Shown here: positions 1 to 64,000 of the stretch, one piece after another
Numbering within the stretch: the first letter of the stretch is position 1
Layout of the letters: every line of letters begins with the position of its first letter
NCBI RefSeq assembly: GCF_003334355.1
Contig: NZ_QOWP01000012.1
Direction: 5' to 3' (one strand)
From: Escherichia coli
GTDB taxonomy: Bacteria > Pseudomonadota > Gammaproteobacteria > Enterobacterales > Enterobacteriaceae
Length of the DNA stretch: 64,000 nucleotides
Notes under the pieces: generated by a model
Seen by the model: only the letters and a program-made list of their open reading frames with translations
Told to the model about the DNA's origin: nothing
Database searches by the model: none
Program-made: the position numbers and the translations under genes

Positions 1-95
1 CTAATTTTTCAGGACGTATTGCAACGATCCAGTCTGGTACTTTGATACCGTAAAATCTGGAGCGTCCATCTCATTATCCCTGTAAAACGCGCCCT

Positions 96-117
96 CAGCC
101 CACATCCATGTGGGCTG
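96..117. other. Perfect inverted repeat CAGCCCACAT-cc-ATGTGGGCTG about 210 bp upstream of lysO
   Basis: Read directly: 10-nt arms at 96-105 and 108-117 are exact reverse complements. No clear U-run follows on either strand. Function unknown. Confidence 0.4.
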
Positions 118-329
118 CCCCGGCCTTCAGGGAACGCCTCGGCGATTTTGACGCCACCAACATCGGTGCAGTTTGTAATTAAAGCGCAAGAATATCTTTA
201 AATGAAAACGAATACTCTACTGCTCCTTATGCATAACATTTCCTTTTAATTGCAACTTTACTCGTCCTTCCGCTTTCAGTAGTGTGTCATCGCGCATTTC
301 GACTTCATCTTTGCAAGGACTGGGTTTTC

Positions 330-1229
330 ATGTTTTCTGGGCTGTTAATCATTCTGGTTCCCCTGATTGTGGGTTACCTCATTCCGCTTCGCCAACAAGC
401 TGCGTTAAAAGTTATTAATCAGCTATTAAGCTGGATGGTTTACCTTATTCTCTTTTTTATGGGTATCAGTCTGGCGTTTCTCGATAACCTCGCCAGTAAC
501 CTGTTGGCGATTCTGCATTATTCTGCCGTCAGTATTACCGTTATTTTACTGTGTAATATTGCCGCCCTGATGTGGCTGGAGCGAGGCCTGCCGTGGCGCA
601 ACCACCATCAGCAAGAAAAACTCCCGTCGCGTATTGCGATGGCGCTGGAGTCGCTAAAACTGTGCGGCGTAGTAGTGATTGGTTTTGCCATTGGTCTGAG
701 TGGACTGGCTTTCTTACAACACGCGACCGAAGCCAGTGAATACACGTTAATTTTGCTACTTTTCCTCGTTGGTATTCAGTTGCGCAATAATGGCATGACC
801 TTAAAGCAGATTGTCCTTAATCGCCGGGGAATGATTGTCGCCGTGGTGGTGGTTGTCAGTTCATTAATTGGTGGTTTAATTAACGCCTTTATTCTTGATC
901 TCCCCATCAATACCGCGCTGGCAATGGCCTCCGGTTTCGGCTGGTATTCTCTTTCCGGTATTTTATTGACCGAATCTTTTGGTCCGGTAATCGGGAGTGC
1001 GGCGTTTTTTAATGATCTGGCCCGTGAACTGATTGCTATTATGTTGATCCCTGGGCTGATTCGCCGCAGCCGCTCTACTGCACTGGGCTTATGCGGTGCC
1101 ACATCAATGGATTTCACCCTGCCCGTTCTTCAACGTACTGGCGGGCTGGATATGGTCCCAGCGGCAATTGTTCACGGTTTTATTCTTAGCCTGTTAGTGC
1201 CGATCCTCATCGCCTTTTTCTCTGCGTAA
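330..1229 (+). CDS. lysO: Lysine exporter LysO (YbjE), inner membrane protein
   Basis: ORF 282..1229 trimmed to the ATG at 330, preceded by AAGGA; N-terminus MFSGLLIILVPLIVGY and 299 aa match my memory of YbjE; hydrophobic throughout. Confidence 0.9.
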   Translation: MFSGLLIILVPLIVGYLIPLRQQAALKVINQLLSWMVYLILFFMGISLAFLDNLASNLLAILHYSAVSITVILLCNIAALMWLERGLPWRNHHQQEKLPSRIAMALESLKLCGVVVIGFAIGLSGLAFLQHATEASEYTLILLLFLVGIQLRNNGMTLKQIVLNRRGMIVAVVVVVSSLIGGLINAFILDLPINTALAMASGFGWYSLSGILLTESFGPVIGSAAFFNDLARELIAIMLIPGLIRRSRSTALGLCGATSMDFTLPVLQRTGGLDMVPAAIVHGFILSLLVPILIAFFSA

Positions 1230-1262
1230 TACCTCTCTGGCGGTAGATCCCTGCCGCCAAAA

Positions 1263-1276
1263 TTGCGCTAAATCAA
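1263..1276 (+). promoter_or_regulatory. Candidate FNR box TTGCG-N4-ATCAA upstream of hcp
   Basis: Matches 8 of 10 consensus positions of TTGAT-N4-ATCAA; centred about 100 bp upstream of the hcp start. hcp-hcr is a known FNR-activated anaerobic operon. Confidence 0.4.
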
Positions 1277-1334
1277 TCTCCCTTAAAGTTGCATGAAAAA
1301 TCCCTTTTATCCCCGCGTTAAGCGTCTTAACCTT

Positions 1335-1360
1335 AAACATGTATATTAAATATAACTTTA
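1335..1360 (+). promoter_or_regulatory. Candidate NsrR operator, AT-rich imperfect palindrome in the hcp promoter
   Basis: AACATGTATATTAAATATAACTTT resembles the NsrR inverted-repeat consensus (AAGATGCATTT-N-AAATGCATCTT type); hcp is a known NsrR target. Exact boundaries uncertain. Confidence 0.4.
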
Positions 1361-1372
1361 AAAGGTGTGATC

Positions 1373-3025
1373 ATGTTTTGTGTGCAATGTGAACAAACTA
1401 TCCGTACTCCGGCAGGAAACGGCTGCTCATACGCGCAGGGGATGTGTGGTAAAACGGCGGAAACTTCTGACCTTCAGGATTTACTCATCGCGGCGCTGCA
1501 AGGGCTTTCTGCCTGGGCGGTAAAAGCGCGTGAATACGGCATCATCAACCACGATGTTGACAGCTTCGCGCCACGTGCCTTTTTCTCAACCCTGACCAAC
1601 GTTAACTTCGATTCTCCGCGTATTGTCGGCTACGCTCGTGAAGCGATTGCCCTGCGCGAGGCGCTGAAAGCGCAATGCCTGGCTGTAGATGCCAACGCGC
1701 GCGTCGATAACCCGATGGCTGACCTGCAACTGGTGAGCGACGATCTCGGCGAGCTGCAACGTCAGGCAGCAGAATTTACCCCTAACAAAGATAAAGCGGC
1801 GATTGGCGAAAACATTCTCGGCCTGCGTCTGCTGTGCCTGTATGGCCTGAAAGGTGCGGCGGCCTATATGGAACACGCGCATGTTCTCGGTCAATACGAC
1901 AACGATATTTATGCCCAGTACCATAAAATCATGGCGTGGCTGGGGACCTGGCCTGCCGATATGAACGCGCTTCTTGAGTGTTCAATGGAAATCGGCCAGA
2001 TGAACTTCAAAGTGATGAGCATTCTGGATGCAGGCGAAACCGGTAAATACGGTCACCCGACGCCAACCCAGGTCAACGTCAAAGCGACGGCGGGTAAATG
2101 CATTCTGATTTCCGGTCACGATCTCAAAGATCTCTACAACCTGCTGGAACAGACCGAAGGCACGGGCGTTAATGTCTACACCCACGGCGAAATGCTGCCT
2201 GCGCATGGCTACCCGGAGCTGCGTAAATTCAAGCATCTGGTCGGTAACTACGGCAGCGGCTGGCAGAATCAGCAAGTGGAGTTCGCTCGTTTCCCTGGCC
2301 CCATCGTGATGACCTCGAACTGCATCATCGACCCAACCGTAGGCGCTTATGACGATCGTATCTGGACCCGCAGCATTGTTGGCTGGCCTGGCGTGCGTCA
2401 TCTGGACGGTGATGATTTCTCTGCGGTTATCACCCAGGCGCAACAGATGGCAGGCTTCCCGTACAGCGAAATTCCGCACCTTATCACCGTGGGTTTTGGT
2501 CGCCAGACGCTGCTTGGCGCTGCTGATACGCTGATTGATCTGGTGAGCCGTGAAAAACTGCGTCATATCTTCCTGCTTGGTGGCTGTGACGGCGCACGCG
2601 GCGAGCGCCACTACTTCACCGATTTCGCCACCAGCGTGCCGGATGACTGCCTGATCCTGACCCTCGCCTGTGGTAAATATCGCTTTAACAAACTTGAGTT
2701 TGGCGATATCGAAGGTCTGCCGCGTCTGGTAGATGCAGGTCAATGTAACGATGCTTACTCAGCGATTATTCTGGCTGTCACTCTGGCAGAGAAACTGGGC
2801 TGTGGTGTGAACGATCTGCCGCTGTCGCTGGTGCTCTCCTGGTTTGAACAGAAAGCGATCGTCATTCTGCTGACGCTGCTTTCTCTGGGCGTGAAAAATA
2901 TCGTCACCGGCCCGACTGCACCTGGTTTCCTGACACCAGACCTGCTGGCGGTGCTGAACGAGAAATTCGGCCTGCGTTCTATCACCACTGTTGAAGAAGA
3001 CATGAAGCAACTGTTGAGCGCGTAA
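1373..3025 (+). CDS. hcp: Hybrid-cluster protein (hydroxylamine reductase / NO-stress protein)
   Basis: 550-aa ORF from the ATG at 1373; N-terminus MFCVQCEQT with a Cys-rich cluster-binding motif; followed directly by hcr. Confidence 0.95.
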
Positions 3026-3036
3026 GGAGTTTGTCG

Positions 3037-4005
3037 ATGACGATGCCAACGAATCAATGCCCGTGGCGGATGCAGGTTCATCACATTACGCAAGAAACGC
3101 CGGATGTGTGGACGATTTCCCTGATTTGCCACGATTACTACCCATATCGCGCCGGGCAATATGCACTGGTCAGCGTGCGAAACTCAGCGGAAACGCTGCG
3201 TGCTTACACCATTTCCTCCACGCCAGGCGTGAGTGAATATATCACCCTGACCGTGCGGCGGATTGATGACGGTGTCGGCTCCCAGTGGCTGACGCGCGAT
3301 GTAAAACGCGGTGATTATCTCTGGCTTTCGGACGCGATGGGGGAATTTACCTGCGACGATAAAGCAGAAGATAAATTCCTGTTGCTGGCGGCAGGCTGCG
3401 GCGTCACGCCGATTATGTCGATGCGTCGCTGGCTGGCGAAGAACTGTCCACAGGCCGATGTACAGGTGATCTACAACGTGCGCACGCCGCAGGATGTTAT
3501 TTTCGCCGATGAGTGGCGTAACTATCCGGTAACGCTGGTGGCGGAAAATAACGTTACCGAAGGCTTTATCGCTGGTCGTCTCACTCGCGAACTGCTGACT
3601 CGCGTTCCTGACTTAGCTTCACGTACCGTGATGACCTGCGGCCCGGCTCCGTATATGGATTGGGTAGAGCAGGAAGTGAAAGCGCTCGGCGTGACGCGTT
3701 TCTTTAAAGAGAAATTCTTCACCCCAGTAGCGGAAGCAGCGACCAGCGGTCTGAAATTCACCAAACTGCAACCGGCACGAGAATTTTACGCCCCGGTTGG
3801 CACCACGCTACTGGAGGCGCTGGAAAGCAATAACGTTCCGGTTGTCGCCGCCTGCCGTGCGGGTGTTTGCGGCTGCTGTAAGACAAAAGTGGTTTCCGGT
3901 GAATATACGGTGAGCAGCACAATGACGCTGACCGACGCCGAAATCGCTGAAGGTTACGTACTGGCCTGCTCCTGCCATCCGCAGGGGGATTTGGTTCTCG
4001 CATAA
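3037..4005 (+). CDS. hcr: NADH oxidoreductase for Hcp (FAD and 2Fe-2S ferredoxin-reductase-like)
   Basis: 322 aa from the ATG at 3037 with TAAGGAG 7 nt upstream; C-terminal CRAGVCGCC 2Fe-2S motif; starts 12 nt after the hcp stop. Confidence 0.93.
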   Translation: MTMPTNQCPWRMQVHHITQETPDVWTISLICHDYYPYRAGQYALVSVRNSAETLRAYTISSTPGVSEYITLTVRRIDDGVGSQWLTRDVKRGDYLWLSDAMGEFTCDDKAEDKFLLLAAGCGVTPIMSMRRWLAKNCPQADVQVIYNVRTPQDVIFADEWRNYPVTLVAENNVTEGFIAGRLTRELLTRVPDLASRTVMTCGPAPYMDWVEQEVKALGVTRFFKEKFFTPVAEAATSGLKFTKLQPAREFYAPVGTTLLEALESNNVPVVAACRAGVCGCCKTKVVSGEYTVSSTMTLTDAEIAEGYVLACSCHPQGDLVLA

Positions 4006-4137
4006 TCGCCTTATGCTCGATGATATTCCTTTCATCGGGCTATTTAACCGTTAGTGCCTCCTTTCTCTCCCATCCCTTCCCCCTCCGTCAGATGAACTAA
4101 ACTTGTTACCGTTATCACATTCAGGAGATGGAGAACC

Positions 4138-5856
4138 ATGAAACAAACGGTTGCAGCTTATATCGCCAAAACACTCGAATCGGCAGGGGTGAAACGCATC
4201 TGGGGAGTCACAGGCGACTCTCTGAACGGTCTTAGTGACAGTCTTAATCGCATGGGCACCATCGAGTGGATGTCCACCCGCCACGAAGAAGTGGCGGCCT
4301 TTGCCGCTGGCGCTGAAGCACAACTTAGCGGAGAACTGGCGGTCTGCGCCGGATCGTGCGGCCCCGGCAACCTGCACTTAATCAACGGCCTGTTCGATTG
4401 CCACCGCAATCACGTTCCGGTACTGGCGATTGCCGCTCATATTCCCTCCAGCGAAATTGGCAGCGGCTATTTCCAGGAAACCCACCCACAAGAGCTATTC
4501 CGCGAATGTAGTCACTATTGCGAGCTGGTTTCCAGCCCGGAGCAGATCCCACAAGTACTGGCGATTGCCATGCGCAAAGCGGTGCTTAACCGTGGCGTTT
4601 CGGTTGTCGTGTTACCAGGCGACGTGGCGTTAAAACCTGCGCCAGAAGGGGCAACCATGCACTGGTATCATGCGCCACAACCAGTCGTGACGCCGGAAGA
4701 AGAAGAGTTACGCAAACTGGCGCAACTGCTGCGTTATTCCAGCAATATCGCCCTGATGTGTGGCAGCGGCTGCGCGGGGGCGCATAAAGAGTTAGTTGAG
4801 TTTGCCGGGAAAATTAAAGCGCCTATTGTTCATGCCCTGCGCGGTAAAGAACATGTCGAATACGATAATCCGTATGATGTTGGAATGACCGGGTTAATCG
4901 GCTTCTCGTCAGGTTTCCATACCATGATGAACGCCGACACGTTAGTGCTACTCGGCACGCAATTTCCCTACCGCGCCTTCTACCCGACCGATGCCAAAAT
5001 CATTCAGATTGATATCAACCCAGCCAGCATCGGCGCTCACAGCAAGGTGGATATGGCACTGGTCGGCGATATCAAGTCGACTCTGCGTGCATTGCTTCCA
5101 TTGGTGGAAGAAAAAGCCGATCGCAAGTTTCTGGATAAAGCGCTGGAAGATTACCGCGACGCCCGCAAAGGGCTGGACGATTTAGCTAAACCGAGCGAGA
5201 AAGCCATTCACCCGCAATATCTGGCGCAGCAAATTAGTCATTTTGCCGCCGATGACGCTATTTTCACCTGTGACGTTGGTACGCCAACGGTGTGGGCGGC
5301 ACGTTATCTAAAAATGAACGGCAAGCGTCGCCTGTTAGGTTCGTTTAACCACGGTTCGATGGCTAACGCCATGCCGCAGGCGCTGGGTGCGCAGGCGACA
5401 GAGCCAGAACGTCAGGTGGTCGCCATGTGCGGCGATGGCGGTTTTAGCATGTTGATGGGCGATTTCCTCTCAGTAGTGCAGATGAAACTGCCAGTGAAAA
5501 TTGTCGTCTTTAACAACAGCGTGCTGGGCTTTGTGGCGATGGAGATGAAAGCTGGTGGCTATTTGACTGACGGCACCGAACTACACGACACAAACTTTGC
5601 CCGCATTGCCGAAGCGTGCGGCATTACGGGTATCCGTGTAGAAAAAGCGTCTGAAGTTGATGAAGCCCTGCAACGCGCCTTCTCCATCGACGGTCCGGTG
5701 CTGGTGGATGTGGTGGTCGCCAAAGAAGAGTTAGCCATTCCACCGCAGATCAAACTCGAACAGGCCAAAGGATTTAGCTTGTATATGTTGCGCGCAATCA
5801 TCAGCGGACGCGGCGATGAAGTGATCGAACTGGCGAAAACGAACTGGCTAAGGTAA
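4138..5856 (+). CDS. poxB: Pyruvate oxidase (ubiquinone-dependent, thiamine-diphosphate and FAD enzyme)
   Basis: 572 aa; N-terminus [31 protein letters not shown]; GDG thiamine-diphosphate motif ([10 protein letters not shown]). Confidence 0.95.
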
Positions 5857-5892
5857 AAAGGGTGGCATTTCCCGTCATAATAAGGACATGCC

Positions 5893-6894
5893 ATGATTGA
5901 TTTACGCAGTGATACCGTTACCCGACCGAGCCGCGCCATGCTCGAAGCAATGATGGCCGCCCCGGTTGGGGACGACGTTTACGGAGACGACCCTACCGTT
6001 AATGCTCTGCAGGACTACGCCGCAGAGCTTTCCGGTAAAGAAGCCGCCATTTTTCTGCCGACCGGCACTCAGGCCAACCTGGTCGCTCTGCTCAGTCACT
6101 GCGAACGTGGCGAAGAGTATATTGTCGGTCAGGCCGCGCATAACTATCTGTTTGAAGCCGGTGGCGCAGCGGTGCTGGGCAGTATTCAGCCGCAACCCAT
6201 CGACGCGGCTGCCGACGGCACGCTACCGCTGGATAAAGTGGCGATGAAAATCAAACCCGACGATATCCATTTCGCCCGCACCAAATTACTCAGTCTGGAA
6301 AACACCCACAACGGCAAAGTGCTGCCGCGTGAATACCTGAAAGAAGCATGGGAATTTACCCGCGAGCGCAATCTGGCGCTGCATGTTGACGGTGCGCGCA
6401 TCTTTAATGCCGTGGTGGCTTACGGCTGCGAACTGAAAGAGATCACGCAATATTGTGATTCGTTCACCATTTGCCTGTCGAAAGGTCTTGGGACGCCAGT
6501 CGGTTCATTACTCGTCGGTAATCGTGATTACATTAAACGTGCCATCCGCTGGCGGAAAATGGCCGGTGGCGGGATGCGTCAGTCCGGGATTCTGGCTGCC
6601 GCCGGGATGTATGCCCTGAAAAATAACGTCGCACGGTTGCAGGAAGATCACGACAACGCCGCCTGGATGGCGGAGCAACTGCGTGAAGCAGGCGCGGATG
6701 TGATGCGTCAGGACACTAATATGCTGTTTGTTCGCGTCGGGGAAGAAAATGCTGCCGCGTTAGGCGAATACATGAAAGCGAGAAACGTGCTGATTAACGC
6801 CTCGCCGATTGTCCGCCTGGTGACGCATCTTGACGTCTCGCGCGAACAACTGGCGGAAGTCGCCGCCCACTGGCGCGCATTCCTGGCGCGTTAA
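5893..6894 (+). CDS. ltaE: Low-specificity L-threonine aldolase (PLP-dependent)
   Basis: 333 aa; [14 protein letters not shown]-terminus typical of threonine aldolases. Confidence 0.93.
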
Positions 6895-6904
6895 GGAGAG
6901 AGAC

Positions 6905-8335
6905 GTGCCGCAACGCATTTTAGTTCTCGGTGCCAGTGGCTACATTGGTCAGCATCTGGTGCGCACACTCAGCCAGCAAGGGCATCAGATCCTGGCGGCG
7001 GCACGTCATGTCGACAGGCTTGCAAAGCTGCAACTGGCAAACGTCAGTTGCCATAAAGTCGATCTCAGCTGGCCGGATAACCTTCCGGCCCTGTTGCAGG
7101 ATATCGATACCGTCTATTTTCTGGTGCACAGCATGGGCGAAGGCGGCGATTTTATCGCTCAGGAGCGCCAGGTGGCTCTCAACGTCCGCGATGCGCTACG
7201 TGAAGTATCAGTTAAGCAATTAATCTTTCTCAGTTCGTTGCAGGCCCCGCCACATGAGCAGTCGGATCATCTGCGTGCTCGTCAGGCTACGGCGGACATT
7301 CTTCGTGAAGCGAATGTACCTGTGACCGAACTTCGGGCCGGAATTATCGTTGGCGCAGGTTCAGCGGCGTTCGAAGTCATGCGCGATATGGTCTACAACC
7401 TGCCAGTGTTAACGCCGCCACGCTGGGTACGTTCACGCACCACGCCCATCGCGCTGGAAAACTTGCTGCACTATCTGGTGGCGTTGTTAGATCATCCGGC
7501 CAGCGAACACCGCATCTTCGAAGCCGCCGGACCAGAGGTGCTCAGTTATCAGCAACAGTTTGAACATTTTATGGCGGTGAGCGGTAAGCGCCGCTGGTTG
7601 ATCCCCATCCCCCTCCCCACCCGCTGGATTTCGGTGTGGTTTCTCAATGTGATTACTTCCGTACCGCCCACCACCGCCAGGGCGTTGATTCAGGGGCTGA
7701 AACACGATCTGCTGGCGGATGATACCGCGCTACGTGCACTCATCCCACAACGGCTGATCGCTTTCGATGACGCGGTACGTAGCACGTTGAAAGAGGAGGA
7801 AAAACTGGTCAACTCCAGCGACTGGGGCTACGACGCTCAGGCCTTTGCCCGCTGGCGACCGGAGTACGGTTATTTTGCCAAACAGGCGGGGTTTACCGTT
7901 AAAACGTCCGCCAGCCTTGCTGCTTTATGGCAGGTAGTGAACCAAATCGGCGGTAAAGAGCGTTATTTCTTTGGCAATATTTTGTGGCAGACACGGGTGT
8001 TGATGGACCGCGCGATCGGTCATAAGCTGGCGAAAGGCCGCCCGGAGCGCGAATATTTACAGACTGGCGATGCGGTAGATAGCTGGAAAGTGATTGTCGT
8101 TGAACCGGAAAAACAACTTACGTTGTTATTTGGCATGAAAGCGCCGGGGCTGGGACGACTGTGTTTTAGCCTGGAAGATAAAGGCGACTATCGTACTATC
8201 GATGTCCGCGCTTTCTGGCATCCGCACGGTATGCCGGGGCTGTTTTACTGGTTATTGATGATCCCCGCGCATCTGTTTATTTTTCGCGGAATGGCAAAAC
8301 AAATCGCCAGACTGGCAGAACAAAGCACAGATTAA
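6905..8335 (+). CDS. ybjT: Uncharacterised NAD(P)-binding Rossmann protein with C-terminal domain of unknown function
   Basis: 476 aa from a GTG at 6905 with GGAGAG upstream (longest ORF begins at a TTG at 6830 inside ltaE); VLGASGYIG dinucleotide-binding motif; called by synteny. Confidence 0.85.
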
Positions 8336-8433
8336 TCGACAAAACCTGCGTTATTCTTTCATGTTTCCCATTGCATCATGGGGGAAATCACGGAAGAATG
8401 CGCACGTTATTTTCTCAACAACAGTGGATTGAT

Positions 8434-9447
8434 ATGAAGGTACTGGTTACCGGCGCCACCAGCGGCTTAGGTCGAAACGCGGTAGAGTTTTTATGCCAGA
8501 AAGGCATCAGCGTGCGAGCGACCGGTCGCAACGAGGCAATGGGCAAATTGCTGGAAAAAATGGGCGCAGAGTTTGTTCCGGCGGATCTGACCGAGCTGGT
8601 TTCATCACAAGCTAAAGTGATGCTCGCGGGCATTGATACGCTGTGGCACTGCTCCAGCTTTACCTCACCCTGGGGGACACAACAGGCTTTCGATCTGGCT
8701 AACGTTCGCGCCACTCGCCGCCTGGGTGAATGGGCTGTCGCCTGGGGTGTGCGTAACTTTATTCATATCTCTTCCCCCTCCCTGTACTTCGATTATCACC
8801 ACCATCGCGATATTAAAGAAGATTTTCGCCCTCACCGCTTCGCCAACGAGTTTGCCCGCAGCAAAGCAGCCAGCGAAGAAGTGATCAATATGCTTTCGCA
8901 GGCGAATCCACAAACGCGCTTTACTATTCTGCGCCCACAAAGTCTGTTCGGACCGCACGATAAAGTCTTTATTCCCCGTCTGGCGCATATGATGCACCAC
9001 TACGGCAGTATTCTGTTACCGCATGGCGGCAGTGCGCTGGTCGATATGACCTACTATGAAAATGCCGTGCACGCAATGTGGCTGGCAAGCCAGGAAGCCT
9101 GCGATAAGCTACCTTCCGGGCGTGTGTACAACATCACCAACGGCGAGCATCGCACACTGCGCAGCATCGTGCAGAAGCTGATCGACGAGTTGAATATTGA
9201 CTGTCGTATTCGTTCCGTCCCCTACCCGATGCTGGATATGATCGCCCGCAGCATGGAGCGTTTAGGCCGCAAGTCAGCAAAAGAGCCGCCGCTGACCCAC
9301 TACGGCGTCTCCAAGTTGAATTTTGACTTTACGCTGGATATTACGCGTGCGCAGGAAGAGTTAGGTTATCAGCCGGTCATCACCCTGGATGAAGGTATCG
9401 AGAAAACTGCCGCCTGGCTACGCGACCACGGAAAACTGCCGCGCTAA
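8434..9447 (+). CDS. ybjS: Uncharacterised NAD-dependent epimerase/dehydratase-family protein
   Basis: 337 aa from the ATG at 8434; VTGATSGLG Rossmann motif; called by synteny. Confidence 0.85.
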
Positions 9448-10274
9448 TCCTGCCCGTATTTCTCCAGCAATGCTTCGGCAATCGCCTGAGTTTCTGCATC
9501 CGCTTCGCCGTTATATAACGTCGGGCGGAAATGCATCTGGAATGCCATAATCACGCGCCGCTGCTCGCGCGGTGTCATATCAGGTTTAACGTCATAACCG
9601 TAGCGCGCCAAAAGCTCCAGCAATGACGCGGTATCTACCGGTGTGTGCGGCGCGCGCCCGGCAAGGTAAAAGTTAACCCGCTGCGCATCCGGCCAGGCAC
9701 CAATCCCCTGCTGCGCCAGTTGCTGCCAGGGAAATAATGGCCCCGGATCGTCTTTGCGCTGCGGTGCGATATCCGCATGTGCCACTACGTTTTCCGGCTT
9801 GATGTGATAACGGGCAATAATATCTTTCGCCAGTGGAATAAGCGCCTGAATCTGTGCCGGTTCAAACGGGGCAAAATATTTCACTCCGGCCGATTTTTGC
9901 CAGCCACGGTTTTCCAGCTCAATGCCAATAGAGGTGTCGTTAAGGCGCGTTGCCCCGCGCCAGGCGCTAATCCCCGCATGCCAGGCCAGTTCTTGTTCCG
10001 GCACCAGTTGCCAGATGCGCGGTTTACCGTTGTATCGCGGTGGTACCGCAGGGACCAGATAATGCGAGCTGACCTGCTTATCGGTCAGTGTCGCCAGCGA
10101 GCTATCAAAATCATCTGCGGTGTAGTGGATCACCAGCACTTTAATGCGCGGATACGCCGCCTGCGCCTGGCGTCGGGTATCAAGCTGATATCCCTCTTTC
10201 TCGACAATGCCTTTTTCGCCTGCACACCCTGCCAATAACAGAGCGGCAGCGACCAGCCAGAAGACTCTTCTCAT
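9444..10274 (-). CDS. amiD: N-acetylmuramoyl-L-alanine amidase AmiD, outer-membrane lipoprotein
   Basis: 276 aa; signal peptide with lipobox LLAGC; amidase_2 fold. Its stop overlaps the ybjS stop in the tetranucleotide CTAA. Confidence 0.9.
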
Positions 10275-10594
10275 CGACGCGTTTTCACCGCCGTACCGCT
10301 GACGCTAACCATCAGCATACTGCCGTTTTGCCCGACCGTTTCGTAGTCGATATCAATACCGACGACGGCATCGGCCCCCAGCGCCCGCGCCTGGGAGCCT
10401 AATTCCTCAAAGGCGATCTCCCGTGCTTTACGCAGTTCTTTTTCATACGCACCGGAACGTCCGCCAACGATATCGCGGATACCGGCAAAGAAATCACGGA
10501 AAATATTGGCACCTAAAATCGCTTCGCCGGTCACCACACCGCAATATTCAACGATGGTCTGGCCTTCCAGAGTTGGGGTTGTAGAAAATTGCAT
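10271..10594 (-). CDS. ybjQ: UPF0145-family small protein
   Basis: 107 aa; stop overlaps the amiD start (ATGA), suggesting translational coupling. Confidence 0.85.
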
Positions 10595-10719
10595 GATCGA
10601 TCTCCTTGTTTGCTAAGCCTTCGATCTCAAAAGCATTATCAGACTGATACGCTATTATTGAAAGGATATCATTATTATCGTAGAACGCTTTCAGAGCGAT
10701 CGCTTATAAGGAAATCATT

Positions 10720-11235
10720 ATGCGCTACAGCAAATTGACAATGCTTATCCCCTGCGCACTGCTCCTCAGTGCCTGCACCACAGTCACTCCAGCTTATAAA
10801 GATAACGGCACACGCAGTGGTCCTTGCGTTGAAGGAGGCCCGGATAACGTGGCCCAGCAATTTTATGACTACCGCATTTTGCACCGCAGCAACGACATCA
10901 CCGCCTTGCGCCCTTATCTGAGCGACAAACTGGCGACACTGCTTAGCGATGCCTCCCGGGATAATAACCATCGGGAACTACTGACCAACGATCCATTCTC
11001 CAGTCGAACCACCTTGCCAGACAGCGCCCACGTTGCCAGTGCATCGACTATCCCTAATCGTGATGCCCGTAACATTCCTTTGCGCGTGGATCTTAAACAG
11101 GGTGACCAGGGCTGGCAGGATGAAGTGTTAATGATTCAGGAAGGCCAGTGTTGGGTCATCGACGATGTGCGTTACTTAGGCGGTAGCGTTCATGCCACGG
11201 CGGGTACGCTCCGTCAGTCCATCGAGAATCGCTAA
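10720..11235 (+). CDS. ybjP: Putative lipoprotein YbjP
   Basis: 171 aa; signal peptide with lipobox LLSAC. Confidence 0.85.
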   Translation: MRYSKLTMLIPCALLLSACTTVTPAYKDNGTRSGPCVEGGPDNVAQQFYDYRILHRSNDITALRPYLSDKLATLLSDASRDNNHRELLTNDPFSSRTTLPDSAHVASASTIPNRDARNIPLRVDLKQGDQGWQDEVLMIQEGQCWVIDDVRYLGGSVHATAGTLRQSIENR

Positions 11236-11381
11236 CGCCTTGATCAACCAATAAACCCCGTAAATTGTCCGGCATTTCGTGAGGAATGCCGACATTTATG
11301 CTCGCCGACCACCGCCCCCGTTATTTTGTGCTATGTTTATTGAATAATGCGCTTTGCTTTTAACTTTTAAAGCAGAAATAT

Positions 11382-11395
11382 TGCATAATTATTCT
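11382..11395 (+). promoter_or_regulatory. ARG-box-like sequence TGCATAATTATTCT in the artP promoter region
   Basis: Resembles the TGAAT-N4-ATTCA core of ArgR boxes (8 of 10). artPIQM is known to be arginine-repressed. A second weaker TGAATAATGC lies at 11341-11350. Confidence 0.35.
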
Positions 11396-11452
11396 GTCAA
11401 AGGTACTATCTTCGACCTCAATAGCTATCAGACTGCCAGTATACGAGTGTCA

Positions 11453-12181
11453 ATGAGTATTCAATTAAACGGCATTAATTGCTTCTACGGCGCGCATCAG
11501 GCGCTGTTCGATATCACGCTGGATTGCCCACAGGGCGAAACGCTGGTGTTACTTGGCCCCAGCGGCGCGGGTAAAAGCTCGCTGCTGCGTGTACTCAATC
11601 TGCTTGAGATGCCGCGCTCCGGTACGCTCAACATTGCAGGCAACCATTTCGATTTCACCAAAACACCCTCTGACAAAGCGATTCGCGATTTGCGTCGTAA
11701 CGTTGGCATGGTGTTTCAGCAATACAACCTGTGGCCGCATCTGACCGTGCAGCAAAACCTGATTGAAGCGCCCTGCCGTGTACTGGGGTTGAGTAAAGAT
11801 CAGGCGCTGGCCCGTGCAGAAAAACTGCTGGAACGTCTGCGTCTCAAACCTTATAGCGATCGTTACCCGCTGCATCTTTCTGGTGGTCAGCAGCAGCGTG
11901 TTGCTATTGCCCGTGCGTTGATGATGGAACCGCAGGTACTGCTGTTCGATGAACCGACCGCCGCACTGGACCCGGAAATTACGGCACAAATCGTCAGCAT
12001 CATTCGTGAGCTGGCAGAAACGAATATTACCCAGGTGATCGTCACCCACGAAGTTGAAGTGGCGCGTAAAACCGCCAGCCGAGTGGTGTATATGGAAAAT
12101 GGTCATATCGTAGAACAAGGCGACGCGAGCTGCTTTACCGAGCCGCAAACCGAAGCATTTAAAAACTATCTCTCTCACTAA
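11453..12181 (+). CDS. artP: Arginine ABC transporter ATP-binding protein
   Basis: 242 aa from the ATG at 11453 ([13 protein letters not shown]); Walker [10 protein letters not shown] and signature LSGGQQQRV. Confidence 0.93.
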
Positions 12182-12198
12182 GATTCGGGATAACAACA

Positions 12199-12930
12199 AT
12201 GAAAAAAGTTCTGATTGCCGCGTTAATTGCAGGTTTTAGTCTTTCCGCCACAGCTGCCGAAACCATTCGTTTTGCTACCGAAGCCTCCTATCCTCCGTTT
12301 GAATCGATTGATGCAAACAACCAGATCGTTGGTTTTGACGTCGACCTGGCACAAGCGCTGTGTAAAGAGATTGATGCAACCTGCACTTTCTCTAACCAGG
12401 CGTTTGACAGCCTGATCCCAAGCCTGAAATTCCGTCGCGTAGAAGCCGTGATGGCGGGCATGGATATCACTCCGGAGCGTGAAAAGCAGGTGCTGTTTAC
12501 CACCCCGTACTATGACAACTCTGCCCTGTTTGTGGGTCAGCAAGGCAAATACACCAGTGTTGATCAGCTGAAAGGCAAAAAAGTCGGCGTACAGAACGGG
12601 ACGACACACCAGAAATTCATTATGGATAAGCACCCGGAAATCACTACCGTTCCGTATGACAGCTACCAGAACGCAAAACTGGATCTGCAAAACGGGCGTA
12701 TCGACGGCGTCTTCGGTGACACCGCAGTGGTCACTGAGTGGCTGAAAGATAACCCGAAACTGGCGGCGGTGGGCGACAAAGTGACCGATAAAGATTACTT
12801 CGGCACTGGCCTCGGCATCGCGGTACGTCAGGGCAACACTGAGCTGCAGCAGAAACTCAACACTGCGCTGGAAAAAGTGAAGAAAGATGGCACTTACGAA
12901 ACCATCTACAACAAATGGTTCCAGAAGTAA
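12199..12930 (+). CDS. artI: Arginine ABC transporter periplasmic binding protein
   Basis: 243 aa; signal peptide; clear paralogue of the downstream artJ product. Confidence 0.93.
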   Translation: MKKVLIAALIAGFSLSATAAETIRFATEASYPPFESIDANNQIVGFDVDLAQALCKEIDATCTFSNQAFDSLIPSLKFRRVEAVMAGMDITPEREKQVLFTTPYYDNSALFVGQQGKYTSVDQLKGKKVGVQNGTTHQKFIMDKHPEITTVPYDSYQNAKLDLQNGRIDGVFGDTAVVTEWLKDNPKLAAVGDKVTDKDYFGTGLGIAVRQGNTELQQKLNTALEKVKKDGTYETIYNKWFQK

Positions 12931-12936
12931 TTCCTG

Positions 12937-13653
12937 ATGAATGAATTTTTTCCTTTAGCAAGCGCCGCCGGGATGACCGTCGGCCTTGCCGTTTGTGCAT
13001 TGATTGTCGGGCTGGCGCTGGCGATGTTCTTTGCGGTATGGGAGTCGGCAAAATGGCGTCCTGTCGCGTGGGCAGGTTCAGCGCTGGTAACCATTCTGCG
13101 TGGCCTGCCAGAAATTCTGGTGGTGCTGTTTATCTATTTTGGCTCCTCGCAGCTGCTGCTGACGCTTTCGGATGGCTTCACTATCAATCTTGGGATTGTA
13201 GAGATCCCGGTGCAGATGCAGATTGAAAACTTCGACGTGAGTCCGTTCCTTTGCGGTGTCATCGCTCTGTCGCTGCTTTATGCCGCCTATGCCTCGCAAA
13301 CGCTGCGCGGCGCGTTGAAAGCGGTGCCGATGGGTCAGTGGGAATCCGGCCAGGCGCTGGGGCTGTCGAAATCGGCTATCTTTTTCCGTCTGGTGATGCC
13401 GCAGATGTGGCGTCATGCGCTGCCTGGCCTCGGTAACCAGTGGCTGGTGCTGCTCAAAGATACCGCGCTGGTCAGTTTGATTAGTGTGAATGATTTAATG
13501 CTACAAACCAAAAGCATTGCTACTCGTACCCAGGAACCATTTACCTGGTACATTGTGGCGGCGGCGATTTACCTGGTGATCACCCTGCTCAGTCAGTACA
13601 TTCTCAAACGCATTGACCTGCGCGCGACACGTTTTGAGCGGAGGCCCAGCTAA
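12937..13653 (+). CDS. artQ: Arginine ABC transporter permease
   Basis: 238 aa; polytopic; operon position. Confidence 0.92.
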
Positions 13654-14321
13654 TGTTTGAGTATTTACCCGAACTGATGAAAGGGCTGCACACCAGCCTG
13701 ACGCTAACCGTTGCCTCGCTGATTGTGGCACTGATTCTGGCATTGATTTTTACCATCATCCTGACGCTGAAAACGCCGGTGCTGGTGTGGCTGGTGCGGG
13801 GTTATATCACGCTGTTTACCGGTACGCCGCTGCTGGTGCAGATCTTCCTGATTTATTACGGGCCGGGCCAGTTTCCGACGTTGCAGGAGTATCCGGCACT
13901 GTGGCATTTGCTGTCAGAACCGTGGTTATGTGCGCTGATTGCGTTGTCGCTGAATAGTGCGGCGTATACCACGCAGCTGTTTTACGGTGCAATTCGTGCG
14001 ATCCCGGAAGGTCAGTGGCAGTCCTGTAGCGCCCTGGGAATGAGCAAAAAAGATACGCTGGCGATCCTGCTGCCGTATGCCTTTAAACGCTCGCTCTCTT
14101 CTTATTCCAACGAAGTGGTGCTGGTATTCAAAAGTACCTCTCTGGCATACACCATTACGCTGATGGAAGTGATGGGATACAGCCAGTTGTTGTACGGACG
14201 CACCTACGATGTAATGGTGTTCGGTGCGGCAGGGATTATTTACCTGGTCGTTAACGGCCTGCTGACGCTGATGATGCGTCTGATCGAGCGCAAAGCGCTG
14301 GCATTCGAACGGCGAAATTAA
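13653..14321 (+). CDS. artM: Arginine ABC transporter permease
   Basis: 222 aa; start overlaps the artQ stop by 1 nt (TAATG). Confidence 0.92.
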   Translation: MFEYLPELMKGLHTSLTLTVASLIVALILALIFTIILTLKTPVLVWLVRGYITLFTGTPLLVQIFLIYYGPGQFPTLQEYPALWHLLSEPWLCALIALSLNSAAYTTQLFYGAIRAIPEGQWQSCSALGMSKKDTLAILLPYAFKRSLSSYSNEVVLVFKSTSLAYTITLMEVMGYSQLLYGRTYDVMVFGAAGIIYLVVNGLLTLMMRLIERKALAFERRN

Positions 14322-14344
14322 TGTGGCTGCGTACATTCGCCGGG

Positions 14345-14442
14345 GGGTTTTGTAGGTCTGATAAGACGCGCCAGCGTCGCATCAGACATCAGCACGGTGC
14401 CTGTGCCGGATGCGGCGGGGACGCCTTATCCGGCCTACATAG
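14345..14442. repeat. REP/BIME cluster (two inverted REP units) downstream of artM
   Basis: GTAGGTCTGATAAGACGCGCCAGCGTCGCATCAGAC and GCCGGATGCGGCGGGGACGCCTTATCCGGCCTAC match the enterobacterial REP consensus. Confidence 0.85.
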
Positions 14443-14463
14443 TGCATAAATTCTTATAATGAA

Positions 14464-14497
14464 GACGGACAACCCACTAAGTTGTCCGTCTTTTTTA
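14464..14497 (+). terminator. Intrinsic terminator (10-bp stem GACGGACAAC/GTTGTCCGTC then T6)
   Basis: Perfect stem followed by TTTTTTATTT; lies between the artM BIME and the artJ promoter. Confidence 0.7.
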
Positions 14498-14526
14498 TTT
14501 CATTTAAATTATTTAATCATGTTTAT

Positions 14527-14540
14527 TGCATATAAATTCA
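14527..14540 (+). promoter_or_regulatory. ARG box TGCATATAAATTCA upstream of artJ
   Basis: 9 of 10 match to the TGAAT-N4-ATTCA core, about 75 bp upstream of the artJ ATG; artJ is a known strongly ArgR-repressed gene. Confidence 0.45.
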
Positions 14541-14611
14541 CTTGATGGCATTGTTATCCCATGCCGCAGACACGGCCAAAAATCATAAGATTGACAGACG
14601 GGAGTTCCATC

Positions 14612-15343
14612 ATGAAAAAGTTAGTTCTTGCCGCTTTACTTGCTTCCTTTACTTTCGGTGCTTCTGCCGCAGAGAAAATCAATTTTGGCGTTTCAGCCAC
14701 CTATCCACCCTTTGAATCTATAGGTGCTAATAATGAGATTGTCGGCTTTGATATCGATCTGGCAAAAGCCTTGTGCAAACAAATGCAGGCAGAATGTACT
14801 TTTACTAATCACGCGTTCGACAGCCTGATCCCGTCCCTGAAATTCAGAAAATATGACGCCGTAATCTCCGGTATGGATATCACCCCGGAGCGTAGCAAAC
14901 AGGTATCGTTTACCACGCCCTACTATGAAAACTCAGCCGTCGTGATTGCCAAAAAAGATACCTACAAAACGTTTGCCGATCTGAAAGGCAAACGTATTGG
15001 GATGGAAAACGGTACTACGCACCAGAAATATATTCAGGATCAGCACCCGGAAGTGAAAACTGTCTCTTATGACAGTTATCAGAATGCCTTTATCGATCTG
15101 AAAAATGGTCGTATTGATGGGGTATTTGGTGACACAGCGGTGGTAAACGAATGGCTGAAAACCAATCCACAACTTGGTGTTGCTACTGAGAAAGTGACCG
15201 ATCCGCAATATTTTGGCACCGGCCTGGGCATCGCTGTACGTCCGGATAACAAAGCCCTGCTGGAAAAACTGAATAACGCGCTGGCAGCAATTAAAGCTGA
15301 CGGTACTTATCAAAAAATCAGTGACCAGTGGTTCCCACAGTAA
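14612..15343 (+). CDS. artJ: Arginine-binding periplasmic protein ArtJ
   Basis: 243 aa from the ATG at 14612 (MKKLVLAALLASFTFGASA signal peptide). Confidence 0.93.
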   Translation: MKKLVLAALLASFTFGASAAEKINFGVSATYPPFESIGANNEIVGFDIDLAKALCKQMQAECTFTNHAFDSLIPSLKFRKYDAVISGMDITPERSKQVSFTTPYYENSAVVIAKKDTYKTFADLKGKRIGMENGTTHQKYIQDQHPEVKTVSYDSYQNAFIDLKNGRIDGVFGDTAVVNEWLKTNPQLGVATEKVTDPQYFGTGLGIAVRPDNKALLEKLNNALAAIKADGTYQKISDQWFPQ

Positions 15344-15391
15344 GATTCAGAAAGCCGCAACCGCGGCTTGAGACTGATGACAAAGGTAAAA

Positions 15392-15492
<101 letters not shown>

Positions 15493-15521
15493 TAAACAAC
15501 GCGCACTTTGTCAGCAATCTG

Positions 15522-15546
15522 AAGCCGCACATGCGGCTTTTTTATT
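15522..15546 (+). terminator. Intrinsic terminator for artJ (AAGCCGCA-ca-TGCGGCTT then T-run), overlapping the rlmC stop
   Basis: GC-rich hairpin followed by TTTTTTATT. Confidence 0.6.
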
Positions 15547-16669
15547 GCTTCACCAGCAGCGTCAGCACTTCATAGTGCGCGGTATGCGGGAACATATCGA
15601 AAAGCTGCACCCGTTCAATACGAAACCCAGGCAGTTCGCGGATATCTTTCGCCATAGTTTGGGCGTTACAGCTGGAGTAGATGATAAAACGCGGTGCCAT
15701 CGTTGAGAGATAATCACACAGCGGTTTACCAATGCCGCGGCGCGGCGGGTTAACCAGCACCAGCTCCGGCACATCCCCCTGAGCGGTGGCAAACTGAGTG
15801 GAGTCCAGCGCCTGAAATTGCAAACGCGTTAAGCCCAGTTCAGCGGCTGACTGCTTTGCACAGGCAATGGCCTCTGATGCAATTTCGATCCCGGTTAACT
15901 GCATGTCAGGCGTCGCGCAGTGTAAACCAAAGCCCCCCACACCGCAGAACAGATCCCACATATGTTTAACCGGCAGCTGTCGTACCCAGTCGCGCGCGGT
16001 GGCGTACAACTGGCTGGCGACCGCCGGATTAGTCTGGAAGAAACTTTGCGGACGGATCCACAGCGGTACGTCATTAAAACGCTCCGCCAGTGCCTGTTGT
16101 TCGGTCAGGTAGATCTCCGTCTCCCCTTCCATAATCGCCATATGTACCGGCTGAATATTGACGGTAATAACTTTCAGCTGCGGTAGTTGTTCGTGTAACC
16201 ACGGCAGCGCCTTACGCAGTTGCGCCAGCTTGGTATCAGAACGCAGTACAAAGCGCAGCATCATGCCGCCATCACTCTGGCTTTCAGTCAGCAGAATGTA
16301 TTTCAGTTCGCCACGCTTACGCGCCACGTTATAAGGCGTTAGCCCCGCTCGGGCGATAAACGGTTTTAGCGCCGCAAAAACGGGCGCAAATGAGGCAGGA
16401 TAAAGCGGGCAGTCACAAAGGTCTTCCGGTGTGCCGTCGCGATGCAGCATACCGAGCAGTGGTTTTTCAACGCTACCACTCACCACCATTTTGGCTTTAT
16501 TACGAAACCCTTGTTCCGGGCCTGACACCGGCGCGCACCATTCCACGACCGGAAAATCGGCGAGCAGATTTTTAAGATCGGCGGTTTTAGCGGAGAGTTG
16601 CTCTGGAATCGGCTGCGTTATCCACTGACAGGAACGACAGCGACCCGCGTCGTAAAGTGCGCACTGCAT
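15542..16669 (-). CDS. rlmC: 23S rRNA (uracil747-C5)-methyltransferase RlmC (RumB)
   Basis: 375 aa; N-terminal Cys cluster [14 protein letters not shown]; SAM methyltransferase fold. Confidence 0.92.
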
Positions 16670-16709
16670 ACATTGACCTTCACATCATCAGGGCCGACGA
16701 TTATACACA

Positions 16710-17198
16710 TTATTGCAACTGGAAGAACCGCCGACTGGTCGAGGGAACGAACAGCAGCATCAGGATGAGCATATCCGGCAGCTTCTGCAGCATCAGGCTA
16801 TGGAAGATTTCACGTTTTGATTCACCGGGAATGCTGAACAGCTCCGGATAACCATACCCCAGCGAAGCCGCCCACAAGTAACTTGCGGCGGTGATTTGTG
16901 TCAGCAGATATAGCCAGCGCGCCCAGCGACGCCCTTTCACCAGTGAAAACGCACACCAGATCTCGATAAAAACCAGCACCAGACTGCTTAAAAAGACCAG
17001 CGTTAAGCTCCAGGTTTGTACGCTGCGATGAATGAACTCGCCAATACCGCGCACGCCCAGCGTATTGAAAATCATCAGCACGTCGAGGCCACGGATCATA
17101 ATAATGGCGAGCGCCGCTACCTGCACCAGCGCAGGCACATTCAGGCGAGCATGAGATGAAGATGTTTTCTTAAAAAATCCCAACGTTTCGTCTTCCAT
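16710..17198 (-). CDS. ybjO: Uncharacterised inner membrane protein YbjO
   Basis: 162 aa; several hydrophobic segments. Confidence 0.85.
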   Translation of the reverse strand: MEDETLGFFKKTSSSHARLNVPALVQVAALAIIMIRGLDVLMIFNTLGVRGIGEFIHRSVQTWSLTLVFLSSLVLVFIEIWCAFSLVKGRRWARWLYLLTQITAASYLWAASLGYGYPELFSIPGESKREIFHSLMLQKLPDMLILMLLFVPSTSRRFFQLQ

Positions 17199-17257
17199 GA
17201 AAACAATGCCGCGGCATGCGCGGCATTATGTAGCCAGGTTGGCAAATTTTAGTGTCT

Positions 17258-18103
17258 TCAGCCACGTCTTGCACGCTGGATATCGCGTATCCGCTGTTTT
17301 TCTGCGCGAGCCATCAGATACCAGGCGATAAATCCGACAATTCCGACCGCACCGAGAATTAACGTTGCAAGGGCGTTGATTTCCGGATTCACCCCCATCC
17401 GCACGCTGGAAAAGACCAGCATCGGTAACGTGGTGGCTCCCGGCCCAGAAACAAAGCTGGCGATCACCAGATCATCAAGCGACAAAGTAAAAGCCAGTAA
17501 CCAGCCAGAAATGATCGCGGGCATGATCATCGGTAGCGTAATGACGAAAAATACTTTCAGCGGCGTCGCACCGAGATCCATCGCTGCTTCTTCTATCGAG
17601 CGATCCAGTTCCCGCAATCTTGAAGAAATAACGACCGCCACATAAGCCGTACAAAAAGTGACATGCGCCAGCCAGATGGTGAGCATACCGCGGTCCGCAG
17701 GCCAGCCAATGGCATGAGCAAGCGCGACGAATAATAACAACAGCGACAAGCCCGTGATGACATCTGGCATCACCAGCGGCGCGGTGATCATAAAGGCAAA
17801 ACCATTTGATCCGCGAAACCTGCCAAAACGCACCAGCACCACCGCTGCAATAGTCCCGAGGATCGCCGCCGCCGTTGCCGCACAGGCAGCAATTGTCAGG
17901 CTTAAACCAACCGCACTCATCATCGCGTCATCGCGCAATAACTCACCATACCAGCGCGTTGACCAGCCGGCCCACACCGTCACCAGCTTCGAGCTGTTAA
18001 ACGAATAGATAACCAGCATCAGCATTGGCGCGTAGAGAAAGGTAAAGCCCAGCAGCAAAATCACAATCCGCCAGGGCGAACGAACTACCGGTAAATTATT
18101 CAT
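17258..18103 (-). CDS. potI: Putrescine ABC transporter permease
   Basis: 281 aa from the ATG whose complement is at 18101-18103; start overlaps the potH stop. Confidence 0.92.
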   Translation of the reverse strand: MNNLPVVRSPWRIVILLLGFTFLYAPMLMLVIYSFNSSKLVTVWAGWSTRWYGELLRDDAMMSAVGLSLTIAACAATAAAILGTIAAVVLVRFGRFRGSNGFAFMITAPLVMPDVITGLSLLLLFVALAHAIGWPADRGMLTIWLAHVTFCTAYVAVVISSRLRELDRSIEEAAMDLGATPLKVFFVITLPMIMPAIISGWLLAFTLSLDDLVIASFVSGPGATTLPMLVFSSVRMGVNPEINALATLILGAVGIVGFIAWYLMARAEKQRIRDIQRARRG

Positions 18104-19053
18104 CCGTGTTCTCCCACGCTTTTTTGCTGGTGTTTGTGGAACCACATTATCGGCACAATTAGCAGCAGCAACATGATGATCGCTACCGCCGAGGCCACCG
18201 GCCAGTCGCGGTTATTGAAAAACTCTTGCCATAGCACGCGCCCGATCATGATGCTGTCCGGGCCACCGAGCAGTTCCGGGATCACAAACTCGCCCACAGC
18301 CGGGATAAACACCAGCATCGATCCGGCAATAATCCCACCTTTAGTCAGCGGCACGATCACAGTAAAGAACGTTTTCAGCGGTCGTGCACCGAGATCCAGC
18401 GCTGCTTCCACCAGCGAATAATCAATACGAATCAACGCGGTATAAATCGGCAGTACCATAAACGGCACGTAAGCGTAAACAATGCCGATATAAACGGCCA
18501 GATTGGTATGCAGAATGGTCAGCGGTTGATCGATAACCCCCAGCCACAGCAGAAAATTATTCAGCACACCGTTGTTTTTTAATATTCCCATCCAGGCGTA
18601 GACACGAATCAGAAACGAGGTCCACGACGGCAGGATCACCAGTAGTAATAAGATATTACGGGTCGAAGGCTTACTGTGCGCCACTGCCCACGCCAGCGGA
18701 TAGCCGATCAGTAAACAGCAAAATGTCGAAATCGCAGCCACCTGTAGCGACTGGAGATAAGCATCGAAATAGAGCGGATCGTCGGTCAGTTGCAGGAAAT
18801 TACCGAGATTAAGAGTGATGGACAGTTGCCCGTCAGCCCACTCCATCAGTTCGGTATAAGGCGGAATGGCGCGCGCCATCTCCGCCAGACTTATTTTAAA
18901 GACGATCAGAAATGGCAGCAGAAACAGCAAGATCAACCAGATATATGGCAACGCAATGACCAGTTTGCGCCCATGCTTCATTTGCAGCTGCGACAACCAC
19001 AGCTTAAATCCGCCCGGCGGTTTCGACTGGGCAGCAGGTTCAAGTGTATTCAT
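18100..19053 (-). CDS. potH: Putrescine ABC transporter permease
   Basis: 317 aa; polytopic permease. Confidence 0.92.
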   Translation of the reverse strand: MNTLEPAAQSKPPGGFKLWLSQLQMKHGRKLVIALPYIWLILLFLLPFLIVFKISLAEMARAIPPYTELMEWADGQLSITLNLGNFLQLTDDPLYFDAYLQSLQVAAISTFCCLLIGYPLAWAVAHSKPSTRNILLLLVILPSWTSFLIRVYAWMGILKNNGVLNNFLLWLGVIDQPLTILHTNLAVYIGIVYAYVPFMVLPIYTALIRIDYSLVEAALDLGARPLKTFFTVIVPLTKGGIIAGSMLVFIPAVGEFVIPELLGGPDSIMIGRVLWQEFFNNRDWPVASAVAIIMLLLLIVPIMWFHKHQQKSVGEHG

Positions 19054-19062
19054 CTTTGCTCC

Positions 19063-20196
19063 TTAAACCGTCAGCACCACACAGCTGTCCACTTCCCAGC
19101 ACAAACGCACTTCGTCGCCCCAGGTCGGTAACCCTTTACGATGACGATGGGCGTTTTGTAGCTGGGCGCTAATCATCTGCCCACTTTTCAGACGAACGTG
19201 ATACACCGAAAGATCGCCGAGATAGGCAATATGTATCACCTCCCCCACCGCGAAGTTACAACCATTGGCGGGCGGCTCTTCGCAAAGCATGATTTTTTCC
19301 GGGCGCAGAGCCACATGTACCGGCACGTTATCGACCACCGAGGCATCCGCGTCGACTTTCAGTGGATGCACCAGCCCCGGCGAATCAAGCACCAGGCCAT
19401 CTTCCTGACGCTCTTTGAGTACGCCTTCAAAGACGTTTACCGAGCCAATAAATTCGGCGCTATAGCGGGTAGTCGGATGCTCGTAGATCTCTTCCGGTTC
19501 GCCAATCTGGACAAATTTCCCACGATTCATAATGGCGATGCGCCCCGCCATGGTCATCGCCTCTTCCTGATCGTGAGTAACCATCACGCAGGTCACACCG
19601 ACGCGCTCCAGAATATCCACCACTTCAAGCTGCATCCGGTCACGCAATTTTTTATCCAGCGCGCCCATCGGTTCGTCGAGCAGCAGAAGTTTTGGGCGCT
19701 TGGCAAGGCTTCGGGCCAGCGCCACACGCTGTCTCTGACCGCCGGAAAGCTGATGCGGTTTGCGTTTGGCGAACTCCTGCATGTGCACCAGGCCGAGCAT
19801 CTCATTGACCCGACTGGCAATTTCCGCTTTCGGTAGTTTGTCCTGTTTCAGGCCAAAAGCGATGTTCTGTTCCACGGTCATATGCGGAAACAGCGCGTAA
19901 GACTGAAACATCATATTGATGGGGCGCAGGTAAGGCGGAACCTGTGACAAATCGACGCCATCAAGCATTATCTGTCCGGCAGAAGGTTGTTCGAAACCTG
20001 CCAGCATACGCAGCAGCGTGGACTTGCCACAGCCGGATGCGCCCAGCAGCGCGAAGATTTCACCTTTGTAGATAGTCAGGCTGACATCATCCACCGCATG
20101 TTGACCATCGTAGGATTTGGTGAGGTTGCGGATTTCTAATAGCGGCGTCAACGCCTTACGGGTTTTCGCCTGCGGGCGAGGGATAGCGTCATTCAC
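19063..20196 (-). CDS. potG: Putrescine ABC transporter ATP-binding protein
   Basis: 377 aa from a GTG start (complement of CAC at 20194-20196; longest ORF runs to 20277); Walker A GASGCGKST and signature LSGGQRQRV. Confidence 0.9.
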   Translation of the reverse strand: MNDAIPRPQAKTRKALTPLLEIRNLTKSYDGQHAVDDVSLTIYKGEIFALLGASGCGKSTLLRMLAGFEQPSAGQIMLDGVDLSQVPPYLRPINMMFQSYALFPHMTVEQNIAFGLKQDKLPKAEIASRVNEMLGLVHMQEFAKRKPHQLSGGQRQRVALARSLAKRPKLLLLDEPMGALDKKLRDRMQLEVVDILERVGVTCVMVTHDQEEAMTMAGRIAIMNRGKFVQIGEPEEIYEHPTTRYSAEFIGSVNVFEGVLKERQEDGLVLDSPGLVHPLKVDADASVVDNVPVHVALRPEKIMLCEEPPANGCNFAVGEVIHIAYLGDLSVYHVRLKSGQMISAQLQNAHRHRKGLPTWGDEVRLCWEVDSCVVLTV

Positions 20197-20290
20197 GGCT
20201 GCTCTCCGGCATTGAATGTGTGCAAGCGCACCATGATGGTGCGAATTGCCGGCGTGTGTGGTGCACCCGTCCGGCATCTACGACTGCGGA

Positions 20291-21403
20291 TTATTTTCCG
20301 CTCTTCACTTTGGTCCACGCGCGGGTGCGCACACGGTCGATTTTCGGGTCCTGCACTTTCAGAGTGAACAGCTTCGCACGGACATCCGCAGGCGGATAAA
20401 TACCCGGGTTATCACGAACTTCCGCACTCACCAGCGGCGTGGCTGCTTTATTGGCGTTAGCATAGAACACATGGTCAGAGATATGTGCCACCACATCCGG
20501 ACGCAGCAGGTAATTCAGGAACTGATAGGCTTCGTCTTTATTTTTGGCATCGGCAGGCATGGCGAATACATCAAAGAACGCCATCGCCCCTTCTTTTGGA
20601 ATCGAGAACGAGACATTCACGCCATTCTTCGCTTCCTTCGCGCGGTTTGACGCCTGCCAGACATCACCTGCCCAACCAATCGCCACGCAGATGTCACCAT
20701 TCGCCAGGTCATTAATATATTGAGATGAATGGAAATAACGAATGTTCGGGCGCAGCTTTAACAGCAGATCGGTAGCAGGTCCGGTGTAATCATCCGCTTT
20801 AGTGCTGTTGGGATCTTTGCCGAGATAATTCAGCACGGTAGCAAAAACTTCTTCTGGCGCATCGAGGAAAGAGACACCGCAGCTTTTCAGTTTTTCCAGA
20901 TTTTCAGGCTTGAGGATCAAGTCCCAGCTATCGACGGGCGCGTTTTCGCCCAGCACCGCTTTGACTTTATCGACGTTATAGCCAATCCCGGTCGTCGCCC
21001 ACATATAGGGCATAGCAAATTTATTGTCGGGATCGTGTTTGGCGACCAACTTCAGCAGTTCCGGGTCGAGATTCTTCCACTCCGGCAATTTGCTTTTATC
21101 CAGCGGCTGGAAAACTCCCGCTGTCAGCTGGCGTTCAAGAAAGCTTGCTGACGGCACCACCAGGTCAAAGCCGGTGCTCCCGGCCATTAATTTGCCTTCC
21201 AGTACTTCGTTAGAGTCGAAAACATCGTAGACGACTTTAATACCGGTTTCTTTTTCAAAGTTAGCCACCGTGTCGGGGGCGATATAATCAGACCAGTTAT
21301 AAATGTGGAGTGTTTTTTGTTCAGCCGCGAGCGTGCCGACAGAGACGGCCATCAGAGCACCCGCAACCAGACCCGAAAGCCATTTTTTATTTAAGGCGGT
21401 CAT
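20291..21403 (-). CDS. potF: Putrescine-binding periplasmic protein
   Basis: 370 aa from the ATG (MTALNKKWLSGLVAGALMA signal peptide); longest ORF runs to 21553. Confidence 0.92.
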   Translation of the reverse strand: MTALNKKWLSGLVAGALMAVSVGTLAAEQKTLHIYNWSDYIAPDTVANFEKETGIKVVYDVFDSNEVLEGKLMAGSTGFDLVVPSASFLERQLTAGVFQPLDKSKLPEWKNLDPELLKLVAKHDPDNKFAMPYMWATTGIGYNVDKVKAVLGENAPVDSWDLILKPENLEKLKSCGVSFLDAPEEVFATVLNYLGKDPNSTKADDYTGPATDLLLKLRPNIRYFHSSQYINDLANGDICVAIGWAGDVWQASNRAKEAKNGVNVSFSIPKEGAMAFFDVFAMPADAKNKDEAYQFLNYLLRPDVVAHISDHVFYANANKAATPLVSAEVRDNPGIYPPADVRAKLFTLKVQDPKIDRVRTRAWTKVKSGK

Positions 21404-21753
21404 ATCTCTTTCCTTCTGAAAGTTCGTTAACAAACGAACAAAAGTTGTCACACTGAAAGATATGCAATAAACGTGCATATTTTTTATCGGCGCGGTGTAA
21501 GAAAAGAGAACTCTCTCCCGGCCAGCACTGCTCGCTATATAAAAGCATCGCAAGAATAACTTTAGCCAGGGTTTGAGACTATAGCTCGGATTAAAAAACG
21601 GTATTTAACAAATTTTTATGCGTATTTGCTCTATGTGATAAAGCCAAATCGACACAAGAGAAGTGAAATAATCTTTAAGAAAAGGTTAAAAACAGCAGAT
21701 AATTTTGCAGCGCGCAGCCACTGCACCAGCGACTGCGTGCTCGAAAGGAGTTA

Positions 21754-22230
21754 TCAGTGGAGGAAATAGTTTTCGGTAACGTTGTTTTGCCCTTCATCGT
21801 CAGTCGGTAACAGCAGTTGATGGGCATTAGCTTCAAGAATGACCATCGAAATCTGCTCTTCGCTCTGACGCACGAACCATGCAAACTGCTCATAGGTTAC
21901 GCCCTGCATAACGGATAAAGACTGGCAAACCACCAGCTTTGGCAGATTATCATCCTGCATATCAAGAAATGCTTTCACGGTCAGCGAACTGGCATTGATG
22001 GCAGATAAATCCGCCGCCAGCGGCAATACGGCTGAAGGTCGGACTTCCGCCATGGCAGAAAACAGGATCGTGTTATCGATCAGATCGATTTTGGCATCAA
22101 AGACACCGTCGAAATTCTGCATATGGGGCAGATGCAGAGCCTGACAGTTATCACATTCAAAAAAACTCATCCCCAGGTCATCGAGCCATTGACGCAGCGT
22201 ATCCAGACCAGGAACGACCAGCGATGTCAT
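21754..22230 (-). CDS. ybjN: YbjN, putative sensory-transduction regulator family
   Basis: 158 aa from the ATG (MTSLVVPGLDTLRQWL); last gene of the ybjC-nfsA-rimK-ybjN cluster. Confidence 0.88.
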   Translation of the reverse strand: MTSLVVPGLDTLRQWLDDLGMSFFECDNCQALHLPHMQNFDGVFDAKIDLIDNTILFSAMAEVRPSAVLPLAADLSAINASSLTVKAFLDMQDDNLPKLVVCQSLSVMQGVTYEQFAWFVRQSEEQISMVILEANAHQLLLPTDDEGQNNVTENYFLH

Positions 22231-22317
22231 AATTTTGTACAACCTCTTTCGATAAAAAGACCGGCACAGCTTACGCAAAAAGCGCAGGCAAAACCATGAT
22301 CAGTAATGTGATTGCGA

Positions 22318-23220
22318 CTAACCACCCGTTTTCAGGCAATATTCTGTCGTAGCGTGGCGTTCGATCCAGCGGATCATTTTACCCGCGATGTCGATACCAG
22401 TGGTTTTTTCTATTCCTTCCAGCCCCGGCGACGCATTCACTTCCATCACCAACGGCCCGCGATTAGCACGCAGAATATCCACACCAGCAACGTCCAGCGC
22501 CATCGTTCGCGCGGCTTTTATCGCGATTTCACGCTCCTGTGGTGTGATACTGGCGACGCTTGCCGCGCCGCCACGATGCAAATTGGAACGAAAATCGCCC
22601 TCTTTCGCCCGCCGTTCAATCGCAGCGACCACTTCATCGCCAACAACCAGACAGCGGATATCGCACCCTTGCGCCTCTTTGATATATTCCTGCACCAGAA
22701 TATGCGCGTTCAGACCGCGGAAAGCGTCAATCACGCTTTCCGCCGCCTGACGCGTCTCCGCCAGCACGACGCCAATTCCCTGCGTGCCTTCAACCAACTT
22801 GACCACCAGCGGCGCACCACCGACCATGTCGATTAAATCGCTGGTATCATCCGGCGAATGCGCAATGCCCGTGACAGGCAGGTCGATGCCCTGACGCGCC
22901 AGCAGTTGCATGGAACGCAATTTGTCACGCGCCCGGGCAATGGCGACCGACTCATTGAGCGGATAGCTCCCCAGCATCTCGAACTGGCGCAGTGCCGCCG
23001 TCCCATAAAAGGTAATGGCGGTGCCAATACGCGGGATCACTGCGTCAAAATGGGGTAACTTGCGGCCTTTGTAGTGAATAGAAGACGCCGCAGGATTTAT
23101 GTTCATGTAGCAAGAAAGCGGATCAAGAATTTCAACCAGGTGACCGCGCTGTATAGCGGCTTCACGCAGCCGCTTACACGAATAGAGCGTTCCATCCCGG
23201 GACAATATGGCAATTTTCAC
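22318..23220 (-). CDS. rimK: Ribosomal protein S6 L-glutamate ligase (ATP-grasp)
   Basis: 300 aa; [18 protein letters not shown]; ATP-grasp fold. Confidence 0.93.
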
Positions 23221-23280
23221 CCTGCACCTCTCTGTCAGACCTGGTCAAAAGCCCGCGTATCATACATCGACGTGGCGGTT

Positions 23281-24003
23281 TTAGCGCGTCGCCCAACCCT
23301 GTTTGTGCAAATAATCCAGAATAAATGGGCGGCTTTCTTTAATGATTGTTCGGCGGATATGATCGCTCCAGGTATCCCGGCGATTATTGCTGCCACGGGT
23401 GAGGTAATATTCAGCCAGTTGTTCGTCATACTGCGCCAGTGCGTCTTTATCCAGCGGTTGATAGCTGTTTTCATGCACCAAAATGGAGGACGGTAAACGC
23501 GGCTTAAGATCCGGATTATCCGCAGGCCAGCCAAGGCACAGCCCAAACAGCGGCAGAACATGCTGCGGTAATTTCAGCAGTTTCGTCACCGCTTCAATAT
23601 TATTGCGCAGGCCGCCGATATATACGCCGCCCAATCCCAGCGATTCCGCTGCGATTAATGCATTCTGCGCCATCATTGCCGTATCAACGACACCGAGCAA
23701 CAGTTGTTCCGCCAGGCCGAGCTGAGCATCCGGACAGATCTGTAAATGGCGGTTAAAGTCGGCACAGAACACCCAGAACTCCGCCGCTTGCGCTACGTGT
23801 TTTTGCCCGCCGGTCAGCGTCACCAGTTCTTCACGTAACGCTTTGTCGGTAATGCGAATAATGCTACTGCACTGCAAAAAACTGGAACTGGACGTCGCAC
23901 GGGCGCTGTTAATAATCGCCTCACGCTGCGCTTCGGAAATGGGTTCATCAGTGAAATGGCGAATGGAGCGATGGCCACAAATAAGTTCAATGGTTGGCGT
24001 CAT
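23281..24003 (-). CDS. nfsA: Oxygen-insensitive NADPH nitroreductase NfsA
   Basis: 240 aa; MTPTIELICGHRSIRHFTDEPIS. Confidence 0.93.
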   Translation of the reverse strand: MTPTIELICGHRSIRHFTDEPISEAQREAIINSARATSSSSFLQCSSIIRITDKALREELVTLTGGQKHVAQAAEFWVFCADFNRHLQICPDAQLGLAEQLLLGVVDTAMMAQNALIAAESLGLGGVYIGGLRNNIEAVTKLLKLPQHVLPLFGLCLGWPADNPDLKPRLPSSILVHENSYQPLDKDALAQYDEQLAEYYLTRGSNNRRDTWSDHIRRTIIKESRPFILDYLHKQGWATR

Positions 24004-24274
24004 TATCTTTTTCTCTTTCTGAACGTGAATATTGCGGTGGACGGTTCATCAGCTGTGGGGCAAGACGTTTTGCCACCTGAAGAATAACCACCACCGCAGC
24101 GGGAAGCATGAGCAAAACACCGAGAAAAATCATCAGAATCTGCACTTCTGGCCGAGAAAATGGCTCAGGCAGCGACAGGGAGTCACTTACCGACAGCAGC
24201 GCCACCGCCAGTAGCATCATTCCGATAAATTCCAGTATCAACACGCCTTTAGGCAATTTACCGATCGCGCGCAT
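23987..24274 (-). CDS. ybjC: Small inner-membrane protein YbjC
   Basis: 95 aa; two hydrophobic helices; 3' end overlaps the nfsA start by 17 nt. Confidence 0.85.
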   Translation of the reverse strand: MRAIGKLPKGVLILEFIGMMLLAVALLSVSDSLSLPEPFSRPEVQILMIFLGVLLMLPAAVVVILQVAKRLAPQLMNRPPQYSRSEREKDNDANH

Positions 24275-24433
24275 ACGCTTCCCTCTGCAAAGTGAGCCTT
24301 CAGTCTAAAACTTTTCACTGTATTGTGTTTAACAGTTATAGCTTTTAGCAATTAATGCAACAGGTTAAACCTACTTTCAGCGAATACATTTTAGCGTGAT
24401 CATTACAGGCATAAATCTATGAGGAGAGAAATA

Positions 24434-24691
24434 ATGCAAACCGTTATTTTTGGTCGTCCGGGTTGCCCTTACTGTGTGCGTGCAAAAGATCTGGCTGAGA
24501 AATTGAGCAATGAACACGATGATTTTCAGTATCACTATGTAGATATTCGTGCGGAAGGGATCACTAAAGAAGATCTACAACAAAAGGCAGGTAAACCCGT
24601 AGAAACCGTGCCGCAGATTTTTGTCGATCAGCAACATATCGGCGGCTATACCGATTTTGCTGCATGGGTGAAAGAAAATCTGGACGCCTGA
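24434..24691 (+). CDS. grxA: Glutaredoxin 1
   Basis: 85 aa from the ATG at 24434; CPYC active site (GRPGCPYCVRAK). Confidence 0.93.
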   Translation: MQTVIFGRPGCPYCVRAKDLAEKLSNEHDDFQYHYVDIRAEGITKEDLQQKAGKPVETVPQIFVDQQHIGGYTDFAAWVKENLDA

Positions 24692-24701
24692 TCGTCTGAC
24701 A

Positions 24702-24736
24702 AGCCCTCGCGTTGAGGGCTTTACTGATTTTTTCTG
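24702..24736. terminator. Bidirectional intrinsic terminator between convergent grxA and ybjM
   Basis: Hairpin AGCCCTCGCG-ttg-AGGGCT followed by TTACTGATTTTTT. Confidence 0.55.
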
Positions 24737-25098
24737 TGCTGTGGTTTAAACAAACTACTGATAAATAAGAAACACAGTGCCCCCAGCGCACACCAGAACA
24801 CCGCACTTAATAACCATGCCAGCTCTTGCCAGAATGAGCGCGTCGGTGAAAAAAACAGCCGCATAATGAGCATCGAACAGGGTGCCGCCAGCATTGCGCC
24901 AAACAGAGGTTTCAGGACTTCTCTACGCTGTGAAAAGAAGCTGGCGACTGCTCCAGGAAGAATGAAAAATAGCAAGCCGATTTCAGGATGCCCGGCAGCC
25001 CGAAAAGCGCCTTTCATGTGCGTCGCCAGAAAAAGGCACACCACAATGAAGAGGACAAAACAGCAGATTGCCCCCGCCCAACGTTGTTTATGTTTCAC
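24721..25098 (-). CDS. ybjM: Uncharacterised inner membrane protein YbjM
   Basis: 125 aa; four hydrophobic segments. Confidence 0.85.
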   Translation of the reverse strand: MKHKQRWAGAICCFVLFIVVCLFLATHMKGAFRAAGHPEIGLLFFILPGAVASFFSQRREVLKPLFGAMLAAPCSMLIMRLFFSPTRSFWQELAWLLSAVFWCALGALCFLFISSLFKPQHRKNQ

Positions 25099-25367
25099 TC
25101 GTTCCTCCTGACACTGCGTCTATCGAACACATTTTTCGCCAGTGTGGCGTTCAGTAAGATAAAGCCGCTTCGCATTCCATGCTAATATAGGCCAACGCAA
25201 TTCATATAGCCGTTGATACCTAATGTGATTACACTAGTAAAATATATTGTTACTTTACTATCGTTTAGGTGCGCTGAATGAATCTGCGCCCTGAATTCTG
25301 GTAAAAAACATTATCGTAAATTACCATTTCTTTCAACAGCTTACTAGTAAACAAGAAGTTAGCCTCC

Positions 25368-27053
25368 GTGAATATAAACGTCGCCGAATTGTTAAATGGG
25401 AATTACATTCTGTTATTATTTGTGGTCCTCGCGCTTGGGCTATGTCTCGGAAAGTTACGACTTGGTTCGATCCAACTGGGTAATTCCATTGGCGTTTTAG
25501 TCGTATCGCTGTTATTAGGCCAACAACATTTCAGCATTAACACCGATGCGCTTAATCTTGGCTTTATGCTGTTTATTTTCTGTGTTGGGGTTGAAGCCGG
25601 ACCGAACTTTTTTTCCATTTTTTTTCGCGATGGGAAAAATTACCTAATGTTAGCACTGGTGATGGTTGGCAGTGCGCTGGTGATCGCCTTAGGGTTAGGT
25701 AAGCTGTTTGGCTGGGATATTGGCCTGACGGCCGGTATGTTAGCAGGCTCTATGACGTCGACACCGGTTCTGGTCGGTGCTGGCGATACACTGCGTCATT
25801 CCGGCATGGAAAGCAGGCAGCTCTCACTGGCACTGGATAATCTGAGCCTCGGGTATGCCTTAACCTATTTAATCGGTCTGGTGAGTTTGATTGTTGGTGC
25901 GCGTTACTTGCCGAAATTGCAGCATCAGGACTTACAGACCAGCGCCCAGCAAATCGCCCGCGAACGTGGCCTGGACACTGATGCCAACCGTAAGGTTTAT
26001 TTACCGGTGATCCGCGCCTATCGCGTCGGCCCGGAGCTGGTGGCCTGGACCGACGGCAAAAATCTGCGTGAACTGGGTATTTATCGACAAACCGGCTGCT
26101 ACATTGAACGTATTCGACGTAACGGGATTCTGGCAAATCCAGACGGTGATGCCGTGCTACAAATGGGCGATGAAATAGCGTTGGTAGGCTATCCCGACGC
26201 CCATGCCCGACTCGATCCCAGCTTCCGTAACGGTAAAGAAGTTTTCGATCGTGACCTTCTCGACATGCGTATCGTCACTGAAGAAGTGGTCGTTAAAAAC
26301 CATAACGCTGTAGGTAAACGTCTCGCACAACTGAAGTTGACCGATCACGGTTGCTTCCTTAACCGCGTCATTCGTAGCCAGATTGAGATGCCGATAGATG
26401 ACAACGTCGTGCTTAACAAAGGTGACGTTTTACAAGTCAGCGGTGATGCCCGTCGCGTAAAAACCATCGCCGATCGCATCGGCTTTATCTCGATTCACAG
26501 CCAGGTCACTGACCTGCTGGCATTTTGCGCCTTCTTTGTTATTGGGCTGATGATCGGGATGATCACCTTCCAGTTCAGCACATTCAGTTTCGGCATGGGG
26601 AACGCTGCCGGGTTGTTATTCGCCGGAATTATGCTGGGCTTTATGCGTGCTAACCACCCGACCTTCGGTTACATTCCGCAGGGTGCATTAAGCATGGTGA
26701 AAGAGTTCGGCTTGATGGTGTTTATGGCAGGCGTTGGTCTGAGCGCCGGTAGCGGTATTAATAACGGCCTGGGCGCGATTGGCGGTCAGATGTTGATTGC
26801 CGGATTGATTGTCAGTCTGGTGCCCGTGGTTATCTGTTTCTTGTTCGGTGCTTATGTATTGCGAATGAACCGCGCGCTGTTGTTCGGCGCAATGATGGGC
26901 GCACGTACCTGCGCGCCGGCAATGGAGATCATCAGTGATACAGCTCGCAGTAACATCCCGGCGCTGGGCTATGCGGGCACCTATGCAATCGCCAACGTCC
27001 TGCTGACGCTGGCAGGGACAATCATCGTCATGGTATGGCCAGGATTAGGATAA
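25368..27053 (+). CDS. ybjL: Putative AAE-family transporter YbjL with two TrkA-C (RCK_C) domains
   Basis: 561 aa from an apparent GTG start at 25368; hydrophobic N- and C-terminal halves around a soluble central region. Confidence 0.88.
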
Positions 27054-27165
27054 AACTGAAGTTGCCCTGAAAATGAAATTTTTTTGCACAACCGCAGAAC
27101 TTTTCCGCAGGGCATCAGTCTTAATTAGTGCCACTGCTTTTCTTTGATGTCCCCATTTTGTGGAG

Positions 27166-27209
27166 CCCATCAACCCCGCCATTTCGGTTCAAGGTTGATG
27201 GGTTTTTTG
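27166..27209 (+). terminator. Intrinsic terminator downstream of ybjL
   Basis: CCCATCAACC...GGTTGATGGG 10-bp stem followed by TTTTTTG. Confidence 0.55.
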
Positions 27210-27227
27210 TTATCTAAAATTTATCTA

Positions 27228-27764
27228 CTACCCTGCAACCCTCTCAACCATCCTCAAAATCTCCTCGCGCGATAGCGGCTTACGGTCGGTGACAAAATGC
27301 AGCGTCATCCCCTCAATAAACGCATCAAGCGCGCGGGCGGTTCCGGGTTCAAACCATTGTTCGAGCGTTTGCTGACTGCGCTGCATCCAGTTTTGCATTA
27401 CCGTTTTTAATAGCGGTTTTCGGCTAGCCAGCGCGTAGAGCTGGTACATCAGCTCCATATTATCCGGCGTTGCAACCTGTGAGCTGTAGATCATATCGGT
27501 GATAGCCTGGCATGCGCCTTGAGCATCACTAACATCGCTAAAAAATGCCTGATATTGCCGGGACATAATCTCAGTAAAACTGCTGAACGCCTCCAGCAAC
27601 AACTCATCAATTCCTGAAAAATAGTAGGTCATCGATCCCAACGGTACCCCGGCAAGGGTAGCAATTTTGCGGTGCGTAACAGCATGTATTCCGTAAAGTT
27701 TCACCGCCTCCAGCGTGGCCTGGATAATTTTTTCTCGCCGTTGCGGATCGTTAGCGCGACGCAT
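27228..27764 (-). CDS. rcdA: TetR-family transcriptional regulator RcdA (YbjK)
   Basis: 178 aa from the ATG (complement at 27762-27764) with GAGGA upstream; TetR-type N-terminal helix-turn-helix. Confidence 0.88.
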
Positions 27765-27847
27765 GTCATTTCCTCTGTCTGCAATTGTGTACAAATGTAC
27801 ACAACCTTGCTAATGTTGTCTTCCCTCTTCTTATTTTGACGTGATCT

Positions 27848-29056
27848 ATGACCGTAAATTCTTCACGTAATGCATTGAAACGCCGAACCTGGGCGCTGTT
27901 TATGTTCTTCTTTTTGCCAGGCCTGTTAATGGCGTCCTGGGCAACCCGTACGCCTGCTATCCGCGATATTCTCTCTGTCTCGATCGCTGAAATGGGCGGT
28001 GTTCTCTTTGGTCTGTCGATCGGTTCGATGAGCGGTATTCTCTGCTCGGCGTGGTTAGTGAAACGCTTTGGGACACGTAATGTCATCCTGGTCACGATGT
28101 CCTGCGCATTGATCGGGATGATGATATTAAGTCTGGCACTCTGGCTGACATCGCCCCTGCTCTTTGCCGTTGGTCTCGGCGTCTTTGGGGCAAGTTTTGG
28201 TTCTGCGGAAGTGGCGATAAACGTTGAAGGTGCCGCCGTTGAGCGAGAAATGAATAAAACGGTTTTGCCGATGATGCACGGTTTTTATAGCCTGGGCACG
28301 CTGGCAGGCGCTGGTGTCGGGATGGCACTGACGGCCTTTGGCGTTCCGGCAACGGTGCACATTTTATTGGCGGCGCTGGTAGGTATCGCGCCTATTTATA
28401 TCGCCATTCAGGCAATCCCTGACGGTACGGGCAAAAATGCTGCCGATGGCACCCAGCATGGCGAAAAAGGCGTACCTTTTTATCGCGATATCCAGTTGCT
28501 GCTGATTGGTGTTGTGGTGCTGGCGATGGCCTTTGCCGAAGGTTCTGCCAACGACTGGTTACCCTTATTAATGGTTGACGGTCACGGTTTTAGCCCCACT
28601 TCCGGCTCGCTGATTTATGCCGGTTTTACCCTGGGGATGACCGTTGGACGCTTCACTGGCGGTTGGTTCATCGACCGTTACAGTCGCGTTGCCGTGGTTC
28701 GGGCCAGTGCGCTAATGGGGGCGTTGGGTATTGGGCTGATTATTTTTGTCGATAGCGCCTGGGTCGCTGGGGTGTCTGTTGTACTCTGGGGAATGGGTGC
28801 CTCGCTGGGCTTCCCGCTGACCATTTCTGCCGCCAGCGATACCGGCCCCGATGCACCAACCCGCGTCAGTGTGGTAGCAACGACCGGTTATCTGGCTTTC
28901 CTCGTCGGGCCGCCGCTGCTGGGCTATCTCGGCGAACATTATGGATTACGTAGTGCAATGCTGGTTGTACTGGCGCTGGTTATTCTCGCGGCTATTGTCG
29001 CGAAAGCCGTCGCCAAACCCGATACCAAAACGCAGACGGCGATGGAGAATAGTTGA
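27848..29056 (+). CDS. ybjJ: MFS transporter YbjJ
   Basis: 402 aa; 12 predicted transmembrane segments. Confidence 0.88.
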
Positions 29057-29871
29057 TGAGCATTAAATTAATTGCGGTAGACATGGATGGTACTTTCTTA
29101 AGCGATCAAAAAACCTATAACCGTGAGCGGTTTATGGCTCAGTATCAGCAAATGAAAGCACAAGGCATTCGCTTTGTGGTCGCCAGCGGGAATCAATATT
29201 ATCAGTTGATCTCTTTCTTCCCTGAAATTGCTAATGAAATTGCCTTTGTGGCTGAAAACGGCGGCTGGGTAGTGAGTGAAGGCAAAGATGTTTTTAATGG
29301 CGAGCTGTCGAAGGATGCCTTTACTACTGTCGTGGAACATTTGCTGACGCGCCCGGAAGTGGAAATTATTGCCTGCGGAAAAAATAGCGCCTATACGCTC
29401 AAAAAATATGACGATGCCATGAAAACGGTGGCGGAAATGTATTATCACCGTCTGGAATACGTCGATAACTTTGACAACTTAGAAGATATTTTCTTTAAGT
29501 TTGGCCTGAATCTTTCCGATGAACTGATTCCACAAGTACAAAAAGCATTACATGAGGCCATCGGCGATATTATGGTGCCAGTCCACACCGGCAACGGCAG
29601 CATCGATCTGATTATCCCCGGCGTACATAAAGCCAATGGCCTTCGCCAACTGCAGAAATTATGGGGAATAGACGACAGCGAAGTGGTGGTCTTTGGCGAT
29701 GGCGGTAACGATATTGAGATGCTGCGTCAGGCAGGCTTTAGTTTTGCAATGGAAAATGCCGGCAGCGCGGTCGTCGCAGCGGCAAAATACCGGGCAGGCT
29801 CCAATAACCGTGAAGGCGTACTGGATGTGATCGATAAAGTGCTTAAACACGAAGCGCCATTTGACCAATAA
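29056..29871 (+). CDS. ybjI: HAD-superfamily Cof-like phosphatase YbjI
   Basis: 271 aa; [14 protein letters not shown] with DxDGT HAD motif I; clear paralogue of ybiV at 55262; start overlaps the ybjJ stop. Confidence 0.9.
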   Translation: MSIKLIAVDMDGTFLSDQKTYNRERFMAQYQQMKAQGIRFVVASGNQYYQLISFFPEIANEIAFVAENGGWVVSEGKDVFNGELSKDAFTTVVEHLLTRPEVEIIACGKNSAYTLKKYDDAMKTVAEMYYHRLEYVDNFDNLEDIFFKFGLNLSDELIPQVQKALHEAIGDIMVPVHTGNGSIDLIIPGVHKANGLRQLQKLWGIDDSEVVVFGDGGNDIEMLRQAGFSFAMENAGSAVVAAAKYRAGSNNREGVLDVIDKVLKHEAPFDQ

Positions 29872-29956
29872 AAACGGCAGCACGCCCGGCAACACAATAC
29901 CTGAATGAAGGCTGCATAATTCGCGGAAATTAACCCGCTGCATTATTTCAGGCGAA

Positions 29957-30241
29957 ATGATTATGAAAAATTGTCTACTGTTGGGCGCGCTTTTAATGGG
30001 CTTTACTGGTGTGGCGATGGCGCAAAGTGTCACCGTCGATGTGCCGAGTGGATACAAAGTGGTTGTAGTTCCTGATTCAGTCAGCGTTCCACAAGCGGTC
30101 AGCGTCGCGACTGTGCCGCAAACCGTCTATGTGGCTCCTGCGCCAGCTCCGGCTTACCGCCCGCATCCTTATGCTCGCCATCTTGCCAGCGTAGGTGAAG
30201 GGATGGTTATCGAACACCAGATTGACGACCATCACCATTAA
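29957..30241 (+). CDS. ybjH: Small secreted protein YbjH
   Basis: 94 aa; signal peptide MKNCLLLGALLMGFTGVAMA. Confidence 0.85.
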   Translation: MIMKNCLLLGALLMGFTGVAMAQSVTVDVPSGYKVVVVPDSVSVPQAVSVATVPQTVYVAPAPAPAYRPHPYARHLASVGEGMVIEHQIDDHHH

Positions 30242-30281
30242 TTCGAGAATGCCTGATCGCACAAAGCAGTCAGGCATTTTT

Positions 30282-31514
30282 TTACCCTTCGTGAGAATTT
30301 CCCATCTGTTTATCTTTTAAAAAGATAACCATCAGCGACAGCCACAAAATTCCGTTGACAAGGTTGAAGAGATTAAACTGTCCGTTGCCCCCGTTCAGCC
30401 AGGCATGTTTGCTGATTTCAATACCAACGGTAAAGATCAGCATTTGCAGCATTCCCATCGCCGCAGAAACCGTACCTTTACTCATATCGCTGGCAAACAG
30501 GGTTAATCGCACCAGTCCCGCATTCGCCAGACCAATACCGAAAGCATAAATACTTAACCCGGCAGTCATCCATAAATACGCGTGCGATGAGATAACCGTT
30601 GCCGCAGCAGCGACCAACAGACCAATCATAATCGGCCAGCCGCCCATAATTATCAGCGAACGTACGGTGCGGCGCGAGGTCAGACGCGCTAACAGCAAGT
30701 TACCCGCAATTAACGCCCCGAAAATAGGCACTTGCAGCAAGCCATATTCATAGCTGCTCAACTGCTCGCCGGTAATGATGATAATCGGCGACTGGGCGAT
30801 CCACGCCAGCAATGGCAGGCTAACGAATCCCAGCGCCAGCGCCCCCGCCACAAAGCGGCCGTTCTTCAGCACCAGCTTATAGTCACGACCGAGTTCTTTC
30901 AGTGACAGTTTCTCGCCTATACGCGTGGCGGTTTCAGGCATGGCTCGTTGCAGACCGAAAAAGGAGATCGCTGCCAATGCGGCAAACAAAACAAACATCC
31001 CCTCCCAGGGCAGCACATGGATCCACGCCGCGCCCACCAGCGGACCAAGTAGCGGAGCAATCAGCGCCACGTTCGCCATCAGCGCGGTGATCTTGATACA
31101 AACCGCCTCTTCGAAGGATTCCTGAATTGCGGCGTATCCCACAGCGCCAATGAAACAGAGGCTTATGCCCTGCAAGAAGCGCAACAGGGTGAATTGTTCA
31201 ATGTTTTGCGCCAGCAATATTGCCAGACAGGTGACGATAAACCACACCACTCCCGCCAGCATCACCGGACGGCGACCAATACGATCCGACAGCGGCCCCA
31301 GCAGCCATTGTAAAAACATCCCGCCCGCCAGATACGCGGTCATCGAAGTAGGAACCCAATCAATGCCCGCCTGATATTGTTCCACCACGGCCAACATACC
31401 GGGTTGAATCATATCGTTGCCGATATAGGTTGAAAATTCGTAAAGCACCAGACAGAGAGGGAAAAGTAACGCCTGACGTCCAAGCCTGGCACCGGAAGCT
31501 AATTTATTTTGCAT
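30282..31514 (-). CDS. mdfA: MFS multidrug efflux pump MdfA (Cmr)
   Basis: 410 aa; 12 transmembrane segments; [20 protein letters not shown]. Confidence 0.93.
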
Positions 31515-31798
31515 GCAATTTCTTCGCCAATAATAATCGCGCAGAGTTTAATAAAAGCGCAGCTAACGAGAAAGCGAATTTTGTAGCTGAAACCACGGTT
31601 AAGCACATTCTTACATTATTGCGAGTATAGCTACGCTTTCTTTAAGTTTTATTTAACCTATGCCCGTTACAATCACCCACCGTAAACAGGCCGCTTGAGG
31701 GAAATAAGACGATGCCGCTTTACCCAGTTTAACCTGCACTTTATTCTCAACGACTTGCCTGTATTGGCTCCCTTTTAATCACTTTGCGTCGGGAAGTT

Positions 31799-32395
31799 AT
31801 GCTGGAAAATTTGAATCTCTCTCTATTCTCTCTTATTAACGCGACGCCAGACTCGGCTCCGTGGATGATCTCGTTGGCGATTTTTATTGCTAAAGATTTG
31901 ATTACCGTGGTGCCGTTGCTGGCCGTGGTACTTTGGTTGTGGGGGCTTACAGCACAACGGCAACTGGTGATAAAAATCGCTATCGCGCTGGCGGTCAGCC
32001 TGTTTGTGTCCTGGACGATGGGACATCTTTTTCCGCACGACCGACCCTTTGTCGAAAATATCGGCTATAACTTCCTGCATCATGCGGCGGATGACTCATT
32101 CCCAAGCGATCACGGTACGGTGATTTTCACCTTTGCACTGGCATTTTTATGCTGGCATCGCCTGTGGTCCGGCTCACTTTTAATGGTGCTGGCCGTCGTC
32201 ATTGCCTGGTCGCGCGTTTATCTTGGCGTCCACTGGCCGCTGGATATGCTCGGTGGATTGCTGGCAGGTATGATTGGCTGCCTTAGTGCCCAGATTATCT
32301 GGCAAGCGATGGGGCATAAACTCTATCAACGTCTGCAATCGTGGTATCGCGTCTGTTTTGCATTACCGATCCGCAAAGGCTGGGTGCGTGACTGA
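31799..32395 (+). CDS. ybjG: Undecaprenyl-diphosphate phosphatase (PAP2 family)
   Basis: 198 aa from the ATG at 31799; PAP2 motifs (PSDH, SRVYLGVHWPLD). Confidence 0.9.
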   Translation: MLENLNLSLFSLINATPDSAPWMISLAIFIAKDLITVVPLLAVVLWLWGLTAQRQLVIKIAIALAVSLFVSWTMGHLFPHDRPFVENIGYNFLHHAADDSFPSDHGTVIFTFALAFLCWHRLWSGSLLMVLAVVIAWSRVYLGVHWPLDMLGGLLAGMIGCLSAQIIWQAMGHKLYQRLQSWYRVCFALPIRKGWVRD

Positions 32396-32452
32396 TCTCT
32401 GCTAAAAAGTGTAGTATTGAGCGGCTCGCTTCAATAACTATTCAGAGGGATT

Positions 32453-33211
32453 ATGGAAACACGTCGCGAAGAGCGTATCGGGCAGCTGCTGCAAGAATTA
32501 AAACGCAGCGATAAGTTACATCTTAAAGACGCCGCCGCCCTGCTTGGGGTTTCGGAGATGACGATTCGTCGCGATCTGAACAACCACAGTGCGCCCGTCG
32601 TTTTGCTCGGCGGCTATATTGTTCTGGAACCGCGCAGTGCCAGCCATTACCTGTTAAGCGATCAAAAATCCCGCCTGGTGGAAGAAAAACGCCGGGCGGC
32701 AAAACTGGCTGCGACGCTGGTAGAACCCGATCAGACCCTCTTTTTTGACTGTGGCACCACCACGCCGTGGATTATTGAAGCGATTGATAATGAAATCCCT
32801 TTTACCGCCGTTTGTTATTCGCTAAATACCTTTCTGGCGCTGAAAGAGAAACCCCATTGCCGCGCGTTTCTTTGCGGTGGTGAATTTCACGCCAGCAACG
32901 CCATTTTCAAACCCATCGATTTTCAGCAAACGCTGAATAATTTTTGCCCGGATATCGCTTTCTATTCTGCGGCGGGCGTGCATGTCAGTAAAGGCGCTAC
33001 CTGTTTTAATCTTGAAGAGTTGCCGGTAAAACACTGGGCCATGTCGATGGCGCAAAAGCATGTGCTGGTTGTCGACCACAGTAAATTTGGCAAGGTGCGT
33101 CCGGCGCGCATGGGTGACCTGAAACGCTTTGATATTGTGGTGAGCGATTGTTGCCCGGAAGATGAGTATGTGAAGTACGCGCAGACGCAGCGCATTAAGT
33201 TGATGTATTAA
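32453..33211 (+). CDS. deoR: DeoR transcriptional repressor of the deo operon
   Basis: 252 aa; N-terminal helix-turn-helix and DeoR C-terminal sugar-binding domain. Confidence 0.93.
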   Translation: METRREERIGQLLQELKRSDKLHLKDAAALLGVSEMTIRRDLNNHSAPVVLLGGYIVLEPRSASHYLLSDQKSRLVEEKRRAAKLAATLVEPDQTLFFDCGTTTPWIIEAIDNEIPFTAVCYSLNTFLALKEKPHCRAFLCGGEFHASNAIFKPIDFQQTLNNFCPDIAFYSAAGVHVSKGATCFNLEELPVKHWAMSMAQKHVLVVDHSKFGKVRPARMGDLKRFDIVVSDCCPEDEYVKYAQTQRIKLMY

Positions 33212-33217
33212 TGACGT

Positions 33218-33250
33218 ATAACCGGATGACGTTTCGCGCCATCCGGTTAT
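33218..33250. other. 11-bp-stem inverted repeat between convergent deoR and dacC
   Basis: ATAACCGGATG...CATCCGGTTAT; no clear U-run; possible bidirectional terminator. Confidence 0.4.
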
Positions 33251-33257
33251 CAGAAGA

Positions 33258-34460
33258 TTAAGAGAACCAGCTGCCGAACCACTGATGGAATTTCATCATC
33301 ACGAAATCCCACACCCGACCAAAGAATCCGCCCTCTTCCACATTTTCCATCACGATCAGCGGACGCTGCTCAATGGATTTACCGTTAAGCTGGAAATCAA
33401 TGGTCCCGACAACCTGACCTTTTTTCAGCGGTGCGGTAAGCTGCGGTTCCGTTAACGTATAACTCGCTTTCAGGTTTTTCAGCTGCCCACGCGGTATGGT
33501 CACTGAGCCCGCTTCACCTGCCCCGAGATTCACTTCGCTCTTATCACCAAACCAGACGCGCTGAGTCACAAAGGTGGCATCAGGTTTAATTGGCGTCACG
33601 GTTTCAAAGAAGCGGAAACCCCAGGTCAATAATTTCTCAGACTCATTAAAACGGATACGGTCAGTTTTCGCCCCCAGCACTACGGAGATTAAACGCATAT
33701 CACCCTGGGTAGCCGAAGCAACCAGATTATATCCCGCACCTGCCGTGGTTCCTGTCTTCATGCCATCAACATTCAGATTGCTGCTCCACAGCAGACGGTT
33801 ACGGTTAGGCTGACGAATTTTGTTGAAGGTGAACTCTTTCTCTTTATGAATGGCGTACTCTTCCGGCACATCGTGGATCAATGCTTTACCCAGCAATGCC
33901 ATATCGCGCGCGGTACTGAACTGCCCCGGCGCATCCAGACCGTGCACCGTCTGGAAGGTAGTGTTGGTCAGACCCAGTTTTTTGGCATAACCATTCATCA
34001 AACCAATAAATGACTCCTGGCTCCCGGCAACGTAATCGGCCAGCGCAATACAGGCGTCATTACCGGACTGGATAATCACACCTTTGTTCAAGTCTGCCAC
34101 CGAAACCTGATCGCCCGGTTTGAGGAACATTACCGATGAACCACGCAGTGCCGGATTTCCCGTCGCCCAGGCATCTTTACCGACCGTCACCATATCGGTG
34201 AGTTTAATCTTATCGGCCTTAAGCGCCTGCCCAACCACATAGCTGGTCATGATTTTAGTCAGGCTCGCGGGATCCAGTTTCTCATCCGCGTTGCCTTCTG
34301 CCAGCACTTTACCGCTGGCGTAATCCATTAAAATCCATGCACGCGCATCCACGCTCGGCGCTTCAACGGTTTGTTCCGCCGCGAATGCCGTTGGGGCAAA
34401 AAGGAATAAAAATGCAGAACCCGCTGCAAGACCACGAAGGAGAGAGGAGTATTGCGTCAT
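33258..34460 (-). CDS. dacC: D-alanyl-D-alanine carboxypeptidase PBP6
   Basis: 400 aa from the ATG (complement at 34458-34460); signal peptide; SxxK motif (SLTK). Confidence 0.93.
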
Positions 34461-34706
34461 AAATGCCACCCGAGTATCCATTCAAAAAAAATACGTTATA
34501 TCGCCGTATGATAAGTTCGGTGATTAATAACGCACACACAAACTTAAAGAAACCGTAAGTTGGTAAAGTTTTTAAAGTTTATGCAATATCCTGCCGCTTC
34601 GCTGCTTCTGGTGTCATTTTTTTGCCAGCTGTTGCTTAAAAGTTAACTTTACTTCACCATCGGAGTCCTGTTCAGCCTGTGGCTGCCTGTCGGAAAAGGG
34701 GTGAGT

Positions 34707-35333
34707 ATGATTACGCTGTGGGGTCGGAATAATTCAACTAACGTAAAAAAAGTATTGCTGACGCTCGAAGAACTGGAACTACCTTATGAGCAAATTCTCG
34801 CGGGCCGTGAGTTTGGGATAAATCACGATGCTGATTTTCTGGCGATGAACCCTAACGGGCTGGTGCCGTTGTTGCGTGACGACGAAAGTGATCTCATTCT
34901 TTGGGAATCAAACGCCATTGTCCGCTATCTGGCGGCACAGTACGGGCAAAAACGCCTGTGGATCGACTCACCGGCACGTCGTGCGGAAGCGGAAAAATGG
35001 ATGGACTGGGCAAACCAGACGCTCAGTAATGCTCATCGCGGGATCCTGATGGGATTAGTCAGAACACCACCGGAAGAGCGCGATCAGGCCGCCATTGATG
35101 CCAGTTGCAAAGAGTGCGACGCCCTGTTTGCCCTGCTCGATGCGGAACTGGCAAAAGTAAAATGGTTCTCTGGCGACGAGTTTGGTGTGGGCGATATCGC
35201 TATCGCACCGTTCATCTACAATTTGTTTAACGTTGGCCTGACCTGGACACCGCGTCCAAATCTGCAACGCTGGTATCAGCAACTCACTGAACGCCCCGCA
35301 GTGCGCAAAGTGGTGATGATTCCCGTTAGCTAA
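34707..35333 (+). CDS. gstB: Glutathione S-transferase GstB (YliJ)
   Basis: 208 aa from the ATG at 34707; GST N- and C-domain pattern. Confidence 0.9.
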
Positions 35334-36445
35334 TTGCGTGGGCTAACTTTAAGTAATTCCCCACTGGACTCGTCGGTGAGAACGTATAAATAACCGTCGG
35401 GTCCAGTGCGAACATCACGAATTCGCTGCCCTCTGTCCGTTAAAATACGGCCATCTTCTGTCACTTTGTCGCCGTTGACGCTCATCACAATGACATCTTT
35501 ATCTTTCAGCGCGCCAATAAATAATTTTTGCTGCCACTGGGGGAATTTATCGCTGTTATAGAAGGCCATGCCGCTCACAGCGGGCGAATCTTTCCAGTAA
35601 AAAACAGGTTGCTCGGTCCCGGCGACGATCTCCCCTTTCGCTTCCGGTATCTTAAAGCCTGAATAGTTGATTCCCCAGGTTGCCAGCGGCCAGCCGTAGT
35701 TTTTGCCTTTTTGCGGGATATTAATTTCATCACCACCGCGCGGGCCATGTTCATTCAGCCACAGTGCATTACTCCACGGATTCATCGCCATTCCTTGCGG
35801 ATTACGAATGCCATAAGACCAGATCTCGGCGCGCGCACCGGATTCCTTTATAAAAGGATTATCATCCGGGATTTCGCCCTGGTCGGTCAGACGCACCAGT
35901 TTGCCCTGTAATTTATCCAGATCCTGCGCCGTCGGGCGCTGATTGTTTTCGCCCAGAGCAATAAAAAGATAACCTTTACCGTCGAATACCAGCCGCCCGC
36001 CAAAATGGTTGCCGGTAGACAGTTTTGGCATCTGGCGAAAGACGGTGCGGAAGTCGGTCACTTTTGAGAGATCATCACTTAAGCGGCCATAACCCACAGC
36101 AGTTCCGGCTTTGCCATCATCGCCAACTTCGGAATAACTTAACCAGATGCGGCGAGACTGAGCAAAATCAGGCGCTAAAACCACGTCCAGCAGGCCGCCC
36201 TGCCCGTGCGCCCAAACGTCCGGCACTCCGGAAAGCGGCGCAGATAATCCTTTTCCTGCTTGCCAGTGACGCAACTCGCCGCCGCGCAGAGTGATTAACA
36301 TACCGTGATTATCGGGTAAAAAGGCCAGTGACCAGGGATGGTCGAGTTTGTCTTGCAGTACTTCGACATTTACCGTTGCAGGAGCCGCCCAGAGAGCGGA
36401 AGAAAGACAAATAAGGGGCACAAGGAAAAAGAATGGTCGATGCAT
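35330..36445 (-). CDS. yliI: Soluble aldose sugar dehydrogenase (PQQ-dependent beta-propeller)
   Basis: 371 aa; signal peptide; stop overlaps the gstB stop in CTAA. Confidence 0.9.
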
Positions 36446-36508
36446 AACGCCTCCGGATTGACTCTGGCTTAAAGCGTAGTCAGTGGAGGAGATAACAAAT
36501 TCATTTTT

Positions 36509-36550
36509 ACAAAAACTTAAACATGAAGGGGGAGACGCTTTCTCCCCCTT
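36509..36550 (-). terminator. Intrinsic terminator for bssR
   Basis: AAGGGGGAGA-cgctt-TCTCCCCCTT hairpin immediately after the bssR stop, followed on the minus strand by a T-rich tract. Confidence 0.5.
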
Positions 36551-36555
36551 AGTTT

Positions 36556-36939
36556 TCAGGCCTTCTCAAGCATGGCGTGCTTCTGCAGGCTCTGGATACT
36601 CAGCGTTAAGCTCATCAGACAATTTTCAAGCTTATCGGCGTTGACGGTAATAACAGTCGGGCAATCATGGTGCCCACTCATCAAACATACTGCGGCTGTC
36701 GCTAATGCTTCTTCAGCATGATGAAGAGCACTCCACTCTTCCTGATCCAGATGAAGATTCAACCGCAGCGATTTATCGTGCAGTTCGCGATTCAGTTTAA
36801 AAAAGTTATCTCGTAGATGATTGCTTTCGCTGACGGACATGTATCCTTTTGCCTTCCTCAGTTGCACGTATGCGGCGAGGTCAACGCGTGCGTCGATCAA
36901 CCGGTTCAGCAGATCGATTCGCTGTCTGTCAACGAACAT
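36556..36939 (-). CDS. bssR: Biofilm regulator BssR (YliH)
   Basis: 127 aa from the ATG (MFVDRQRIDLLNRLIDARVDLAAY). Confidence 0.9.
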   Translation of the reverse strand: MFVDRQRIDLLNRLIDARVDLAAYVQLRKAKGYMSVSESNHLRDNFFKLNRELHDKSLRLNLHLDQEEWSALHHAEEALATAAVCLMSGHHDCPTVITVNADKLENCLMSLTLSIQSLQKHAMLEKA

Positions 36940-37151
36940 ACTTCGATCCTCCTCTTTCCAGCCTTGTTGCAATTAAATAGTATGGCTATTTTTTGAGCAA
37001 AATGCTGTCCAGGATCAATTCTTCACGCCGAATTAACAAAATTTACATTTCCTTCGCCTCCACCAGCGAATGAGATTGCGATACAAATTTTATCCAGAAC
37101 TCTGTAGAATCCCTGCCCTGACCTTTCCTGTAACTGAATATTTTTTAAGCT

Positions 37152-38477
37152 ATGAGCAAAGTAACTCCCCAGCCGAAAATCGGCTTTGTTTCCCTTGGCT
37201 GTCCGAAAAACCTTGTTGATTCAGAGCGTATTCTCACCGAACTCCGCACTGAAGGTTATGACGTGGTACCGAGCTATGACGATGCGGACATGGTGATCGT
37301 CAACACCTGCGGCTTTATTGACAGCGCGGTACAAGAATCACTGGAAGCCATTGGTGAAGCGTTGAATGAAAACGGCAAGGTTATTGTGACCGGTTGTCTG
37401 GGGGCAAAAGAAGATCAGATCCGCGAAGTCCACCCGAAAGTGCTGGAAATCACCGGGCCTCATAGCTATGAGCAGGTTCTGGAGCACGTTCATCACTACG
37501 TGCCGAAACCGAAACACAACCCATTCCTGAGCCTGGTGCCAGAACAAGGTGTGAAACTGACGCCGCGTCATTATGCCTATCTGAAAATTTCTGAAGGCTG
37601 TAATCACCGCTGCACCTTCTGCATTATTCCGTCTATGCGCGGCGACCTGGTGAGCCGTCCGATTGGCGAAGTGTTAAGTGAAGCGAAACGTCTGGTAGAT
37701 GCGGGCGTTAAAGAGATTCTGGTGATCTCGCAGGATACTTCCGCCTATGGCGTTGATGTTAAACATCGTACTGGCTTCCACAACGGCGAGCCGGTAAAAA
37801 CCAGCATGGTCAGCCTGTGCGAACAGTTATCGAAACTGGGGATCTGGACACGTCTGCACTACGTTTACCCTTATCCGCATGTGGACGACGTCATCCCACT
37901 GATGGCAGAAGGCAAAATCCTGCCGTATCTGGACATTCCGTTGCAGCACGCCAGCCCGCGCATTCTCAAACTGATGAAGCGTCCGGGTTCTGTAGATCGC
38001 CAACTGGCGCGCATCAAACAGTGGCGCGAAATCTGCCCGGAACTGACCCTACGCTCAACCTTTATTGTCGGCTTCCCTGGCGAGACGGAAGAAGATTTCC
38101 AGATGCTACTCGACTTCCTGAAAGAAGCGCGTCTGGATCGCGTTGGCTGCTTTAAATACAGCCCGGTTGAAGGTGCAGACGCCAATGCCCTGCCTGACCA
38201 GGTTCCGGAAGAAGTGAAAGAAGAACGCTGGAACCGTTTCATGCAGCTGCAGCAGCAGATTTCCGCCGAGCGCCTGCAAGAGAAAGTGGGCCGTGAAATT
38301 CTGGTGATTATCGACGAAGTGGACGAAGAAGGCGCAATTGGTCGCAGCATGGCAGATGCACCGGAAATCGACGGCGCGGTTTATCTCAATGGTGAAACCA
38401 ACGTTAAGCCGGGTGATATCCTGCGTGTGAAAGTCGAGCACGCCGATGAGTACGATTTGTGGGGTAGCCGGGTTTAA
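37152..38477 (+). CDS. rimO: Ribosomal protein S12 methylthiotransferase (radical SAM, MiaB family)
   Basis: 441 aa; radical-SAM CNHRCTFC motif and N-terminal MTTase Cys. Confidence 0.93.
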
Positions 38478-38484
38478 TTAATTC

Positions 38485-38512
38485 AGGCCGGGCAAAATCA
38501 TTTGTCCGGCCT
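38485..38512. other. Inverted repeat AGGCCGG...CCGGCCT between convergent rimO and dgcI
   Basis: Read directly; no U-run; possible bidirectional terminator. Confidence 0.35.
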
Positions 38513-38523
38513 GCGAATAATGA

Positions 38524-39852
38524 TTACTGCCAGCTAATCTGTGCCCTGCCGTTTTTCTTACTCTTATACAGCCGCTCATCCGCCAGCATTTTCAAGCGTT
38601 CGACGGTAGGACATTCATTTGAATGTGCTACACCGATACTGGTACTTAAATTAATGCTTCCCACCTGGAAATGAACGATTTCTTTTAGAATCGATAGCAA
38701 CTCTTCCAGCGTTCCACCCGTATAAATCACCGCAAATTCGTCACCGCCGAAGCGGTAGACTTTACCTTTATCTACCGGGATCTGTGATTTAAGGATTTTC
38801 ACCACTTTCATCAACACTTCATCGCCCAGCAAATGACCGAAGGTGTCGTTAATGTTTTTGAATTTATCGACGTCAAACAGGCACAAATAACCGCCTTTTT
38901 CCGGCAGCGCTTTTAAATCTTCGTCAAAGGATTTTCTGCCCATTGCTTTGGTCAGGTCGTCCAGGAACGCCGAGTTATACATACTGTAGAGTTTTTTGAC
39001 ATCGGCAGCCGAAAAGAAAAGCCCGCCATCCAGTACGCGTTCAAAATGGTTATTAATGATGGCTTCTTTCTCCACAATACCACGATTAATCACTCTGCGT
39101 ACCAGATAGAGGCAACTGGCACCCGATATCACTGCCACCAATGCGGCAAAGAAAATAATCAATGTACAAACCCGCAAATAAACATCTTTTTTATACGCAA
39201 ATACATACAATCCGGTCGGCAAATAGGCGAAGTGCTCCATCGCTTCCGAAACGGTGAAGATGGCGTTTTTAGCATTATATTCATCACCGGTCACCGGTTT
39301 ACCGTTCTTAAATAGAGAGAACATCAGGTTCTCGCTGTCCATCGCCAGCGATTTTGACAGTAAAGAAAAACGCTCCAGACCAAGCAAAAATATCAGACTA
39401 CGATTGTGAGTTACCGGATAGAGGTAATAGACGAAGGTTTTACCGTCAAAAGAGATAAACCCTGTATTTTTGACATGTCGATACTTCACAACCTGCATAA
39501 TATCTGCACAATAATTTTTCTCGAACTCCTTTACCTGAATACATTCGTCACTGGAAATCAGATAAGGACCGACATCGTACAAATAAGAGGGGGAAACCGA
39601 GTCGGCGTAAGCTGTGCGCAAACCAACCAACAGCTGTTCCTCCGTGGGATTTAGCGTGTTGATAAGATCAATTGCCACGCTACGCCGATATTCAGCAATA
39701 TTTGCCACCGCAAAAGCAGTATCAATAACGGACTGTTTCAGGCTATACACCCGTTCCTTTACCATTTGAGTGTAGATCCCGCAGGCAACTGCTGAAATCA
39801 TGATAAAAATCAGCAGACTGACTGTAAGTACGAACTTATTGATTCTGGACAT
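38524..39852 (-). CDS. dgcI: Membrane-anchored diguanylate cyclase (GGDEF)
   Basis: 442 aa; N-terminal transmembrane segment, periplasmic region, second transmembrane segment, then GGDEF domain (RFGGDEF). Confidence 0.9.
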
Positions 39853-39859
39853 ACGTAAA

Positions 39860-42208
39860 CTACTCTTTTACTAATTTTCCACTTTTATCCCAGGCGGAGA
39901 ATGGCATGGGTTTCTGGTACAGATACCCCTGAGCCTGAACACATCCTAATTTAATTAATTCGCGCGCAACGTCTTCGCTCTCTACGCCTTCCGCAATCAC
40001 CGGGATCCGGTTATAGCGTGCCAGATCGAAAATAATGCGCACAATTTTTCCCGCAGTACCGAAAATATCGCCGGTAAATTGCGAGTCCACCTTTATGCTG
40101 TCTGGATTAATTTCATAAAAACGTTTCAGGTTTGACAAACCGGTGCCAAAGTCATCAATCGATATCCGTACCCCTTGTTTACGCAGTTGTTCAATATTGA
40201 GATAAAAATGTTCATTAATTCGCTCGATCACGGTTTCAGTGATCTCAACACAGAGGCTGTTCGCCTTCAGGCCATTTTCTTTCATGATGGTGGTAAAACA
40301 CTCATGAAAGTGCGGTTCGTTTAACTGCCAGGGCGAAACATTAATATGCAGTAAGAAATCATCCTTCAGCGACGCACGCTGACTAAAATGTCTGAATTCA
40401 CCCATTGCCGTTTTAATAATCTGATAACCCAGCTCATTGATAAACCCGATATCTTCAGCAATGGTAATGAACTTCAGCGGTGAAATGATCCCCCGCTCCG
40501 CAGAAACCCAACGGCACAACGCCTCCGCGCCCAGAATGGCGCGGGTGTTAATATCAACGATCGGTTGATAGACGAGGAATAGTTCGCCAATTTCCATTGC
40601 ATGGCGAATATTACGCGCAATCCAGATATTCTCTTCTATTTCGTTGAGTTTCGCGTCATCACAGAAAATAAACTCGGAGAACATATGGTCACGGATACTG
40701 GAAATCGCCAGTTTCAGTTTTTCTGCGTAACTCCAGGCGTTTTCCCCCTGCAAAGGTTCACAAATGGCAGACTTATGGATGCGCAGATTGCGGTAGCCAA
40801 AGCTGCTGTCAAAATCGTTTACCATCGCTATTTTACGGGTAAATGTCTGTACATTTTCCCGACACAGAAGTAAATAGAGATCGGCATTGAATGTCACGAT
40901 ATCGCAGCATTGCGCATATTTCTCGGCAATTCGCTGACACAATTTCCTGACGATTTTATTGCGTTCATCAACACCAAACACCGCTTCCACGGCTTCCAGA
41001 CCACACAGTTTGATGATCCCCACAGCCAGATACTGATTATTGTTGGACTCAATAATCGCCATATTTTTAATAAAACCGCTTTCCTGATCGTAAGAGATCA
41101 GTGAGAGCAATTTATTTGACCGTTCAATTTCGGCATCTTTCATTTCCGCGATCGAATTTTTGATGCTGATAATCTCTTTCGCATCGCCTTCGCGAATTTT
41201 CAGAGCCTCGATCTGATCCGTTGAGTCGGGCAAAAACGCCAGCGTATTAACCAGCTCGGTCATTTCAGAAAATTGCCGACGGAACACACGAGTGGTCATG
41301 AAATATACCACCAGCAACACGATAATAATGAACGCAAACGGTAGATAAAAAAGTTTATCTGATGCGTTCAATAAATTACCGCCAGGATAATAAAAATAGA
41401 TTTCGAACAATGCATTATTTGGCACTGCTGATGTCTTTGCAATATACTCCGTATCGACAGAATCAATAATATTATAATTACCTTCGCTATTATAAATAAT
41501 CAGTTTTTCACGAGCGAGTTGATTCTTGGCAATGATCTCATGACCTTGTTTCAAAAATAGAACTTCATCATTAGCGCTGATTTGATCAAGATACTCGTTC
41601 AGATACCGCCAGTTTAAATCGACATGAATTTTATCTACCGCTAACAAATCGTGATCTTTGCCGTTGATACGTAGCGTAAAAGAGATACATTTTTTACCCG
41701 GACGATCAAAGCAATTGTATGCCGGATTCCAGCTGTTGTTAGAGTCATCTGAAGCCACCGACCACGGTCGTTTCGATGGGTTAAAATCGGCAAAAATAAC
41801 CCGCCCTGACTCGTCGACAAGCGGTCCATTTACTTGTTCCTGATGATAAACAACGATTTTATCATTCGCCCTCCGCGAAAAGAGATAATATTTATTATCA
41901 TCAAGTACCAGTCCCACCGAGTCTAAAAATGGCATCATTTCCATTTTCAGAATCACGGCGCGTTGAATCTCCTCTGTATTTTTTAATAAATACAGTGAGT
42001 CCTTTAATGTCAGGGCCGAACGTTCAATATCTTTAAAGAAATAGCCAACGTTTTTCTGAATAAGTTCAAAGCGGCTATCGGCACGTTTTACCGCGCGTTC
42101 CGATACCAGTTGATAGTTAATGATGAAAAAAAGACCAATAAATGACAGTGCTGCCAATAAAAATAAAATTATCAGCCTTATCTTTATCTTTTCGTATAAA
42201 CTCAGCAT
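39860..42208 (-). CDS. pdeI: Membrane-anchored c-di-GMP phosphodiesterase (EAL)
   Basis: 782 aa from the ATG (complement at 42206-42208); periplasmic sensor region, degenerate GGDEF-like segment, C-terminal EAL domain. Confidence 0.88.
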
Positions 42209-42385
42209 GTTAATACATTTAACAAAATAACTATCTGAACGCTGTGCCGCTGCAAAAATAGTCCCTTGCTGCGGCTTTTTAACCAAATTACCCGATTCTA
42301 CAAAATCAGCAGAAAGTTACAACACTTGCTTAGGGCAATAATTTCCTGTGAGGTGATTACCCTTTCAAGCAATATTCAAACGTAA

Positions 42386-43297
42386 CTATCCTTTAATTTT
42401 CGGATCCAGCGCATCGCGTAAACCATCGCCCAACAAATTGAACGCCAGTACGGTCAGAAAAATAGCCAGGGCCGGAAAAACAGCGACATGCGGCGCGATA
42501 ACCATATCCGCTCGTGCCTCATTGAGCATTGCTCCCCACTCTGGTGTCGGCGGCTGCGCACCGAGGCCGAGAAATGACAGGCTGGCGGCAGAGATAATCG
42601 AGGTGCCAATGCGCATGGTGAAAAACACCACGATAGACGAGACGGTCCCAGGCAAGATATGACGCAATAAAATGGTCATATCGCTGGCACCAATACTGCG
42701 TGCTGACTCAATAAAGGTTTGCTGTTTCAACACCAGCGTGTTGCCGCGCACCAGTCGGGCAAACGCGGGGATGGAAAAAATGGCGACTGCGATAATCACG
42801 TTAGCAATGCCGCTTCCCAACACCGCAACAACAGCGATCGCCAGTAAAATACCCGGGAAGGCAAACAGCACATCGCAAATGCGCATGATCAGCCGATCCC
42901 ACCAGCCTTCATAATATCCAGCCAACAAGCCCAGCAACGTCCCGATCGCCGCACCGATAAACACGGCAAACACGCCCGCCGCCAGCGAGATTTGCGCACC
43001 AACCAGGACACGGCTGAAAATGTCGCGCCCCAGTGAATCGACGCCAAACCAGTGCTGCAAAGAAGGTCCGTTATTCAGGTTGTCATAATCAAAATAATTT
43101 TCGGCGTCATAGGGAGCGATCCAGCGTGCAAAAATGGCCACCACAATCAATAAAATAACGAATAATGCGGCGGTCATCGCCATATGCTGACGGCGAAATC
43201 GTCGCCAGAATTCATGCCACGGTGTACGCACCTGGTCAGGTTTGACCAGTGGCATGGCGTTTAACACCGCCTGACGTCGCCAGTTAAATAGTCGCAT
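42386..43297 (-). CDS. gsiD: Glutathione ABC transporter permease
   Basis: 303 aa; DppC/OppC-type permease. Confidence 0.92.
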
Positions 43298-43299
43298 CC

Positions 43300-44220
43300 T
43301 TACTTGTACCTGATAGCCGGGTTAATGGCGGCGTAAAGCACATCCACCACTAAGTTGATAAGAATAAATTCCAGCGAGAAAAGCAGAATTTCCGCCTGAA
43401 TCACCGGGTAATCGCGCATTTCTACGGAGTCAACGAGTAAGCGTCCAAGTCCGGGCCAGTTGAAAACTTTCTCCACCACGATAGATCCACCGAGCAAAAA
43501 GCCAAACTGTAAGCCCATCATGGTCACTACCGGGATCATCGCGTTGCGTAGCCCGTGTTTGAGGACAACCCAGGTTTCGCTCACCCCTTTCGCCCTCGCG
43601 GTACGCATATAATCTTCGCTTAAAACGTCGACAAATGACGCACGGGTAAAGCGCGCCATCACGGCGGCCACTGCCGCGCCGAGCGTCAGGGAGGGTAAAA
43701 TGTAGTGCTGCCAACTGTCTGCTCCCACAGTAGGCAGCCAGCCCAGTTCAACGGAGAATACCTGAATTAAAAGCATCCCCAGAGCAAATGCCGGAAACGA
43801 GATCCCCGACACCGCAATGGTCATACTCAATCGATCCGGCCAACGATTACGCCAGACGGCGGCGATAATTCCCGCCGCCATACCAAATATCACCGCCCAG
43901 ACCATACTGGTTATGGTCAGCCACAGCGTTGGCATAAAGCGGCTGGCAATCTCATCGGCAACCGGACGACGCGACACCATCGACAGGCCAAAATCCCCCT
44001 GCACAGCATTGCTGATATAGTGCCAGAACTGGTGATACAGCGGCTGATCCAACCCCAGCTGCTGACGCACCAGTTCTATAACCTGCGCATCAGCTTCGGG
44101 CCCGGCAATCAATCGCGCCGGATCGCCGGGCAGCATATGGACAAATAAAAACACCAGCACCGAGACGATAAACAGCGTCGGAATCAACCCCAGCAAGCGT
44201 TTGATAACGTAATTAAGCAT
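43300..44220 (-). CDS. gsiC: Glutathione ABC transporter permease
   Basis: 306 aa; DppB/OppB-type permease. Confidence 0.92.
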
Positions 44221-44237
44221 TCCACTCCCTGCGTTGC

Positions 44238-45776
44238 TTATTGCAAATCCGCGTCTTCAAAGCTAAAGCCGGTGTCTGGCATGATCCAAAAACCGGTCAG
44301 GTTTTTACTGTGTGCCGACACCAGTTTTTCTACCACCAGCGGGATCCACGGCGACTCTTGCCAGATGATATCCTGCGCCGCCTTATATAAGCGGGTCTTT
44401 TCCGCCGGATCATTAGTTTTCAGTGCCTGAGCCAGGAAGTCATCCACCTGTTTATTGCTGTAAAACGCGGTATTAAACAGCGTCGGTGGCCAGTTCTGCG
44501 AGGCAAACAGCGGCGATAGTGCCCAGTCCGCTTCGCCGGTTGAAGCCGACCAGCCAGTGTAGAACATCCGCACGCCGCTCTCTTTTTGCCCTTTACCTTC
44601 AACTTCTGCCGCCCGCTGTCCGGCATCCATCGCAGTCACCTGGGCTTTAATCCCGACCTGCGCTAACTGCTGCTGGGTAAATTGCAGCACTTTCTGCGCG
44701 GTGCTGTGGTTATGTGACGACCACAGCGTGGTACTGAAACCGTTGGGATATCCCGCCTCTTTCAGTAATTCGCGCGCTTTCACTGGATCGTAAGGCCACG
44801 GTTTATAACTTTGCGCGTAGGCGATACTTGGCGGTACCACACCAGTAGCTGGCGTTGCATAGCCCGCAAAGGCAACTTTCACCAGCGCCGGACGGTTAAT
44901 GGCGTAATTCAGCGCCTCACGGACCTTCGGGTTATCGAACGGCTTTTGCGTCACGTTCATACTGATATAACGCTGCATAATTGACGGACTGGCCATCAAC
45001 TCGATATTTTTGTTTTTCTCCAGCAGTGTGGCCTGCTCGTAAGGAATGGGGAAAGCAAACTGCGCTTCACCGGTTTGCAGCATTGCCGCGCGGGTGTTGT
45101 TATCCGCCACCGGACGCCAGGTTATGCTGTCCAGTTTGGGCAATCCTGGCTGCCAGTAACCCGCGAATTTTTTCACCTTCACAAAATCGGTCTGATTCCA
45201 GGTATCCAGTTCATACGGTCCGGTTCCCACCGGATAAAAACCAATCTCCTTGCCATATTTTTCCAGCGCTGGCGGTGAAATCATCGCGGTCGCCGGATGG
45301 GCAAGAATATTAATAAACGCTGAGAACGGCTGTTTGAGGGTAATCTTTACCGTTGTCGGATCGATCGCTTCCGTTTTAGCAATATTCTTATACAGGTTAT
45401 AGCGTTTAAGATGATTCGCCGGATCGCTGGCCCGGTCCAGATTCGCTTTCACCGCCGCGGCGTTGAAATCGGTGCCATCCTGGAATTTAATGCCTTCCCG
45501 CAATTTCACGGTGTAAGTAATGCCGTCATCGGAAACGGTATAACTCTCCGCCAGCACGTTTTTCAGTTTCATCTCTTTATCCAGACCGAACAGCCCCTGG
45601 TAAAACGATTTCGCTACGGCCTGAGATAACGTGTCATTTGCGTCATACGGATCGAGCGTGGTGAAATTCGATCCTACCGCCACCACCACATCTTTGGCAG
45701 CGAATGCACAAGATGCCATCAACGCTGTCGCAATGCCCAGCGCCACTAACCCACTACGGTGTACAGCTCTTGCCAT
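44238..45776 (-). CDS. gsiB: Glutathione-binding periplasmic protein
   Basis: 512 aa from the ATG (complement at 45774-45776; [26 protein letters not shown]); longest ORF runs to 46043 into gsiA. Confidence 0.92.
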
Positions 45777-45795
45777 TTTATTCTCCGCCTGAATG

Positions 45796-47667
45796 TTATC
45801 TACGCATGAATGCGTATTCTGATTGTGGTTGTGCGACGTAATGCCCCGGCCCGACGCATTGCAACGAGACGGCTGCCACCTCTTCGCCACGCAGATGAAT
45901 ATTGCTGGGAAGATCGTCCGACAGCAGTACACGCTGCGGTCGTTGTCGGGACGGTTCAGCGACCGGAACTGCCGCCAGTAATTTACGCGTATAAGGATGC
46001 TGCGGGTTTTCGAAGACCGCGCGCCGTGGACCAATTTCAACAATTTGCCCGAGATACATCACCGCCACACGATGACTAATCCGCTCTACCACGGCCATAT
46101 CGTGGGAGATAAACAGATACGCAATGCCGAAATCACGCTGGAGATCGAGCAACAAGTTGATAATCTGCCCGCGAATAGAAACATCCAGCGCCGAAACGGC
46201 TTCGTCGGCAATGATCACTTTTGGATTCAATGCCAACGCGCGAGCAATGCAGATGCGCTGGCGCTGACCGCCGGAAAACTCATGCGGGTAACGCCAGGCA
46301 TGTTCAGGTAACAGGCCCACGCGCTCCAGCAACCACGCAACGCGTGCAGCCGCGTCTTTACCTGGCAATAAACCGTGTACACGCAGCGGTTCGATAATCG
46401 AATCACCGATGGTCTGACGTGGGTCCAGCGAAGCGTAAGGGTCCTGAAAAATAAACTGAATATCCCGGCGCAATGCCTGAAGTTTGCCGGGTGACAAGGT
46501 ATCGATTCTCTGACCGTTAAAGATAATTTCGCCGCCCTGCGATTCGACCAGGCGCAGCAACGCCCGCCCGGTAGTGGATTTACCGCTGCCAGACTCGCCC
46601 ACCAGCGATAGCGTTTCGCCAGGCCAGAGATCAAAACTGACTTTCTCAACGGCATGCACTTCCCGCGTTACGCGATTCAACAAACCGCTGCGCAAAGGGA
46701 AACGGGTGACAAGATTACGCACTCGTAAAACAGGTTCGCCATCCACCACCGTTTTCTGCTCGATGGGGGGGGCCTGTTTCGCTGGATGTTCAAGCGATAT
46801 CAACGGGAAACGTCGGGGATAATCTAACCCTTTCATCGCACCAAGTTGCGGAACAGCAGCTAACAGCGCACGGGTGTAAGGATGTTGCGGTGCATGAAAA
46901 ATCTGTTCGACGGTACCCGTTTCCACCGCCTCGCCCTGATACATCACCAGTACCCGATCGGCAATCTCTGCCACCACGCCCATATCGTGAGTGATAAAGA
47001 TAACGCCCATCGACATCTCTTTTTGCAATACTTTGATTAATTGCAGGATCTGCGCCTGAATAGTGACATCCAGCGCGGTGGTTGGCTCATCGGCAATCAG
47101 CACCGCCGGGCGGCATGACAGCGCCATCGCAATCATCACTCGCTGGCGCATCCCGCCAGAGAGTTGATGCGGATAACGTGAAAGAATGGTTTGTGCCTCA
47201 GGAATGCGTACCTGATCCAGCATCCGCTTCGCCTCGACCATCGCTTCTTCACGACTGGCGTTCTGATGCAGACGAATTGATTCGGCAATCTGTTCACCCA
47301 CAGTAAATACCGGGTTCAGCGATGTCATCGGCTCCTGAAATATCATCGCCATATCCGCACCGCGAACATGGCGCATTTGTGCAGCGTTCTGCTCGCTAAG
47401 TTCAATCACTTCGCGACTGCGCCGCTGCAACAGCATTTTATCGCACTGTACTAAACCGCCCGCCTGTTCCAACAGGCGCATCAATGCCAACGCAGTCACT
47501 GACTTACCGGAGCCGGATTCGCCAACAATTGCCAGCGTCTCACCGCGTTGCAGACTAAAAGAGAGATTGCGGACCGCAGCTATTTTCTGCTGGTCCTGCA
47601 TAAAGGCAATATTCAGATTTTCAACCGCCAGCACATTACCGGCATCAAGTTCATCACTGTGTGGCAA
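45796..47667 (-). CDS. gsiA: Glutathione ABC transporter ATP-binding protein (two fused ATPase domains)
   Basis: 623 aa from an apparent TTG start (complement of CAA at 47665-47667); two Walker A (GESGSGKS) and two LSGG signature motifs. Confidence 0.88.
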
Positions 47668-48619
47668 CGGTGTCCCCTTTTTCACGGTAGATACCGGTGA
47701 TTGGCGTATCGCCTGCGTAGCCCCAGGCGCGATACATTCCTTCGGTGTTAAACGGTAGCGCGACATTCCCTTCATGGTCGATAGCGATTAAGCCACCGCT
47801 ACCGCCAAGCGCAGGGAGTTTTTCCATTACTACCCGCTCGCAGGCTTCCGCGAGACTTAATCCGCCGTAATCCATTAACGCGGCGATGTCATATGCCGCC
47901 AGCGCGCGGATGAAGACTTCGCCCGTGCCGGTACAAGAAACCGCCACACTGGCGTTATTGGCGTAGCATCCGGCACCCACTAAGGGACTATCGCCAACTC
48001 GTCCGGGTAATTTATTGGTCATTCCGCCTGTGGACGTGGCTGCCGCCAAATTGCCGTCTAAATCCAACGCCACGGCCCCCACGGTGCCCATTTTCTGTTT
48101 TTCATCCAGTGGCGCACCGCTATGGTCGAGGACGGTTGCCCCTTCCTTGCGCGCTGCCAGTAGTTGTTCATAACGCAAAGGCGTGGAGAAAATCTCCGGC
48201 GAGACGCGCTCCATGCCACGAGCAAACGCAAAATTTTCTGCCCCTTCGCCAATCATCATCACATGCGGGCTTTGCTCCATCACCAGCCGGGCGGCAAGAA
48301 CCGGATTACGCAGATGACTAACGCCCGCCACCGCACCGGCTTTCAGGGTGTTACCATCCATCACACAGGCGTCCAGTTCATGGGTTTCATCACGCGTAAA
48401 GACAGCGCCAATTCCGGCGTTAAACAGTGGACACTCTTCCAGCAGACGCACCGCTTCCGTCACCACATCCAGCGCACTTTCGCCCGCTTCCAGCATTTTC
48501 TGCCCGGTTTCAACAATGGCAGACAACGCCTCAATGTAGCGTAATTCCTGTTGCAGACTCATCTGCGCGCGGCTAATTGCACCTGCGCCACCATGAATTG
48601 CAATGACTGCTTTGCCCAT
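47654..48619 (-). CDS. iaaA: Isoaspartyl dipeptidase / L-asparaginase-like Ntn hydrolase
   Basis: 321 aa; autoprocessing GT motif (GTVGAVALD); 3' end overlaps the gsiA start by 14 nt. Confidence 0.92.
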
Positions 48620-48822
48620 AGTATTCGTCCATTAAGGGTGGCTCGCCACTTTTGCTATAAATATCAGAATTTTTATGAATTACTCATTCAATTTTTGAAT
48701 ATAGAAAGATGGATATGGCATGTAAAGGCAGGAGCCAACGCTACGCCCGAGGTGGCATACAGTCTGTGGCGTTTTTCTGACATAATAGGCAAATTCGATT
48801 TTGCCTCCGCAGGAGTGTTTTC

Positions 48823-50058
48823 ATGGAATTTACCACCGGATTGATGTCGCTCGACACCGCGCTTAATGAGATGCTTTCTCGCGTTACCCCATTGACCACC
48901 CAGGAAACGCTGCCACTGGTACAGTGTTTTGGTCGTATTCTGGCGAGCGATGTCGTTTCGCCGCTTGATGTTCCGGGGTTTGACAACTCCGCAATGGACG
49001 GCTACGCGGTGCGTTTAGCCGATATTGCCTCCGGGCAACCGCTGCCCGTTGCCGGTAAATCCTTTGCCGGTCAGCCATACCATGGTGAATGGCCTGCGGG
49101 CACCTGCATTCGTATTATGACCGGTGCGCCGGTGCCGGAAGGCTGCGAAGCGGTGGTGATGCAGGAGCAGACTGAACAAACGGACAATGGCGTGCGTTTT
49201 ACTGCTGAAGTGCGTAGCGGGCAAAATATTCGCCGTCGCGGTGAAGATATCTCTGCAGGTGCGGTTGTTTTCCCGGCGGGAACTCGCCTGACTACCGCTG
49301 AACTGCCAGTGATTGCTTCACTGGGGATTGCCGAAGTTCCGGTGATTCGTAAAGTGCGTGTAGCGCTTTTTTCTACCGGTGATGAACTCCAGTTGCCCGG
49401 TCAGCCACTGGGCGATGGCCAAATCTACGATACCAACCGTCTCGCCGTACACCTGATGTTAGAACAGCTGGGTTGCGAGGTAATCAACTTAGGGATTATC
49501 CGCGACGATCCCCATGCCCTGCGCGCCGCATTTATTGAAGCCGACAGCCAGGCGGATGTAGTGATCAGTTCCGGCGGTGTTTCAGTGGGTGAAGCGGATT
49601 ACACCAAAACGATTCTTGAAGAGCTGGGGGAGATCGCCTTCTGGAAGCTGGCGATTAAACCAGGTAAACCGTTCGCGTTCGGTAAACTCAGCAATAGCTG
49701 GTTCTGCGGCCTGCCGGGCAACCCGGTTTCAGCGACGCTGACCTTCTATCAACTGGTACAGCCTTTGCTGGCAAAACTAAGCGGCAACACCGCCAGCGGC
49801 CTGCCCGCGCGCCAGCGCGTACGCACAGCGTCCCGCCTGAAAAAAACGCCAGGACGTCTTGATTTCCAGCGCGGCGTGCTGCACCGCAACGCCGATGGCG
49901 AACTGGAAGTGACGACCACCGGACATCAGGGCTCACATATATTCAGCTCCTTTAGCCTCGGCAACTGCTTTATCGTACTGGAACGCGATCGCGGCAATGT
50001 GGAAGTGGGCGAATGGGTGGAAGTAGAACCGTTTAACGCGTTGTTCGGAGGCCTGTAA
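48823..50058 (+). CDS. moeA: Molybdopterin molybdenumtransferase
   Basis: 411 aa; [18 protein letters not shown]. Confidence 0.93.
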
Positions 50059-50807
50059 TGGCGGAACTCAGCGATCAGGAGATGCTGCGCTACAACCGGC
50101 AAATCATTCTGCGCGGTTTTGATTTTGACGGTCAGGAGGCGCTAAAAGATTCTCGTGTGCTGGTAGTCGGCCTCGGTGGACTCGGCTGCGCAGCTTCGCA
50201 GTATCTGGCAAGCGCCGGTGTCGGCAACCTGACGCTGCTCGACTTCGACTCGGTTTCGCTCTCGAATCTGCAACGCCAGACGCTGCACAGTGATGCCACG
50301 GTCGGGCAACCGAAGGTGGAATCCGCCCGTGACGCCCTGGCGCGGATCAATCCACATATCGCGATTACGCCAGTCAATGCACTGCTGGATGACGCAGAAC
50401 TTGCAGCATTGATTGCTGAACACGATCTGGTGCTCGACTGTACGGATAACGTTGCGGTACGTAATCAACTGAACGCAGGCTGTTTTGCCGCGAAGGTGCC
50501 GCTGGTTTCCGGCGCGGCAATTCGTATGGAAGGGCAAATCACGGTCTTCACTTATCAGGACGGCGAACCGTGCTATCGCTGCCTTAGCCGTTTGTTTGGC
50601 GAGAACGCATTAACCTGCGTAGAAGCAGGCGTGATGGCACCGTTGATCGGCGTAATTGGTTCGTTGCAGGCAATGGAAGCGATCAAACTGCTGGCAGGTT
50701 ATGGCAAACCGGCCAGCGGGAAAATCGTCATGTACGATGCGATGACCTGTCAGTTTCGCGAAATGAAACTGATGCGCAATCCGGGGTGTGAGGTGTGCGG
50801 GCAGTAA
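50058..50807 (+). CDS. moeB: Molybdopterin-synthase adenylyltransferase (ThiF/MoeB family)
   Basis: 249 aa; GLGGLGC nucleotide motif and CxxC pairs; start overlaps the moeA stop (TAATG). Confidence 0.93.
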   Translation: MAELSDQEMLRYNRQIILRGFDFDGQEALKDSRVLVVGLGGLGCAASQYLASAGVGNLTLLDFDSVSLSNLQRQTLHSDATVGQPKVESARDALARINPHIAITPVNALLDDAELAALIAEHDLVLDCTDNVAVRNQLNAGCFAAKVPLVSGAAIRMEGQITVFTYQDGEPCYRCLSRLFGENALTCVEAGVMAPLIGVIGSLQAMEAIKLLAGYGKPASGKIVMYDAMTCQFREMKLMRNPGCEVCGQ

Positions 50808-50817
50808 TTGCCACCTC

Positions 50818-50900
50818 CAGGCCTGATAAGACGCGACAAGCGTCGCATCAGGCATTTGCTCCAGACGCCAGATGCGGCGTGAACGCCTTATCTGGCCTAC
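50818..50900. repeat. REP/BIME cluster between convergent moeB and fsaA
   Basis: GCCTGATAAGACGCGACAAGCGTCGCATCAGGC and CAGATGCGGCGTGAACGCCTTATCTGGCCTAC. Confidence 0.85.
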
Positions 50901-50985
50901 GGTTCGGGCACAGATTTCCAAGCGCGGCAGGCATCGGTGCACTCCGCCACGTCATCAGCAATTTATGAGGATGCAGAACGTCCGG

Positions 50986-51648
50986 TTAAATCGACGTTCT
51001 GCCAAACGCTCCCTGCCAGTCCTGCTCAAACTTCGCCACAGCGGCTTCCACCGCCGGATAGCTAATCATCTGTTGTGCCACATCCAGTGGCAGAGTAATT
51101 GATTCACATCCTGCCAGTAAGCAGTCCAGCGCCTGACGCGGGGTTTTGAAACTCGCTGCCAGCACTTTCGCCTGCGGCGCATGCATTTTCAATAACTGGT
51201 GTAAGTCGGTCACAGTCTGAATGCCGCTACCGCCCTGAGCATCAATACGATTAACGTAAGGCGCAACATATTCCGCACCTGCCAGCGCCGACAGCAGCCC
51301 TTGTGCTGCGCCATATACCGCGGTTCCCAGCGTTGGAATCCCTTCCGCTTTTAACATCTTAATAGCTGCCAGCCCCTCGGCGGTCACCGGAACTTTCACC
51401 ACGATATCCGCAATAATAGAACGCAATTTACGTGCGTCATTCACCATCCCTTCAGCAGTGGTAGCCATTACCTGGGCAAACAGACGCCCCTGACCGCCCA
51501 TCGCTTCATGAAGTTGCGGAAGCACAACATCCAGCGGTTTTTTACCCGCGGCGATAATGCTTGGGTTAGTGGTCACACCCGCCAGCGGAAAAATACGTGA
51601 CAGCGCCTTCACCGCAACAACGTCTGAAGTATCCAGATACAGTTCCAT
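50986..51648 (-). CDS. fsaA: Fructose-6-phosphate aldolase 1
   Basis: 220 aa from the ATG ([30 protein letters not shown]); transaldolase-like fold. Confidence 0.92.
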
Positions 51649-51778
51649 AACCATCCTCAAAATGTACTTTTTGTCTGAATGTAGACTATCACGGGAAAAC
51701 TCTCTGAACAGTTGACGCACATCAATCTAACTTTCATTCGAAAGTATTTTAATGCTTGAACGAAATAGAGAGGCAACT

Positions 51779-52678
51779 ATGATTTTCAATATTCAGCGCT
51801 ACTCGACCCATGATGGCCCCGGTATCCGCACGGTCGTATTTCTTAAAGGCTGTTCGCTGGGCTGCCGCTGGTGTCAGAACCCGGAAAGCCGCGCCCGCAC
51901 GCAGGATCTGCTGTATGACGCACGACTGTGTCTGGAAGGCTGCGAGCTGTGCGCTAAGGCCGCGCCGGAAGTGATTGAGCGCGCGCTGAATGGTTTGCTT
52001 ATTCATCGGGAAAAGTTAACCCCGGAGCATCTGACGGCGTTAACCGACTGCTGTCCGACACAGGCATTAACCGTGTGTGGTGAAGTGAAAAGCGTTGAGG
52101 AGATCATGACGACCGTTCTGCGCGATAAACCGTTTTACGATCGCAGCGGCGGCGGTTTAACGCTTTCGGGTGGTGAGCCCTTTATGCAGCCGGAAATGGC
52201 GATGGCGCTACTGCAAGCCAGCCACGAGGCAGGCATTCATACTGCGGTAGAAACCTGTCTGCATGTGCCGTGGAAATATATCGCCCCTTCTCTGCCCTAT
52301 ATCGATCTGTTTCTTGCCGATTTAAAACACGTTGCCGACGCGCCGTTTAAACAGTGGACCGACGGTAACGCCGCCAGAGTGCTGGATAACCTGAAAAAAC
52401 TCGCCGCAGCGGGCAAAAAAATCATTATCCGCGTGCCGCTGATTCAGGGCTTTAATGCCGACGAAACCTCTGTAAAAGCCATTACCGATTTTGCCGCCGA
52501 CGAGCTGCACGTTGGCGAAATTCATTTTCTGCCCTACCACACGCTGGGCATCAACAAATATCACTTACTTAATCTGCCCTATGACGCCCCGGAAAAACCG
52601 CTTGATGCGCCAGAACTGCTCGACTTTGCCCAGCAGTATGCCTGCCAGAAAGGGTTAACCGCGACCTTACGAGGATAA
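51779..52678 (+). CDS. ybiY: Glycyl-radical-enzyme activating enzyme (radical SAM)
   Basis: 299 aa from the ATG at 51779; CxxxCxxC radical-SAM motif ([10 protein letters not shown]) and a ferredoxin-like Cys-rich insert. Confidence 0.9.
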
Positions 52679-52683
52679 CAACC

Positions 52684-55116
52684 ATGACCACACTGAAACT
52701 GGACACGCTCAGCGACCGCATTAAAGCGCACAAAAATGCGCTGGTGCATATTGTGAAACCGCCAGTCTGTACCGAGCGCGCGCAGCACTATACCGAGATG
52801 TATCAACAACATCTCGATAAGCCGATCCCGGTACGTCGCGCGCTGGCACTGGCGCATCACCTGGCGAATCGCACCATCTGGATCAAACACGATGAGTTGA
52901 TCATTGGCAACCAGGCAAGCGAAGTTCGCGCCGCGCCGATCTTCCCGGAATATACTGTCTCGTGGATCGAAAAAGAGATTGATGATCTGGCAGATCGTCC
53001 CGGTGCTGGCTTTGCGGTGAGCGAAGAGAACAAACGCGTTCTGCATGAAGTGTGCCCGTGGTGGCGCGGTCAGACCGTACAGGATCGCTGCTACGGCATG
53101 TTTACCGATGAGCAAAAAGGTCTGCTGGCGACCGGAATCATTAAAGCGGAAGGCAATATGACCTCCGGCGATGCGCACCTGGCGGTGAATTTCCCGCTGC
53201 TGCTGGAAAAAGGGCTTGATGGTCTGCGCGAGAAAGTAGCGGAACGTCGCTCGCGCATCAACCTGACGGTGCTGGAAGATTTACACGGTGAGCAATTCCT
53301 GAAAGCGATTGATATCGTGCTGGTGGCAGTCAGTGAACACATTGAACGTTTCGCTGCCCTGGCGCGTGAAATGGCCGCGACCGAAACCCGCGAAAGCCGT
53401 CGCGATGAACTGCTGGCGATGGCAGAAAACTGCGATCTTATCGCCCACCAGCCGCCGCAGACTTTCTGGCAGGCGCTGCAACTGTGTTACTTCATCCAGT
53501 TGATTTTGCAGATCGAATCTAACGGTCACTCAGTATCGTTTGGTCGTATGGACCAGTATCTCTACCCGTACTATCGCCGCGACGTTGAACTCAACCAGAC
53601 GCTGGATCGCGAACACGCCATCGAGATGCTGCATAGCTGCTGGCTGAAACTGCTGGAAGTGAACAAGATCCGCTCCGGCTCACACTCAAAAGCCTCTGCG
53701 GGAAGTCCGCTGTATCAGAACGTCACTATTGGCGGGCAAAATCTGGTTGATGGTCAACCAATGGACGCGGTGAATCCACTCTCTTACGCGATCCTCGAAT
53801 CCTGCGGTCGCCTGCGTTCCACTCAGCCTAACCTCAGCGTGCGTTACCATGCAGGAATGAGCAACGATTTCCTCGACGCCTGCGTACAGGTGATCCGTTG
53901 CGGCTTCGGGATGCCGGCGTTCAACAACGACGAAATCGTGATCCCGGAATTTATTAAACTCGGTATTGAACCGCAGGACGCTTATGACTACGCAGCGATT
54001 GGTTGTATAGAAACCGCCGTCGGTGGCAAATGGGGCTATCGCTGTACCGGCATGAGCTTTATCAACTTCGCCCGCGTGATGCTGGCGGCGCTGGAAGGCG
54101 GGCATGATGCCACCAGCGGCAAAGTGTTCCTGCCACAAGAAAAAGCGTTGTCGGCAGGTAACTTCAACAACTTCGATGAAGTGATGGACGCGTGGGATAC
54201 GCAAATCCGTTACTACACCCGCAAATCAATCGAAATCGAATATGTCGTCGACACCATGCTGGAAGAGAACGTGCACGATATTCTCTGCTCGGCGCTGGTG
54301 GATGACTGTATTGAGCGAGCGAAAAGTATCAAGCAAGGCGGCGCGAAATATGACTGGGTTTCTGGCCTGCAGGTCGGCATTGCCAACCTCGGCAACAGCC
54401 TGGCGGCAGTGAAGAAACTGGTGTTTGAACAAGGTGCGATTGGTCAGCAACAGCTTGCTGCCGCACTGGCAGATGACTTCGACGGCCTGACTCACGAGCA
54501 GCTGCGTCAGCGGCTGATTAACGGTGCGCCGAAGTACGGCAACGACGATGATACTGTCGATACGCTGCTGGCTCGCGCTTATCAGACCTATATCGACGAA
54601 CTGAAACAGTACCATAATCCGCGCTACGGTCGTGGTCCGGTTGGCGGCAACTATTACGCGGGTACGTCATCAATCTCCGCTAACGTACCGTTTGGCGCGC
54701 AGACTATGGCAACACCGGACGGGCGTAAAGCCCACACCCCGCTGGCAGAAGGCGCAAGCCCGGCCTCCGGTACTGACCATCTTGGCCCTACTGCGGTCAT
54801 TGGCTCAGTGGGTAAACTGCCTACGGCAGCGATTCTCGGCGGCGTGTTGCTCAACCAGAAACTGAATCCGGCAACGCTGGAGAACGAATCTGACAAGCAG
54901 AAACTGATGATCCTGCTGCGTACCTTCTTTGAAGTGCATAAAGGCTGGCATATTCAGTACAACATCGTTTCCCGCGAAACGCTGCTGGATGCGAAAAAAC
55001 ATCCCGATCAGTATCGCGATCTGGTAGTGCGTGTCGCGGGCTATTCCGCGTTCTTCACCGCGCTCTCTCCAGACGCTCAGGACGATATCATCGCCCGTAC
55101 TGAACATATGCTGTAA
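52684..55116 (+). CDS. ybiW: Pyruvate-formate-lyase-like glycyl radical enzyme, substrate unassigned
   Basis: 810 aa; C-terminal glycyl-radical signature VVRVAGYSAFF; starts 6 nt after ybiY. Confidence 0.9.
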   Translation: MTTLKLDTLSDRIKAHKNALVHIVKPPVCTERAQHYTEMYQQHLDKPIPVRRALALAHHLANRTIWIKHDELIIGNQASEVRAAPIFPEYTVSWIEKEIDDLADRPGAGFAVSEENKRVLHEVCPWWRGQTVQDRCYGMFTDEQKGLLATGIIKAEGNMTSGDAHLAVNFPLLLEKGLDGLREKVAERRSRINLTVLEDLHGEQFLKAIDIVLVAVSEHIERFAALAREMAATETRESRRDELLAMAENCDLIAHQPPQTFWQALQLCYFIQLILQIESNGHSVSFGRMDQYLYPYYRRDVELNQTLDREHAIEMLHSCWLKLLEVNKIRSGSHSKASAGSPLYQNVTIGGQNLVDGQPMDAVNPLSYAILESCGRLRSTQPNLSVRYHAGMSNDFLDACVQVIRCGFGMPAFNNDEIVIPEFIKLGIEPQDAYDYAAIGCIETAVGGKWGYRCTGMSFINFARVMLAALEGGHDATSGKVFLPQEKALSAGNFNNFDEVMDAWDTQIRYYTRKSIEIEYVVDTMLEENVHDILCSALVDDCIERAKSIKQGGAKYDWVSGLQVGIANLGNSLAAVKKLVFEQGAIGQQQLAAALADDFDGLTHEQLRQRLINGAPKYGNDDDTVDTLLARAYQTYIDELKQYHNPRYGRGPVGGNYYAGTSSISANVPFGAQTMATPDGRKAHTPLAEGASPASGTDHLGPTAVIGSVGKLPTAAILGGVLLNQKLNPATLENESDKQKLMILLRTFFEVHKGWHIQYNIVSRETLLDAKKHPDQYRDLVVRVAGYSAFFTALSPDAQDDIIARTEHML

Positions 55117-55261
55117 TCTCCTCGGCCCGGCGGCGTCGTCGCCGGGCTAAATCATTCACATCATCAATTTCATCCTTACTTTCATTCGAAATATAATTTG
55201 TGCTCTGCGTCACATTGTTATTACACTGTTACGGTTTCATTTTCGAGCCAGGAGCACACCT

Positions 55262-56077
55262 ATGAGCGTAAAAGTTATCGTCACAGACATGGACGGTACT
55301 TTTCTTAACGACGCCAAAACGTACAACCAACCACGTTTTATGGCGCAATATCAGGAACTGAAAAAGCGCGGCATTAAGTTCGTTGTTGCCAGCGGTAATC
55401 AGTATTACCAGCTTATTTCATTCTTTCCTGAGCTAAAGGATGAGATCTCTTTTGTCGCGGAAAACGGCGCACTGGTTTACGAACATGGCAAGCAGTTGTT
55501 CCACGGCGAACTAACCCGACATGAATCGCGGATTGTTATTGGCGAGTTGCTAAAAGATAAGCAACTCAATTTTGTCGCCTGCGGTCTGCAAAGTGCATAT
55601 GTCAGCGAAAATGCCCCCGAAGCATTTGTCGCACTGATGGCAAAACACTACCATCGCCTGAAACCTGTAAAAGATTATCAGGAGATTGACGACGTACTGT
55701 TCAAGTTTTCGCTCAACCTGCCGGATGAACAAATCCCGTTAGTGATCGACAAACTGCACGTAGCGCTCGATGGCATTATGAAACCCGTTACCAGTGGTTT
55801 TGGCTTTATCGACCTGATTATTCCCGGTCTACATAAAGCAAACGGTATTTCGCGGTTACTGAAACGCTGGGATCTGTCACCGCAAAATGTGGTAGCGATT
55901 GGCGACAGCGGTAACGATGCGGAGATGCTGAAAATGGCGCGTTATTCCTTTGCGATGGGCAATGCTGCGGAAAACATTAAACAAATCGCCCGTTACGCTA
56001 CCGATGATAATAATCATGAAGGCGCGCTGAATGTGATTCAGGCGGTGCTGGATAACACATCCCCTTTTAACAGCTGA
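55262..56077 (+). CDS. ybiV: HAD-superfamily Cof-like sugar phosphatase
   Basis: 271 aa; [14 protein letters not shown]; strongly similar to ybjI at 29056. Confidence 0.9.
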
Positions 56078-56228
56078 CCTCTCTACCGGAGCCGTGCGCT
56101 CCGGTTTTCCCTTCTTTTTACATCCTGTACATCACATCAAATCATTAAACTTGCATTAACTTATTTATAACTTATATTGTCACATGCAAATCAGAATGGT
56201 TTCGAATGAAAGTTAATGAGAGGTGGTT

Positions 56229-57494
56229 ATGGCTTCTACTTTTACCAGCGACACATTGCCTGCCGATCACAAAGCAGCTATCCGTCAGATGAAGCACGCG
56301 CTGCGGGCGCAGCTTGGCGACGTCCAGCAGATCTTTAATCAGCTAAGCGATGACATTGCCACGCGAGTGGCTGAAATCAACGCACTCAAAGCACAGGGCG
56401 ATGCCGTCTGGCCGGTGCTGTCTTATGCCGATATCAAAGCAGGTCATGTTACTGCAGAGCAGCGCGAACAGATTAAACGTCGCGGTTGTGCGGTGATAAA
56501 AGGCCATTTCCCCCGCGAACAAGCGCTAGGCTGGGATCAGTCGATGCTGGACTATCTGGACCGCAACCGCTTTGACGAGGTCTACAAAGGCCCCGGCGAT
56601 AATTTCTTCGGGACGCTCAGCGCTTCACGTCCCGAGATTTACCCCATCTACTGGTCGCAGGCGCAAATGCAGGCCCGCCAGAGTGAAGAAATGGCGAATG
56701 CGCAGTCGTTTCTCAATCGTCTGTGGACATTTGAAAGTGATGGAAAGCAATGGTTTAACCCGGATGTGAGCGTCATCTACCCTGACCGTATCCGCCGCCG
56801 TCCGCCCGGAACGACCTCCAAAGGTCTTGGAGCGCATACCGACTCCGGGGCACTGGAACGCTGGCTGCTTCCAGCGTATCAGCGCGTTTTCGCCAACGTC
56901 TTTAATGGCAATCTGGCGCAATATGATCCCTGGCATGCGGCACATCGTACGGAAGTTGAAGAGTACACGGTGGACAACACCACCAAATGTTCCGTGTTTC
57001 GGACATTCCAGGGCTGGACAGCGCTCTCTGATATGCTGCCTGGTCAGGGGCTGCTGCACGTCGTGCCCATTCCTGAAGCTATGGCGTACGTACTGTTACG
57101 TCCGCTGCTTGATGATGTGCCGGAGGATGAACTGTGCGGCGTAGCGCCCGGAAGAGTATTGCCGGTATCAGAGCAATGGCATCCACTGTTGATTGAGGCG
57201 TTAACCAGCATTCCAAAACTCGAAGCCGGAGACTCCGTCTGGTGGCACTGCGACGTCATCCATTCCGTTGCCCCCGTTGAAAATCAACAAGGTTGGGGCA
57301 ACGTGATGTACATTCCTGCGGCACCGATGTGCGAGAAAAATCTTGCCTACGCGCACAAGGTGAAGGCCGCACTGGAAAAAGGCGCATCGCCGGGCGACTT
57401 CCCGCGCGAGGACTATGAAACAAACTGGGAAGGACGCTTTACGCTTGCCGACCTCAACATTCACGGTAAGCGAGCGTTGGGCATGGATGTTTGA
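56229..57494 (+). CDS. ybiU: Uncharacterised DUF1479-family protein
   Basis: 421 aa from the ATG at 56229 (longest ORF begins at a GTG at 56223). Confidence 0.85.
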   Translation: MASTFTSDTLPADHKAAIRQMKHALRAQLGDVQQIFNQLSDDIATRVAEINALKAQGDAVWPVLSYADIKAGHVTAEQREQIKRRGCAVIKGHFPREQALGWDQSMLDYLDRNRFDEVYKGPGDNFFGTLSASRPEIYPIYWSQAQMQARQSEEMANAQSFLNRLWTFESDGKQWFNPDVSVIYPDRIRRRPPGTTSKGLGAHTDSGALERWLLPAYQRVFANVFNGNLAQYDPWHAAHRTEVEEYTVDNTTKCSVFRTFQGWTALSDMLPGQGLLHVVPIPEAMAYVLLRPLLDDVPEDELCGVAPGRVLPVSEQWHPLLIEALTSIPKLEAGDSVWWHCDVIHSVAPVENQQGWGNVMYIPAAPMCEKNLAYAHKVKAALEKGASPGDFPREDYETNWEGRFTLADLNIHGKRALGMDV

Positions 57495-57572
57495 GAATTA
57501 ATGGAAGTGAATTGATGTGGGATTAAGAAAATCGATTCGACGTTACTCAGATTGCTGACAAATGCGCTTTGT

Positions 57573-57676
57573 TAATGCCTGATGCGGCGTTAACGCCTTA
57601 TCCGGCCTACAAAGTCCTGCAGATTCAATATATTGCAGGTACTGCGTAGGCCTGATAAGCGTAGCGCATCAGGCTA
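57573..57676. repeat. REP/BIME cluster between ybiU and ybiT
   Basis: GCCTGATGCGGCGTTAACGCCTTATCCGGCCTAC and GTAGGCCTGATAAGCGTAGCGCATCAGGC, with an internal CCTGCA...TGCAGG hairpin. Confidence 0.85.
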
Positions 57677-57734
57677 TTTTGCATTTGTCATCAGCCGCCG
57701 TCACCCCGACAGTATCGGGGTGACGGATAATCAC

Positions 57735-59327
57735 TTACTCGATCCCTTTACTACGCAGGTAATCTTCGTAATTACCGCTAAAGTCGATCACGCGTTCCGG
57801 GGTGATTTCCAGAATGCGGGTCGCCAGGGAGCTTACGAACTCACGGTCGTGTGAAACAAAGATCAGCGTGCCCTGATACAGTTCCAGTGCCATGTTCAGC
57901 GACTCAATGGATTCCATATCCAGGTGGTTGGTCGGTTCGTCCATGATCAGAATGTTCGGCTTCTGCATCATTAACTTACCAAACAGCATCCGCCCTTTTT
58001 CCCCACCGGAAAGCACTTTAGCTGGCTTTTTGATGTCGTCCTGGCTGAACAGCAAACGACCGAGAATACTGCGTACCGCCTGCTCGTCATCGCCTTCCTG
58101 CTTCCACTGGCTCATCCATTCGAACACGGTCAGATCATTTTCAAACTCATATTCGTGGTCCTGAGCATAGTAACCAATGCGCGCGTTCTCAGACCATTTT
58201 ACGGTGCCGCTGTCCGGTTGCAGATCGCCCACCAGCGTTTTCAGCAGCGTTGATTTACCGACGCCGTTGGTACCCAGTACCGCCAGTTTTTCACCCACTT
58301 CCAGCAGCAGGTTGAGATTTTTAAACAGCGGACCGTTATCAAACCCTTTGGTCAGACCTTCCACTTCCAGCGCGTTACGGAACAGTTTCTTATCCTGTTC
58401 AAAACGGATGAACGGGTTCTGACGGCTGGAGGCTTTCACCTCTTCCAGTTTGATTTTATCAATCTGGCGCGCGCGCGAAGTTGCCTGGCGAGATTTCGAG
58501 GCGTTGGCGCTAAAGCGGCTAACGAAAGATTGCAACTCAGCAATCTGCGCTTTCTTCTTGGCGTTATCGGCCAGCAGACGTTCACGCGCCTGGGTCGCCG
58601 CCGTCATGTACTCATCGTAGTTACCCGGATAAACGCGCAGCTCGCCGTAATCCAGATCCGCCATGTGGGTACAGACCATGTTAAGGAAGTGACGGTCGTG
58701 CGAGATGATGATCATGGTGCTGTCACGCTCGTTCAGCACCTGTTCCAGCCAGCGAATGGTGTCGATGTCGAGGTTGTTGGTCGGTTCGTCGAGCAGGAGA
58801 ATATCCGGATCAGCAAACAGCGCCTGCGCCAGAAGCACACGCAGCTTCCAGCCAGGAGCAACTTCACTCATCGGGCCGTAGTGCTGTTCCACTGGAATTC
58901 CCACGCCAAGCAACAGTTCACCGGCGCGAGCTTCCGCAGAGTAACCGTCCATTTCGCCGTATTTAACTTCCAGATCGGCCACTTTATAGCCGTCTTCTTC
59001 ACTCATTTCCGGCAAAGCATAGATGCGGTCGCGCTCCTGCTTCACTTCCCACAACTCTTTATGCCCCATGATCACCGTATCCAGCACAGTGAACTCTTCA
59101 AAGGCAAACTGATCCTGACGCAGTTTACCAATGCGCTCGTTGGGATCGAGGGAAACGTTACCCAGCGTCGGCTCAAGGTCGCCGCCGAGGATCTTCATAA
59201 AGGTGGATTTACCACTACCGTTCGCGCCAATCAGGCCGTAACGGTTGCCGCCGCCAAATTTGACGGAAATGTTTTCAAACAACGGCTTACTGCCGAACTG
59301 CATGGTGACGTTACTGGAAACTAACAC
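57735..59327 (-). CDS. ybiT: ABC-F family ATPase (two ATP-binding cassettes, no transmembrane domain)
   Basis: 530 aa; two Walker A motifs ([18 protein letters not shown]) and two LSGGE signatures. Confidence 0.9.
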
Positions 59328-59545
59328 AGGCGTATCCTGAAAAGAGATATGACAAACCGCGCATTATGCCATAAGTCTGAAAGAAGATCCTGCTCCTCGC
59401 TTAAGGTCTACACTCAAGCCAAAGGCAAAAAATGTGATTTCGTACACATCTGATTTCACTGTGAGCTGGAATGAACTTATAATGCGCTTCCAATACTCTA
59501 ATATTCTCAACCCAATGGCCTGCCAGGCACAAAATCTCGCTTAAC

Positions 59546-60466
59546 ATGAATATGAAATTGAAAACATTATTCGCAGCGGCCTTCGCTGTTGTCGGCTTTT
59601 GCAGTACCGCCTCTGCGGTAACTTATCCTCTGCCAACCGACGGGAGTCGCCTGGTTGGTCAGAATCAGGTGATCACCATTCCTGAAGGTAACACTCAGCC
59701 GCTGGAGTATTTTGCCGCCGAGTACCAGATGGGGCTTTCCAATATGATGGAAGCGAACCCGGGTGTGGATACCTTCCTGCCGAAAGGCGGTACTGTACTG
59801 AACATTCCGCAGCAGCTGATCCTGCCGGATACCGTTCATGAAGGCATCGTCATTAACAGTGCTGAGATGCGTCTTTATTACTATCCGAAAGGGACCAACA
59901 CCGTTATCGTGCTGCCGATCGGCATTGGTCAGTTAGGCAAAGATACGCCTATCAACTGGACCACCAAAGTTGAGCGTAAAAAAGCAGGCCCGACCTGGAC
60001 GCCGACCGCCAAAATGCACGCAGAGTACCGCGCTGCGGGCGAACCGCTTCCGGCTGTCGTTCCGGCAGGTCCGGATAACCCGATGGGGCTGTATGCACTC
60101 TATATCGGTCGCCTGTATGCTATCCATGGCACCAACGCCAACTTCGGTATCGGCCTGCGTGTAAGTCATGGTTGTGTGCGTCTGCGTAACGAAGACATCA
60201 AATTCCTGTTCGAGAAAGTACCGGTCGGTACCCGCGTACAGTTTATTGATGAGCCGGTAAAAGCGACCACCGAGCCAGACGGCAGCCGTTATATTGAAGT
60301 CCATAACCCGCTGTCTACCACCGAAGCCCAGTTTGAAGGTCAGGAAATTGTGCCAATTACCCTGACGAAGAGCGTGCAGACAGTGACCGGTCAGCCAGAT
60401 GTTGACCAGGTTGTTCTTGATGAAGCGATTAAAAACCGCTCCGGGATGCCGGTTCGTCTGAATTAA
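59546..60466 (+). CDS. ldtB: L,D-transpeptidase (Lpp-peptidoglycan linking, YkuD domain)
   Basis: 306 aa; signal peptide; catalytic SHGCVRL motif. Confidence 0.92.
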
Positions 60467-60483
60467 TCTTCAAAACTTAAAGC

Positions 60484-60514
60484 AAAAGGCGGACTCATAA
60501 TCCGCCTTTTTTAT
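60484..60514. terminator. Bidirectional intrinsic terminator between convergent ldtB and ybiR
   Basis: AAAAGGCGGA-ctcataa-TCCGCCTTTT: A-run, stem, T-run symmetric on both strands. Confidence 0.7.
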
Positions 60515-60524
60515 TTGCCAGACC

Positions 60525-61643
60525 CTAGTTGGCCGGGAGTATAACTAACAAAACATATCCCACCAACGCCGCCCACAACAGCATCGGTATTGAATAGAGA
60601 TGGAAACGCCACCAGATGCGGCGATCGTTCGCCATACGTAGCGCAATCAAATTTGCCAGCGATCCGGGTAATAACCCAAAGCCACCTACGTTTACCGCCC
60701 ATACCAGTAATAAAGACGGCGGCACATAGTTCAGCAACAATATGGTACTCGGCACGTTACTGATCACCTGCGATAAACCGATTGCCGTTAACCATAACCC
60801 GGGTTCAGATAGATGACTCACGTTACCCAACACGCCTTGCAACGCTGGAAGCTGGGTCAGTAAATGGACGTCGATAAACATCGCCATAAACACCAGCAGC
60901 AGCGTCCAGTCCACACTGAGCACCACGCGACGTGCCAGCAGCGCAAAGCCTGCCGCCACAATCACCAGTCCCCACAGCTCTTGTTTGAACTCCAGCGCCG
61001 TCAGAAAGACGATATACAGCCCCAGACAACTCCACACCAGCCGCGGTTTCCACTCCGGTGTTTGCACCCCCGTATGGTATTGCAGCGCCTTTCCAGGGAA
61101 ACAACACCAGCACAGGAGCAGGAGCGTCAGCATCATTGCGCCAGCCAGCGGTGCCATTTGGGCAATAAATCCGGCAAACGAAAGACCAGAACGTCCCCAG
61201 ATAAGAATATTTTGCGGGTTGCCAATTGGCGTCAGTAGCGAACCAGCGTTGACTGCCAGCGCCTCAAAAATAATCAGCCGATTAACCGGGATCTCACACA
61301 GTCTTTTTAGCGTGATAGTCAGCGGAACAACAATAAACAGCGCGACATCGTTGGTCAGAAAGGTAGAAAGCAGCGCCGCCGCCAGCACCATAAACATCGC
61401 CAGCCGACGCTCCGTAGCAAAGCGGCGCACCATTTTGCGCCCCAGCACATCAAAATAACCGCTTAACTCCACACCTTTGGTCAGCAGCATCAGGCCGCTT
61501 AAGGTGATGATGGTGTGCCAGTCGATAGCAGCAGGCCAGGATTTCGGTGCAAAGGGCACGAAAAAGCTTAATCCGATACCAACAAGAATTAATAACTGAA
61601 AAAAACGATCGCCTTGCAGCGTGCGTAAAAAAGGCAGACTCAT
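60525..61643 (-). CDS. ybiR: Putative anion permease (ArsB/NhaD superfamily)
   Basis: 372 aa; polytopic; start overlaps the mntR stop (ATGA). Confidence 0.88.
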
Positions 61644-62107
61644 TTGGCACCGTGTTTCTGGGTAAACAAACGAAAAGCGTCGAGCGTCTCTTCACTAACA
61701 TGGTGCTCCATGCCTTCCGCGTCGCGACGGGCGATTTCCGGACTGACGCCCAACACCAACAAGAAATTTTCGACTATCTGATGTCGCTCGCGGCTTTCCT
61801 GCGCCAGCTTCTCTCCTTCTGCCGTTAAAAACACGCCACGCCAGGGGATCATTTCAATCAGCCCCATGGTTGCCAGCCGCTTAAGCATTTTAGCCACCGT
61901 CGGTTGCGAAACTCCCAGACGAGCAGCCATGTCCACCTGACGAGCTTCCCCCACTTCCCTGATCAAGTCAGAAATCAGCTCAACGTAATCATCAATAAGC
62001 TCGCGCCGATGCGCCTCTCTGACCTGGCGGAACCCTTCAACGTGCTCTTCCACGTTCACTAACTGCGTCACTTTTTTTGCTGTTGGCGTACCTGCGCGAC
62101 GACTCAT
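61640..62107 (-). CDS. mntR: Manganese-responsive DtxR-family repressor
   Basis: 155 aa; [28 protein letters not shown]. Confidence 0.92.
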
Positions 62108-62216
62108 TGTGCTTCCTCATTATGGTGACGCATACATAGCGTTCTCATTTCGTGCGCACATTGTAAACCAGAGTTGCGAAGGTACAAAAAATTAACGTTT
62201 TAGCAATAGCTATATA

Positions 62217-62234
62217 ATATAGCCTGTGCTATAT
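62217..62234. promoter_or_regulatory. Candidate MntR operator ATATAGC-ctgt-GCTATAT in the mntS promoter
   Basis: Perfect 7-nt inverted arms with a 4-nt spacer about 60 bp upstream of mntS; resembles the MntR box half-site ATAGC. mntS is a known MntR-repressed gene. Confidence 0.5.
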
Positions 62235-62292
62235 CTGTATGTAATGCAATCATCCCTCAAGGATCGACGGGATTAGCAAGTCAGGAGGTCTT

Positions 62293-62421
62293 ATGAATGA
62301 GTTCAAGAGGTGTATGCGCGTGTTTAGTCATTCTCCCTTTAAAGTACGGTTAATGCTGCTCTCTATGTTGTGCGATATGGTCAACAACAAACCGCAGCAA
62401 GATAAACCTTCCGATAAATAG
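62293..62421 (+). CDS. mntS: Small manganese-homeostasis protein MntS (RybA locus)
   Basis: 42-aa ORF MNEFKRCMRVFSHSPFKVRLMLLSMLCDMVNNKPQQDKPSDK read directly; AGGAGG 5 nt upstream of the ATG; below the length cut-off of the supplied ORF track. Confidence 0.8.
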   Translation: MNEFKRCMRVFSHSPFKVRLMLLSMLCDMVNNKPQQDKPSDK

Positions 62422-62692
62422 CGGCGTCGCGGTACGCCGCTTCACTCCTGCTTTCATGCAGGCATAACGCGTTTTGGTCTGAAAAACCCCACTTTTTGTC
62501 GGATTTGCAATCCCCTTCGCAAAAGATTTGTTCGTCAGTAGTTGACCTGAACGGCGGCTCGCTCTATCTTCTTGCAGCCCTGCGTATATTGCGGCTCGCG
62601 GATGCGGACCCCTTTCCACTCTTCACGCACTCTTGCAGGTATTGACCCTTGACGCCAGGGTAAGCACATGGCGTTTGTTACGATAGTGGCAT

Positions 62693-64000
62693 ATGAATTT
62701 AACCCTCAAAGAATCGCTTGTTACCCGTAGCCGGGTATTTAGCCCGTGGACTGCGTTCTACTTTTTACAGTCGCTATTAATTAACCTCGGCTTAGGTTAC
62801 CCCTTCAGTTTGCTCTACACCGCTGCGTTTACGGCTATTTTGCTTTTGCTATGGCGAACATTGCCTCGCGTACAAAAAGTTCTGGTCGGTGTCAGTTCGC
62901 TGGTGGCGGCTTGTTATTTCCCTTTTGCTCAGGCCTACGGCGCGCCTAATTTCAATACATTGCTGGCATTGCACTCCACCAATATGGAAGAGTCGACCGA
63001 AATCCTGACGATTTTTCCGTGGTACAGCTACCTGGTCGGCTTATTTATTTTTGCGCTCGGCGTAATAGCAATCAGGCGAAAAAAAGAGAATGAAAAAGCG
63101 CGCTGGAATACCTTCGACAGCCTGTGTCTGGTATTCAGTGTGGCGACATTTTTTGTTGCTCCCGTGCAAAACCTGGCCTGGGGTGGCGTATTTAAACTGA
63201 AAGATACTGGCTATCCGGTATTTCGTTTTGCTAAGGATGTCATCGTCAATAATAACGAGGTGATTGAAGAGCAAGAACGGATGGCAAAACTTTCCGGAAT
63301 GAAAGATACCTGGACGGTCACTGCCGTTAAGCCGAAGTATCAGACCTATGTGGTGGTGATCGGTGAAAGCGCGCGTCGCGATGCCCTCGGTGCCTTTGGC
63401 GGTCACTGGGACAATACCCCGTTTGCCAGCAGCGTTAACGGTTTGATATTTGCTGACTACATTGCCGCCAGTGGCTCCACGCAGAAATCGCTTGGCTTAA
63501 CGCTCAATCGCGTTGTCGATGGCAAACCACAGTTTCAGGATAACTTTGTCACCCTGGCAAATCGCGCGGGCTTCCAGACCTGGTGGTTTTCCAACCAGGG
63601 TCAAATCGGCGAATACGATACCGCTATCGCCAGCATCGCCAAACGAGCAGATGAAGTGTACTTCCTGAAAGAAGGTAATTTTGAAGCAGATAAAAACACC
63701 AAAGACGAAGCGTTACTGGATATGACCGCTCAAGTGCTGGCGCAAGAGCACTCGCAACCGCAGCTGATTGTTCTACATCTGATGGGCTCACATCCGCAGG
63801 CCTGCGACAGGACACAAGGAAAATACGAAACCTTTGTGCAATCGAAAGAAACGTCGTGCTATCTCTATACCATGACGCAAACGGACGATTTACTGCGCAA
63901 GCTGTACGATCAGTTACGCAACAGCGGCAGCAGCTTCTCGCTGGTTTACTTTTCTGACCACGGTCTGGCCTTTAAAGAGCGCGGTAAAGACGTGCAATAC
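62693..64000 (+). CDS. opgE: Phosphoethanolamine transferase for periplasmic glucans (partial, 3' end beyond window)
   Basis: Open frame from the ATG at 62693 to the window end (436 codons, no stop); MNLTLKESLVTRSRVFSPW; N-terminal transmembrane helices then sulfatase-like domain. Confidence 0.85.
   Translation, partial: MNLTLKESLVTRSRVFSPWTAFYFLQSLLINLGLGYPFSLLYTAAFTAILLLLWRTLPRVQKVLVGVSSLVAACYFPFAQAYGAPNFNTLLALHSTNMEESTEILTIFPWYSYLVGLFIFALGVIAIRRKKENEKARWNTFDSLCLVFSVATFFVAPVQNLAWGGVFKLKDTGYPVFRFAKDVIVNNNEVIEEQERMAKLSGMKDTWTVTAVKPKYQTYVVVIGESARRDALGAFGGHWDNTPFASSVNGLIFADYIAASGSTQKSLGLTLNRVVDGKPQFQDNFVTLANRAGFQTWWFSNQGQIGEYDTAIASIAKRADEVYFLKEGNFEADKNTKDEALLDMTAQVLAQEHSQPQLIVLHLMGSHPQACDRTQGKYETFVQSKETSCYLYTMTQTDDLLRKLYDQLRNSGSSFSLVYFSDHGLAFKERGKDVQY

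Follow-up and report, generated by a model that had tools for sequence, protein, structure and literature searches.

The perfect palindrome upstream of lysO in an Escherichia coli genome is a stem-loop of the TRIP1a intergenic repeat whose pairing is conserved among enterobacterial genera

The perfect palindrome at positions 96–117 of the 64,000-nt Escherichia coli stretch analyzed here (the window) is almost certainly one stem-loop of TRIP1a, an intergenic repeat of about 266 bp, and its stem has very probably been maintained by selection for pairing. Window positions 76–400 show no differences from K-12 MG1655, and positions 76–171 are an exact substring of the 266-bp TRIP1a of K-12, for which we compute a G+C content of 65% over the 266 bp. 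The TRIP1 repeats (TRIP1a–e) go back to a definition by Rudd 1999 (Res Microbiol 150:653, as cited in PMC10888264); Li et al. 2024 (Genes 15:236, PMC10888264), who surveyed them across 6725 genomes, describe an element of 266 bp and 62–65% G+C that occurs in both orientations, has no function assigned, adopts a "double-Y" shape in RNAfold (MFE −143.99) and shows rearrangements between copies. According to the same survey, TRIP1a follows aqpZ at a distance of 70 bp and precedes ybjE/lysO by 158 bp (PMC10888264), and the boundary that we find at window position 171 (330 − 158 − 1) agrees with this placement. Sequence identity with K-12, position, the 266-bp length, the 65% G+C content, a stable fold, and about three copies per genome all match the published TRIP1a; the sole difference of the element studied here is its interruption by an insertion sequence (IS), and only part of TRIP1a lies in the window because this IS split the repeat (Table 1). 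If the minus strand is taken as sense, the remnant is the 5' part of the element and the remainder is on the far side of the IS and not in the window; the AT at positions 76–77 is assignable either to the IS or to its target. As TRIP1a, the feature is already known.

Table 1. Features at the lysO-proximal end of the window, in window coordinates.
Feature	Position	Strand	Basis or remark
End of a 1386-bp IS110/IS1111-family IS (5' non-coding end upstream of the transposase start)	1–77	−	Locus comparison; RefSeq annotation "IS110 family transposase"
lysO-proximal TRIP1a remnant	76–171	−	94–96 of 266 bp; K-12 identity
Hairpin 2, 5' arm and part of loop (AGGGCGCGUUUUACAGGG on the minus strand)	78–95	−	IS-free locus L002 versus IS-bearing locus L001; TwoAYGGAY alignment
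Hairpin 1 of TRIP1a (the palindrome; helix 7 of the family consensus)	96–117	− (tentative)	Fold and covariation
Long-range closing helix, 5' strand (CAAAAUCGCCG on the minus strand)	140–150	−	Helix 2 of the alignment; single-sequence fold
lysO (ybjE) coding sequence	330–1229	+	Context gene; hcp next

The initial annotation had described an exact inverted repeat with 10-bp arms in the intergenic region upstream of lysO, and this description holds: the arms (CAGCCCACAT at 96–105 and ATGTGGGCTG at 108–117, separated by CC at 106–107) are exact, and the ATG of lysO at position 330 lies 213 bp downstream. As a single strand the palindrome forms a 9-bp stem capped by a loop of 4 nt, with a predicted energy of −16.4 kcal/mol for the minus strand and −15.6 kcal/mol for the plus strand; the minus-strand form, hairpin 1, reads CAGCCCACA-UGGA-UGUGGGCUG, and its UGGA tetraloop lies within the motif ACAUGGAUGU. 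Taken by itself the palindrome is not significant, because perfect arms of 10 bp or longer around loops no longer than 10 nt occur at seven loci of the window, where about 1.3 perfect 10-bp-arm palindromes are expected by chance per 64 kb, an expectation that would accommodate a chance inverted repeat without function. The six further perfect inverted repeats (14463–14491, 22717–22743, 36526–36550, 50973–51002, 57698–57726, and 60484–60510; arms of at least 10 bp, loops of 5–10 nt) include at least two with A/T-rich ends, at 36526 (AAGGGGGAGA...TCTCCCCCTT) and 60484 (AAAAGGCGGA...TCCGCCTTTT), and these two look like bidirectional terminators.

The search for other copies that the initial annotation had suggested finds none in the 64-kb window (up to three mismatches; shuffled sequences lead one to expect 0) and places the palindrome in a small dispersed family. 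A second TRIP1 copy, between dusC and yohP, has a hairpin identical to the palindrome. When window positions 1–400 were compared by BLAST with 5426 complete E. coli genomes, the alignments broke at positions 76, 139, and approximately 226, and a 251-bp query spanning the palindrome matched a median of three places per genome, with matches in 5426/5426 genomes. An E. coli genome contains about three TRIP1 copies and up to 10; TRIP1a and TRIP1c are 94% identical; in K-12 they occupy about 915,016–915,281 and 2,229,100–2,229,395, respectively, and TRIP1b is situated downstream of putP. TRIP1a itself is present in only 70% of E. coli genomes (PMC10888264), and is therefore dispensable.

The lysO upstream sequence that is common to all E. 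coli starts only at about position 226, and several alleles are found beyond this point. At both the aqpZ–lysO and the dusC–yohP loci TRIP1 occurs in opposite orientations among E. coli strains, with flanks that also differ; by locus comparison these are alternative alleles, not simple inversions, and strains with the inverted allele share only about positions 226–329 with the window. The comparison sets L004 2690–2990 and L006 2470–2750 against L002 and L061; L004 lacks the aqpZ terminator, and K-12 and O157 have different 3' ends of dusC. Some strains contain a deletion of roughly 63–75 bp between the short direct repeats GTCGG/CTCGG (L003 2990–3010; window approximately 64–138) that takes out exactly both GGA-loop hairpins, the palindrome included, while the other TRIP1a sequence is kept; these strains share positions 139–329 with the window and lack 76–138.

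This allelic variation bears directly on the idea that the palindrome is an operator of lysO bound by a dimeric regulator. Perfect dyad symmetry in an intergenic position 213 bp upstream of the gene is what such an operator would present, but the same sequence stands at dusC–yohP, the element is inverted, deleted across the palindrome (76–138) or IS-split (174 genomes) in many strains that have lysO, and between genera the half-site changes at six of the seven unconstrained stem positions with complementarity kept; we consider the operator highly improbable. We found no such operator site in the lysO literature that was searched, and the 2021 LysO paper is silent on the native promoter. The initial annotation had offered a protein-binding site or an RNA structure as the more likely readings; the conserved nucleic-acid structure survives, on the strength of the covariation described below, and the lysO-related operator does not, given the dusC–yohP copy and the inverted, deleted, and IS-split alleles.

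A role at transcript ends, as a terminator or a 3'-exonuclease barrier for aqpZ read-through or lysO-antisense transcripts, also seems very unlikely. The palindrome does form a stable GC-rich hairpin, which in strains lacking the IS has a position downstream of aqpZ, and 8 nt past the stem the minus strand has a UUUU, but this UUUU is part of hairpin 2. No T-run abuts the stem on either strand, with CCCCGGCC following on the plus strand and AGGGCGCG on the minus strand in place of the U-run of an intrinsic terminator, as had been recognized when a canonical terminator was dismissed. In a promoter and terminator consensus scan of window positions 1–1400 no promoter-like or terminator-like site was found near the TRIP1a remnant, and inspection of TRIP1 5' flanks by eye revealed no convincing conserved −35/−10 elements. 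The gene aqpZ has a hairpin and T-run terminator of its own, immediately past the stop codon and some 230 bp ahead of the palindrome, and TRIP1a lies 31 bp downstream of that terminator (PMC10888264); the palindrome is not the terminator of the upstream gene, an identity that had been named as one that would overturn the initial reading.

Relatives of TRIP1 occur in other genera. BLAST against plasmid records gave Klebsiella and Citrobacter matches to TRIP1 of 75–86% identity, and the "plasmid" records that were examined contain chromosomal genes and seem to be fragments of chromosomes filed as plasmids; BLAST of TRIP1 against phage genomes gave no match. In these BLAST-found copies, which are independent of any search pattern, the loop CATGGATG is invariant and the stem is different. 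We also searched a single genome for each of 100,044 species with the pattern AAGGCNGGG-N8-CATGGATG-N7-AGGG, in which the loop and the unpaired flanks are fixed and the outer seven stem pairs are free, and obtained 48 loci, distributed over Citrobacter, Enterobacter, Klebsiella, Escherichia, and Pseudocitrobacter; in metagenomes the same loop-and-flank pattern recovered at least 120 more stretches. Three pattern matches are without any arm complementarity and, as their number is close to the chance expectation, they provide an internal control. The palindrome stem joins CAGCCCA to TGGGCTG in Escherichia, CAGCCCG to CGGGCTG in Klebsiella, GAGCCAG to CTGGCTC in the Citrobacter freundii group, GAACCCG to CGGGTTC in C. 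amalonaticus, CGACGCG to CGCGTCG in Enterobacter, and CGCCGCG to CGCGGCG in one metagenomic copy.

Several observations concern the surroundings of these relatives. A Klebsiella-like contig from a human-gut metagenome (L069 1547–3422) contains, between convergent genes, a unit that recurs three times in tandem at intervals of about 654 bp, each time composed of two REP-like repeats of about 117 bp and one TRIP1-like element in a BIME-like mosaic, and another stretch (L074) contains two TRIP1 copies 340 bp apart. TRIP1 copies with hairpins identical to the Klebsiella or E. coli type were also found in metagenome-assembled genomes labelled Desulfacinum, Proteobacteria bacterium, and Sporobacter termitidis (L021, L026, and L038), in which the TRIP1-bearing contigs are probably enterobacterial contamination of the bins. 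Near Enterobacter TRIP1-like copies (L018 750–949; L022 6828–7079) we observed a C4 antisense RNA (55.3 bits versus a gathering score of 45) with isrK and c4-a1b1 targets just below their gathering scores (a prophage immunity region of the P1/P7 type), together with an Erse small RNA (Rfam, 173.6 bits); the C4, isrK, and Erse matches are probably unrelated neighbors of TRIP1.

For the covariation analysis we aligned 52 distinct TRIP1 copies from five genera. RNAalifold of the 52 copies returns 48 pairs, 24 of them with compensatory changes. In a 59-pair structure, 96.4% of the cells are paired versus 34–45% when the partners are slid by one to three columns, changes on both sides occur in 26 pairs versus 4–8 when slid, and the covariation score is 0.344 versus 0.04–0.075 when slid. 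The palindrome helix (helix 7) comprises nine pairs with 97.9% of cells paired, and its six pairs with compensatory double changes all fall among the outer seven that the search pattern had left free. The loop of hairpin 1 is AUGGAU in every copy collected, a constancy that the pattern search imposed by fixing the loop and that the BLAST-found copies display independently. The conservation of pairing, with compensatory double changes in six of nine stem pairs across genera, makes the palindrome more than a chance repeat. Indeed, a chance origin is effectively refuted by the covariation: compensatory changes extend across five genera, the loop is invariant in the BLAST-found copies as well, and random matches to the flank-and-loop pattern lack complementarity. 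We regard this reading as having a vanishingly small probability. That the arms vary between genera yet stay complementary indicates a folded single strand and argues against a fixed protein half-site; because of this covariation, we conclude that arm complementarity rather than arm sequence is under selection.

The palindrome is located inside a multi-helix domain of about 150 nt, whose closing long-range helices (alignment columns 29–49 with 148–185) also covary. The partner of CAAAAUCGCCG is CGGCGAUUUUG, and the helix that they form closes the hairpin domain; in this strain the IS separates the two. Hairpin 2 in uninterrupted copies reads GGGCGCG-UUUUACAGGGAUGUUACCU-CGCGCCC, and 3' of the domain follow a GC-rich hairpin and then another covarying hairpin. 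Unpaired junction segments such as GGGAUAAG are conserved while the TRIP1 stems covary. With respect to the strand, the minus-strand fold of TRIP1a is more stable by 12 kcal/mol (−143.4 kcal/mol, z = −4.9, versus −131.1 kcal/mol, z = −4.7, for the plus strand), whereas the wobble counts are nearly symmetric between the strands, at 72 G.U versus 46 A.C cells (23 versus 16 pairs) after exclusion of some helices that MAFFT had misaligned (the GC hairpin, and in Klebsiella hairpin 2). Relative to crude flanking ORFs, TRIP1 lies in 13 convergent versus three divergent intergenic regions, and we saw no sense/antisense rule for TRIP1 relative to these ORFs. At the minus-strand 3' end of E. coli TRIP1 (L002 2811–2845, a part that this strain has outside the window) an ATG comes after a strong Shine-Dalgarno-like AAGGAG that a covarying hairpin sequesters. 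The frames opened there have 3–12 codons and differ between copies, and the Klebsiella, Citrobacter, and Enterobacter elements have no ATG at this position; this is probably no gene.

Based on these data, the explanation that we favor, with some confidence, is that the palindrome belongs to a TRIP1a stem-loop working as minus-strand RNA that displays GGA loops to an RNA-binding protein. For the hairpin as such, we lean slightly towards action as RNA rather than as DNA. Against the RNA reading count that no promoter-like or terminator-like site flanks the element, so that any transcription of TRIP1 must be read-through, that both orientations occur at one locus, and that TRIP1a is dispensable; we posit that minus-strand RNA would be produced by read-through from neighboring genes and would then fold, and that the tandem GGA-loop hairpins would bind an RNA-binding protein or would stabilize or insulate the transcript. 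In the present strain the IS1111-type element has split this tandem module and left only hairpin 1 intact.

A role at the level of DNA, in which TRIP1 would be, or would once have been, a recombinogenic or non-autonomous mobile element with single-stranded or cruciform hairpins that a recombinase or transposase recognizes or that are simply tolerated, and in which the palindrome is kept because a propagating master copy needs the hairpin, is a possibility to which we assign a clearly lower probability. It would account for copy numbers ranging from three to 13, the latter being the number of TRIP1 places in a chromosome-sized Klebsiella record, for the occurrence of both orientations at one locus, for a stem variant that is homogeneous within each genus, as with lineage-specific expansion or gene conversion, for the tandem REP and TRIP1 arrays with a 654-bp period in the Klebsiella-like contig, for A.C mismatches that are nearly as common as G.U, and for the specific targeting of TRIP1 by an RNA-guided IS; stable DNA cruciforms have in fact been proposed for TRIP1 (Rudd 1999 cited by Li et al. 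2024, PMC10888264). However, covariation of helices about 150 nt apart together with conserved unpaired junction nucleotides is typical of functional RNAs, hairpins recognized by transposases are short and local, unlike TRIP1, and TRIP1 showed neither terminal inverted repeats nor target-site duplications nor an associated gene. The E. coli copies are at fixed loci (PMC10888264), so that recent mobility is not apparent.

The interpretation of TRIP1 as RNA raises the question of a family and of a protein partner. Searched against Rfam at gathering thresholds, TRIP1 and its relatives gave no family over the element. In E-value mode, intact TRIP1a (a 321-nt search) matches TwoAYGGAY (RF01731) on the minus strand with E = 0.005–0.008 and 30.6 bits, a covariance score that falls short of the gathering score of 43 and does not place TRIP1 in this family. 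TwoAYGGAY is an RNA for which Weinberg et al. 2010 is reportedly the source. The alignment covers the full model (1–168); in it the palindrome takes the place of hairpin 1, GGGCGCG-UUUUACAGGGAUGUUACCU-CGCGCCC that of hairpin 2, and CAAAAUCGCCG/CGGCGAUUUUG that of the outer helix; at E ≤ 1 only Escherichia copies match, and those of Klebsiella, Citrobacter, and Enterobacter do not. The AUGGAU loop of hairpin 1 fits AYGGAY, and hairpin 2 has AGGGAU, AAGGAC or ACGGAC, with usually a purine at the Y position. On the minus strand the GGA loops of hairpin 1 (ACAUGGAUGU) and of the adjacent hairpin 2 (ACAGGGAUGU, UUACAGGGAUGU) are 29 nt apart, a spacing within the range that a CsrA dimer bridges. Against RUACARGGAUGU, a string that recurs in the literature and that we take to be the SELEX consensus of CsrA, we count 9/12 matches for CCACAUGGAUGU and 11/12 for UUACAGGGAUGU, both in hairpin loops supported by covariation; judged by sequence alone, TRIP1 has the GGA in a hairpin loop, the nearness to consensus, and the two or more sites that define a CsrA site. 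TwoAYGGAY has been proposed as a CsrA-binding RNA (Gardner and Eldai 2015, PMC4333381).

We are cautious in extending these likenesses to a function. In Potts et al. 2017, the tables of CsrA CLIP-seq contain no peak for ybjE or dusC, and the supplementary text gives no coordinates in the TRIP1a or TRIP1c ranges; since TRIP1a and TRIP1c are so nearly identical, CLIP reads from them may have been discarded as multi-mappers. Specific binding of CsrA by the TRIP1 hairpins is accordingly a proposal that we hold as doubtful. The same doubt attaches to the broader speculation that TRIP1 is a structured noncoding RNA module of four genera, absent from Rfam, whose hairpins bind CsrA or another protein and into which an IS1111-type element homes. 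If this were true, read-through from three to more than 10 loci would tie lysO, aqpZ, dusC, yohP, putP, and other neighboring genes into the Csr network, or alternatively the TRIP1 transcripts would constitute a dispersed CsrA sponge.

The element that interrupts TRIP1a in this strain has entered the hairpin-2 loop (ACAGGG^AUGU), about 20 bp to the left of the palindrome. Comparison of the IS-free K-12-like locus (L002) with the IS-bearing locus (L001) reveals a 1386-bp insertion between ...GAGGTAACAT and CCCTGTAAAAC..., with the full IS at L001 1692–3077. In genomes that match, its transposase gene (341 aa) is found immediately to the left of the window; it is followed downstream by a 264-bp non-coding region, and the subterminal inverted repeats are ATGGACGCTCC and GGAGCGTCCAT, the latter at window positions 60–70. 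A transposase with a downstream non-coding region is the layout of the seekRNA-using IS1111-type elements (PMC11187229). The non-coding region of this IS contains TGTTACCTC, the reverse complement of the target left flank GAGGTAACA, as well as TAAAACG, which matches the target right flank, matches of the kind that seekRNA or bridge-RNA guides would have; the end of the IS is present in 179 E. coli genomes, of which 174 have the IS–TRIP1 junction as in the window. Given these flank matches and the recurrence of one junction, this IS appears to be programmed to target hairpin 2 of TRIP1. Identity with ISEc11 was rejected, as target and length differ.

The IS has a consequence for the reading of a published rearrangement. 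In E. coli SMS-3-5 (NC_010498.1 906511–913585; L062) the gene order is yohF-mdtQ-yohP-[TRIP1 half]-IS-[TRIP1 half]-lysO-hcp, and the genome contains two copies of this IS. The 1.3-Mb inversion of SMS-3-5 has been attributed to recombination between TRIP1a and TRIP1c (Li et al. 2024, PMC10888264). Because the IS sits at the inversion junction, it bears on the reading of this "TRIP1-mediated" event, which may have arisen instead by recombination between the two 1.4-kb IS copies.

In part, the meaning of these results is deflationary: an apparent regulatory site of lysO turns out to belong to a repeat that K-12 has been known to contain since 1999, so the palindrome should not be annotated as a lysO operator or terminator. 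At the same time, TRIP1 is a 266-nt orphan element in the best-studied bacterium, with covariation in at least 26 base pairs across five genera, conserved unpaired nucleotides, and loops that resemble CsrA sites. Homologs in Klebsiella, Citrobacter, Enterobacter, and Pseudocitrobacter, with the cross-genus covariation that they support, the TwoAYGGAY- and CsrA-like tandem GGA-loop hairpins, and the TRIP1-targeting IS do not appear in Li et al. 2024 (PMC10888264), the one TRIP1 paper that was searched for them.

Among known repeats, TRIP1 resembles REP/BIME and ERIC/IRU sequences in being dispersed, intergenic, palindromic, found in either orientation, and able to mediate rearrangements, and it shares with REP the targeting by an IS110-family element, as REP is targeted by IS621, and the mosaic arrays that combine REP and TRIP1 in Klebsiella. 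Unlike REP, whose consensus has about 35 bp, it is much longer, has multiple helices rather than one hairpin, and is present in about three copies per genome rather than hundreds, with the palindrome single in the 64-kb window; its sequence is unrelated to the REP-like units beside the Klebsiella copies. Membership in the REP family had been named as grounds for abandoning the initial reading; the dispersed repeat family is real, but TRIP1 is not REP. Among known RNAs, TRIP1 is similar to TwoAYGGAY in its two adjacent hairpins within an outer helix and in the (A)YGGAY of the hairpin 1 loop, with AGGGAU or ANGGAY, not strictly AYGGAY, in hairpin 2, and unlike TwoAYGGAY it is GC-rich, has an extra 3' domain of about 110 nt, and is a dispersed multi-copy repeat. 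With RNAs of the CsrB/CsrC/RsmZ type it has in common GGA motifs in the loops of short hairpins, of which ACAUGGAUGU and UUACAGGGAUGU are near the consensus, whereas it has two or three such sites where those RNAs have about 10–20, and is without a dedicated promoter or terminator.

Follow-up and report, generated by a model that had tools for sequence, protein, structure and literature searches.

FNR and NsrR operators in the hcp-hcr promoter of Escherichia coli

How does the hcp-hcr operon of E. coli register the loss of oxygen and the arrival of nitric oxide, and which bases in front of hcp carry each signal? The question is raised by an earlier note on a 64,000-nucleotide stretch of E. coli DNA (here the window, to which all coordinates refer), which was made from the letters alone. 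It proposed an FNR site at 1263-1276 and an NsrR site in the palindrome at 1335-1360, held that the pair fits anaerobic and nitrosative-stress control of hcp, and named weight-matrix scans and a comparison with the mapped transcription start as the appropriate checks. Our analysis leaves little room for doubt that this is the hcp-hcr regulatory region, with FNR activating from 1263-1276 and NsrR repressing from 1336-1358 until nitric oxide relieves it. Both sites are already published, and there is nothing new in them.

Promoter layout and transcription start

The window opens with the lysO–hcp–hcr–poxB locus of E. coli: its first 6 kb carry lysO (ybjE), hcp, hcr, poxB and ltaE, all on the + strand, and both motifs lie in the 143-bp region between lysO and hcp. 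Bases 1100-1500 have 100% identity to an E. coli chromosome annotated there as lysO followed by hcp, and all but one of 5426 complete E. coli genomes contain this stretch. The genes and signals that frame the promoter are the following.

330-1229, + strand: lysO (ybjE) coding sequence, the upstream neighbour (RefSeq annotation of the identical locus; open reading frame list)
1227-1229, + strand: lysO stop codon, TAA
1362-1367, + strand: ribosome-binding site of hcp, AAGGTG (direct reading; conserved)
1373-3025, + strand: hcp, hybrid cluster protein (annotated hydroxylamine reductase)
3037-4005, + strand: hcr, NADH oxidoreductase partner of Hcp

No Rfam family was matched within the lysO–hcp intergenic region. 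A Bacteroides preprint on an antisense RNA in an hcp promoter was considered and set aside as not applicable to the E. coli hcp locus.

The positions of regulatory sites have meaning only relative to the start of transcription, which is marked as experimentally mapped by Rodionov 2005 (Fig. S1) at the T between AAACATG and ATATT, that is, T1342. This assignment agrees arithmetically with the position of -72.5 that Myers 2013 (Table 1) gives for the FNR site of hcp. A simple sigma-70 scan of 1150-1450 passed no consensus pair, as expected for an activator-dependent promoter, and the hexamers below are candidates placed by their distances from each other and from the start.

1305-1310 (about), + strand: candidate -35 hexamer, TTTTAT, 17 bp upstream of the candidate -10
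1328-1333, + strand: candidate -10 hexamer, TAACCT, 8 nt upstream of the mapped start
1342, + strand: mapped hcp transcription start, T (Rodionov 2005, Fig. S1)

Across species CCTTTT is conserved at the candidate -35 and TAnnCT at the candidate -10 (1.73 bits per position), which reads TATGCT in Yersinia. Myers 2013 reported no sigma-70 ChIP peak at hcp under the conditions used and remarked on a "sigma-E site", the source of which we could not trace in the cited Rhodius 2006. A sigma-E-driven hcp promoter was considered and rejected, there being no convincing sigma-E promoter by eye. The likeliest reason for the missing sigma-70 peak is repression by NsrR in the nitrite-free medium.

The FNR box and the primary NsrR operator

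The two operators are defined as follows; neither has an assigned strand.

1263-1276: FNR binding site TTGCGCTAAATCAA, centre -72.5 (matrix, conservation, ChIP-seq of Myers 2013)
1336-1358: primary NsrR operator, 11-1-11 inverted repeat AACATGTATAT-T-AAATATAACTT, -6 to +17

The FNR box agrees with TTGAT-N4-ATCAA at 8 of the 10 specified positions. That pattern, allowed up to two mismatches, has 46 matches in the window against 32 expected, so the box taken alone is not above chance. A second scan used a matrix of 62 ChIP-positive sites (Myers 2013, Table S6) from which hcp had been omitted. It gave 13.46 bits, the second-highest score in the 64 kb and within the 11.9-21.5 bits spanned by the training sites; 1.12 hits at this score are expected per shuffle, and it was reached in 61 of 100 shuffles. 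What lifts the box above chance is its location in the 143-bp promoter region, its near-perfect conservation and the published ChIP-seq: the site listed under the hcp peak in Table S6 of Myers 2013 (E. coli K-12), TTGATTTAGCGCAA, is the exact reverse complement of 1263-1276. That study, in which hcp has an FNR peak by ChIP-seq/ChIP-chip, assigns the operon to its category 1, and one of its supplementary tables counts hcp-hcr among the FNR-activated operons. With its centre at 1269.5 and the start at 1342, the box sits at a distance that permits activation by FNR (class I).

The palindrome at 1335-1360 (AAACATGTATATTAAATATAACTTTA) is AT-rich and imperfect, and has the 11-1-11 repeat as its core, the arms of which are complementary at 7 of 11 positions by direct reading. 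The operator pattern tested was an 11-1-11 inverted repeat like AAGATGCATTT-N-AAATGCATCTT. A strict consensus search of the window with up to three mismatches returned no match, which is explained by the four positions at which the site departs from the consensus by eye, and a weight matrix was used instead. This was built from 18 sites of Mehta 2015 (Table 4) without hcp, comprising ChIP-positive sites and three that are otherwise supported according to that paper. The segment 1336-1358 scored 25.24 bits, first of about 64,000 positions; none of 100 shuffles reached this value, and the mean shuffle maximum was 14.06.

Published data place NsrR on the same bases. In the ChIP-seq study of strain CFT073 (Mehta 2015), the ChIP-positive hcp site of Table 4, AAGTTATATTTAATATACATGTT, is the exact reverse complement of 1336-1358; with an ln P of -23.87 it is the second-best 11-1-11 site of that genome after ytfE, and the peak summit, 22 bp upstream of the ATG (about 1351 in the window), falls inside it. 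According to the same paper, hcp was also among the promoters bound in an earlier ChIP-chip study of K-12, and nitrate induces hcp 43.7-fold in CFT073. Comparative genomics had earlier predicted both the FNR and the NsrR site at hcp (Rodionov 2005), the NsrR site being given in Table S2 as cATGtATaTTAAATatAaC, which corresponds to 1338-1356. The operator overlaps the start site, an arrangement compatible with repression, and an nsrR mutant of Salmonella, whose palindrome is identical to 1336-1358, shows a 284-fold rise in hcp mRNA. An hcp-promoter lacZ fusion serves in the field as a reporter of NsrR and nitric oxide.

Both operators named in the earlier note are thus borne out, at coordinates correct to within 1-2 bp: each coincides base for base with a published site, in the case of NsrR through the core of the palindrome. 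The matrix scans bear the two calls out to different degrees, FNR with a score in the range of validated sites and NsrR with a clear first rank, and, with the start at T1342, FNR lies where a class I activator would and NsrR straddles the start. Occupancy of both sites in vivo, the transcription start and the derepression of hcp in the nsrR mutant or with nitrate are documented in the literature.

We wondered how far these sites are kept beyond E. coli. Loci containing hcp were fetched from 80 Enterobacteriaceae species, 78 of which had usable upstream regions, giving 79 sequences with the window. Mean identity to the window reached 0.991 in the FNR box and 0.960 in the NsrR site, as against 0.46 in the spacer at 1309-1329 and 0.68 at the 3' end of the lysO coding sequence. 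The FNR box is identical in 69 of the 79 sequences, with variants at box positions 4, 6 and 9, and the 77.5 bp between the FNR and NsrR centres is maintained in 76. When the sequences were profiled without gaps from the FNR box as anchor, conservation over 14 bp was highest for the segment starting exactly at 1263, and over 23 bp for that starting exactly at 1336. The arms of the NsrR site carry 1.79 and 1.98 bits per position and its central base, 1347, only 0.79, the least of any position within the site, which is the pattern predicted by an 11-1-11 dimer site; the spacer carries only 0.71 bits per position. Both sites are retained in Yersinia and Erwinia, and both are unchanged among the E. 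coli variants sampled. Some of the conservation at 1336-1358 could come from constraints on the start site and the 5' UTR.

The left half of the FNR box, TTGCG, is off consensus (TTGAT) and is itself nearly invariant: it occurs in 77 of the 79 sequences and, in addition, in Yersinia and Erwinia, and TTGAG is found only in two Superficieibacter species. Selection may therefore be keeping the site deliberately short of the optimum, or these bases may be under a second constraint.

A natural disruption of the promoter was noted along the way. In E. coli O169:H41 strain 2014EL-1345-2 (locus L084, about 2590-3928), an IS421 element (IS4-like) lies in the promoter spacer at the equivalent of about 1313 in the window, flanked by an 11-bp target duplication (CCTTTTATCCC). 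It parts the FNR box and the NsrR-like site next to it from the core promoter by about 1.3 kb, and this strain is the only split match among the matches listed from the 5425 genomes.

A second NsrR-like site and alternative readings

The NsrR matrix also picks out a segment between the FNR box and the candidate -10.

1286-1308, no strand assigned: second, weaker NsrR-like site AAGTTGCATGA-A-AAATCCCTTTT, centre -45 (matrix)

At 18.27 bits, this is the second-best NsrR match in the 64 kb and lies above the mean shuffle maximum. It overlaps the likely -35 and the zone in which the alpha subunit of RNA polymerase would dock. The left half-site, AAGTTGCAT at 1286-1294 in the window, has an entry for hcp in Mehta 2015 (Table 2); the distance printed there, 11, may be a misprint, since we count 78 bp. 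In 64 of the 79 species the distance of the site from the centre of the FNR box is the same, +27.5 bp. The matrix gives it about 20 bits in Klebsiella and about 21-25 in Kluyvera, Yersinia and some others, but no more than 5.6 bits in Salmonella and Enterobacter. Its mean identity to the window is 0.76, compared to 0.96 for the downstream site. It also varies among E. coli strains, which have ATGA, ATTA or ACAA and CCC or CTC; in CFT073 and JJ1887 the upstream half-site reads AAGTTGCATTA, with T where the window has G.

These observations allow a reading in which 1286-1308 is an ancient second NsrR operator, acting as an anti-activator in the alpha-docking zone and since decayed in Salmonella, Enterobacter and some Citrobacter lineages. 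We regard this as rather unlikely. The region resembles an A-rich docking site for the alpha subunit, and its conservation therefore has more than one possible cause. The 2010 work of Chismon reportedly discusses "redundancy" at the hcp promoter, and a second operator may already be described there for E. coli.

A stronger form of this idea would make 1286-1308 the main operator, blocking FNR-dependent recruitment from -45, with 1336-1358 conserved mainly as core promoter and 5' UTR. Its rank and score in the window, its half-site entry in Mehta 2015 and its offset from the FNR box, constant as far as Yersinia, in which the upstream and downstream sites score equally high (about 21 bits), all lend something to this proposal. 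It is nevertheless very improbable: the upstream site is inferior in both score and conservation and varies within E. coli, whereas the downstream site is constant in the sampled strains; the ChIP-seq summit falls inside the downstream site, about 54 bp from 1286-1308; and in Salmonella the upstream site has decayed to 5.6 bits, yet loss of nsrR there derepresses hcp by the factor of 284. We therefore retain 1336-1358 as the primary operator.

The identity of the bound proteins can be questioned too. Perhaps the chief occupant of the AT-rich palindrome is one of the nucleoid proteins IHF, Fis or H-NS, or the palindrome owes its conservation solely to its role as start site, discriminator or 5' UTR. 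Its composition and its overlap with the start and the 5' UTR, which are conserved for reasons of their own, would suit such an explanation, but in Table S6 of Myers 2013 the FNR site of hcp close by is without recorded enrichment of Fis, H-NS or IHF, the positive NsrR ChIP-seq signal has its summit within the palindrome, and the 25-bit score exceeds all shuffles. The conservation pattern, with two conserved arms around a variable central base, moreover matches the prediction for an 11-1-11 dimer site and is not that of a UTR in general, and we give this explanation almost no weight. Equally hard to credit is the notion that the FNR-like box is a chance near-match kept for some other constraint, such as another regulator or the adjacent hairpin at the 3' end of lysO. 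The motif alone is indeed not above chance, its non-consensus TTGCG and N4 spacer are strongly conserved, and within the Enterobacteriaceae conservation extends into the flanks (1259-1283). Against this, an FNR ChIP-seq peak and motif call fall exactly on 1263-1276, the conservation maximum starts at its first base, the flanks diverge in Yersinia and Erwinia while the box stays, and -72.5 suits activation in an operon listed as FNR-activated. The evidence thus favours FNR at 1263-1276 and NsrR at 1336-1358.

Neighbouring elements and proposed control

Two further elements follow the lysO stop codon, ahead of the FNR box.

1230-1245, + strand: NarL/NarP-like 7-2-7 element TACCTCT-CT-GGCGGTA, centre -104.5 (consensus match)
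1239-1258, + strand: conserved GC-rich hairpin GGCGGTAG-ATCC-CTGCCGCC (folding, covariation)

The first has two mismatches to TACYYMT-N2-AKRRGTA, of which the window holds 6 such matches against 2.2 expected, and in most species its left heptamer agrees, or almost agrees, with TACYYMT. A NarL/NarP site at -104.5 of the hcp promoter is reportedly described in the 2010 work of Chismon. Nitrate and nitrite induction of hcp is NarL/NarP-dependent, with candidate NarP sites marked, in Rodionov 2005.

The hairpin shares bases with the NarL/NarP-like site, whose right heptamer serves as its left arm, and it ends 4 nt before the FNR box. The 61 nt at 1225-1285 have a folding energy of -17.5 kcal/mol (z = -4.2), the hairpin stem being the main helix. 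The 8-bp stem is present in 69 of 79 species with a loop of 4 to 6 nt; stem pair 6 occurs as T.G in 39, T-A in 27 and C-G in 3, and stem pair 8 changes in a compensatory manner (G-C in 61, A-T in 3 and C-G in 3). The wobble and compensatory changes, the variable loop and the folding energy favour an RNA stem-loop over a protein-binding palindrome, and the hairpin is thus probably a 3' stem-loop of the lysO mRNA, formed in + strand RNA. A terminator scan of 1150-1450 found nothing and no T-run follows the hairpin, which is therefore not a canonical intrinsic terminator.

Elsewhere in the window, the scans returned several matches that we record for their own sake. The best FNR match, TTGACGCACATCAA (51712-51725; 16.4 bits), lies between fsa and ybiY, 27 bp ahead of the ybiY ATG; this site, known from published FNR ChIP-seq at ybiY/fsaA, belongs to the FNR training set. 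An NsrR-like site of 17.9 bits (mean shuffle maximum 14.06), TACTTTCATTCGAAATATAATTT (55177-55199), occurs between ybiW and ybiV, 63 bp upstream of the ybiV ATG, and is absent from Table 4 of Mehta 2015. Another, ACATTTCCTTTTAATTGCAACTT (236-258; 16.2 bits), precedes the lysO start codon by about 70 bp. A weak NsrR-like motif at 27059-27081 scores 14.05 bits, which is chance level, and lies 52-74 bp upstream of the start of the RybB sRNA (Rfam match 27133-27211); according to a 2025 paper, rybB is repressed by NsrR, with no robust binding to the promoter in vitro. Rfam matches to naRNA4 (CssrE) and ES036 (CssrF) fall in other intergenic regions, at 14355-14435, 50820-50897, 15415-15457 and 57611-57653.

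The hcp-hcr promoter can be set beside related systems. It is the locus characterized in E. coli K-12 (Rodionov 2005; Myers 2013; Mehta 2015), with the FNR box, the NsrR palindrome and the start all identical. The ytfE operator (AAGATGCATTTAAAATGCATCTT) shares the 11-1-11 design and the relief of repression by nitric oxide, and the ytfE and hcp sites are the two top-ranked NsrR sites in CFT073. The ytfE site is a near-perfect consensus, whereas at hcp the core carries T/A where C/G would stand (ATGTAT, ATATAA) and the arms pair at only 7 of 11 positions. Like hcp, the nrfA and hmp promoters combine FNR with NsrR (and, at nrfA, with NarL/NarP) and so integrate oxygen, nitrate/nitrite and nitric oxide. 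The geometry differs: FNR is a class II activator at nrfA, acting from -41.5, and NsrR binds upstream there, whereas at hcp FNR is at -72.5 and NsrR lies over the start. At hmp, FNR is a repressor. The hcp gene is also reported to be under OxyR control.

We propose the following course of events at hcp. When oxygen is absent, an FNR dimer would occupy TTGCGCTAAATCAA, 72.5 bp upstream of T1342, and activate a promoter with weak -35 and -10 elements, presumably through a class I contact with the alpha subunit of RNA polymerase, as the position of the box and general knowledge of FNR suggest. As long as nitric oxide is absent too, NsrR in its iron-sulfur form would remain on 1336-1358 and override FNR, probably by occluding the start from RNA polymerase, which is what the placement of the operator and the usual behaviour of such repressors would lead one to expect. 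Nitric oxide derived from nitrite or nitrate would nitrosylate the NsrR cluster, so that NsrR leaves the DNA and FNR-dependent transcription proceeds. The NarL/NarP-like element at -104.5 would probably add a modest boost by nitrate or nitrite, and the weaker NsrR-like site at -45 may, judging from where it lies, add repression in some lineages.

The value of these results is mainly one of quality control: two real operators were placed to within 1-2 bp from raw sequence alone. If 1286-1308 is indeed a second operator, then control of hcp by nitric oxide would differ by enteric genus, relying either on occlusion of the start site alone or on occlusion combined with anti-activation. The hcp promoter is a textbook-style case of signal integration, in which oxygen is read through FNR, nitric oxide through NsrR, and nitrate and nitrite through NarL/NarP.

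What the first reader, a model, noticed from the sequence alone, without database searches (positions are those of the whole stretch)
4057..4086. 30-nt polypyrimidine tract (29 of 30 C/T) in the hcr-poxB intergenic region
CCTCCTTTCTCTCCCATCCCTTCCCCCTCC lies about 50 bp upstream of the poxB ATG. Such strong strand asymmetry is unusual in E. coli intergenic DNA. It could form non-B DNA, act as an anti-Shine-Dalgarno-like or protein-binding element, or influence the stationary-phase promoter of poxB.
Basis: seen in the sequence. Interest (0 to 1): 0.3.

Follow-up and report, generated by a model that had tools for sequence, protein, structure and literature searches.

The report
Pyrimidine tract inside the poxB promoter
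The 30-base C/T-only stretch is real and statistically unusual, but it sits in the upstream half of the already mapped stationary-phase promoter of the E. coli pyruvate oxidase gene, where published mutagenesis finds no sequence that matters, so it is mostly ordinary.

Summary
The tract (window 4057-4086, 29/30 C/T) is confirmed. It is the only such window in 64 kb, and 0 of 300 shuffles reach it. It lies in the E. coli hcr-poxB spacer. The published poxB start site (G, 27 nt before the ATG) is window 4111, so the tract spans -54 to -25. That is the -35/UP position of a known sigma-S promoter transcribed in vitro only by sigma-38 polymerase.

Reg-Seq mutagenesis of -115..+45 found information only at -18..-8 (-26..0 in heat shock), with no -35 or factor site. 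Between E. coli and E. albertii the tract diverges at the neutral rate (10/30), while -24..-1 is nearly invariant. Most Enterobacteriaceae keep the same -10 and leader without the tract.

My best reading is a passive, sequence-unread spacer: it supplies no -35 or UP element.

Pyrimidine richness does recur where hcr directly abuts poxB (Salmonella 27/30, Buttiauxella 26/30). If transcribed from hcr, the E. coli tract is predicted to mask the poxB ribosome site and resembles a Rho loading site. This insulator idea is untested and is not seen in E. albertii.

H-DNA and canonical G4/i-motif criteria are not met.

The parts
4057..4086 (+). Polypyrimidine tract (29/30 C/T; 19 C, 0 G). It spans -54..-25 relative to the poxB transcription start, which is the position where a -35 hexamer and proximal UP element would lie.
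   Evidence: for the sequence and statistics. Reg-Seq makes no call here.
4015..4040 (+). hcr terminator-like hairpin: 9-bp stem (4015-4023 / 4032-4040) and 8-nt loop, followed by a weak U-tail, TATTTAAC (4041-4048). This strain has a G.U pair in the stem where K-12 has G-C.
   Evidence: Inverted repeat I3. Fold energy is -14.3 kcal/mol in the window and -17.3 in K-12, z -4.9 and -6.7. Equivalent hairpins are present in E. albertii, Salmonella and Buttiauxella. Function as a terminator is inferred, not shown.
4042..4060 (-). Marbox-like sequence GAGGCACTAACGGTTAAAT in backward orientation, centred at -60. It overlaps the first 4 nt of the tract and contains the GTTAGTG '-60 motif' noted by Chang et al. 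1994.
   Evidence: It has 2 mismatches to AYNGCACNNWNNRYYAAAY, but the window holds 16 such matches against 17 expected, so the match alone is not significant. MarA/SoxS are listed as poxB regulators and called 'low evidence'. The motif table is in PMC5650638.
4097..4104 (+). Extended -10 element CTAAACTT (hexamer TAAACT at 4098-4103, preceded by C) of the sigma-S poxB promoter.
   Evidence: Sequence. CTANRCTT is conserved at -41..-43 from the ATG across Enterobacteriaceae. The Reg-Seq significant region is -18..-8. The -10 TAAACT is attributed to Chang 1994.
4111..4111 (+). poxB transcription start (G), 27 nt upstream of the ATG; equals MG1655 coordinate 911076.
   Evidence: Olvera 2009 5'RACE and in vitro transcription. 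TSS 911076 was used by Reg-Seq. The published promoter string ...GTTACCG ends at window 4111.
4123..4135 (+). Purine-rich Shine-Dalgarno region AGGAGATGGAGAA of poxB. It is the predicted pairing partner of tract positions 4066-4080 in a hypothetical read-through RNA.
   Evidence: Sequence. MFE pairs are listed.
4138..5856 (+). poxB coding sequence (572 aa).
   Evidence: ORF list and RefSeq annotation under the BLAST matches.
3037..4005 (+). hcr coding sequence (322 aa), co-directional and immediately upstream.
   Evidence: ORF list, annotation and homologues.

Best explanation
The tract is the upstream half (-54 to -25) of the known sigma-S (RpoS) dependent poxB promoter. It lies between the hcr terminator hairpin plus a marbox-like site (centre -60) and the extended -10 element CTAAACTT.

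It works by what it lacks. It offers no TTGACA-like -35 hexamer and no A/T-rich UP element. As a result sigma-70 polymerase cannot use the promoter, whereas sigma-S polymerase, which relies on the extended -10, can. The individual bases of the tract are not read by polymerase or by any detected factor. It is a spacer whose sequence drifts at the neutral rate.

Status of each step:
- Shown (literature): the start-site position, sigma-38-only transcription in vitro, and information confined to the -10 region.
- Shown here: the lack of a -35 match, neutral-rate divergence, and dispensability in other genera.
- Inferred: that the absence of -35/UP is the tract's only contribution to promoter behaviour.
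For: 1. The TSS is a G 27 nt before the ATG, which is window 4111. The published promoter string TCCCTTCCCCCTCCGTCAGATGAACTAAACTTGTTACCG matches window 4073-4111. The promoter is transcribed in vitro only by E-sigma38 (PMC2759082).
2. The review table of Chang 1994 gives -10 TAAACT, no -35, and motifs CGTCA at -25 and GTTAGTG at -60. These two motifs flank the tract exactly.
3. The sigma-70 promoter scan finds 0 sites in 3900-4250.
4. Reg-Seq mutagenesis of -115..+45 gives architecture (0,0). The only significant regions are -18..-8 (three conditions) and -26..0 (heat shock), all labelled -10. Most other promoters in the same table get a -35 call.
5. In vitro profiling shows that sigma-S promoters generally lack a conserved -35 and lack the A/T-rich -60..-40 region (PMC3141248).
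6. E. coli versus E. albertii divergence is 10/30 in the tract. That equals the four-fold-site divergence (0.38 in poxB, 0.31 in hcr). By contrast it is 1/24 for -24..-1 and 3/27 for the leader.
7. About 30 genera keep the same -10, leader and SD but have a different, purine-rich upstream region with a divergent doxX gene. One E. coli strain (GF131) has that arrangement, and its homology to other E. coli resumes exactly at ACTAAACTT.
8. CRISPRa with SoxS placed at -81/-91 activates poxB 10-34 fold, consistent with a weak, activator-responsive core promoter.
Against: A purely passive spacer does not explain why the stretch is so extreme (29/30). It also does not explain why the homologous Salmonella segment is still 27/30 pyrimidine after much longer divergence. 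Nor does it explain why pyrimidine richness tracks hcr adjacency: mean max-Y30 is 25.1 in compact hcr-adjacent taxa against a null 95th percentile of 22, and the Mann-Whitney test on Y fraction gives p = 0.0007.

Reg-Seq used ~10% point mutagenesis, in conditions where the promoter was only weakly active (significant calls in 4 conditions) and apparently without SoxS/MarA induction (my understanding of the method, not checked in the text). A compositional or structural property, or an activator-dependent role, could therefore escape it.
Confidence: 0.55

Rival explanations
1. Read-through insulator acting on RNA. Transcripts that escape the weak hcr terminator carry the tract as a C/U-rich, G-poor untranslated segment.

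This segment would do two things. It would load Rho (a rut-like 'C>G bubble') to stop transcription before or inside poxB. It would also pair with the purine-rich poxB Shine-Dalgarno/AUG region so that surviving read-through RNA is not translated. poxB would then be expressed only from its own sigma-S start site, which lies downstream of the tract.
For: 1. The 78-nt window 4040-4117 has C 36%, G 10% and C/G 3.5. The best window (C/G 3.6) is at the 99.95th percentile of the 64 kb.
2. The predicted energy to open the poxB ribosome site (-15..+5) is 5.6 kcal/mol in the native leader and 11.0 in read-through RNA. Replacing only the tract with random genomic 30-mers gives 5.4 +/- 1.3, and 0 of 150 reach the observed value.
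3. The MFE pairs 4045-4080 with 4124-4153. The 181-nt fold has z = -2.2.
4. All 10 compact hcr-adjacent taxa show higher opening energy in read-through than in native RNA. In Buttiauxella it is 16.6 against 8.9 +/- 1.5.
5. Sense-strand pyrimidine richness is found where hcr directly precedes poxB. It is absent where a convergent doxX gene intervenes.
6. The hcr hairpin has only a weak U-tail, UAUUUAA.
Against: No evidence was found that read-through transcripts exist. Term-seq with bicyclomycin lists no 3' end or Rho region here, and SMRT-Cappable-seq tables do not mention hcr or poxB. These data are from cultures in which I expect hcp-hcr to be poorly expressed (my knowledge), so they are uninformative rather than negative.

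In E. albertii, the closest tract-bearing relative, the occlusion is not above controls (9.3 vs 8.4 +/- 1.9), and its MFE does not pair the tract with the SD. Salmonella is marginal (8.8 vs 6.7 +/- 1.6, fraction 0.10). The 101-nt fold is no more stable than shuffles (z = +1.1). Any pyrimidine-rich RNA will pair with a GGAG-rich site, so the prediction is cheap.
Confidence: 0.25
2. Sequence- or composition-specific contact with the transcription machinery. In this reading the C-rich DNA at -35 is itself a positive determinant for sigma-S polymerase (the 'CCGACA'-type C-rich -35 proposed by Wise et al. 1996). Alternatively, it is the docking surface for alpha-CTD when MarA/SoxS/Rob bind the adjacent marbox-like site.
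For: A review cites Wise 1996 for a CCGACA -35 consensus in rpoS-dependent genes. Olvera 2009 cites Wise 1996 for the poxB promoter. A marbox-like site is centred at -60 in backward orientation, which as I recall is the class I geometry. MarA and SoxS are listed as regulators. There are no indels between E. coli strains and E. albertii across 4042-4110 despite 33% substitution in a slippage-prone sequence, which hints at constrained spacing.
Against: Reg-Seq found no -35 or factor footprint. The best match to any -35 hexamer at 16-18 bp spacing is about 2/6 by my reading of the sequence, and CCGTCA (4085-4090) lies only 7 bp from the -10. The tract diverges at the neutral rate. doxX-type promoters work with a purine-rich upstream region. 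Salmonella lacks the GCAC marbox core and has an 11-nt insertion. The MarA/SoxS sites are rated low evidence. The Wise 1996 paper could not be read.
Confidence: 0.1
3. Non-B DNA switch. Under negative supercoiling or low pH, the homopurine-homopyrimidine duplex would adopt H-DNA, or a G-quadruplex/i-motif pair, and so modulate promoter opening in stationary phase.
For: The duplex is a 30-bp R.Y tract with C runs of 2-5. The G4Hunter score is 1.76 on the minus strand, one of only three regions >=1.5 in 64 kb. Both promoter types show R.Y strand asymmetry above the null, although on opposite strands.
Against: There are no perfect mirror-repeat arms >=6 nt, and mirror symmetry is the defining requirement for H-DNA. 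No canonical motif of four G3+ or C3+ runs overlaps the tract; there are only three runs of >=3. The tract drifts neutrally, and E. albertii loses several C runs. Point mutations are silent in Reg-Seq.
Confidence: 0.05

Closest known systems
Sigma-S (RpoS) dependent, -35-less promoters of E. coli (for example fic, and the poxB promoter itself as described by Chang, Wang & Cronan 1994 and Olvera et al. 2009)
   Same: It has an extended -10 CTAAACTT with an upstream C. The start site is 7-8 nt downstream. There is no recognisable -35 and no A/T-rich -40..-60 region. Transcription in vitro is by sigma-38 only, and information is confined to the -10 region.
   Different: Nothing about the promoter differs; this is that promoter. 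What has not been discussed in the papers I could read is that the -35/UP position is filled by an almost pure pyrimidine run.
Rho utilisation (rut) sites, also described as a 'C>G bubble' (my knowledge of lambda tR1 and trp t')
   Same: It is a long C-rich, G-poor stretch on the sense strand, in an untranslated region just after a stop codon and a weak hairpin.
   Different: No transcript covering it and no bicyclomycin-sensitive 3' end has been shown. It lies in the non-transcribed part of the downstream promoter.
Anti-Shine-Dalgarno occlusion hairpins in 5' leaders
   Same: A CU-rich stretch is complementary to the GGAG-rich ribosome site 50 nt downstream, with a predicted 5.6 kcal/mol extra opening cost.
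   Different: The tract is upstream of the mapped start site, so it is not in the gene's own mRNA. The pairing is not conserved in E. albertii.
H-DNA-forming homopurine-homopyrimidine mirror repeats, and the intrastrand triplex motifs (TMECO) of E. coli (PMC4666352)
   Same: It is a homopurine-homopyrimidine duplex of 30 bp.
   Different: There is no mirror symmetry. It is single-copy rather than a dispersed repeat. poxB and hcr are not mentioned in that survey.

Membership tests
Sigma-S dependent promoter | Extended -10 element resembling KCTAYRCTT, with a C immediately upstream of the hexamer | tested here: met
   CTAAACTT lies at 4097-4104. CTANRCTT is conserved at the same distance from the ATG in about 45 enterobacterial loci.
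Sigma-S dependent promoter | Mapped transcription start a few nt downstream of the -10, plus rpoS dependence or E-sigmaS transcription | not testable with these tools
   Literature only. 5'RACE places a G 27 nt before the ATG, which is window 4111. Transcripts are reduced in rpoS mutants. The promoter is transcribed in vitro only by sigma-38 (PMC2759082).
Sigma-S dependent promoter | Degenerate or absent -35 and no A/T-rich UP element | tested here: met
   There are 0 sigma-70-like sites in 3900-4250. The -54..-25 region is 63% C with no A-tract. Reg-Seq makes no -35 call.
Rho utilisation (rut) site | About 70-80 nt of C-rich, G-poor RNA | tested here: met
   C/G is 3.5 for 4040-4117. The best window is at the 99.95th percentile of the 64 kb.
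Rho utilisation (rut) site | Lies on a transcribed, untranslated RNA with Rho-dependent (bicyclomycin-sensitive) 3' ends downstream | tested here: inconclusive
   No 3' end or Rho region is listed for MG1655 coordinates 9109xx-9112xx in the Adams 2021 tables. I expect hcp-hcr to be poorly expressed in those cultures (my knowledge).
Anti-Shine-Dalgarno occlusion element | Complementarity that measurably sequesters the ribosome-binding site | tested here: met
   This is a prediction for E. coli only. Opening energy is 11.0 against 5.4 +/- 1.3 kcal/mol, and 0 of 150 controls reach it. Pairs are listed.
Anti-Shine-Dalgarno occlusion element | Present on the same mRNA as the ribosome-binding site it controls | tested here: not met
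   The tract is -54..-25, upstream of the only mapped start site.
Anti-Shine-Dalgarno occlusion element | Pairing conserved in relatives | tested here: not met
   In E. albertii the occlusion is not above controls, and the MFE pairs 4045-4060 with the -10 region instead. Salmonella is marginal.
H-DNA (intramolecular triplex) | Homopurine-homopyrimidine tract with mirror-repeat symmetry | tested here: not met
   The R.Y tract is present, but there are no perfect mirror arms >=6 nt with spacers of 0-8 nt in 4040-4100.
G-quadruplex / i-motif | Four runs of >=3 G (or C) separated by loops of 1-7 nt | tested here: not met
   No canonical G3 or C3 motif overlaps the tract; only C2-type motifs do. 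The G4Hunter score is 1.76.
Marbox (MarA/SoxS/Rob site), for the flanking element | Match to AYNGCACNNWNNRYYAAAY at a class I position and orientation | tested here: inconclusive
   There are 2 mismatches at 4042-4060 (-), centre -60. The window has 16 such matches against 17 expected. The GCAC and RYYAAA cores are kept in E. albertii but absent in Salmonella. Binding is rated low evidence in the literature.
UP element | A/T-rich sequence at -40..-60 contacted by alpha-CTD | tested here: not met
   The tract has 19 C, 10 T, 1 A and 0 G.

The most novel reading that the evidence does not exclude
The tract is the core of a transcriptional and translational insulator between two adjacent operons with opposite physiology: hcp-hcr (anaerobic, nitrosative stress) and poxB (aerobic stationary phase).

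On RNA that reads through the weak hcr terminator, it would act as a Rho-loading C-rich segment. In E. coli it would also act as an anti-Shine-Dalgarno that masks the poxB ribosome site. PoxB would then be made only from its own sigma-S start site downstream of the tract. Selection on this RNA-level role would explain two observations. First, pyrimidine richness persists from Escherichia to Salmonella and Buttiauxella while the sequence drifts. Second, it is absent where a convergent doxX gene separates hcr from poxB.
Probability: 0.25. Interest if true: 0.45.

Novelty: already known. Interest (0 to 1): 0.2.

Why it matters
As it stands the finding matters little. It re-discovers the upstream part of a promoter that was mapped in 1994, re-mapped in 2009 and saturation-mutagenised in 2020, and the tract carries no detectable sequence information.

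It is a clean illustration that a sigma-S promoter can consist of an extended -10 alone, with compositionally odd DNA where the -35 would be.

The comparative pattern would be of modest interest if it reflects an RNA-level insulator between neighbouring operons. That pattern is pyrimidine richness only where hcr abuts poxB. The idea is cheap to test.

Tried and rejected
1. Small inversion. I tested whether the E. coli tract is an inverted copy of the purine-rich AAGGGGGAAATGAGAAG motif of doxX-type promoters. Local alignment scores are no better than composition-matched shuffles in 9 of 10 comparisons. The exception (L005, p 0.01) aligned the marbox-like GGCAC(T)AACG(C)GTTAAA, not the tract.
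2. Tandem-repeat or microsatellite origin. TRF finds nothing at score >=30, and there are no direct repeats.
3. Known RNA family. Rfam gives only a chance hit (E 0.32), and it lies inside hcr.
4. Small ORFs. GTG4054-TGA4095 would encode MPPFSPIPSPSVR. It has no Shine-Dalgarno, an all-pyrimidine run cannot contain stop codons anyway, and E. albertii differs at 5 of 13 residues (my reading). A minus-strand ATG with a GGAGG upstream gives 9 codons and is absent in E. albertii.
5. Same tract in other promoters. The closest look-alike in the window (8768-8783, TCTCTTCCCCCTCCCT) lies inside the ORF at 8371-9447.
6. Marbox by count. The match is not above chance.
7. Evidence for read-through or Rho. 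Term-seq/BCM tables, SMRT-Cappable-seq tables and a nitrate RNA-seq paper gave nothing usable.
8. Wise et al. 1996 (PMC178012) is not held, so its C-rich -35 claim is known to me only second-hand.
9. Intrastrand triplex (TMECO) survey. It does not mention this locus.

Full report
OBSERVATION. Window 4057-4086 (+) reads CCTCCTTTCTCTCCCATCCCTTCCCCCTCC: 29 of 30 pyrimidines, with one A at 4072 and no G. The hcr ORF ends at 4005 and poxB starts at 4138, so the tract ends 51 nt before the ATG. BLAST against 5,426 complete E. coli genomes finds the locus, annotated hcr|poxB, in 5,425 of them. The 135-nt spacer is at least 95% identical in 5,406 of 5,426 records.

The tract is a statistical outlier. 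It is the only 30-nt window in 64 kb with >=29 purines or pyrimidines, and the runners-up score 26. None of 300 dinucleotide-preserving shuffles reaches 29. The iid expectation is about 0.27 per 4.64 Mb. Across 460 kb of related enterobacterial loci, the only windows >=27/30 are the orthologous tracts of E. albertii and Salmonella.

WHERE IT SITS. Olvera et al. 2009 mapped the poxB start by 5'RACE and in vitro transcription to a G 27 nt upstream of the ATG, the same site as reported earlier. Their printed promoter string, TCCCTTCCCCCTCCGTCAGATGAACTAAACTTGTTACCG, matches window 4073-4111, so +1 is 4111. Reg-Seq uses the same start, MG1655 911076.

The tract is therefore -54..-25. Downstream lies the extended -10 CTAAACTT (4097-4104). 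Upstream lie the hcr hairpin at 4015-4040 (-14.3 kcal/mol here, -17.3 in K-12, followed by the weak tail TATTTAAC) and a marbox-like sequence at 4042-4060 on the minus strand, centred at -60. A review table of Chang et al. 1994 lists for poxB a -10 of TAAACT, no -35, and motifs CGTCA at -25 and GTTAGTG at -60. Those two motifs are the immediate flanks of the tract (4086-4090 and 4050-4056), which cross-checks the coordinates.

WHAT EXPERIMENTS ALREADY SAY. The promoter is transcribed in vitro only by sigma-38 polymerase, unlike the other promoters tested in that study. A sigma-70 consensus scan finds nothing in 3900-4250.

Reg-Seq (Ireland et al. 2020) mutagenised -115..+45. It classed poxB as architecture (0,0), a promoter 'with only RNAP-binding sites'. 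Its table of significant regions lists for poxB only -18..-8 (iron, zinc and xylose/arabinose conditions) and -26..0 (heat shock), all labelled '-10'. Most neighbouring promoters in the same table receive a '-35' call.

There are caveats. The calls come from only 4 conditions. As I understand the method, mutagenesis is about 10% per base, in growing cultures without SoxS/MarA induction. MarA and SoxS are listed as regulators, but their sites are rated low evidence. General work on sigma-S promoters finds no conserved -35 and no A/T-rich -60..-40 region.

COMPARATIVE EVIDENCE. I fetched 80 poxB loci from other species, plus Salmonella and several E. coli.

1. The -10 (CTANRCTT), the ~27-nt leader and the GGAG-rich ribosome site are conserved at fixed distance from the ATG across Enterobacteriaceae. 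Sequence upstream of about -14 is not.

2. Most genera (Citrobacter, Enterobacter, Klebsiella, Kosakonia and others) carry a divergent doxX gene between hcr and poxB. They have a purine-rich upstream region instead of the tract. One E. coli strain, GF131, has this arrangement, and its homology to other E. coli resumes exactly at ACTAAACTT. The tract is therefore dispensable for a poxB promoter with the same -10.

3. Between E. coli and E. albertii the tract differs at 10 of 30 positions (7 transitions, 3 transversions) and has no indels. That equals the divergence at four-fold degenerate sites (102/269 in poxB, 52/166 in hcr). By contrast, -24..-1 differs at 1/24 and the leader at 3/27. Nine sampled E. 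coli differ in the tract only by a C/T polymorphism at 4065. On this timescale the tract drifts neutrally.

4. The stretch is nevertheless pyrimidine-rich wherever hcr directly abuts poxB in the compact arrangement: E. albertii 28/30, Salmonella 27/30, Buttiauxella 26/30, strain LSJC7 25/30, Serratia 24-25 and Rahnella 23-26. In the 70 nt upstream of the -10, the mean maximum is 25.1 for this group, against a null mean of 18 and a 95th percentile of 22. doxX-type promoters average 15.4 for pyrimidines but 21.4 for purines. The Y fraction over about -57..-15 is 0.61 against 0.44 (Mann-Whitney p = 0.0007, not corrected for phylogeny). The E. coli and Salmonella spacers align, sharing the hairpin and a TCCTTTC core. 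Salmonella has an 11-nt insertion and no GCAC marbox core. Composition, but not sequence, therefore seems to persist over long times.

HOW IT MOST LIKELY WORKS. My best-supported reading (confidence about 0.55) is that the tract is a passive spacer in a -35-less sigma-S promoter. It contributes by providing neither a -35 hexamer nor a UP element. This fits the sigma-38-only transcription, the -10-only information footprint, the neutral drift and the dispensability in other genera. It is also consistent with 10-34-fold activation when SoxS is tethered upstream by CRISPRa, as expected for a weak, activator-responsive core. The inferred step is that nothing else about the tract matters for the promoter.

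THE MAIN RIVAL (about 0.25) tries to explain the compositional persistence. If RNA polymerase reads through the hcr hairpin, the tract becomes a C/U-rich, G-poor untranslated RNA. The 78-nt window 4040-4117 has C/G 3.5, and the best window is at the 99.95th percentile of the 64 kb, which is rut-like.

In the predicted fold of read-through RNA, 4045-4080 pairs with 4124-4153, covering the Shine-Dalgarno, the AUG and codons 2-5. The energy needed to open -15..+5 rises from 5.6 kcal/mol in the native leader to 11.0. Replacing only the tract with random genomic 30-mers returns it to 5.4 +/- 1.3, and 0 of 150 controls reach the observed value. All ten compact hcr-adjacent taxa show the same direction of effect, strongly so in Buttiauxella.

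Several points count against this rival. E. albertii shows no excess over controls, and its MFE does not pair the tract with the SD. Salmonella is marginal. The 101-nt fold is not unusually stable. I also found no evidence that read-through transcripts exist. The Term-seq/bicyclomycin and SMRT-Cappable-seq tables list nothing here, but I expect hcp-hcr to be poorly expressed in those cultures. Since the tract is upstream of the only mapped start, it cannot be an anti-SD for the native mRNA.

OTHER READINGS.
- Non-B DNA: there are no mirror arms >=6 nt, so the defining feature of H-DNA is missing. No canonical four-run G4 or i-motif overlaps the tract. The G4Hunter score is 1.76. I give this about 0.05.
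- Specific contacts: these would be a C-rich -35 as proposed by Wise 1996 (known to me only; the paper is not held) or alpha-CTD docking next to the marbox-like site. They are disfavoured by Reg-Seq, by the neutral drift and by the Salmonella arrangement. I give this about 0.1.
- The marbox-like match itself is not above chance by count: 16 matches against 17 expected.

REJECTED IDEAS. The inversion of a doxX-type purine motif was not supported. Nor were a tandem-repeat origin, a known RNA family or small ORFs (reading).

VERDICT. The available evidence says its bases are not read. I rate novelty as already known and interest as low (0.2). The only reading with some novelty is the read-through insulator. 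It is testable with two reporter constructs and a bicyclomycin experiment.

Noticed in passing
L082 1957-2391 (E. coli GF131, NZ_CP172134.1), versus window 4006-4096: One E. coli genome carries a 144-aa DoxX-family gene, divergent from poxB, between hcr and poxB, in place of the usual 132-bp spacer. Homology to other E. coli resumes at ACTAAACTT. This is the arrangement of Citrobacter, Enterobacter and Klebsiella (doxX 72-86% identical). It is either a rare retained ancestral state or a recombinational import.
   Followed up: partly
L003, L004, L009, L010, L013, L017 and others, about -60..-90 from the poxB ATG: doxX-type poxB/doxX divergent promoter regions share a conserved purine-rich motif, AAT(A/N)AGGGGG(A/T)A, on the poxB-sense strand. 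Max purine count per 30 nt is 23-25 in many loci. Its function is unknown; it could belong to the doxX promoter or leader.
   Followed up: no
window 7591-7633: GATCCCCATCCCCCTCCCCACCCGC is the strongest G4Hunter region in the 64 kb (-2.44) and the window's only canonical four-run C3+ (i-motif/G4) motif. It lies inside the ORF 6830-8335, which I take to be ybjT from my recollection of the K-12 gene order.
   Followed up: no
window 4046-4055 / 4143-4152 and 3992-3999 / 4131-4138: Two long-range inverted repeats were found. One links the region just upstream of the tract to poxB codons 2-5. The other links the end of hcr to the poxB SD-ATG junction (GAGAACCA). They cross each other and would exist only in read-through RNA. 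E. albertii has a C-to-A change in the first one.
   Followed up: partly
window 4017: This strain has T where K-12 and the other 7 sampled E. coli have C, in the 5' arm of the hcr hairpin. This turns a G-C pair into G.U and weakens the fold from -17.3 to -14.3 kcal/mol.
   Followed up: partly
L005 about -100 from the poxB ATG (Citrobacter sp. R56): ACGGCACAACGCGTTAAAC matches the marbox consensus with one mismatch (my hand count), in the forward orientation. It sits at a different position from the backward E. coli site, suggesting that MarA/SoxS/Rob control of poxB may be reinvented in different lineages.
   Followed up: no
window 56090-56190: This region holds the most extreme C>G window of the 64 kb on the plus strand (C 18, G 3 in 78 nt). 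It begins with TTTTCCCTTCTTTTT and continues into very A/T-rich sequence.
   Followed up: no
E. coli genome search: Six of the 5,430 matches to the hcr-poxB spacer are on records typed as plasmids, and some genomes hold up to 3 copies. These were not examined.
   Followed up: no
window 8768-8783: TCTCTTCCCCCTCCCT, a 16-nt all-pyrimidine run resembling the 3' half of the tract, lies inside the ORF 8371-9447. I take this to be ybjS from my recollection of the K-12 gene order.
   Followed up: partly

Follow-up and report, generated by a model that had tools for sequence, protein, structure and literature searches.

We analyzed a 64,000-nucleotide stretch of E. coli DNA (the window), which is 100% identical to E. 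coli chromosomes, and focused on two neighboring genes, ybjT and ybjS. The ybjT-ybjS region was found in 5425 of 5426 complete genomes. RefSeq gene coordinates were placed on the window by adding 2499 to the locus coordinate (Table 1). The two genes lie on the same strand, downstream of poxB and ltaE, and ybjS converges on amiD. We treat amiD and ybjQ, which make up the convergent neighboring operon, as context: no functional link to ybjS is in evidence.

Table 1. Genes and sequence features at the ybjT-ybjS locus, in window coordinates.
Feature	Position	Strand	Basis and remarks
poxB	4138-5856	+	RefSeq annotation
ltaE	5893-6894	+	RefSeq annotation; 5' neighbor of ybjT in the operon that ends with ybjT
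Shine-Dalgarno sequence AAGGAG of ybjT	6893-6898	+	Read from sequence; 6 nt before the GTG start
ybjT coding sequence	6905-8335	+	476 aa, GTG start; RefSeq annotation, ORF listing, translation
YbjT GxxGxxG dinucleotide-binding motif, G9-G15	6929-6949	+	Translation, homolog alignment
YbjT S120-x-H122-LRA-R126, at the position of the SDR catalytic Ser...YxxxK	7262-7282	+	PDB alignment, 107 homologs
YbjT interdomain linker, residues 305-323, low confidence	7817-7873	+	pLDDT <50, AlphaFold2
YbjT C-terminal DUF2867 domain, residues 326-475	7880-8329	+	Predicted SRPBCC/START/Bet v 1 helix-grip fold; hydrophobic final helix 442-475
ybjT-ybjS intergenic region	8336-8433	+	Conserved block: TTGCAT 8371-8376, 17-nt spacer, AAGAAT 8394-8399
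ybjS coding sequence	8434-9447	+	337 aa, ATG start; RefSeq annotation, Pfam
YbjS TGATSGLG (TGxxGxxG) NAD(P)-binding motif	8449-8472	+	Translation, ortholog alignment
YbjS F140-ARS-K144, Phe at the catalytic Tyr of YxxxK	8851-8865	+	Alignments with solved SDRs and with orthologs
ybjS/amiD convergent overlap of coding sequences, 4 nt	9444-9447	both	Read from sequence
amiD	9444-10274	-	RefSeq annotation; converges on ybjS
ybjQ	10271-10594	-	RefSeq annotation; forms the convergent neighboring operon with amiD

Both ybjT and ybjS are real genes and not chance open reading frames, as judged by synteny and dN/dS: synteny of the orthologs, with ybjT and ybjS adjacent, is kept at 78 of the 80 Enterobacteriaceae species loci and adjacency holds in Yersinia as well, and dN/dS for the pair is 0.02–0.10 (these values are rough because dS is saturated, at above 1). 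An initial annotation, made from the sequence alone, had described them as tandem Rossmann-fold proteins with glycine-rich N-terminal motifs (VLGASGYIG and VTGATSGLG) and no assigned substrate, and had suggested a domain search. Both motifs occur in the translations, and Pfam places both proteins in the SDR superfamily, with SDR-type matches in each and a DUF2867 match in YbjT. None of the NCBIfam models reaches its curated cut-off with YbjT or YbjS, and the structural neighbors in AFDB50 are all unnamed DUF2867/SDR proteins. Literature searches for ybjT, ybjS, and DUF2867 found no functional study, substrate, or activity, and no experimentally supported function for either protein. Both genes are already catalogued as core E. 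coli y-genes, so the observation is real but not new.

The N-terminal part of YbjT has the Rossmann fold and the GxxGxxG motif of SDRs (G9 and G12 are invariant across homologs), and the AlphaFold2 model of the protein has a pLDDT of 91 and a pTM of 0.89. The family has 813 representatives at E < 1e-30, and conservation was measured in 107 diverse homologs (28–58% identity to YbjT). R34, at the end of beta-2, is kept in 102 of these 107. Cofactor preference in SDRs follows a known residue rule, by which R34 suggests that YbjT would bind NADP(H). YbjT does not have the Ser...YxxxK signature of SDRs: Ser120 is kept, and H122-LRA-R126 occupies the YxxxK position, so that the S120/H122/R126 segment lies opposite SRYAASK of 9g83_P in the PDB alignment. 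The replacements are conserved themselves (S120 and H122 in 99 of 107 homologs each, with Tyr instead of His in only 4, and R126 in 106 of 107). That a Ser-His-Arg set is conserved where SDRs have their catalytic residues speaks for a site that has been maintained. NCBI CDD probably places YbjT in a subgroup of its own (cd05245, SDR_a2, "HXXXR").

The nearest relatives of YbjT in both fold and sequence are NDUFA9-type (39-kDa) subunits of complex I (9g83_P, 6zk9_d, and 6gcs_E), which are also the top structural neighbors of its Rossmann domain. NDUFA9 has an extended-SDR fold, binds NADPH, and sits at the membrane/quinone interface. These proteins retain YxxxK (SRYAASK) where YbjT has HLRAR, so YbjT is not simply an NDUFA9-like protein; they also consist of a single SDR domain, whereas YbjT has a further stretch of about 150 amino acids that makes up an SRPBCC domain. 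The atypical SDRs NmrA, HSCARG, and QOR2 (YtfG) resemble YbjT in combining a Rossmann fold and GxxGxxG with the loss of the catalytic Tyr, but they are single-domain proteins of about 290 amino acids that have neither the conserved Ser-His-Arg set nor the SRPBCC domain. The Pfam NmrA family matches YbjT at E = 2.9e-11, and there is a weak NCBIfam match to the thylakoid membrane protein ThyD. YbjT has been reported to be tethered to the inner membrane (PMC2672614). We rejected YbjT as an integral-membrane protein: its hydropathy peaks reach only 1.3–1.5 and fall in helices that are modeled inside globular domains, and we therefore treat the label "inner-membrane protein" as unproven. According to a Dub-seq preprint, overexpression of YbjT is generally toxic. 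In Salmonella, a mouse screen found a ybjT mutant to be attenuated, and the reported phenotypes of these genes also include rhizosphere colonization.

The initial annotation considered the long C-terminal part of YbjT to be atypical of epimerases, and it is: about 175 residues follow the SDR domain, and they match DUF2867 (PF11066; E = 1.8e-14 over residues 332–463), as do all 14 fusion homologs. In the predicted structure, this part is a helix-grip domain of the SRPBCC/START/Bet v 1 type, with the topology (beta, two helices, antiparallel sheet, long C-terminal helix) of polyketide aromatase/cyclases, PYR/PYL receptors, and the Coq10-like CC1736. Its likeness to these families is undetectable in sequence profiles, and in YbjT this domain comes after an SDR domain in the same chain. 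When we aligned DUF2867 to the fused Polyketide_cyc-type domains with hhalign, the probability was 0.4 and E was 0.13 (the latter profile was built from just 6 sequences), so the SRPBCC assignment rests on the predicted structure. The SRPBCC/START helix-grip fold binds hydrophobic ligands, and the YbjT domain would have a pocket for one. Eight residues of the domain are family-specific invariants (W361, R364, D368, D392, W394, Y448, W449, and H456).

Members of the YbjT family are fused to TspO_MBR (8.9e-48), Lipocalin_2 (2.3e-47), and SOUL (6.9e-37) domains, and also to Polyketide_cyc, to a YfcH-like Epimerase plus DUF1731, and to PNPOx. The fusions that involve TspO, SOUL, lipocalin, or SRPBCC domains occur in distant members of the family. 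YfcH-like genes are either fused to YbjT homologs or adjoin them. One solved structure, 3oh8 (a "SulA family epimerase" from Corynebacterium), contains both an SRPBCC and an extended-SDR domain, as YbjT does, but in the opposite order and with an SDR of another subfamily (TIGR01777/DUF1731, the YfcH type); its function is likewise uncharacterized.

In E. coli, ybjT belongs to a described poxB-ltaE-ybjT operon, and an effect of rpoS on poxB expression has been reported (PMC2759082, PMC6469107). The order poxB-ltaE-ybjT-ybjS holds in most of the 80 Enterobacteriaceae loci and also in Yersinia. The Shine-Dalgarno sequence of ybjT overlaps the stop codon of ltaE (TAA, 6892–6894), and in Yersinia the two genes overlap by 4 nt, which implies that ltaE and ybjT are co-transcribed and translationally coupled. 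The linkage to poxB is limited to Enterobacteriaceae and Yersiniaceae, and the closer gammaproteobacterial homologs of YbjT (Photobacterium, Alginatibacterium, and Dickeya) stand alone. Elsewhere, YbjT homologs have as neighbors a CarH-like regulator (MerR plus B12), fasciclin, lipocalin or TspO, and SOUL; a peroxiredoxin gene is also found directly upstream. We also scanned metagenomes with a query alignment of 8 sequences. Among 74 YbjT-family loci, we found photolyase at 9 (on the same strand in all of them) and MerR-B12, CrtI, and Staygreen at 5 each, and 8 of the 23 loci with at least 10 kb of flanking sequence had a light-type marker gene. This link to light concerns distant homologs (about 30–35% identical to E. 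coli YbjT) and only about 20–35% of loci, with no correction for phylogeny. A search for YbjS-like genes in these environmental clusters found none.

YbjS is an extended SDR by its TGxxGxxG motif (T6, G7, A8, G11, and G13 are invariant in orthologs) and its full-length family match; its Pfam matches are Epimerase (PF01370; 2.4e-29 over residues 3–234) and 3Beta_HSD (PF01073; 6.4e-17). Of the Ser/Thr-Tyr-Lys triad, S113/S114 and K144 are present and Tyr is replaced by F140, which lies opposite the catalytic Tyr of four solved SDRs (NSDHL, 9g83_P, MoeE5, and Gox2253). Phe is found at this position in 107 of 112 orthologs. YbjS is specific to Enterobacterales. The genome collection has 233 species-level relatives, and the best 80 are all from Enterobacteriaceae. 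Two simple accounts of the gene were ruled out. A dN/dS of 0.02–0.05 (rough, given the saturated dS) indicates strong purifying selection and not a decaying pseudogene, and GC and GC3 match those of the neighboring genes, as would not be expected after recent horizontal transfer.

For YbjS, the nearest families (OleD, HpnA, SdmB, and NSDHL) are ones that act on lipids or on sterols. Its best PDB match is NSDHL (E = 5e-14). Its best NCBIfam match is OleD (NF042422; 137 bits over the full length, far below the curated cut-off of 580), and it matches the hopanoid-associated epimerase HpnA (TIGR03466) at 89.1 bits (cut-off 367.65). Unlike OleD (a 2-alkyl-3-oxoalkanoate reductase) and the extended SDRs of the 3-beta-HSD/NSDHL branch, YbjS has Phe at the position of the catalytic Tyr. 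Using tblastn against plasmids, we found six distant homologs of YbjS, and all six are in a cassette that encodes a KAS III, an SDR, an MBL-fold hydrolase, and an F390-synthetase-like enzyme. The cassette SDRs are the closest homologs of YbjS outside its ortholog group (33–49% identity over at least 96% of YbjS), and the nearest of them share with YbjS a TGATxGLGRN N terminus and a YFD(Y/F)xHH segment. All six have Y-A-x-[ST]-K where YbjS has F-A-R-S-K.

The best NCBIfam match of the cassette SDR is also OleD, and the adenylate-forming gene of the cassette matches TIGR02304 at 498 bits. The parts of the cassette appear to parallel OleA, OleD, and OleC (a thiolase-like condensing enzyme, an SDR, and an adenylate-forming enzyme). 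The gene contexts differ: the cassette SDR lies between the KAS III and MBL-fold hydrolase genes, followed by the TIGR02304 enzyme, whereas ybjS adjoins ybjT and amiD. Considering only the genes of the window, nothing other than ybjT and amiD adjoins ybjS in the 80 Enterobacteriaceae loci, and within the window we found no OleA-, OleB-, or OleC-like gene next to ybjS. Among E. coli genomes, 12% have the cassette as an accessory island, and the narI-purU island of E. coli encodes a Tyr-type paralog of YbjS. Our literature search found no description of its product.

In an alignment of the ybjT-ybjS gap from eight genera, including Yersinia, ATTGCA and ACG.AA.AATG are invariant. The hexamers TTGCAT and AAGAAT fit the sigma-70 consensus at only 7 of 12 positions. 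Our promoter and terminator scan of positions 3800–11400 gave counts that were not above those in shuffled sequence; it made no call in the gap and found no terminator-like site after ybjT. Although ybjS was 2.3-fold induced in a CpxR regulon table, a search of 8336–8433 for the CpxR box (GTAAA-N5-GTAAA, up to 2 mismatches) found no match, so the reported induction has no obvious site there. A search of Rfam at a permissive E-value gave just two sub-threshold chance matches and no RNA element. We also rejected the in-frame ATG at 8398–8400 as the start of ybjS or of a leader peptide: the nucleotides are conserved, but the frame and the stop vary by genus.

The 4-nt overlap between ybjS and amiD that was pointed out in the initial annotation is exact: the coding sequences have 4 nt in common, and 2 nt belong to both stop codons (TAA of ybjS at 9445–9447; TAG of amiD as the reverse complement of 9444–9446). 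The main feature of the locus might be regulatory—an "excludon," with either gene repressed when the other is transcribed. We found no convincing terminator between the two genes, and amiD-ybjS is listed among 165 convergent excludons that were detected from RNA-seq coverage (PMC12288877), but such a listing does not by itself demonstrate mutual repression. Furthermore, terminator-like sites are no more common across 3800–11400 than in shuffled sequence (11 found versus 9.2 expected), and the arrangement is not conserved. Within Enterobacteriaceae, the tail-to-tail spacing ranges from the 4-nt overlap to gaps of over 100 nt; Yersinia has ybjS without an adjacent amiD; and in Dickeya, amiD-ybjQ adjoins ybjT and ybjS is absent. 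Since it is not conserved, the overlap is probably incidental, and we consider it improbable that an excludon is the main feature of the locus.

Even less credible to us is the reading that the database names would imply ("NAD-dependent epimerase/dehydratase" or "nucleoside-diphosphate-sugar epimerase"), in which YbjT and YbjS are ordinary nucleotide-sugar epimerases or dehydratases that help to make an envelope polysaccharide (LPS, ECA, or O-antigen). Both proteins do have Pfam Epimerase matches, an interaction-network prediction put YbjT in an envelope-biogenesis neighborhood (Hu et al. 2009), and the CpxR induction of ybjS and the attenuation of the Salmonella mutant would fit. However, both proteins lack the Tyr that all characterized epimerases and dehydratases of this fold use, they score far below the curated cut-offs of the GalE, RmlB, and RmlD models, none of roughly 170 loci that we inspected has an adjacent gene for sugar-nucleotide or polysaccharide synthesis, and the lipid- and sterol-acting families are closest to YbjS. 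Given active sites of HxxxR (YbjT) and FxxxK (YbjS) instead of YxxxK, the label "epimerase/dehydratase" is probably misleading for both. Another reading, which we find doubtful but take seriously, is a non-enzymatic role for YbjT and perhaps for YbjS: like NmrA/HSCARG or NDUFA9, such a protein would sense nucleotides or act as a scaffold, binding NADP(H) and a lipid and regulating or stabilizing a membrane-associated partner. YbjT has lost both the catalytic Tyr and Lys and YbjS has lost the Tyr; the top structural neighbors of YbjT are non-catalytic; and the NmrA and ThyD matches, the reported membrane tethering, and the toxicity on overexpression point the same way. On the other hand, His and Arg lie exactly at the catalytic positions and are kept in 93–99% of homologs, which suggests that chemistry or substrate binding is retained, and NDUFA9-like proteins differ from YbjT in keeping YxxxK. 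Also, E. coli NDH-1 (complex I) has 13 Nuo subunits, none of which is known to be of the NDUFA9 type.

The reading that we tentatively favor, while recognizing that it may well be wrong, is that YbjT and YbjS are two conserved cytoplasmic NAD(P)(H)-binding proteins with an SDR fold and without the Ser-Tyr-Lys triad, each with a role as follows. The genes themselves, their domain architecture, folds, motif changes and conservation, synteny, fusions, and neighborhoods are observed; from these we infer a cofactor preference, a ligand class, a type of catalysis, and a partnership. YbjT, as the last gene of a stationary-phase poxB-ltaE-ybjT operon, would be an NDUFA9-like atypical SDR with a C-terminal SRPBCC domain. 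This domain would capture a hydrophobic membrane molecule that is redox-active or prone to damage (perhaps a quinone, a tetrapyrrole, or a lipid) and hand it to the NADP(H) site, where the Ser-His-Arg site would reduce it. Such a reduction could protect the cell under stress: in stationary phase in enterics, and under light or photo-oxidative stress in environmental relatives. The loss of Tyr and Lys and the resemblance of YbjT to NDUFA9 and NmrA would fit a non-catalytic role equally well.

As for ybjS, the conserved region upstream of it may drive at least part of its transcription. YbjS would be the orphaned descendant of an OleD-like ketoreductase from a lipid-type cassette (KAS III, SDR, MBL hydrolase, and adenylate-forming enzyme). 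In the Enterobacterales lineage, the cassette partners would have disappeared and Phe would have replaced the catalytic Tyr, while strong constraint and the place beside ybjT were kept. YbjS may still bind NADP(H) together with a ligand of an acyl or lipid-like kind, with altered or absent redox chemistry. YbjS may also work together with YbjT. Because ybjS is absent from Dickeya and the environmental YbjT clusters have no YbjS-like gene, it is only the adjacency of the two genes that suggests a partnership. A more specific version of this proposal strikes us as unlikely. In it, the pair would jointly bind NADP(H) along with a redox-active, hydrophobic compound of the membrane (for example, a quinone, porphyrin, or oxidized lipid); YbjT would represent a widespread "SDR-START" family of stress-protection proteins with a Ser-His-Arg site, which belongs to CarH/LitR light regulons in environmental bacteria and was rewired to RpoS via the poxB operon in enterics; and YbjS would be a pseudo-enzyme or a neo-functionalized ketoreductase that was recruited as its partner from a lipid-biosynthetic cassette.

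The genes themselves are not new, but ybjT and ybjS belong to the uncharacterized "y-ome" of the best-studied bacterium, and the vague label of "epimerase/dehydratase family" can be replaced by specific statements: active sites without Tyr, a START-like DUF2867 as predicted, linked partners, and a putative origin of YbjS in a cassette. Within the YbjT family, fusion or linkage to proteins that bind tetrapyrroles or lipids recurs, as does linkage to genes of the light response. If our proposal is true, it would give a role to DUF2867, a domain that is widespread but has had no assigned function, it would provide an example of an enzyme that has lost its catalytic base and is yet under strong selection, and it would offer a guide to the phenotypes that have been reported, namely attenuation in Salmonella, toxicity on overexpression, and colonization of the rhizosphere.

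The stretch carrying ybjT and ybjS is E. coli chromosome: the 4 kb around the two genes is 100% identical to several genomes and was found in 5425 of 5426 complete E. coli genomes. As annotated in an identical genome in RefSeq, hcp, hcr, poxB, ltaE, ybjT, and ybjS are co-directional, amiD and ybjQ are convergent to them, and ybjP and artPIQM lie beyond. The initial annotation described tandem Rossmann-fold genes with glycine-rich N termini and a 4-nt overlap of the ybjS and amiD coding sequences. Translation reveals both motifs (11 residues in YbjT and 10 in YbjS), and the overlap is exact (the ybjS stop codon TAA is at 9445-9447, and the amiD stop codon TAG is the complement of 9444-9446), so this observation is confirmed in all of its details.

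Genes under study and the convergent neighbor (RefSeq annotation of an identical genome)
Gene	Position	Strand	Start codon	Protein length (aa)
ybjT	6905-8335	+	GTG	476
ybjS	8434-9447	+	ATG	337
amiD	9444-10274	-		

Among loci with both genes, the tails of ybjS and amiD overlap by 4 nt in nine cases and by 1 nt in 12; in the others the genes are apart, by up to more than 100 nt. The pairing is missing in Yersinia and Dickeya. We consider the overlap to be real and variable, and we found no evidence that it reflects anything beyond tight packing. The amiD-ybjS pair has been listed as a convergent “excludon” with overlapping transcription (PMC12288877).

The order poxB-ltaE-ybjT-ybjS is kept in Enterobacteriaceae and Yersinia, and the ribosome-binding site of ybjT overlaps the stop codon of ltaE. 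Dickeya lacks poxB, ltaE, and ybjS at this site, and its ybjT is flanked by hcr and amiD. A poxB-ltaE-ybjT operon has been described (PMC2759082, PMC6469107), together with an effect of rpoS on poxB expression, and a regulon table gives Cra, MarA, and SoxS as regulators of poxB units. Corresponding to the ltaE/ybjT junction (6880-6907), databases contain about 15 fused LtaE-YbjT proteins (720-814 aa); in these, the frame shifts close to the 3' end of ltaE, and translation continues in the ORF that begins at 6830 in the ybjT frame (the junction peptide has 21 residues). Since nearly all of the fusions are singletons, their probable cause is sequencing error or sporadic mutation. Farther along, between ybjP and artP (11265-11301, minus strand), there is a sub-threshold match to an Rfam CRISPR direct-repeat model (25.9 bits versus a gathering score of 45, E = 0.16), which is probably due to chance or to a REP-like palindrome.

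The N terminus of YbjT is an NAD(P)-binding short-chain dehydrogenase/reductase (SDR) domain (NAD_binding_10, Epimerase, and NmrA in Pfam), and the long C-terminal part that was noted at the outset contains Pfam's DUF2867 (residues 332-463). An exhaustive profile search (E < 1e-30) identified 813 cluster representatives, and most of these are about 480 aa, 28-58% identical, and have the same two-domain architecture. An alignment of 107 sequences shows hardly any variation in the glycine motif or at R34. At the position of the catalytic YxxxK of SDRs, YbjT has H122-x-x-x-R126 with S120 before it, and these residues are conserved as well (H in 99, R in 106, and S in 99 of the 107 sequences). In the AlphaFold2 model built from this alignment, which is confident (pLDDT 91, pTM 0.89), a disordered linker (305-323) joins the SDR domain to a C-terminal domain of beta-alpha-alpha-beta4-long-helix topology, which we assign to the START-like SRPBCC fold; sequence profiles did not detect a relationship between DUF2867 and SRPBCC. 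Foldseek searches of AFDB50 returned only unnamed bacterial DUF2867/SDR proteins. YbjT does not qualify as NDUFA9 or as a classical SDR enzyme, and its closest likeness is to an atypical SDR (of the NDUFA9, NmrA, or QOR2 type) with a START-like domain attached. Because the model places its two segments of moderate hydrophobicity (near residues 241 and 451) in helices within globular domains, integral insertion into the membrane appears doubtful; peripheral association is possible. YbjT has been described as “inner-membrane-tethered” and assigned to an envelope-biogenesis network (PMC2672614).

Fourteen longer homologs of YbjT have extra C-terminal parts: TspO/MBR, bacterial lipocalin, SOUL haem-binding, or SRPBCC (Polyketide_cyc) domains, SRPBCC plus a YfcH-like SDR with DUF1731, PNPOx, DUF4174, or membrane segments. 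A peroxiredoxin gene overlaps the start of a YbjT-SRPBCC-YfcH fusion, and in Halomonas, a YfcH-like gene and a free-standing DUF2867 gene are near the YbjT homolog. Elsewhere, a divergent CarH-like regulator (MerR plus B12-binding) precedes fasciclin, then lipocalin or a YbjT-TspO fusion, and then SOUL; yet another neighborhood includes Fur and a B12-binding protein.

Scanning metagenomes with a central YbjT clade as the seed gave 80 loci, and we counted neighbors by ORF clustering and seed searches for 74 of them (about 524 kb of flanking sequence). Photolyase/cryptochrome genes are present at nine loci (417 bits), always on the YbjT strand. CarH-like MerR-B12 regulators, CrtI-family desaturases (472 bits), and Staygreen (Pfam, 2.5e-48) occur at five loci each, fasciclin and SRPBCC at three each, SOUL at two, and TspO at one. 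Overall, 15 of the 74 loci have a light-type marker; when only the 23 loci with 10 kb or more of flank are considered, 8 have one. The YbjT homologs of the photolyase loci are diverse (46-96% identity, median 59%). The closer gammaproteobacterial homologs stand alone.

Plant Staygreen is a Mg-dechelatase. Its bacterial homologs (PF12638) directly adjoin YbjT-family genes in five of the metagenome loci (L106:7470-7964, L102, L119, L096, and L115), often with photolyase, CrtI, or CarH-like regulator genes nearby. Also, at 9 of the 74 loci (such as L140:2561-3952), a second, divergent YbjT-like gene comes immediately downstream of the first; it encodes an SDR domain with HxxxR, and DUF2867 is detectable in some copies. 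This tandem arrangement suggests that YbjT-type proteins may act in pairs.

YbjS is an extended SDR (Epimerase, 2.4e-29; 3Beta_HSD, 6.4e-17 in Pfam) whose best curated families in NCBIfam are OleD (137 bits; cut-off 580), HpnA, and SdmB, and whose best solved relative is human NSDHL. It has the NADP(H) features TGxxGxxG and Arg32 after beta-2. In four independent alignments to solved SDRs, F140 aligns with the catalytic tyrosine (the motif is F-A-R-S-K), while Ser113/114 and Lys144 are kept. Phenylalanine is found at this position in 107 of 112 orthologs, down to 70% identity. YbjS is predicted to be unable to use the canonical proton relay. YbjS falls below the OleD cut-off, does not have the full catalytic triad, and is outside the gene cassette of its distant homologs (described below); its closest likeness is to a reductase of the OleD/3-beta-HSD branch.

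A species-level genome scan found YbjS-specific peptides in 233 relatives, and the best 80 of the 233 are all from Enterobacteriaceae. In 78 of 80 loci, ybjS is about 100 nt 3' of ybjT, and it follows ybjT in Yersinia as well, where amiD is absent. Its GC content is that of its neighbors, and its dN/dS of 0.02-0.05 versus four genera (with dS saturated) is below those of ybjT, ltaE, and amiD. A 302-aa form that starts at Met36 (8434-8541 region) and lacks the glycine-rich motif has 360 member sequences named Shigella sonnei, and E. coli also has frameshifted forms of 267 and 309 aa, so ybjS may be inactivated in some lineages.

From E. coli to Yersinia, the gap between ybjT and ybjS retains a conserved block (ATTGCAT, 17 nt, AAGAAT-G); with 7 of 12 promoter consensus positions, it looks promoter-like at best. 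More broadly, nucleotides at 8350-8400 are kept from E. coli to Yersinia, the frame of an embedded ATG (8398) is not, and this region is probably a promoter or operator of ybjS. A CpxR regulon table reports 2.3-fold induction of ybjS; we found no CpxR consensus in the 8350-8400 block. GTAAA-N5-GTAAA with up to two mismatches occurs 75 times in the whole window (versus 49 +/- 7 in shuffled sequence) and never upstream of ybjS; the excess may be compositional.

Using tblastn, we found YbjS homologs (33-49% identity) in plasmid and megaplasmid records. In all six cases that we inspected (from Ralstonia, an E. coli replicon, Ketogulonicigenium, Pontibacillus, Paraburkholderia, and Shinella), the distant homolog, an SDR, comes second in a cassette whose genes overlap. 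The other genes of the cassette encode a KAS III (FabH-like), an MBL-fold lactonase-like hydrolase, and an adenylate-forming enzyme related to F390 synthetase (TIGR02304, 498 bits), and genes for ATP-grasp, GNAT, PAP2, or desaturase proteins frequently join them. All six SDRs retain Y-A-x-[ST]-K. Of 5426 complete E. coli genomes, 674 have the cassette, with PAP2 and two desaturase genes, as an accessory island flanked by narI and tRNA-Tyr/purU. On the chromosome of E. coli strain 4/4 (L180:6999-13880, outside the window), the seven genes encode KAS III, the SDR (a Tyr-type paralog, 45% identical to YbjS), the MBL-fold hydrolase, the F390-synthetase-related enzyme, a PAP2 phosphatase, a sterol-desaturase-family protein, and a fatty-acid desaturase; a Ralstonia megaplasmid has the identical order. 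We found no described product of this island in the literature.

The genes and their families are already catalogued, under gene names, DUF2867, and COG-style names. The claim that neither protein has an assigned substrate holds: full-text literature searches found no experimental function for ybjT, ybjS, or DUF2867, and no NCBIfam model matches either protein at its cut-off. YbjT is in a set of 24 genes that are harmful in at least 10 conditions when overexpressed (Dub-seq preprint), a ybjT mutant of Salmonella showed attenuation when screened in mice, rhizosphere colonization by Paraburkholderia required a “YbjT (DUF2867)” gene, and ybjS is among the GroE-related entries in a shotgun-proteomics table on obligate GroE substrates.

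We view the following as leads, not proofs: the Ser-His-Arg site of YbjT, the SRPBCC fold of its C-terminal domain, the association of its family with light clusters and fusion partners, and the origin of YbjS as an orphan with Phe in place of Tyr. YbjT would bind NADP(H) and handle a hydrophobic ligand, which its START-like domain would hold. Because Ser-His-Arg is strictly conserved at the catalytic positions, we slightly favor a variant active site over a purely structural or sensing role. Given the fusion partners and neighbors, the ligand of YbjT might be a tetrapyrrole, a quinone, or an oxidized lipid, in the context of (photo-)oxidative stress. PoxB is a peripheral membrane enzyme that reduces ubiquinone, and in enterics, ybjT would have become attached to the stationary-phase operon that poxB heads. 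YbjS, in turn, may descend from the OleD-like ketoreductase of this lipid-type cassette. Both its cassette partners and its catalytic base would have been lost, and it would have been kept beside ybjT under strong constraint; it probably continues to bind NADP(H) and an acyl-like ligand.

Follow-up and report, generated by a model that had tools for sequence, protein, structure and literature searches.

The gene for a small UPF0145 protein, ybjQ, overlaps in Escherichia coli with amiD, which codes for a peptidoglycan amidase lipoprotein, and the gene for another lipoprotein, ybjP, diverges from this pair. The question raised by this locus is whether the overlap couples the expression of the two genes and, beyond this, whether a small protein acts on the amidase. 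The locus was analyzed in a stretch of 64,000 nucleotides from contig NZ_QOWP01000012.1 (assembly GCF_003334355.1), which is called the window below. We consider it likely that ybjQ and amiD form a standard operon and that the divergent neighbour ybjP is transcribed separately.

Gene content and conservation of the locus

All three open reading frames are present, together with the following features.

8434..9447, plus strand: ybjS, convergent neighbour; its stop codon overlaps the amiD stop codon at 9444-9447 (CGCTAATCC)
9444..10274, minus strand: amiD, outer-membrane lipoprotein, zinc N-acetylmuramoyl-L-alanine amidase, 276 aa (ORF, Pfam, PDB, RefSeq annotation of strain HS)
10224..10235, minus strand: codons for L-A-G-C, the lipobox of AmiD (residues 14-17, with lipidation at Cys17 and Ala at +2)
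10271..10274, minus strand: ATGA overlap; the amiD start codon (10274-10272) shares bases with the ybjQ TGA stop codon (10273-10271)
10271..10594, minus strand: ybjQ, predicted cytoplasmic UPF0145/YbjQ_1 protein, 107 aa (NF002776, PF01906, PDB 1Y2I)
10602..10607, minus strand: ybjQ Shine-Dalgarno sequence AAGGAG, 7 nt (6-7 by either count) 5' of the ATG; conserved in the alignment
10635..10640, minus strand: putative -10 element GATAAT of ybjQ-amiD, in the conserved block TTTCAAgCATAGCGTATCgGTCCGATAATG 5' of ybjQ
10652..10658, plus strand: sigma-S-type -10 element C-TATTAT of ybjP; published start site at about 10664-10665
10720..11235, plus strand: ybjP, DUF3828 outer-membrane lipoprotein, TolC partner, 171 aa (NF007824, DUF3828, PDB 9V52)

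The 1792-bp stretch from amiD to ybjP is matched with 100% identity in E. coli HS and further strains, whose annotation names the genes amiD, ybjQ, and ybjP, and with at least 94% identity in almost all E. coli. Open reading frames, annotated genomes, family profiles, and PDB matches thus agree on the gene identities given in the original prediction, and ybjP (plus strand) is indeed divergent from the minus-strand pair. Genes, order, orientation, and the 4-nt overlap are all shared with E. coli K-12 (ybjQ-amiD, b0866-b0867; ybjP, b0865), and there is no substantive difference between this unit and the present locus. The strain in the window does not belong to K-12 and has the haplotype with the short spacer; in about 21% of E. 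coli genomes, ybjP and ybjQ are separated by an insert of 2.6 kb. The same layout, in which ybjQ directly precedes amiD on one strand while ybjP diverges and ybjS converges, is seen in 40 or more Enterobacterales loci, and ybjP adjoins ybjQ-amiD in 41 of the 80 species loci surveyed. The operon table used by PMC4448311 lists amiD and ybjQ as one operon. The locus is already annotated and in all likelihood represents the standard chromosomal ybjQ-amiD two-gene operon of E. coli with its neighbour ybjP.

Since the stop codons of ybjS and amiD overlap, there is no intergenic room for a terminator. Scans for terminators and promoters returned as many matches as expected from shuffled sequence, and their sole externally supported match is the artP promoter (TTAACT-18-CATAAT). 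An Rfam scan of positions 9300-11500 returned no riboswitch or sRNA; its one match, to CRISPR-DR53 on the hairpin 3' of ybjP, is below threshold.

Expression of ybjQ-amiD and of ybjP

On the sense strand, the junction reads ...AAA ACG CGT CGA TGA / ATG AGA AGA..., with ATGA common to both codons; the overlap of the ybjQ stop with the amiD start, as originally described, can thus be read directly in the sequence at 10271-10274. Of 5426 complete E. coli genomes, 5421 match a 50-nt probe of the junction with at least 95% identity, which indicates that the overlap is real and conserved. Among the 80 species loci, 51 are informative (from Enterobacterales, with amiD adjacent to ybjQ), and 45 of these have kept an overlap, either of -4 nt (ATGA, GTGA, or TTGA; 32 loci) or of -1 nt (TGATG or TAATG; 13 loci). 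The two forms interconvert through 3-nt indels. For the orthologues, the same AmiD N-terminus and lipobox are obtained only with the overlapping ATG as start codon. The pair is uncoupled in Serratia and Yersinia, with amiD fully separated.

As a feature, the ATGA overlap is routine and not unusual. Similar overlaps occur within about 8 kb (potH/potI as ATGA, artQ/artM as TAATG), and these termination-reinitiation pairs have the same junction geometry as ybjQ-amiD. Whereas those ABC-transporter permeases are subunits of one complex, YbjQ and AmiD are not, and they go to separate compartments.

The two genes differ in their ribosome-binding sites. The Shine-Dalgarno sequence of ybjQ is strong (anti-SD duplex dG -8.5 kcal/mol; mean -8.4 in 29 orthologues) and well spaced, whereas that of amiD is weak and badly spaced (dG -6.3 at 11 nt in the window), with a mean of -3.4 in 24 overlapping orthologues and values near 0 in Erwinia. 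This is the pattern of generic reinitiation coupling, with a good Shine-Dalgarno sequence for the upstream gene and no well-spaced one for the downstream gene. Where amiD is separated, it has its own Shine-Dalgarno sequence (AGGAGG with dG -10.8 in Serratia; -6.0 in Yersinia), as seen in only five such cases. In the fold of 100 nt of junction RNA, the SD-like region is covered by a small hairpin (z = -1.48; 15 of 200 shuffles as stable). This is not significantly stable and provides no evidence for coupling by unmasking, so that structure-gated coupling at the amiD AUG was dropped.

The overlap might instead be mere genome compaction, with amiD expressed mainly through a promoter or ribosome entry site of its own inside ybjQ and the two genes effectively independent. 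ATGA overlaps are very common and do not require dependence, and the E. coli GGUGA match to the anti-SD sequence, 10-11 nt 5' of the amiD AUG, makes some direct initiation possible. However, the low orthologue mean and the Erwinia values show that this SD-like element is not conserved, a consensus scan found no sigma-70-like match inside ybjQ on the minus (coding) strand, and the overlap survives the indels which switch it between the -4 and -1 forms. We consider effective independence of the two genes unlikely.

A two-gene mRNA with translational coupling of amiD to ybjQ is plausible from sequence logic and the database operon listing. The co-translation proposed in the original prediction gains plausibility from the conserved overlap and the Shine-Dalgarno contrast; what such an overlap implies is coupled expression, not physical association. 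In the proposed scheme, a promoter in the 125-bp spacer between ybjQ and ybjP would generate a single ybjQ-amiD mRNA. Its candidate -10 element is the conserved GATAAT about 40 nt 5' of the ybjQ ATG; the surrounding block is found in 9 of 13 Enterobacteriaceae sequences and is kept in the E. coli haplotype with the 2.6-kb insert. Ribosomes would bind the mRNA at the strong Shine-Dalgarno sequence of ybjQ, and a fraction of those reaching the ybjQ UGA would re-initiate at the overlapping amiD AUG. The synthesis of AmiD would follow ybjQ translation and would probably stay at a lower level, as amiD lacks a well-placed Shine-Dalgarno sequence of its own.

The divergent gene ybjP is transcribed in the opposite direction from its own sigma-S promoter. 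Its start site has been mapped to -56 by primer extension (Lacour 2004) and to -55 by DMTSS (both tabulated in PMC2760140), and RpoS dependence of ybjP is cited in the YbjP-TolC paper. In other genera, the plus-strand -10 block of ybjP reads GCTATGCTTGAA. In Klebsiella, RamA co-induces ybjP with tolC and acrA (PMC4310594).

The three proteins and the genomic context of ybjQ

All three proteins have solved structures, and YbjQ alone is still without a function. AmiD matches the crystallized AmiD (PDB 2BH7) over residues 18-276 (E=2.1e-177; also 2WKX, 3D2Y, 3D2Z). Its catalytic domain is Amidase_2 (PF01510, E=7e-30, residues 43-179), as in AmpD and in AmpDh2 and AmpDh3 from Pseudomonas aeruginosa; the latter two are the nearest solved relatives after AmiD itself (4BPA, E=1e-54, and 4BXD). 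A weak PG_binding_1 match (E=0.017) covers residues 220-264 at the C-terminus. The lipobox LAGC with Cys17 is present, while the LPAM_1 profile matches weakly (E=0.2). The actual outer-membrane location is said to go back to the work of Uehara and Park in 2007. AmiD is exported, lipidated at Cys17, and brought to the outer membrane, where it cleaves the MurNAc-L-Ala bond in muropeptides and anhydro-muropeptides. This cleavage is established biochemistry for which no partner protein is needed: purified AmiD(18-276) with Zn completely digests peptidoglycan unaided (PMC12440217). The cytoplasmic AmpD acts specifically on anhydro-muropeptides, whereas the specificity of AmiD is broader (PMC6403190).

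YbjP scores 327 bits against NF007824 (cut-off 200), matches DUF3828 (E=6e-33), and has the lipobox LLSAC (LSAC) with Cys19. Over its full length (1-171), it matches chain P1 of PDB 9V52 (E=2.8e-115, 385 bits) and also 9QGY and 9TG4. These three entries are YbjP-TolC structures: cryo-EM and pull-downs from 2025-26 identified YbjP as the lipoprotein partner of TolC (10.1101/2025.03.19.644130, eLife 2026; 10.1101/2025.10.29.685381). The original statement that the small partners have no established role is thus outdated for YbjP and still holds for YbjQ. YbjP docks on TolC, and in the proposed scheme its gene's position next to ybjQ-amiD would reflect a shared cell-envelope gene neighbourhood rather than a role with the amidase.

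YbjQ scores 218.5 bits against NF002776 (cut-off 160), is a full-length match to the Pfam family YbjQ_1 (PF01906, E=7e-39), and matches PDB 1Y2I (E=2e-64; five chains). The family has 6911 cluster representatives at E<=1e-3. Sequence inspection revealed neither a signal peptide nor a transmembrane segment in YbjQ (top 19-aa hydropathy 1.32, polar N-terminus). The invariant or near-invariant residues of the family are Gly, Ala, Thr, Glu, Asn, Arg, Asp, and Tyr. No conserved metal ligands were found in YbjQ, which has no His and a single Cys (C18) that is replaced by Y, L, or F in relatives; the "heavy-metal-binding" label of YbjQ_1 is a structural guess without backing from conserved ligands. 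N-terminal extensions in YbjQ relatives are mostly mis-called starts; a few resemble, as judged by eye, zinc-ribbon, GYF-like, or SH3-like N-termini. As no signal peptide was found in the extended relatives, the extensions give no functional clue.

The literature mixes up YbjQ with YjbQ, the ThiE analogue. An assignment of YbjQ as thiamin phosphate synthase analogue (PMC7084401) was discarded because the cited paper concerns YjbQ and the names were confused.

The ybjQ-amiD adjacency is kept in nearly all sampled Enterobacterales, rearrangements included. In Hafnia, amiD is inverted, yet its start is only 40 bp from ybjQ. Pectobacterium, Brenneria, and Dickeya (Pectobacteriaceae) retain ybjQ-amiD and lack ybjP. 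In contrast, amiD is absent within 3 kb in 27 of the 80 YbjQ loci, including all 25 from outside Enterobacterales. These comprise YbjQ homologues with 70-82% identity from Aeromonas, Pseudomonas, and many other taxa; unlike in E. coli, no amidase adjoins ybjQ in the sampled Pseudomonas loci. Neighbours outside Enterobacterales vary (CysG, GltS, RND transporter, HIT, spermidine synthase). The four metagenomic representatives are mostly on 1-kb contigs, and on two long contigs the neighbours are unrelated (HIT, GST, and an uncharacterized 456-aa gene beside flagellar genes). No recurrent ybjQ partner was found among the 25 species loci outside Enterobacterales and the metagenomic representatives. 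Six of 11 Aeromonas loci have an S66 LD-carboxypeptidase-like gene adjacent or close to ybjQ, which hints weakly at a cell-wall-peptide theme. The encoded protein is below the LdcA cut-off (127 vs 378 bits), and an intrinsic terminator lies between ybjQ and the S66 gene in most species; both rule out this gene as operon evidence. In one Pseudomonas, an MltF-like gene converges on ybjQ.

Possible partners of AmiD

The original prediction had also proposed that the small partners modulate the amidase. Against this stand the lack of a signal peptide in YbjQ as opposed to the exported AmiD, the activity of AmiD alone, and the YbjQ homologues without amiD nearby; nothing suggests control of the amidase by small proteins. 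As YbjQ lacks a signal peptide and AmiD is periplasmic, a direct effect of YbjQ on AmiD appears topologically unlikely. Judged as a regulator or immunity pair, the two proteins neither share a compartment, by inspection of their sequences, nor consistently co-occur across taxa. The known partner-controlled peptidoglycan amidases are AmiA/B/C with their LytM activators EnvC, NlpD, and ActS, a relation like that proposed for YbjQ and AmiD. The AmiA/B/C family belongs to Amidase_3. These enzymes are auto-inhibited, whereas AmiD (Amidase_2) is active alone in vitro, and the missing export signal of YbjQ also counts against such a likeness. YbjQ would stay in the cytoplasm as a pentamer, and its tie to the amidase would be co-expression, not contact.

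The long-kept pairing in Enterobacterales could nevertheless reflect a functional link. YbjQ might be a true partner of AmiD, handling the pre-lipoprotein before export or binding re-imported murein peptides, with coupling fixing the ratio. The persistent adjacency, even after the Hafnia inversion, would fit such a role, as would the S66-like gene of Aeromonas and the MltF-like gene of one Pseudomonas. Against it stand the different compartments, the full activity of AmiD alone, the 25 loci with close YbjQ homologues, varied neighbours, and no amiD, the terminator which splits ybjQ from the S66 gene in most Aeromonas species, and the uncoupled pair in Serratia and Yersinia. We regard such a partnership as very unlikely. 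The envelope partner might rather be YbjP, either as a Tai3-like inhibitor or by positioning AmiD at TolC for local peptidoglycan trimming. Both are outer-membrane lipoproteins facing the periplasm, their genes are close neighbours in the 41 loci mentioned above, and the DUF3828 fold of Tai3, the immunity protein of the T6SS effector Tae3, is present in YbjP, encoded near an amidase gene. Yet Tae3 and AmiD presumably represent unrelated enzyme families, there is no T6SS context in the window, and AmiD is a housekeeping zinc amidase. The Pectobacteriaceae named above keep ybjQ-amiD without ybjP, and the 2.6-kb insert separates ybjP from ybjQ in about one-fifth of E. coli genomes. According to the YbjP-TolC authors, YbjP, unlike Tai3, binds TolC 3:3, is limited to some Enterobacterales, and forms a clade separate from Tai3 in their phylogeny; no convincing peptidoglycan interaction was found, and the proteome of the ybjP deletion mutant changed only slightly, AmiD not being among the proteins discussed. 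An AmiD-directed role of YbjP is exceedingly improbable.

Implications of the probable ybjQ-amiD operon

With the locus annotated and structures available for all three proteins, the operon carries little weight as a discovery. Its arrangement has a practical consequence: with the amiD start inside ybjQ and a probable dependence on ybjQ translation, ybjQ mutants need to be checked for polar loss of AmiD. YbjQ is one of the widespread small proteins still without a function. A division of labour, with AmiD freeing periplasmic murein peptides and the co-expressed YbjQ pentamer binding or buffering re-imported peptides or a related metabolite, is a highly improbable reading which, if true, would provide the first function for the large, uncharacterized UPF0145 family. 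Still more speculative is that AmiD and TolC-bound YbjP jointly open the peptidoglycan around efflux ducts. YbjP itself is no longer an orphan and is now to be read as a TolC/efflux component.

Gene identities and the ybjQ-amiD junction

The locus is best explained as an ordinary two-gene operon, ybjQ-amiD, which is already annotated, next to an independently regulated gene, ybjP, which encodes a TolC partner lipoprotein. The ORF list and the raw sequence place the three genes exactly where the original prediction had put them:

9444..10274, minus strand, amiD (276 aa)
10271..10594, minus strand, ybjQ (107 aa)
10720..11235, plus strand, ybjP (171 aa)

Over these 1792 bp the sequence is 100% identical to that of E. 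coli HS and of several further strains, whose genes RefSeq names amiD, ybjQ, ybjP, and, for the convergent neighbour, ybjS. These names are borne out by profile searches: YbjQ matches NF002776 (218.5 bits, cut-off 160) and Pfam YbjQ_1 (E=7e-39), YbjP matches NF007824 (327 bits, cut-off 200) and also DUF3828, and AmiD matches Amidase_2 (E=7e-30). Solved structures exist for AmiD (2BH7, 2WKX, 3D2Y, 3D2Z), for YbjQ (1Y2I, a Shigella entry with five chains), and for YbjP in complex with TolC (9QGY, 9TG4, 9V52/53/55). The window lacks a P2-like prophage that strain HS has between rcdA and ybjL (near window 27200; compared loci L089/L090), and the artM-artJ interval differs by ~70 bp (near window 14330-14400); the two sequences are otherwise collinear at ~99% identity.

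On the coding strand, ybjQ ends with AAA ACG CGT CGA TGA and amiD starts with ATG AGA AGA, the four bases ATGA being common to both, which confirms the predicted stop/start overlap. Of 5426 complete E. coli genomes, 5421 match a 50-nt probe centred on this junction with ≥95% identity. As a sequence feature the overlap is not special, because potH/potI (ATGA) and artQ/artM (TAATG) overlap likewise within the window.

Conservation was assessed in 80 loci that code for close relatives of YbjQ (a single genome for each species), in which amiD, ybjP, and ybjS were placed by tblastn before each junction was read; two loci end at the ybjQ terminus and are uninformative for the junction. The order of divergent ybjP, ybjQ-amiD, and convergent ybjS holds throughout the Enterobacteriaceae and Erwiniaceae of this set. 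A 4-nt overlap occurs in 32 loci (mostly ATGA, GTGA in Mixta, TTGA in two Pantoea) and a 1-nt overlap (TGATG or TAATG) in 13, the two forms being a 3-nt indel apart, with loss of the last ybjQ codon. The genes also overlap in Rahnella and Dickeya. They are separated by ~25-73 nt in Pectobacterium and Brenneria and by 200 nt in Yersinia nurmii; amiD lies 1.8 kb downstream in Serratia grimesii and is inverted in Hafnia, with its start 40 bp from ybjQ. No amiD was detected by tblastn within 3 kb of ybjQ in any of the 25 non-Enterobacterales loci (YbjQ identity 70-82%; including Aeromonas, Pseudomonas, and various metagenome-assembled genomes), nor within that distance in the Xenorhabdus and Budvicia loci.

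Translation initiation and transcription

Anti-Shine-Dalgarno (SD) duplex energies were calculated over the 21 nt preceding each start codon. The ybjQ gene has an AAGGAG at ideal spacing, the hexamer ending 7 nt from the start codon (6 nt when counted from the calculated duplex), with a dG of -8.5 kcal/mol (mean over 29 orthologues -8.4). For amiD, the window offers only GGUGA, 11 nt from the start (dG -6.3), and the 24 overlapping orthologues average -3.4, with Erwinia at ~0. Among the separated amiD genes, those of Serratia (AGGAGG, -10.8) and Yersinia (-6.0) have a good site of their own, unlike the three from Pectobacterium/Brenneria (-3.3 to -4.3); the five genes, a small sample, average -5.5. 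Such a pattern, albeit with few separated cases, would be expected if translation of amiD is normally started by ribosomes which have completed ybjQ. The co-translation that had been proposed from the overlap is thus probable as termination-reinitiation coupling, given the conservation of the overlap and the SD pattern. We do not claim that coupling is gated by RNA structure, because the hairpin over the SD-like bases does not fold significantly more stably than shuffled sequences (z = -1.48).

An operon table (PMC4448311) gives 'amiD,ybjQ' as a single unit, and a consensus scan of the coding strand found no promoter-like site within ybjQ. The mapped start site of ybjP is listed in PMC2760140 (from Lacour 2004 and DMTSS) at 55-56 nt 5' of the ATG, corresponding to ~10664-10665 in the window, and the YbjP paper cites a dependence on RpoS. 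Two promoter-like elements lie in the spacer:

10652-10658, plus strand, sigma-S-like -10 element of ybjP (C-TATTAT), directly upstream of the published start
10640-10635, minus strand, putative -10 element of ybjQ-amiD (GATAAT), on the opposite strand, 12 bp from the ybjP -10 element

In other genera, the aligned ybjP -10 block reads GCTATGCTTGAA. GATAAT, which we infer to serve ybjQ-amiD, is kept in 9 of 13 aligned sequences.

The stop codons of the convergent genes amiD and ybjS overlap at 9444-9447 (TAG and TAA within CGCTAATCC), and therefore each transcript must end inside the other gene. As no intergenic terminator lies between them, the transcript 3' ends must be antisense to each other. 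In some Citrobacter and other genera the amiD-ybjS spacer measures ~50 bp to several hundred bp. Downstream of ybjP, an imperfect hairpin at 11265-11301 (TGTCCGGCATT...AATGCCGACA, then TTTAT) is probably its terminator; it also gives a sub-threshold Rfam match to CRISPR-DR53. Further on, at 11360-11389, the promoter-like TTAACT-18-CATAAT coincides with the constitutive promoter published for artPIQM.

Within E. coli, the ybjQ-ybjP spacer (window 10650-10702; E. coli locus L002 7152-9784; also L003) varies: an AT-rich insert of 2.6 kb is present in about 1130 of the 5426 complete genomes, O157:H7 among them. It displaces the region of the mapped sigma-S promoter of ybjP but retains the 57 bp before ybjQ. 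Within the insert lies a pentapeptide-repeat ORF of 599 aa, which has a pseudogene annotation (Pentapeptide_4, E=2e-4), and the ybjP allele of the carriers is divergent as well (92% aa, 87% nt). At the same spot, Citrobacter sp. FP75 (L007) has a 2.2-kb insert with a QnrB-family quinolone-resistance pentapeptide-repeat gene (L007 1827-2471, minus strand; NF000420, 473 bits, cut-off 460). A pentapeptide-repeat gene thus occurs in this spacer, beside the TolC partner gene, in two genera.

Functions of the three proteins

AmiD is a zinc amidase which cleaves MurNAc-L-Ala and anhydro-MurNAc-L-Ala bonds (PMC6403190) and, according to Uehara and Park (2007), is anchored to the outer membrane as a lipoprotein. 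Together with zinc, purified AmiD(18-276) suffices to strip peptidoglycan completely, with no helper protein (PMC12440217). YbjP, assumed in the original prediction to lack an established role, now has one: in the MacAB-TolC and AcrABZ-TolC pumps it forms a 3:3 complex with TolC, as demonstrated by cryo-EM, pull-downs, ITC, and in vivo cross-linking, and its lipid anchor substitutes for the acylation missing from E. coli TolC (10.1101/2025.03.19.644130, 10.1101/2025.10.29.685381). The authors of the YbjP work saw no convincing interaction with peptidoglycan and did not group YbjP with Tai3, a DUF3828 immunity protein. RamA induces ybjP along with tolC and acrA in Klebsiella (PMC4310594), and inhibited lipoprotein transport induces it in E. 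coli (PMC5105897).

Sequence inspection revealed no signal peptide in YbjQ. The protein has no histidine and a single, non-conserved cysteine; the conserved residues are Gly, Ala, Thr, Glu24, Asn30, Arg46, Asp83, and Tyr84. The name 'heavy-metal-binding' is not backed, since no Cys or His is conserved. The family is very large (6911 cluster representatives). Among the 150 best representatives, P0242 is a tandem duplicate by sequence and P0248 (627 aa) has five matched stretches. Of 17 longer members inspected, at most 3-4 have N-terminal extensions resembling zinc-ribbon, GYF-like, or SH3-like domains, and most others apparently have mis-called starts. The description of YbjQ as a thiamin phosphate synthase (ThiE) analogue (PMC7084401) is a name mix-up, the cited Morett 2008 concerning YjbQ; this confusion could enter annotations.

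That the small proteins modulate the amidase, as had been suggested, is not supported: judged by sequence, YbjQ and AmiD reside in separate compartments, AmiD needs no partner in vitro, the pairing of the two genes is confined to a single order in the loci sampled, and the role of YbjP is established and different. We keep this reading as an unlikely possibility because the pair has long been conserved within Enterobacterales. Outside that order, the ybjQ neighbours vary (CysG, GltS, RND transporter, HIT, GST, spermidine synthase). Cell-wall neighbours in Aeromonas and Pseudomonas are a weak lead only. An S66 LD-carboxypeptidase/MccF-like gene adjoins ybjQ or is one gene off in 6 of 11 Aeromonas loci (L058, L061, L062, L065, L066, L071), abutting it as TGATG only in A. 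molluscorum. It was rejected as operon evidence, scoring far below the LdcA cut-off, with a clear terminator after ybjQ in most Aeromonas (in at least three of the other species with the S66 gene: L058, L061, L062). Nor was the MltF-like gene convergent with ybjQ in one Pseudomonas upheld as such. In Acinetobacter, the gene for the outer-membrane factor in the adeIJK/adeXYZ efflux operon is directly followed by two YbjQ-family genes (PMC10132057); this proximity to efflux genes, and that of ybjQ to the TolC partner gene in E. coli, is probably a coincidence.

As a practical point, mutations in ybjQ are likely to have polar effects on amiD.
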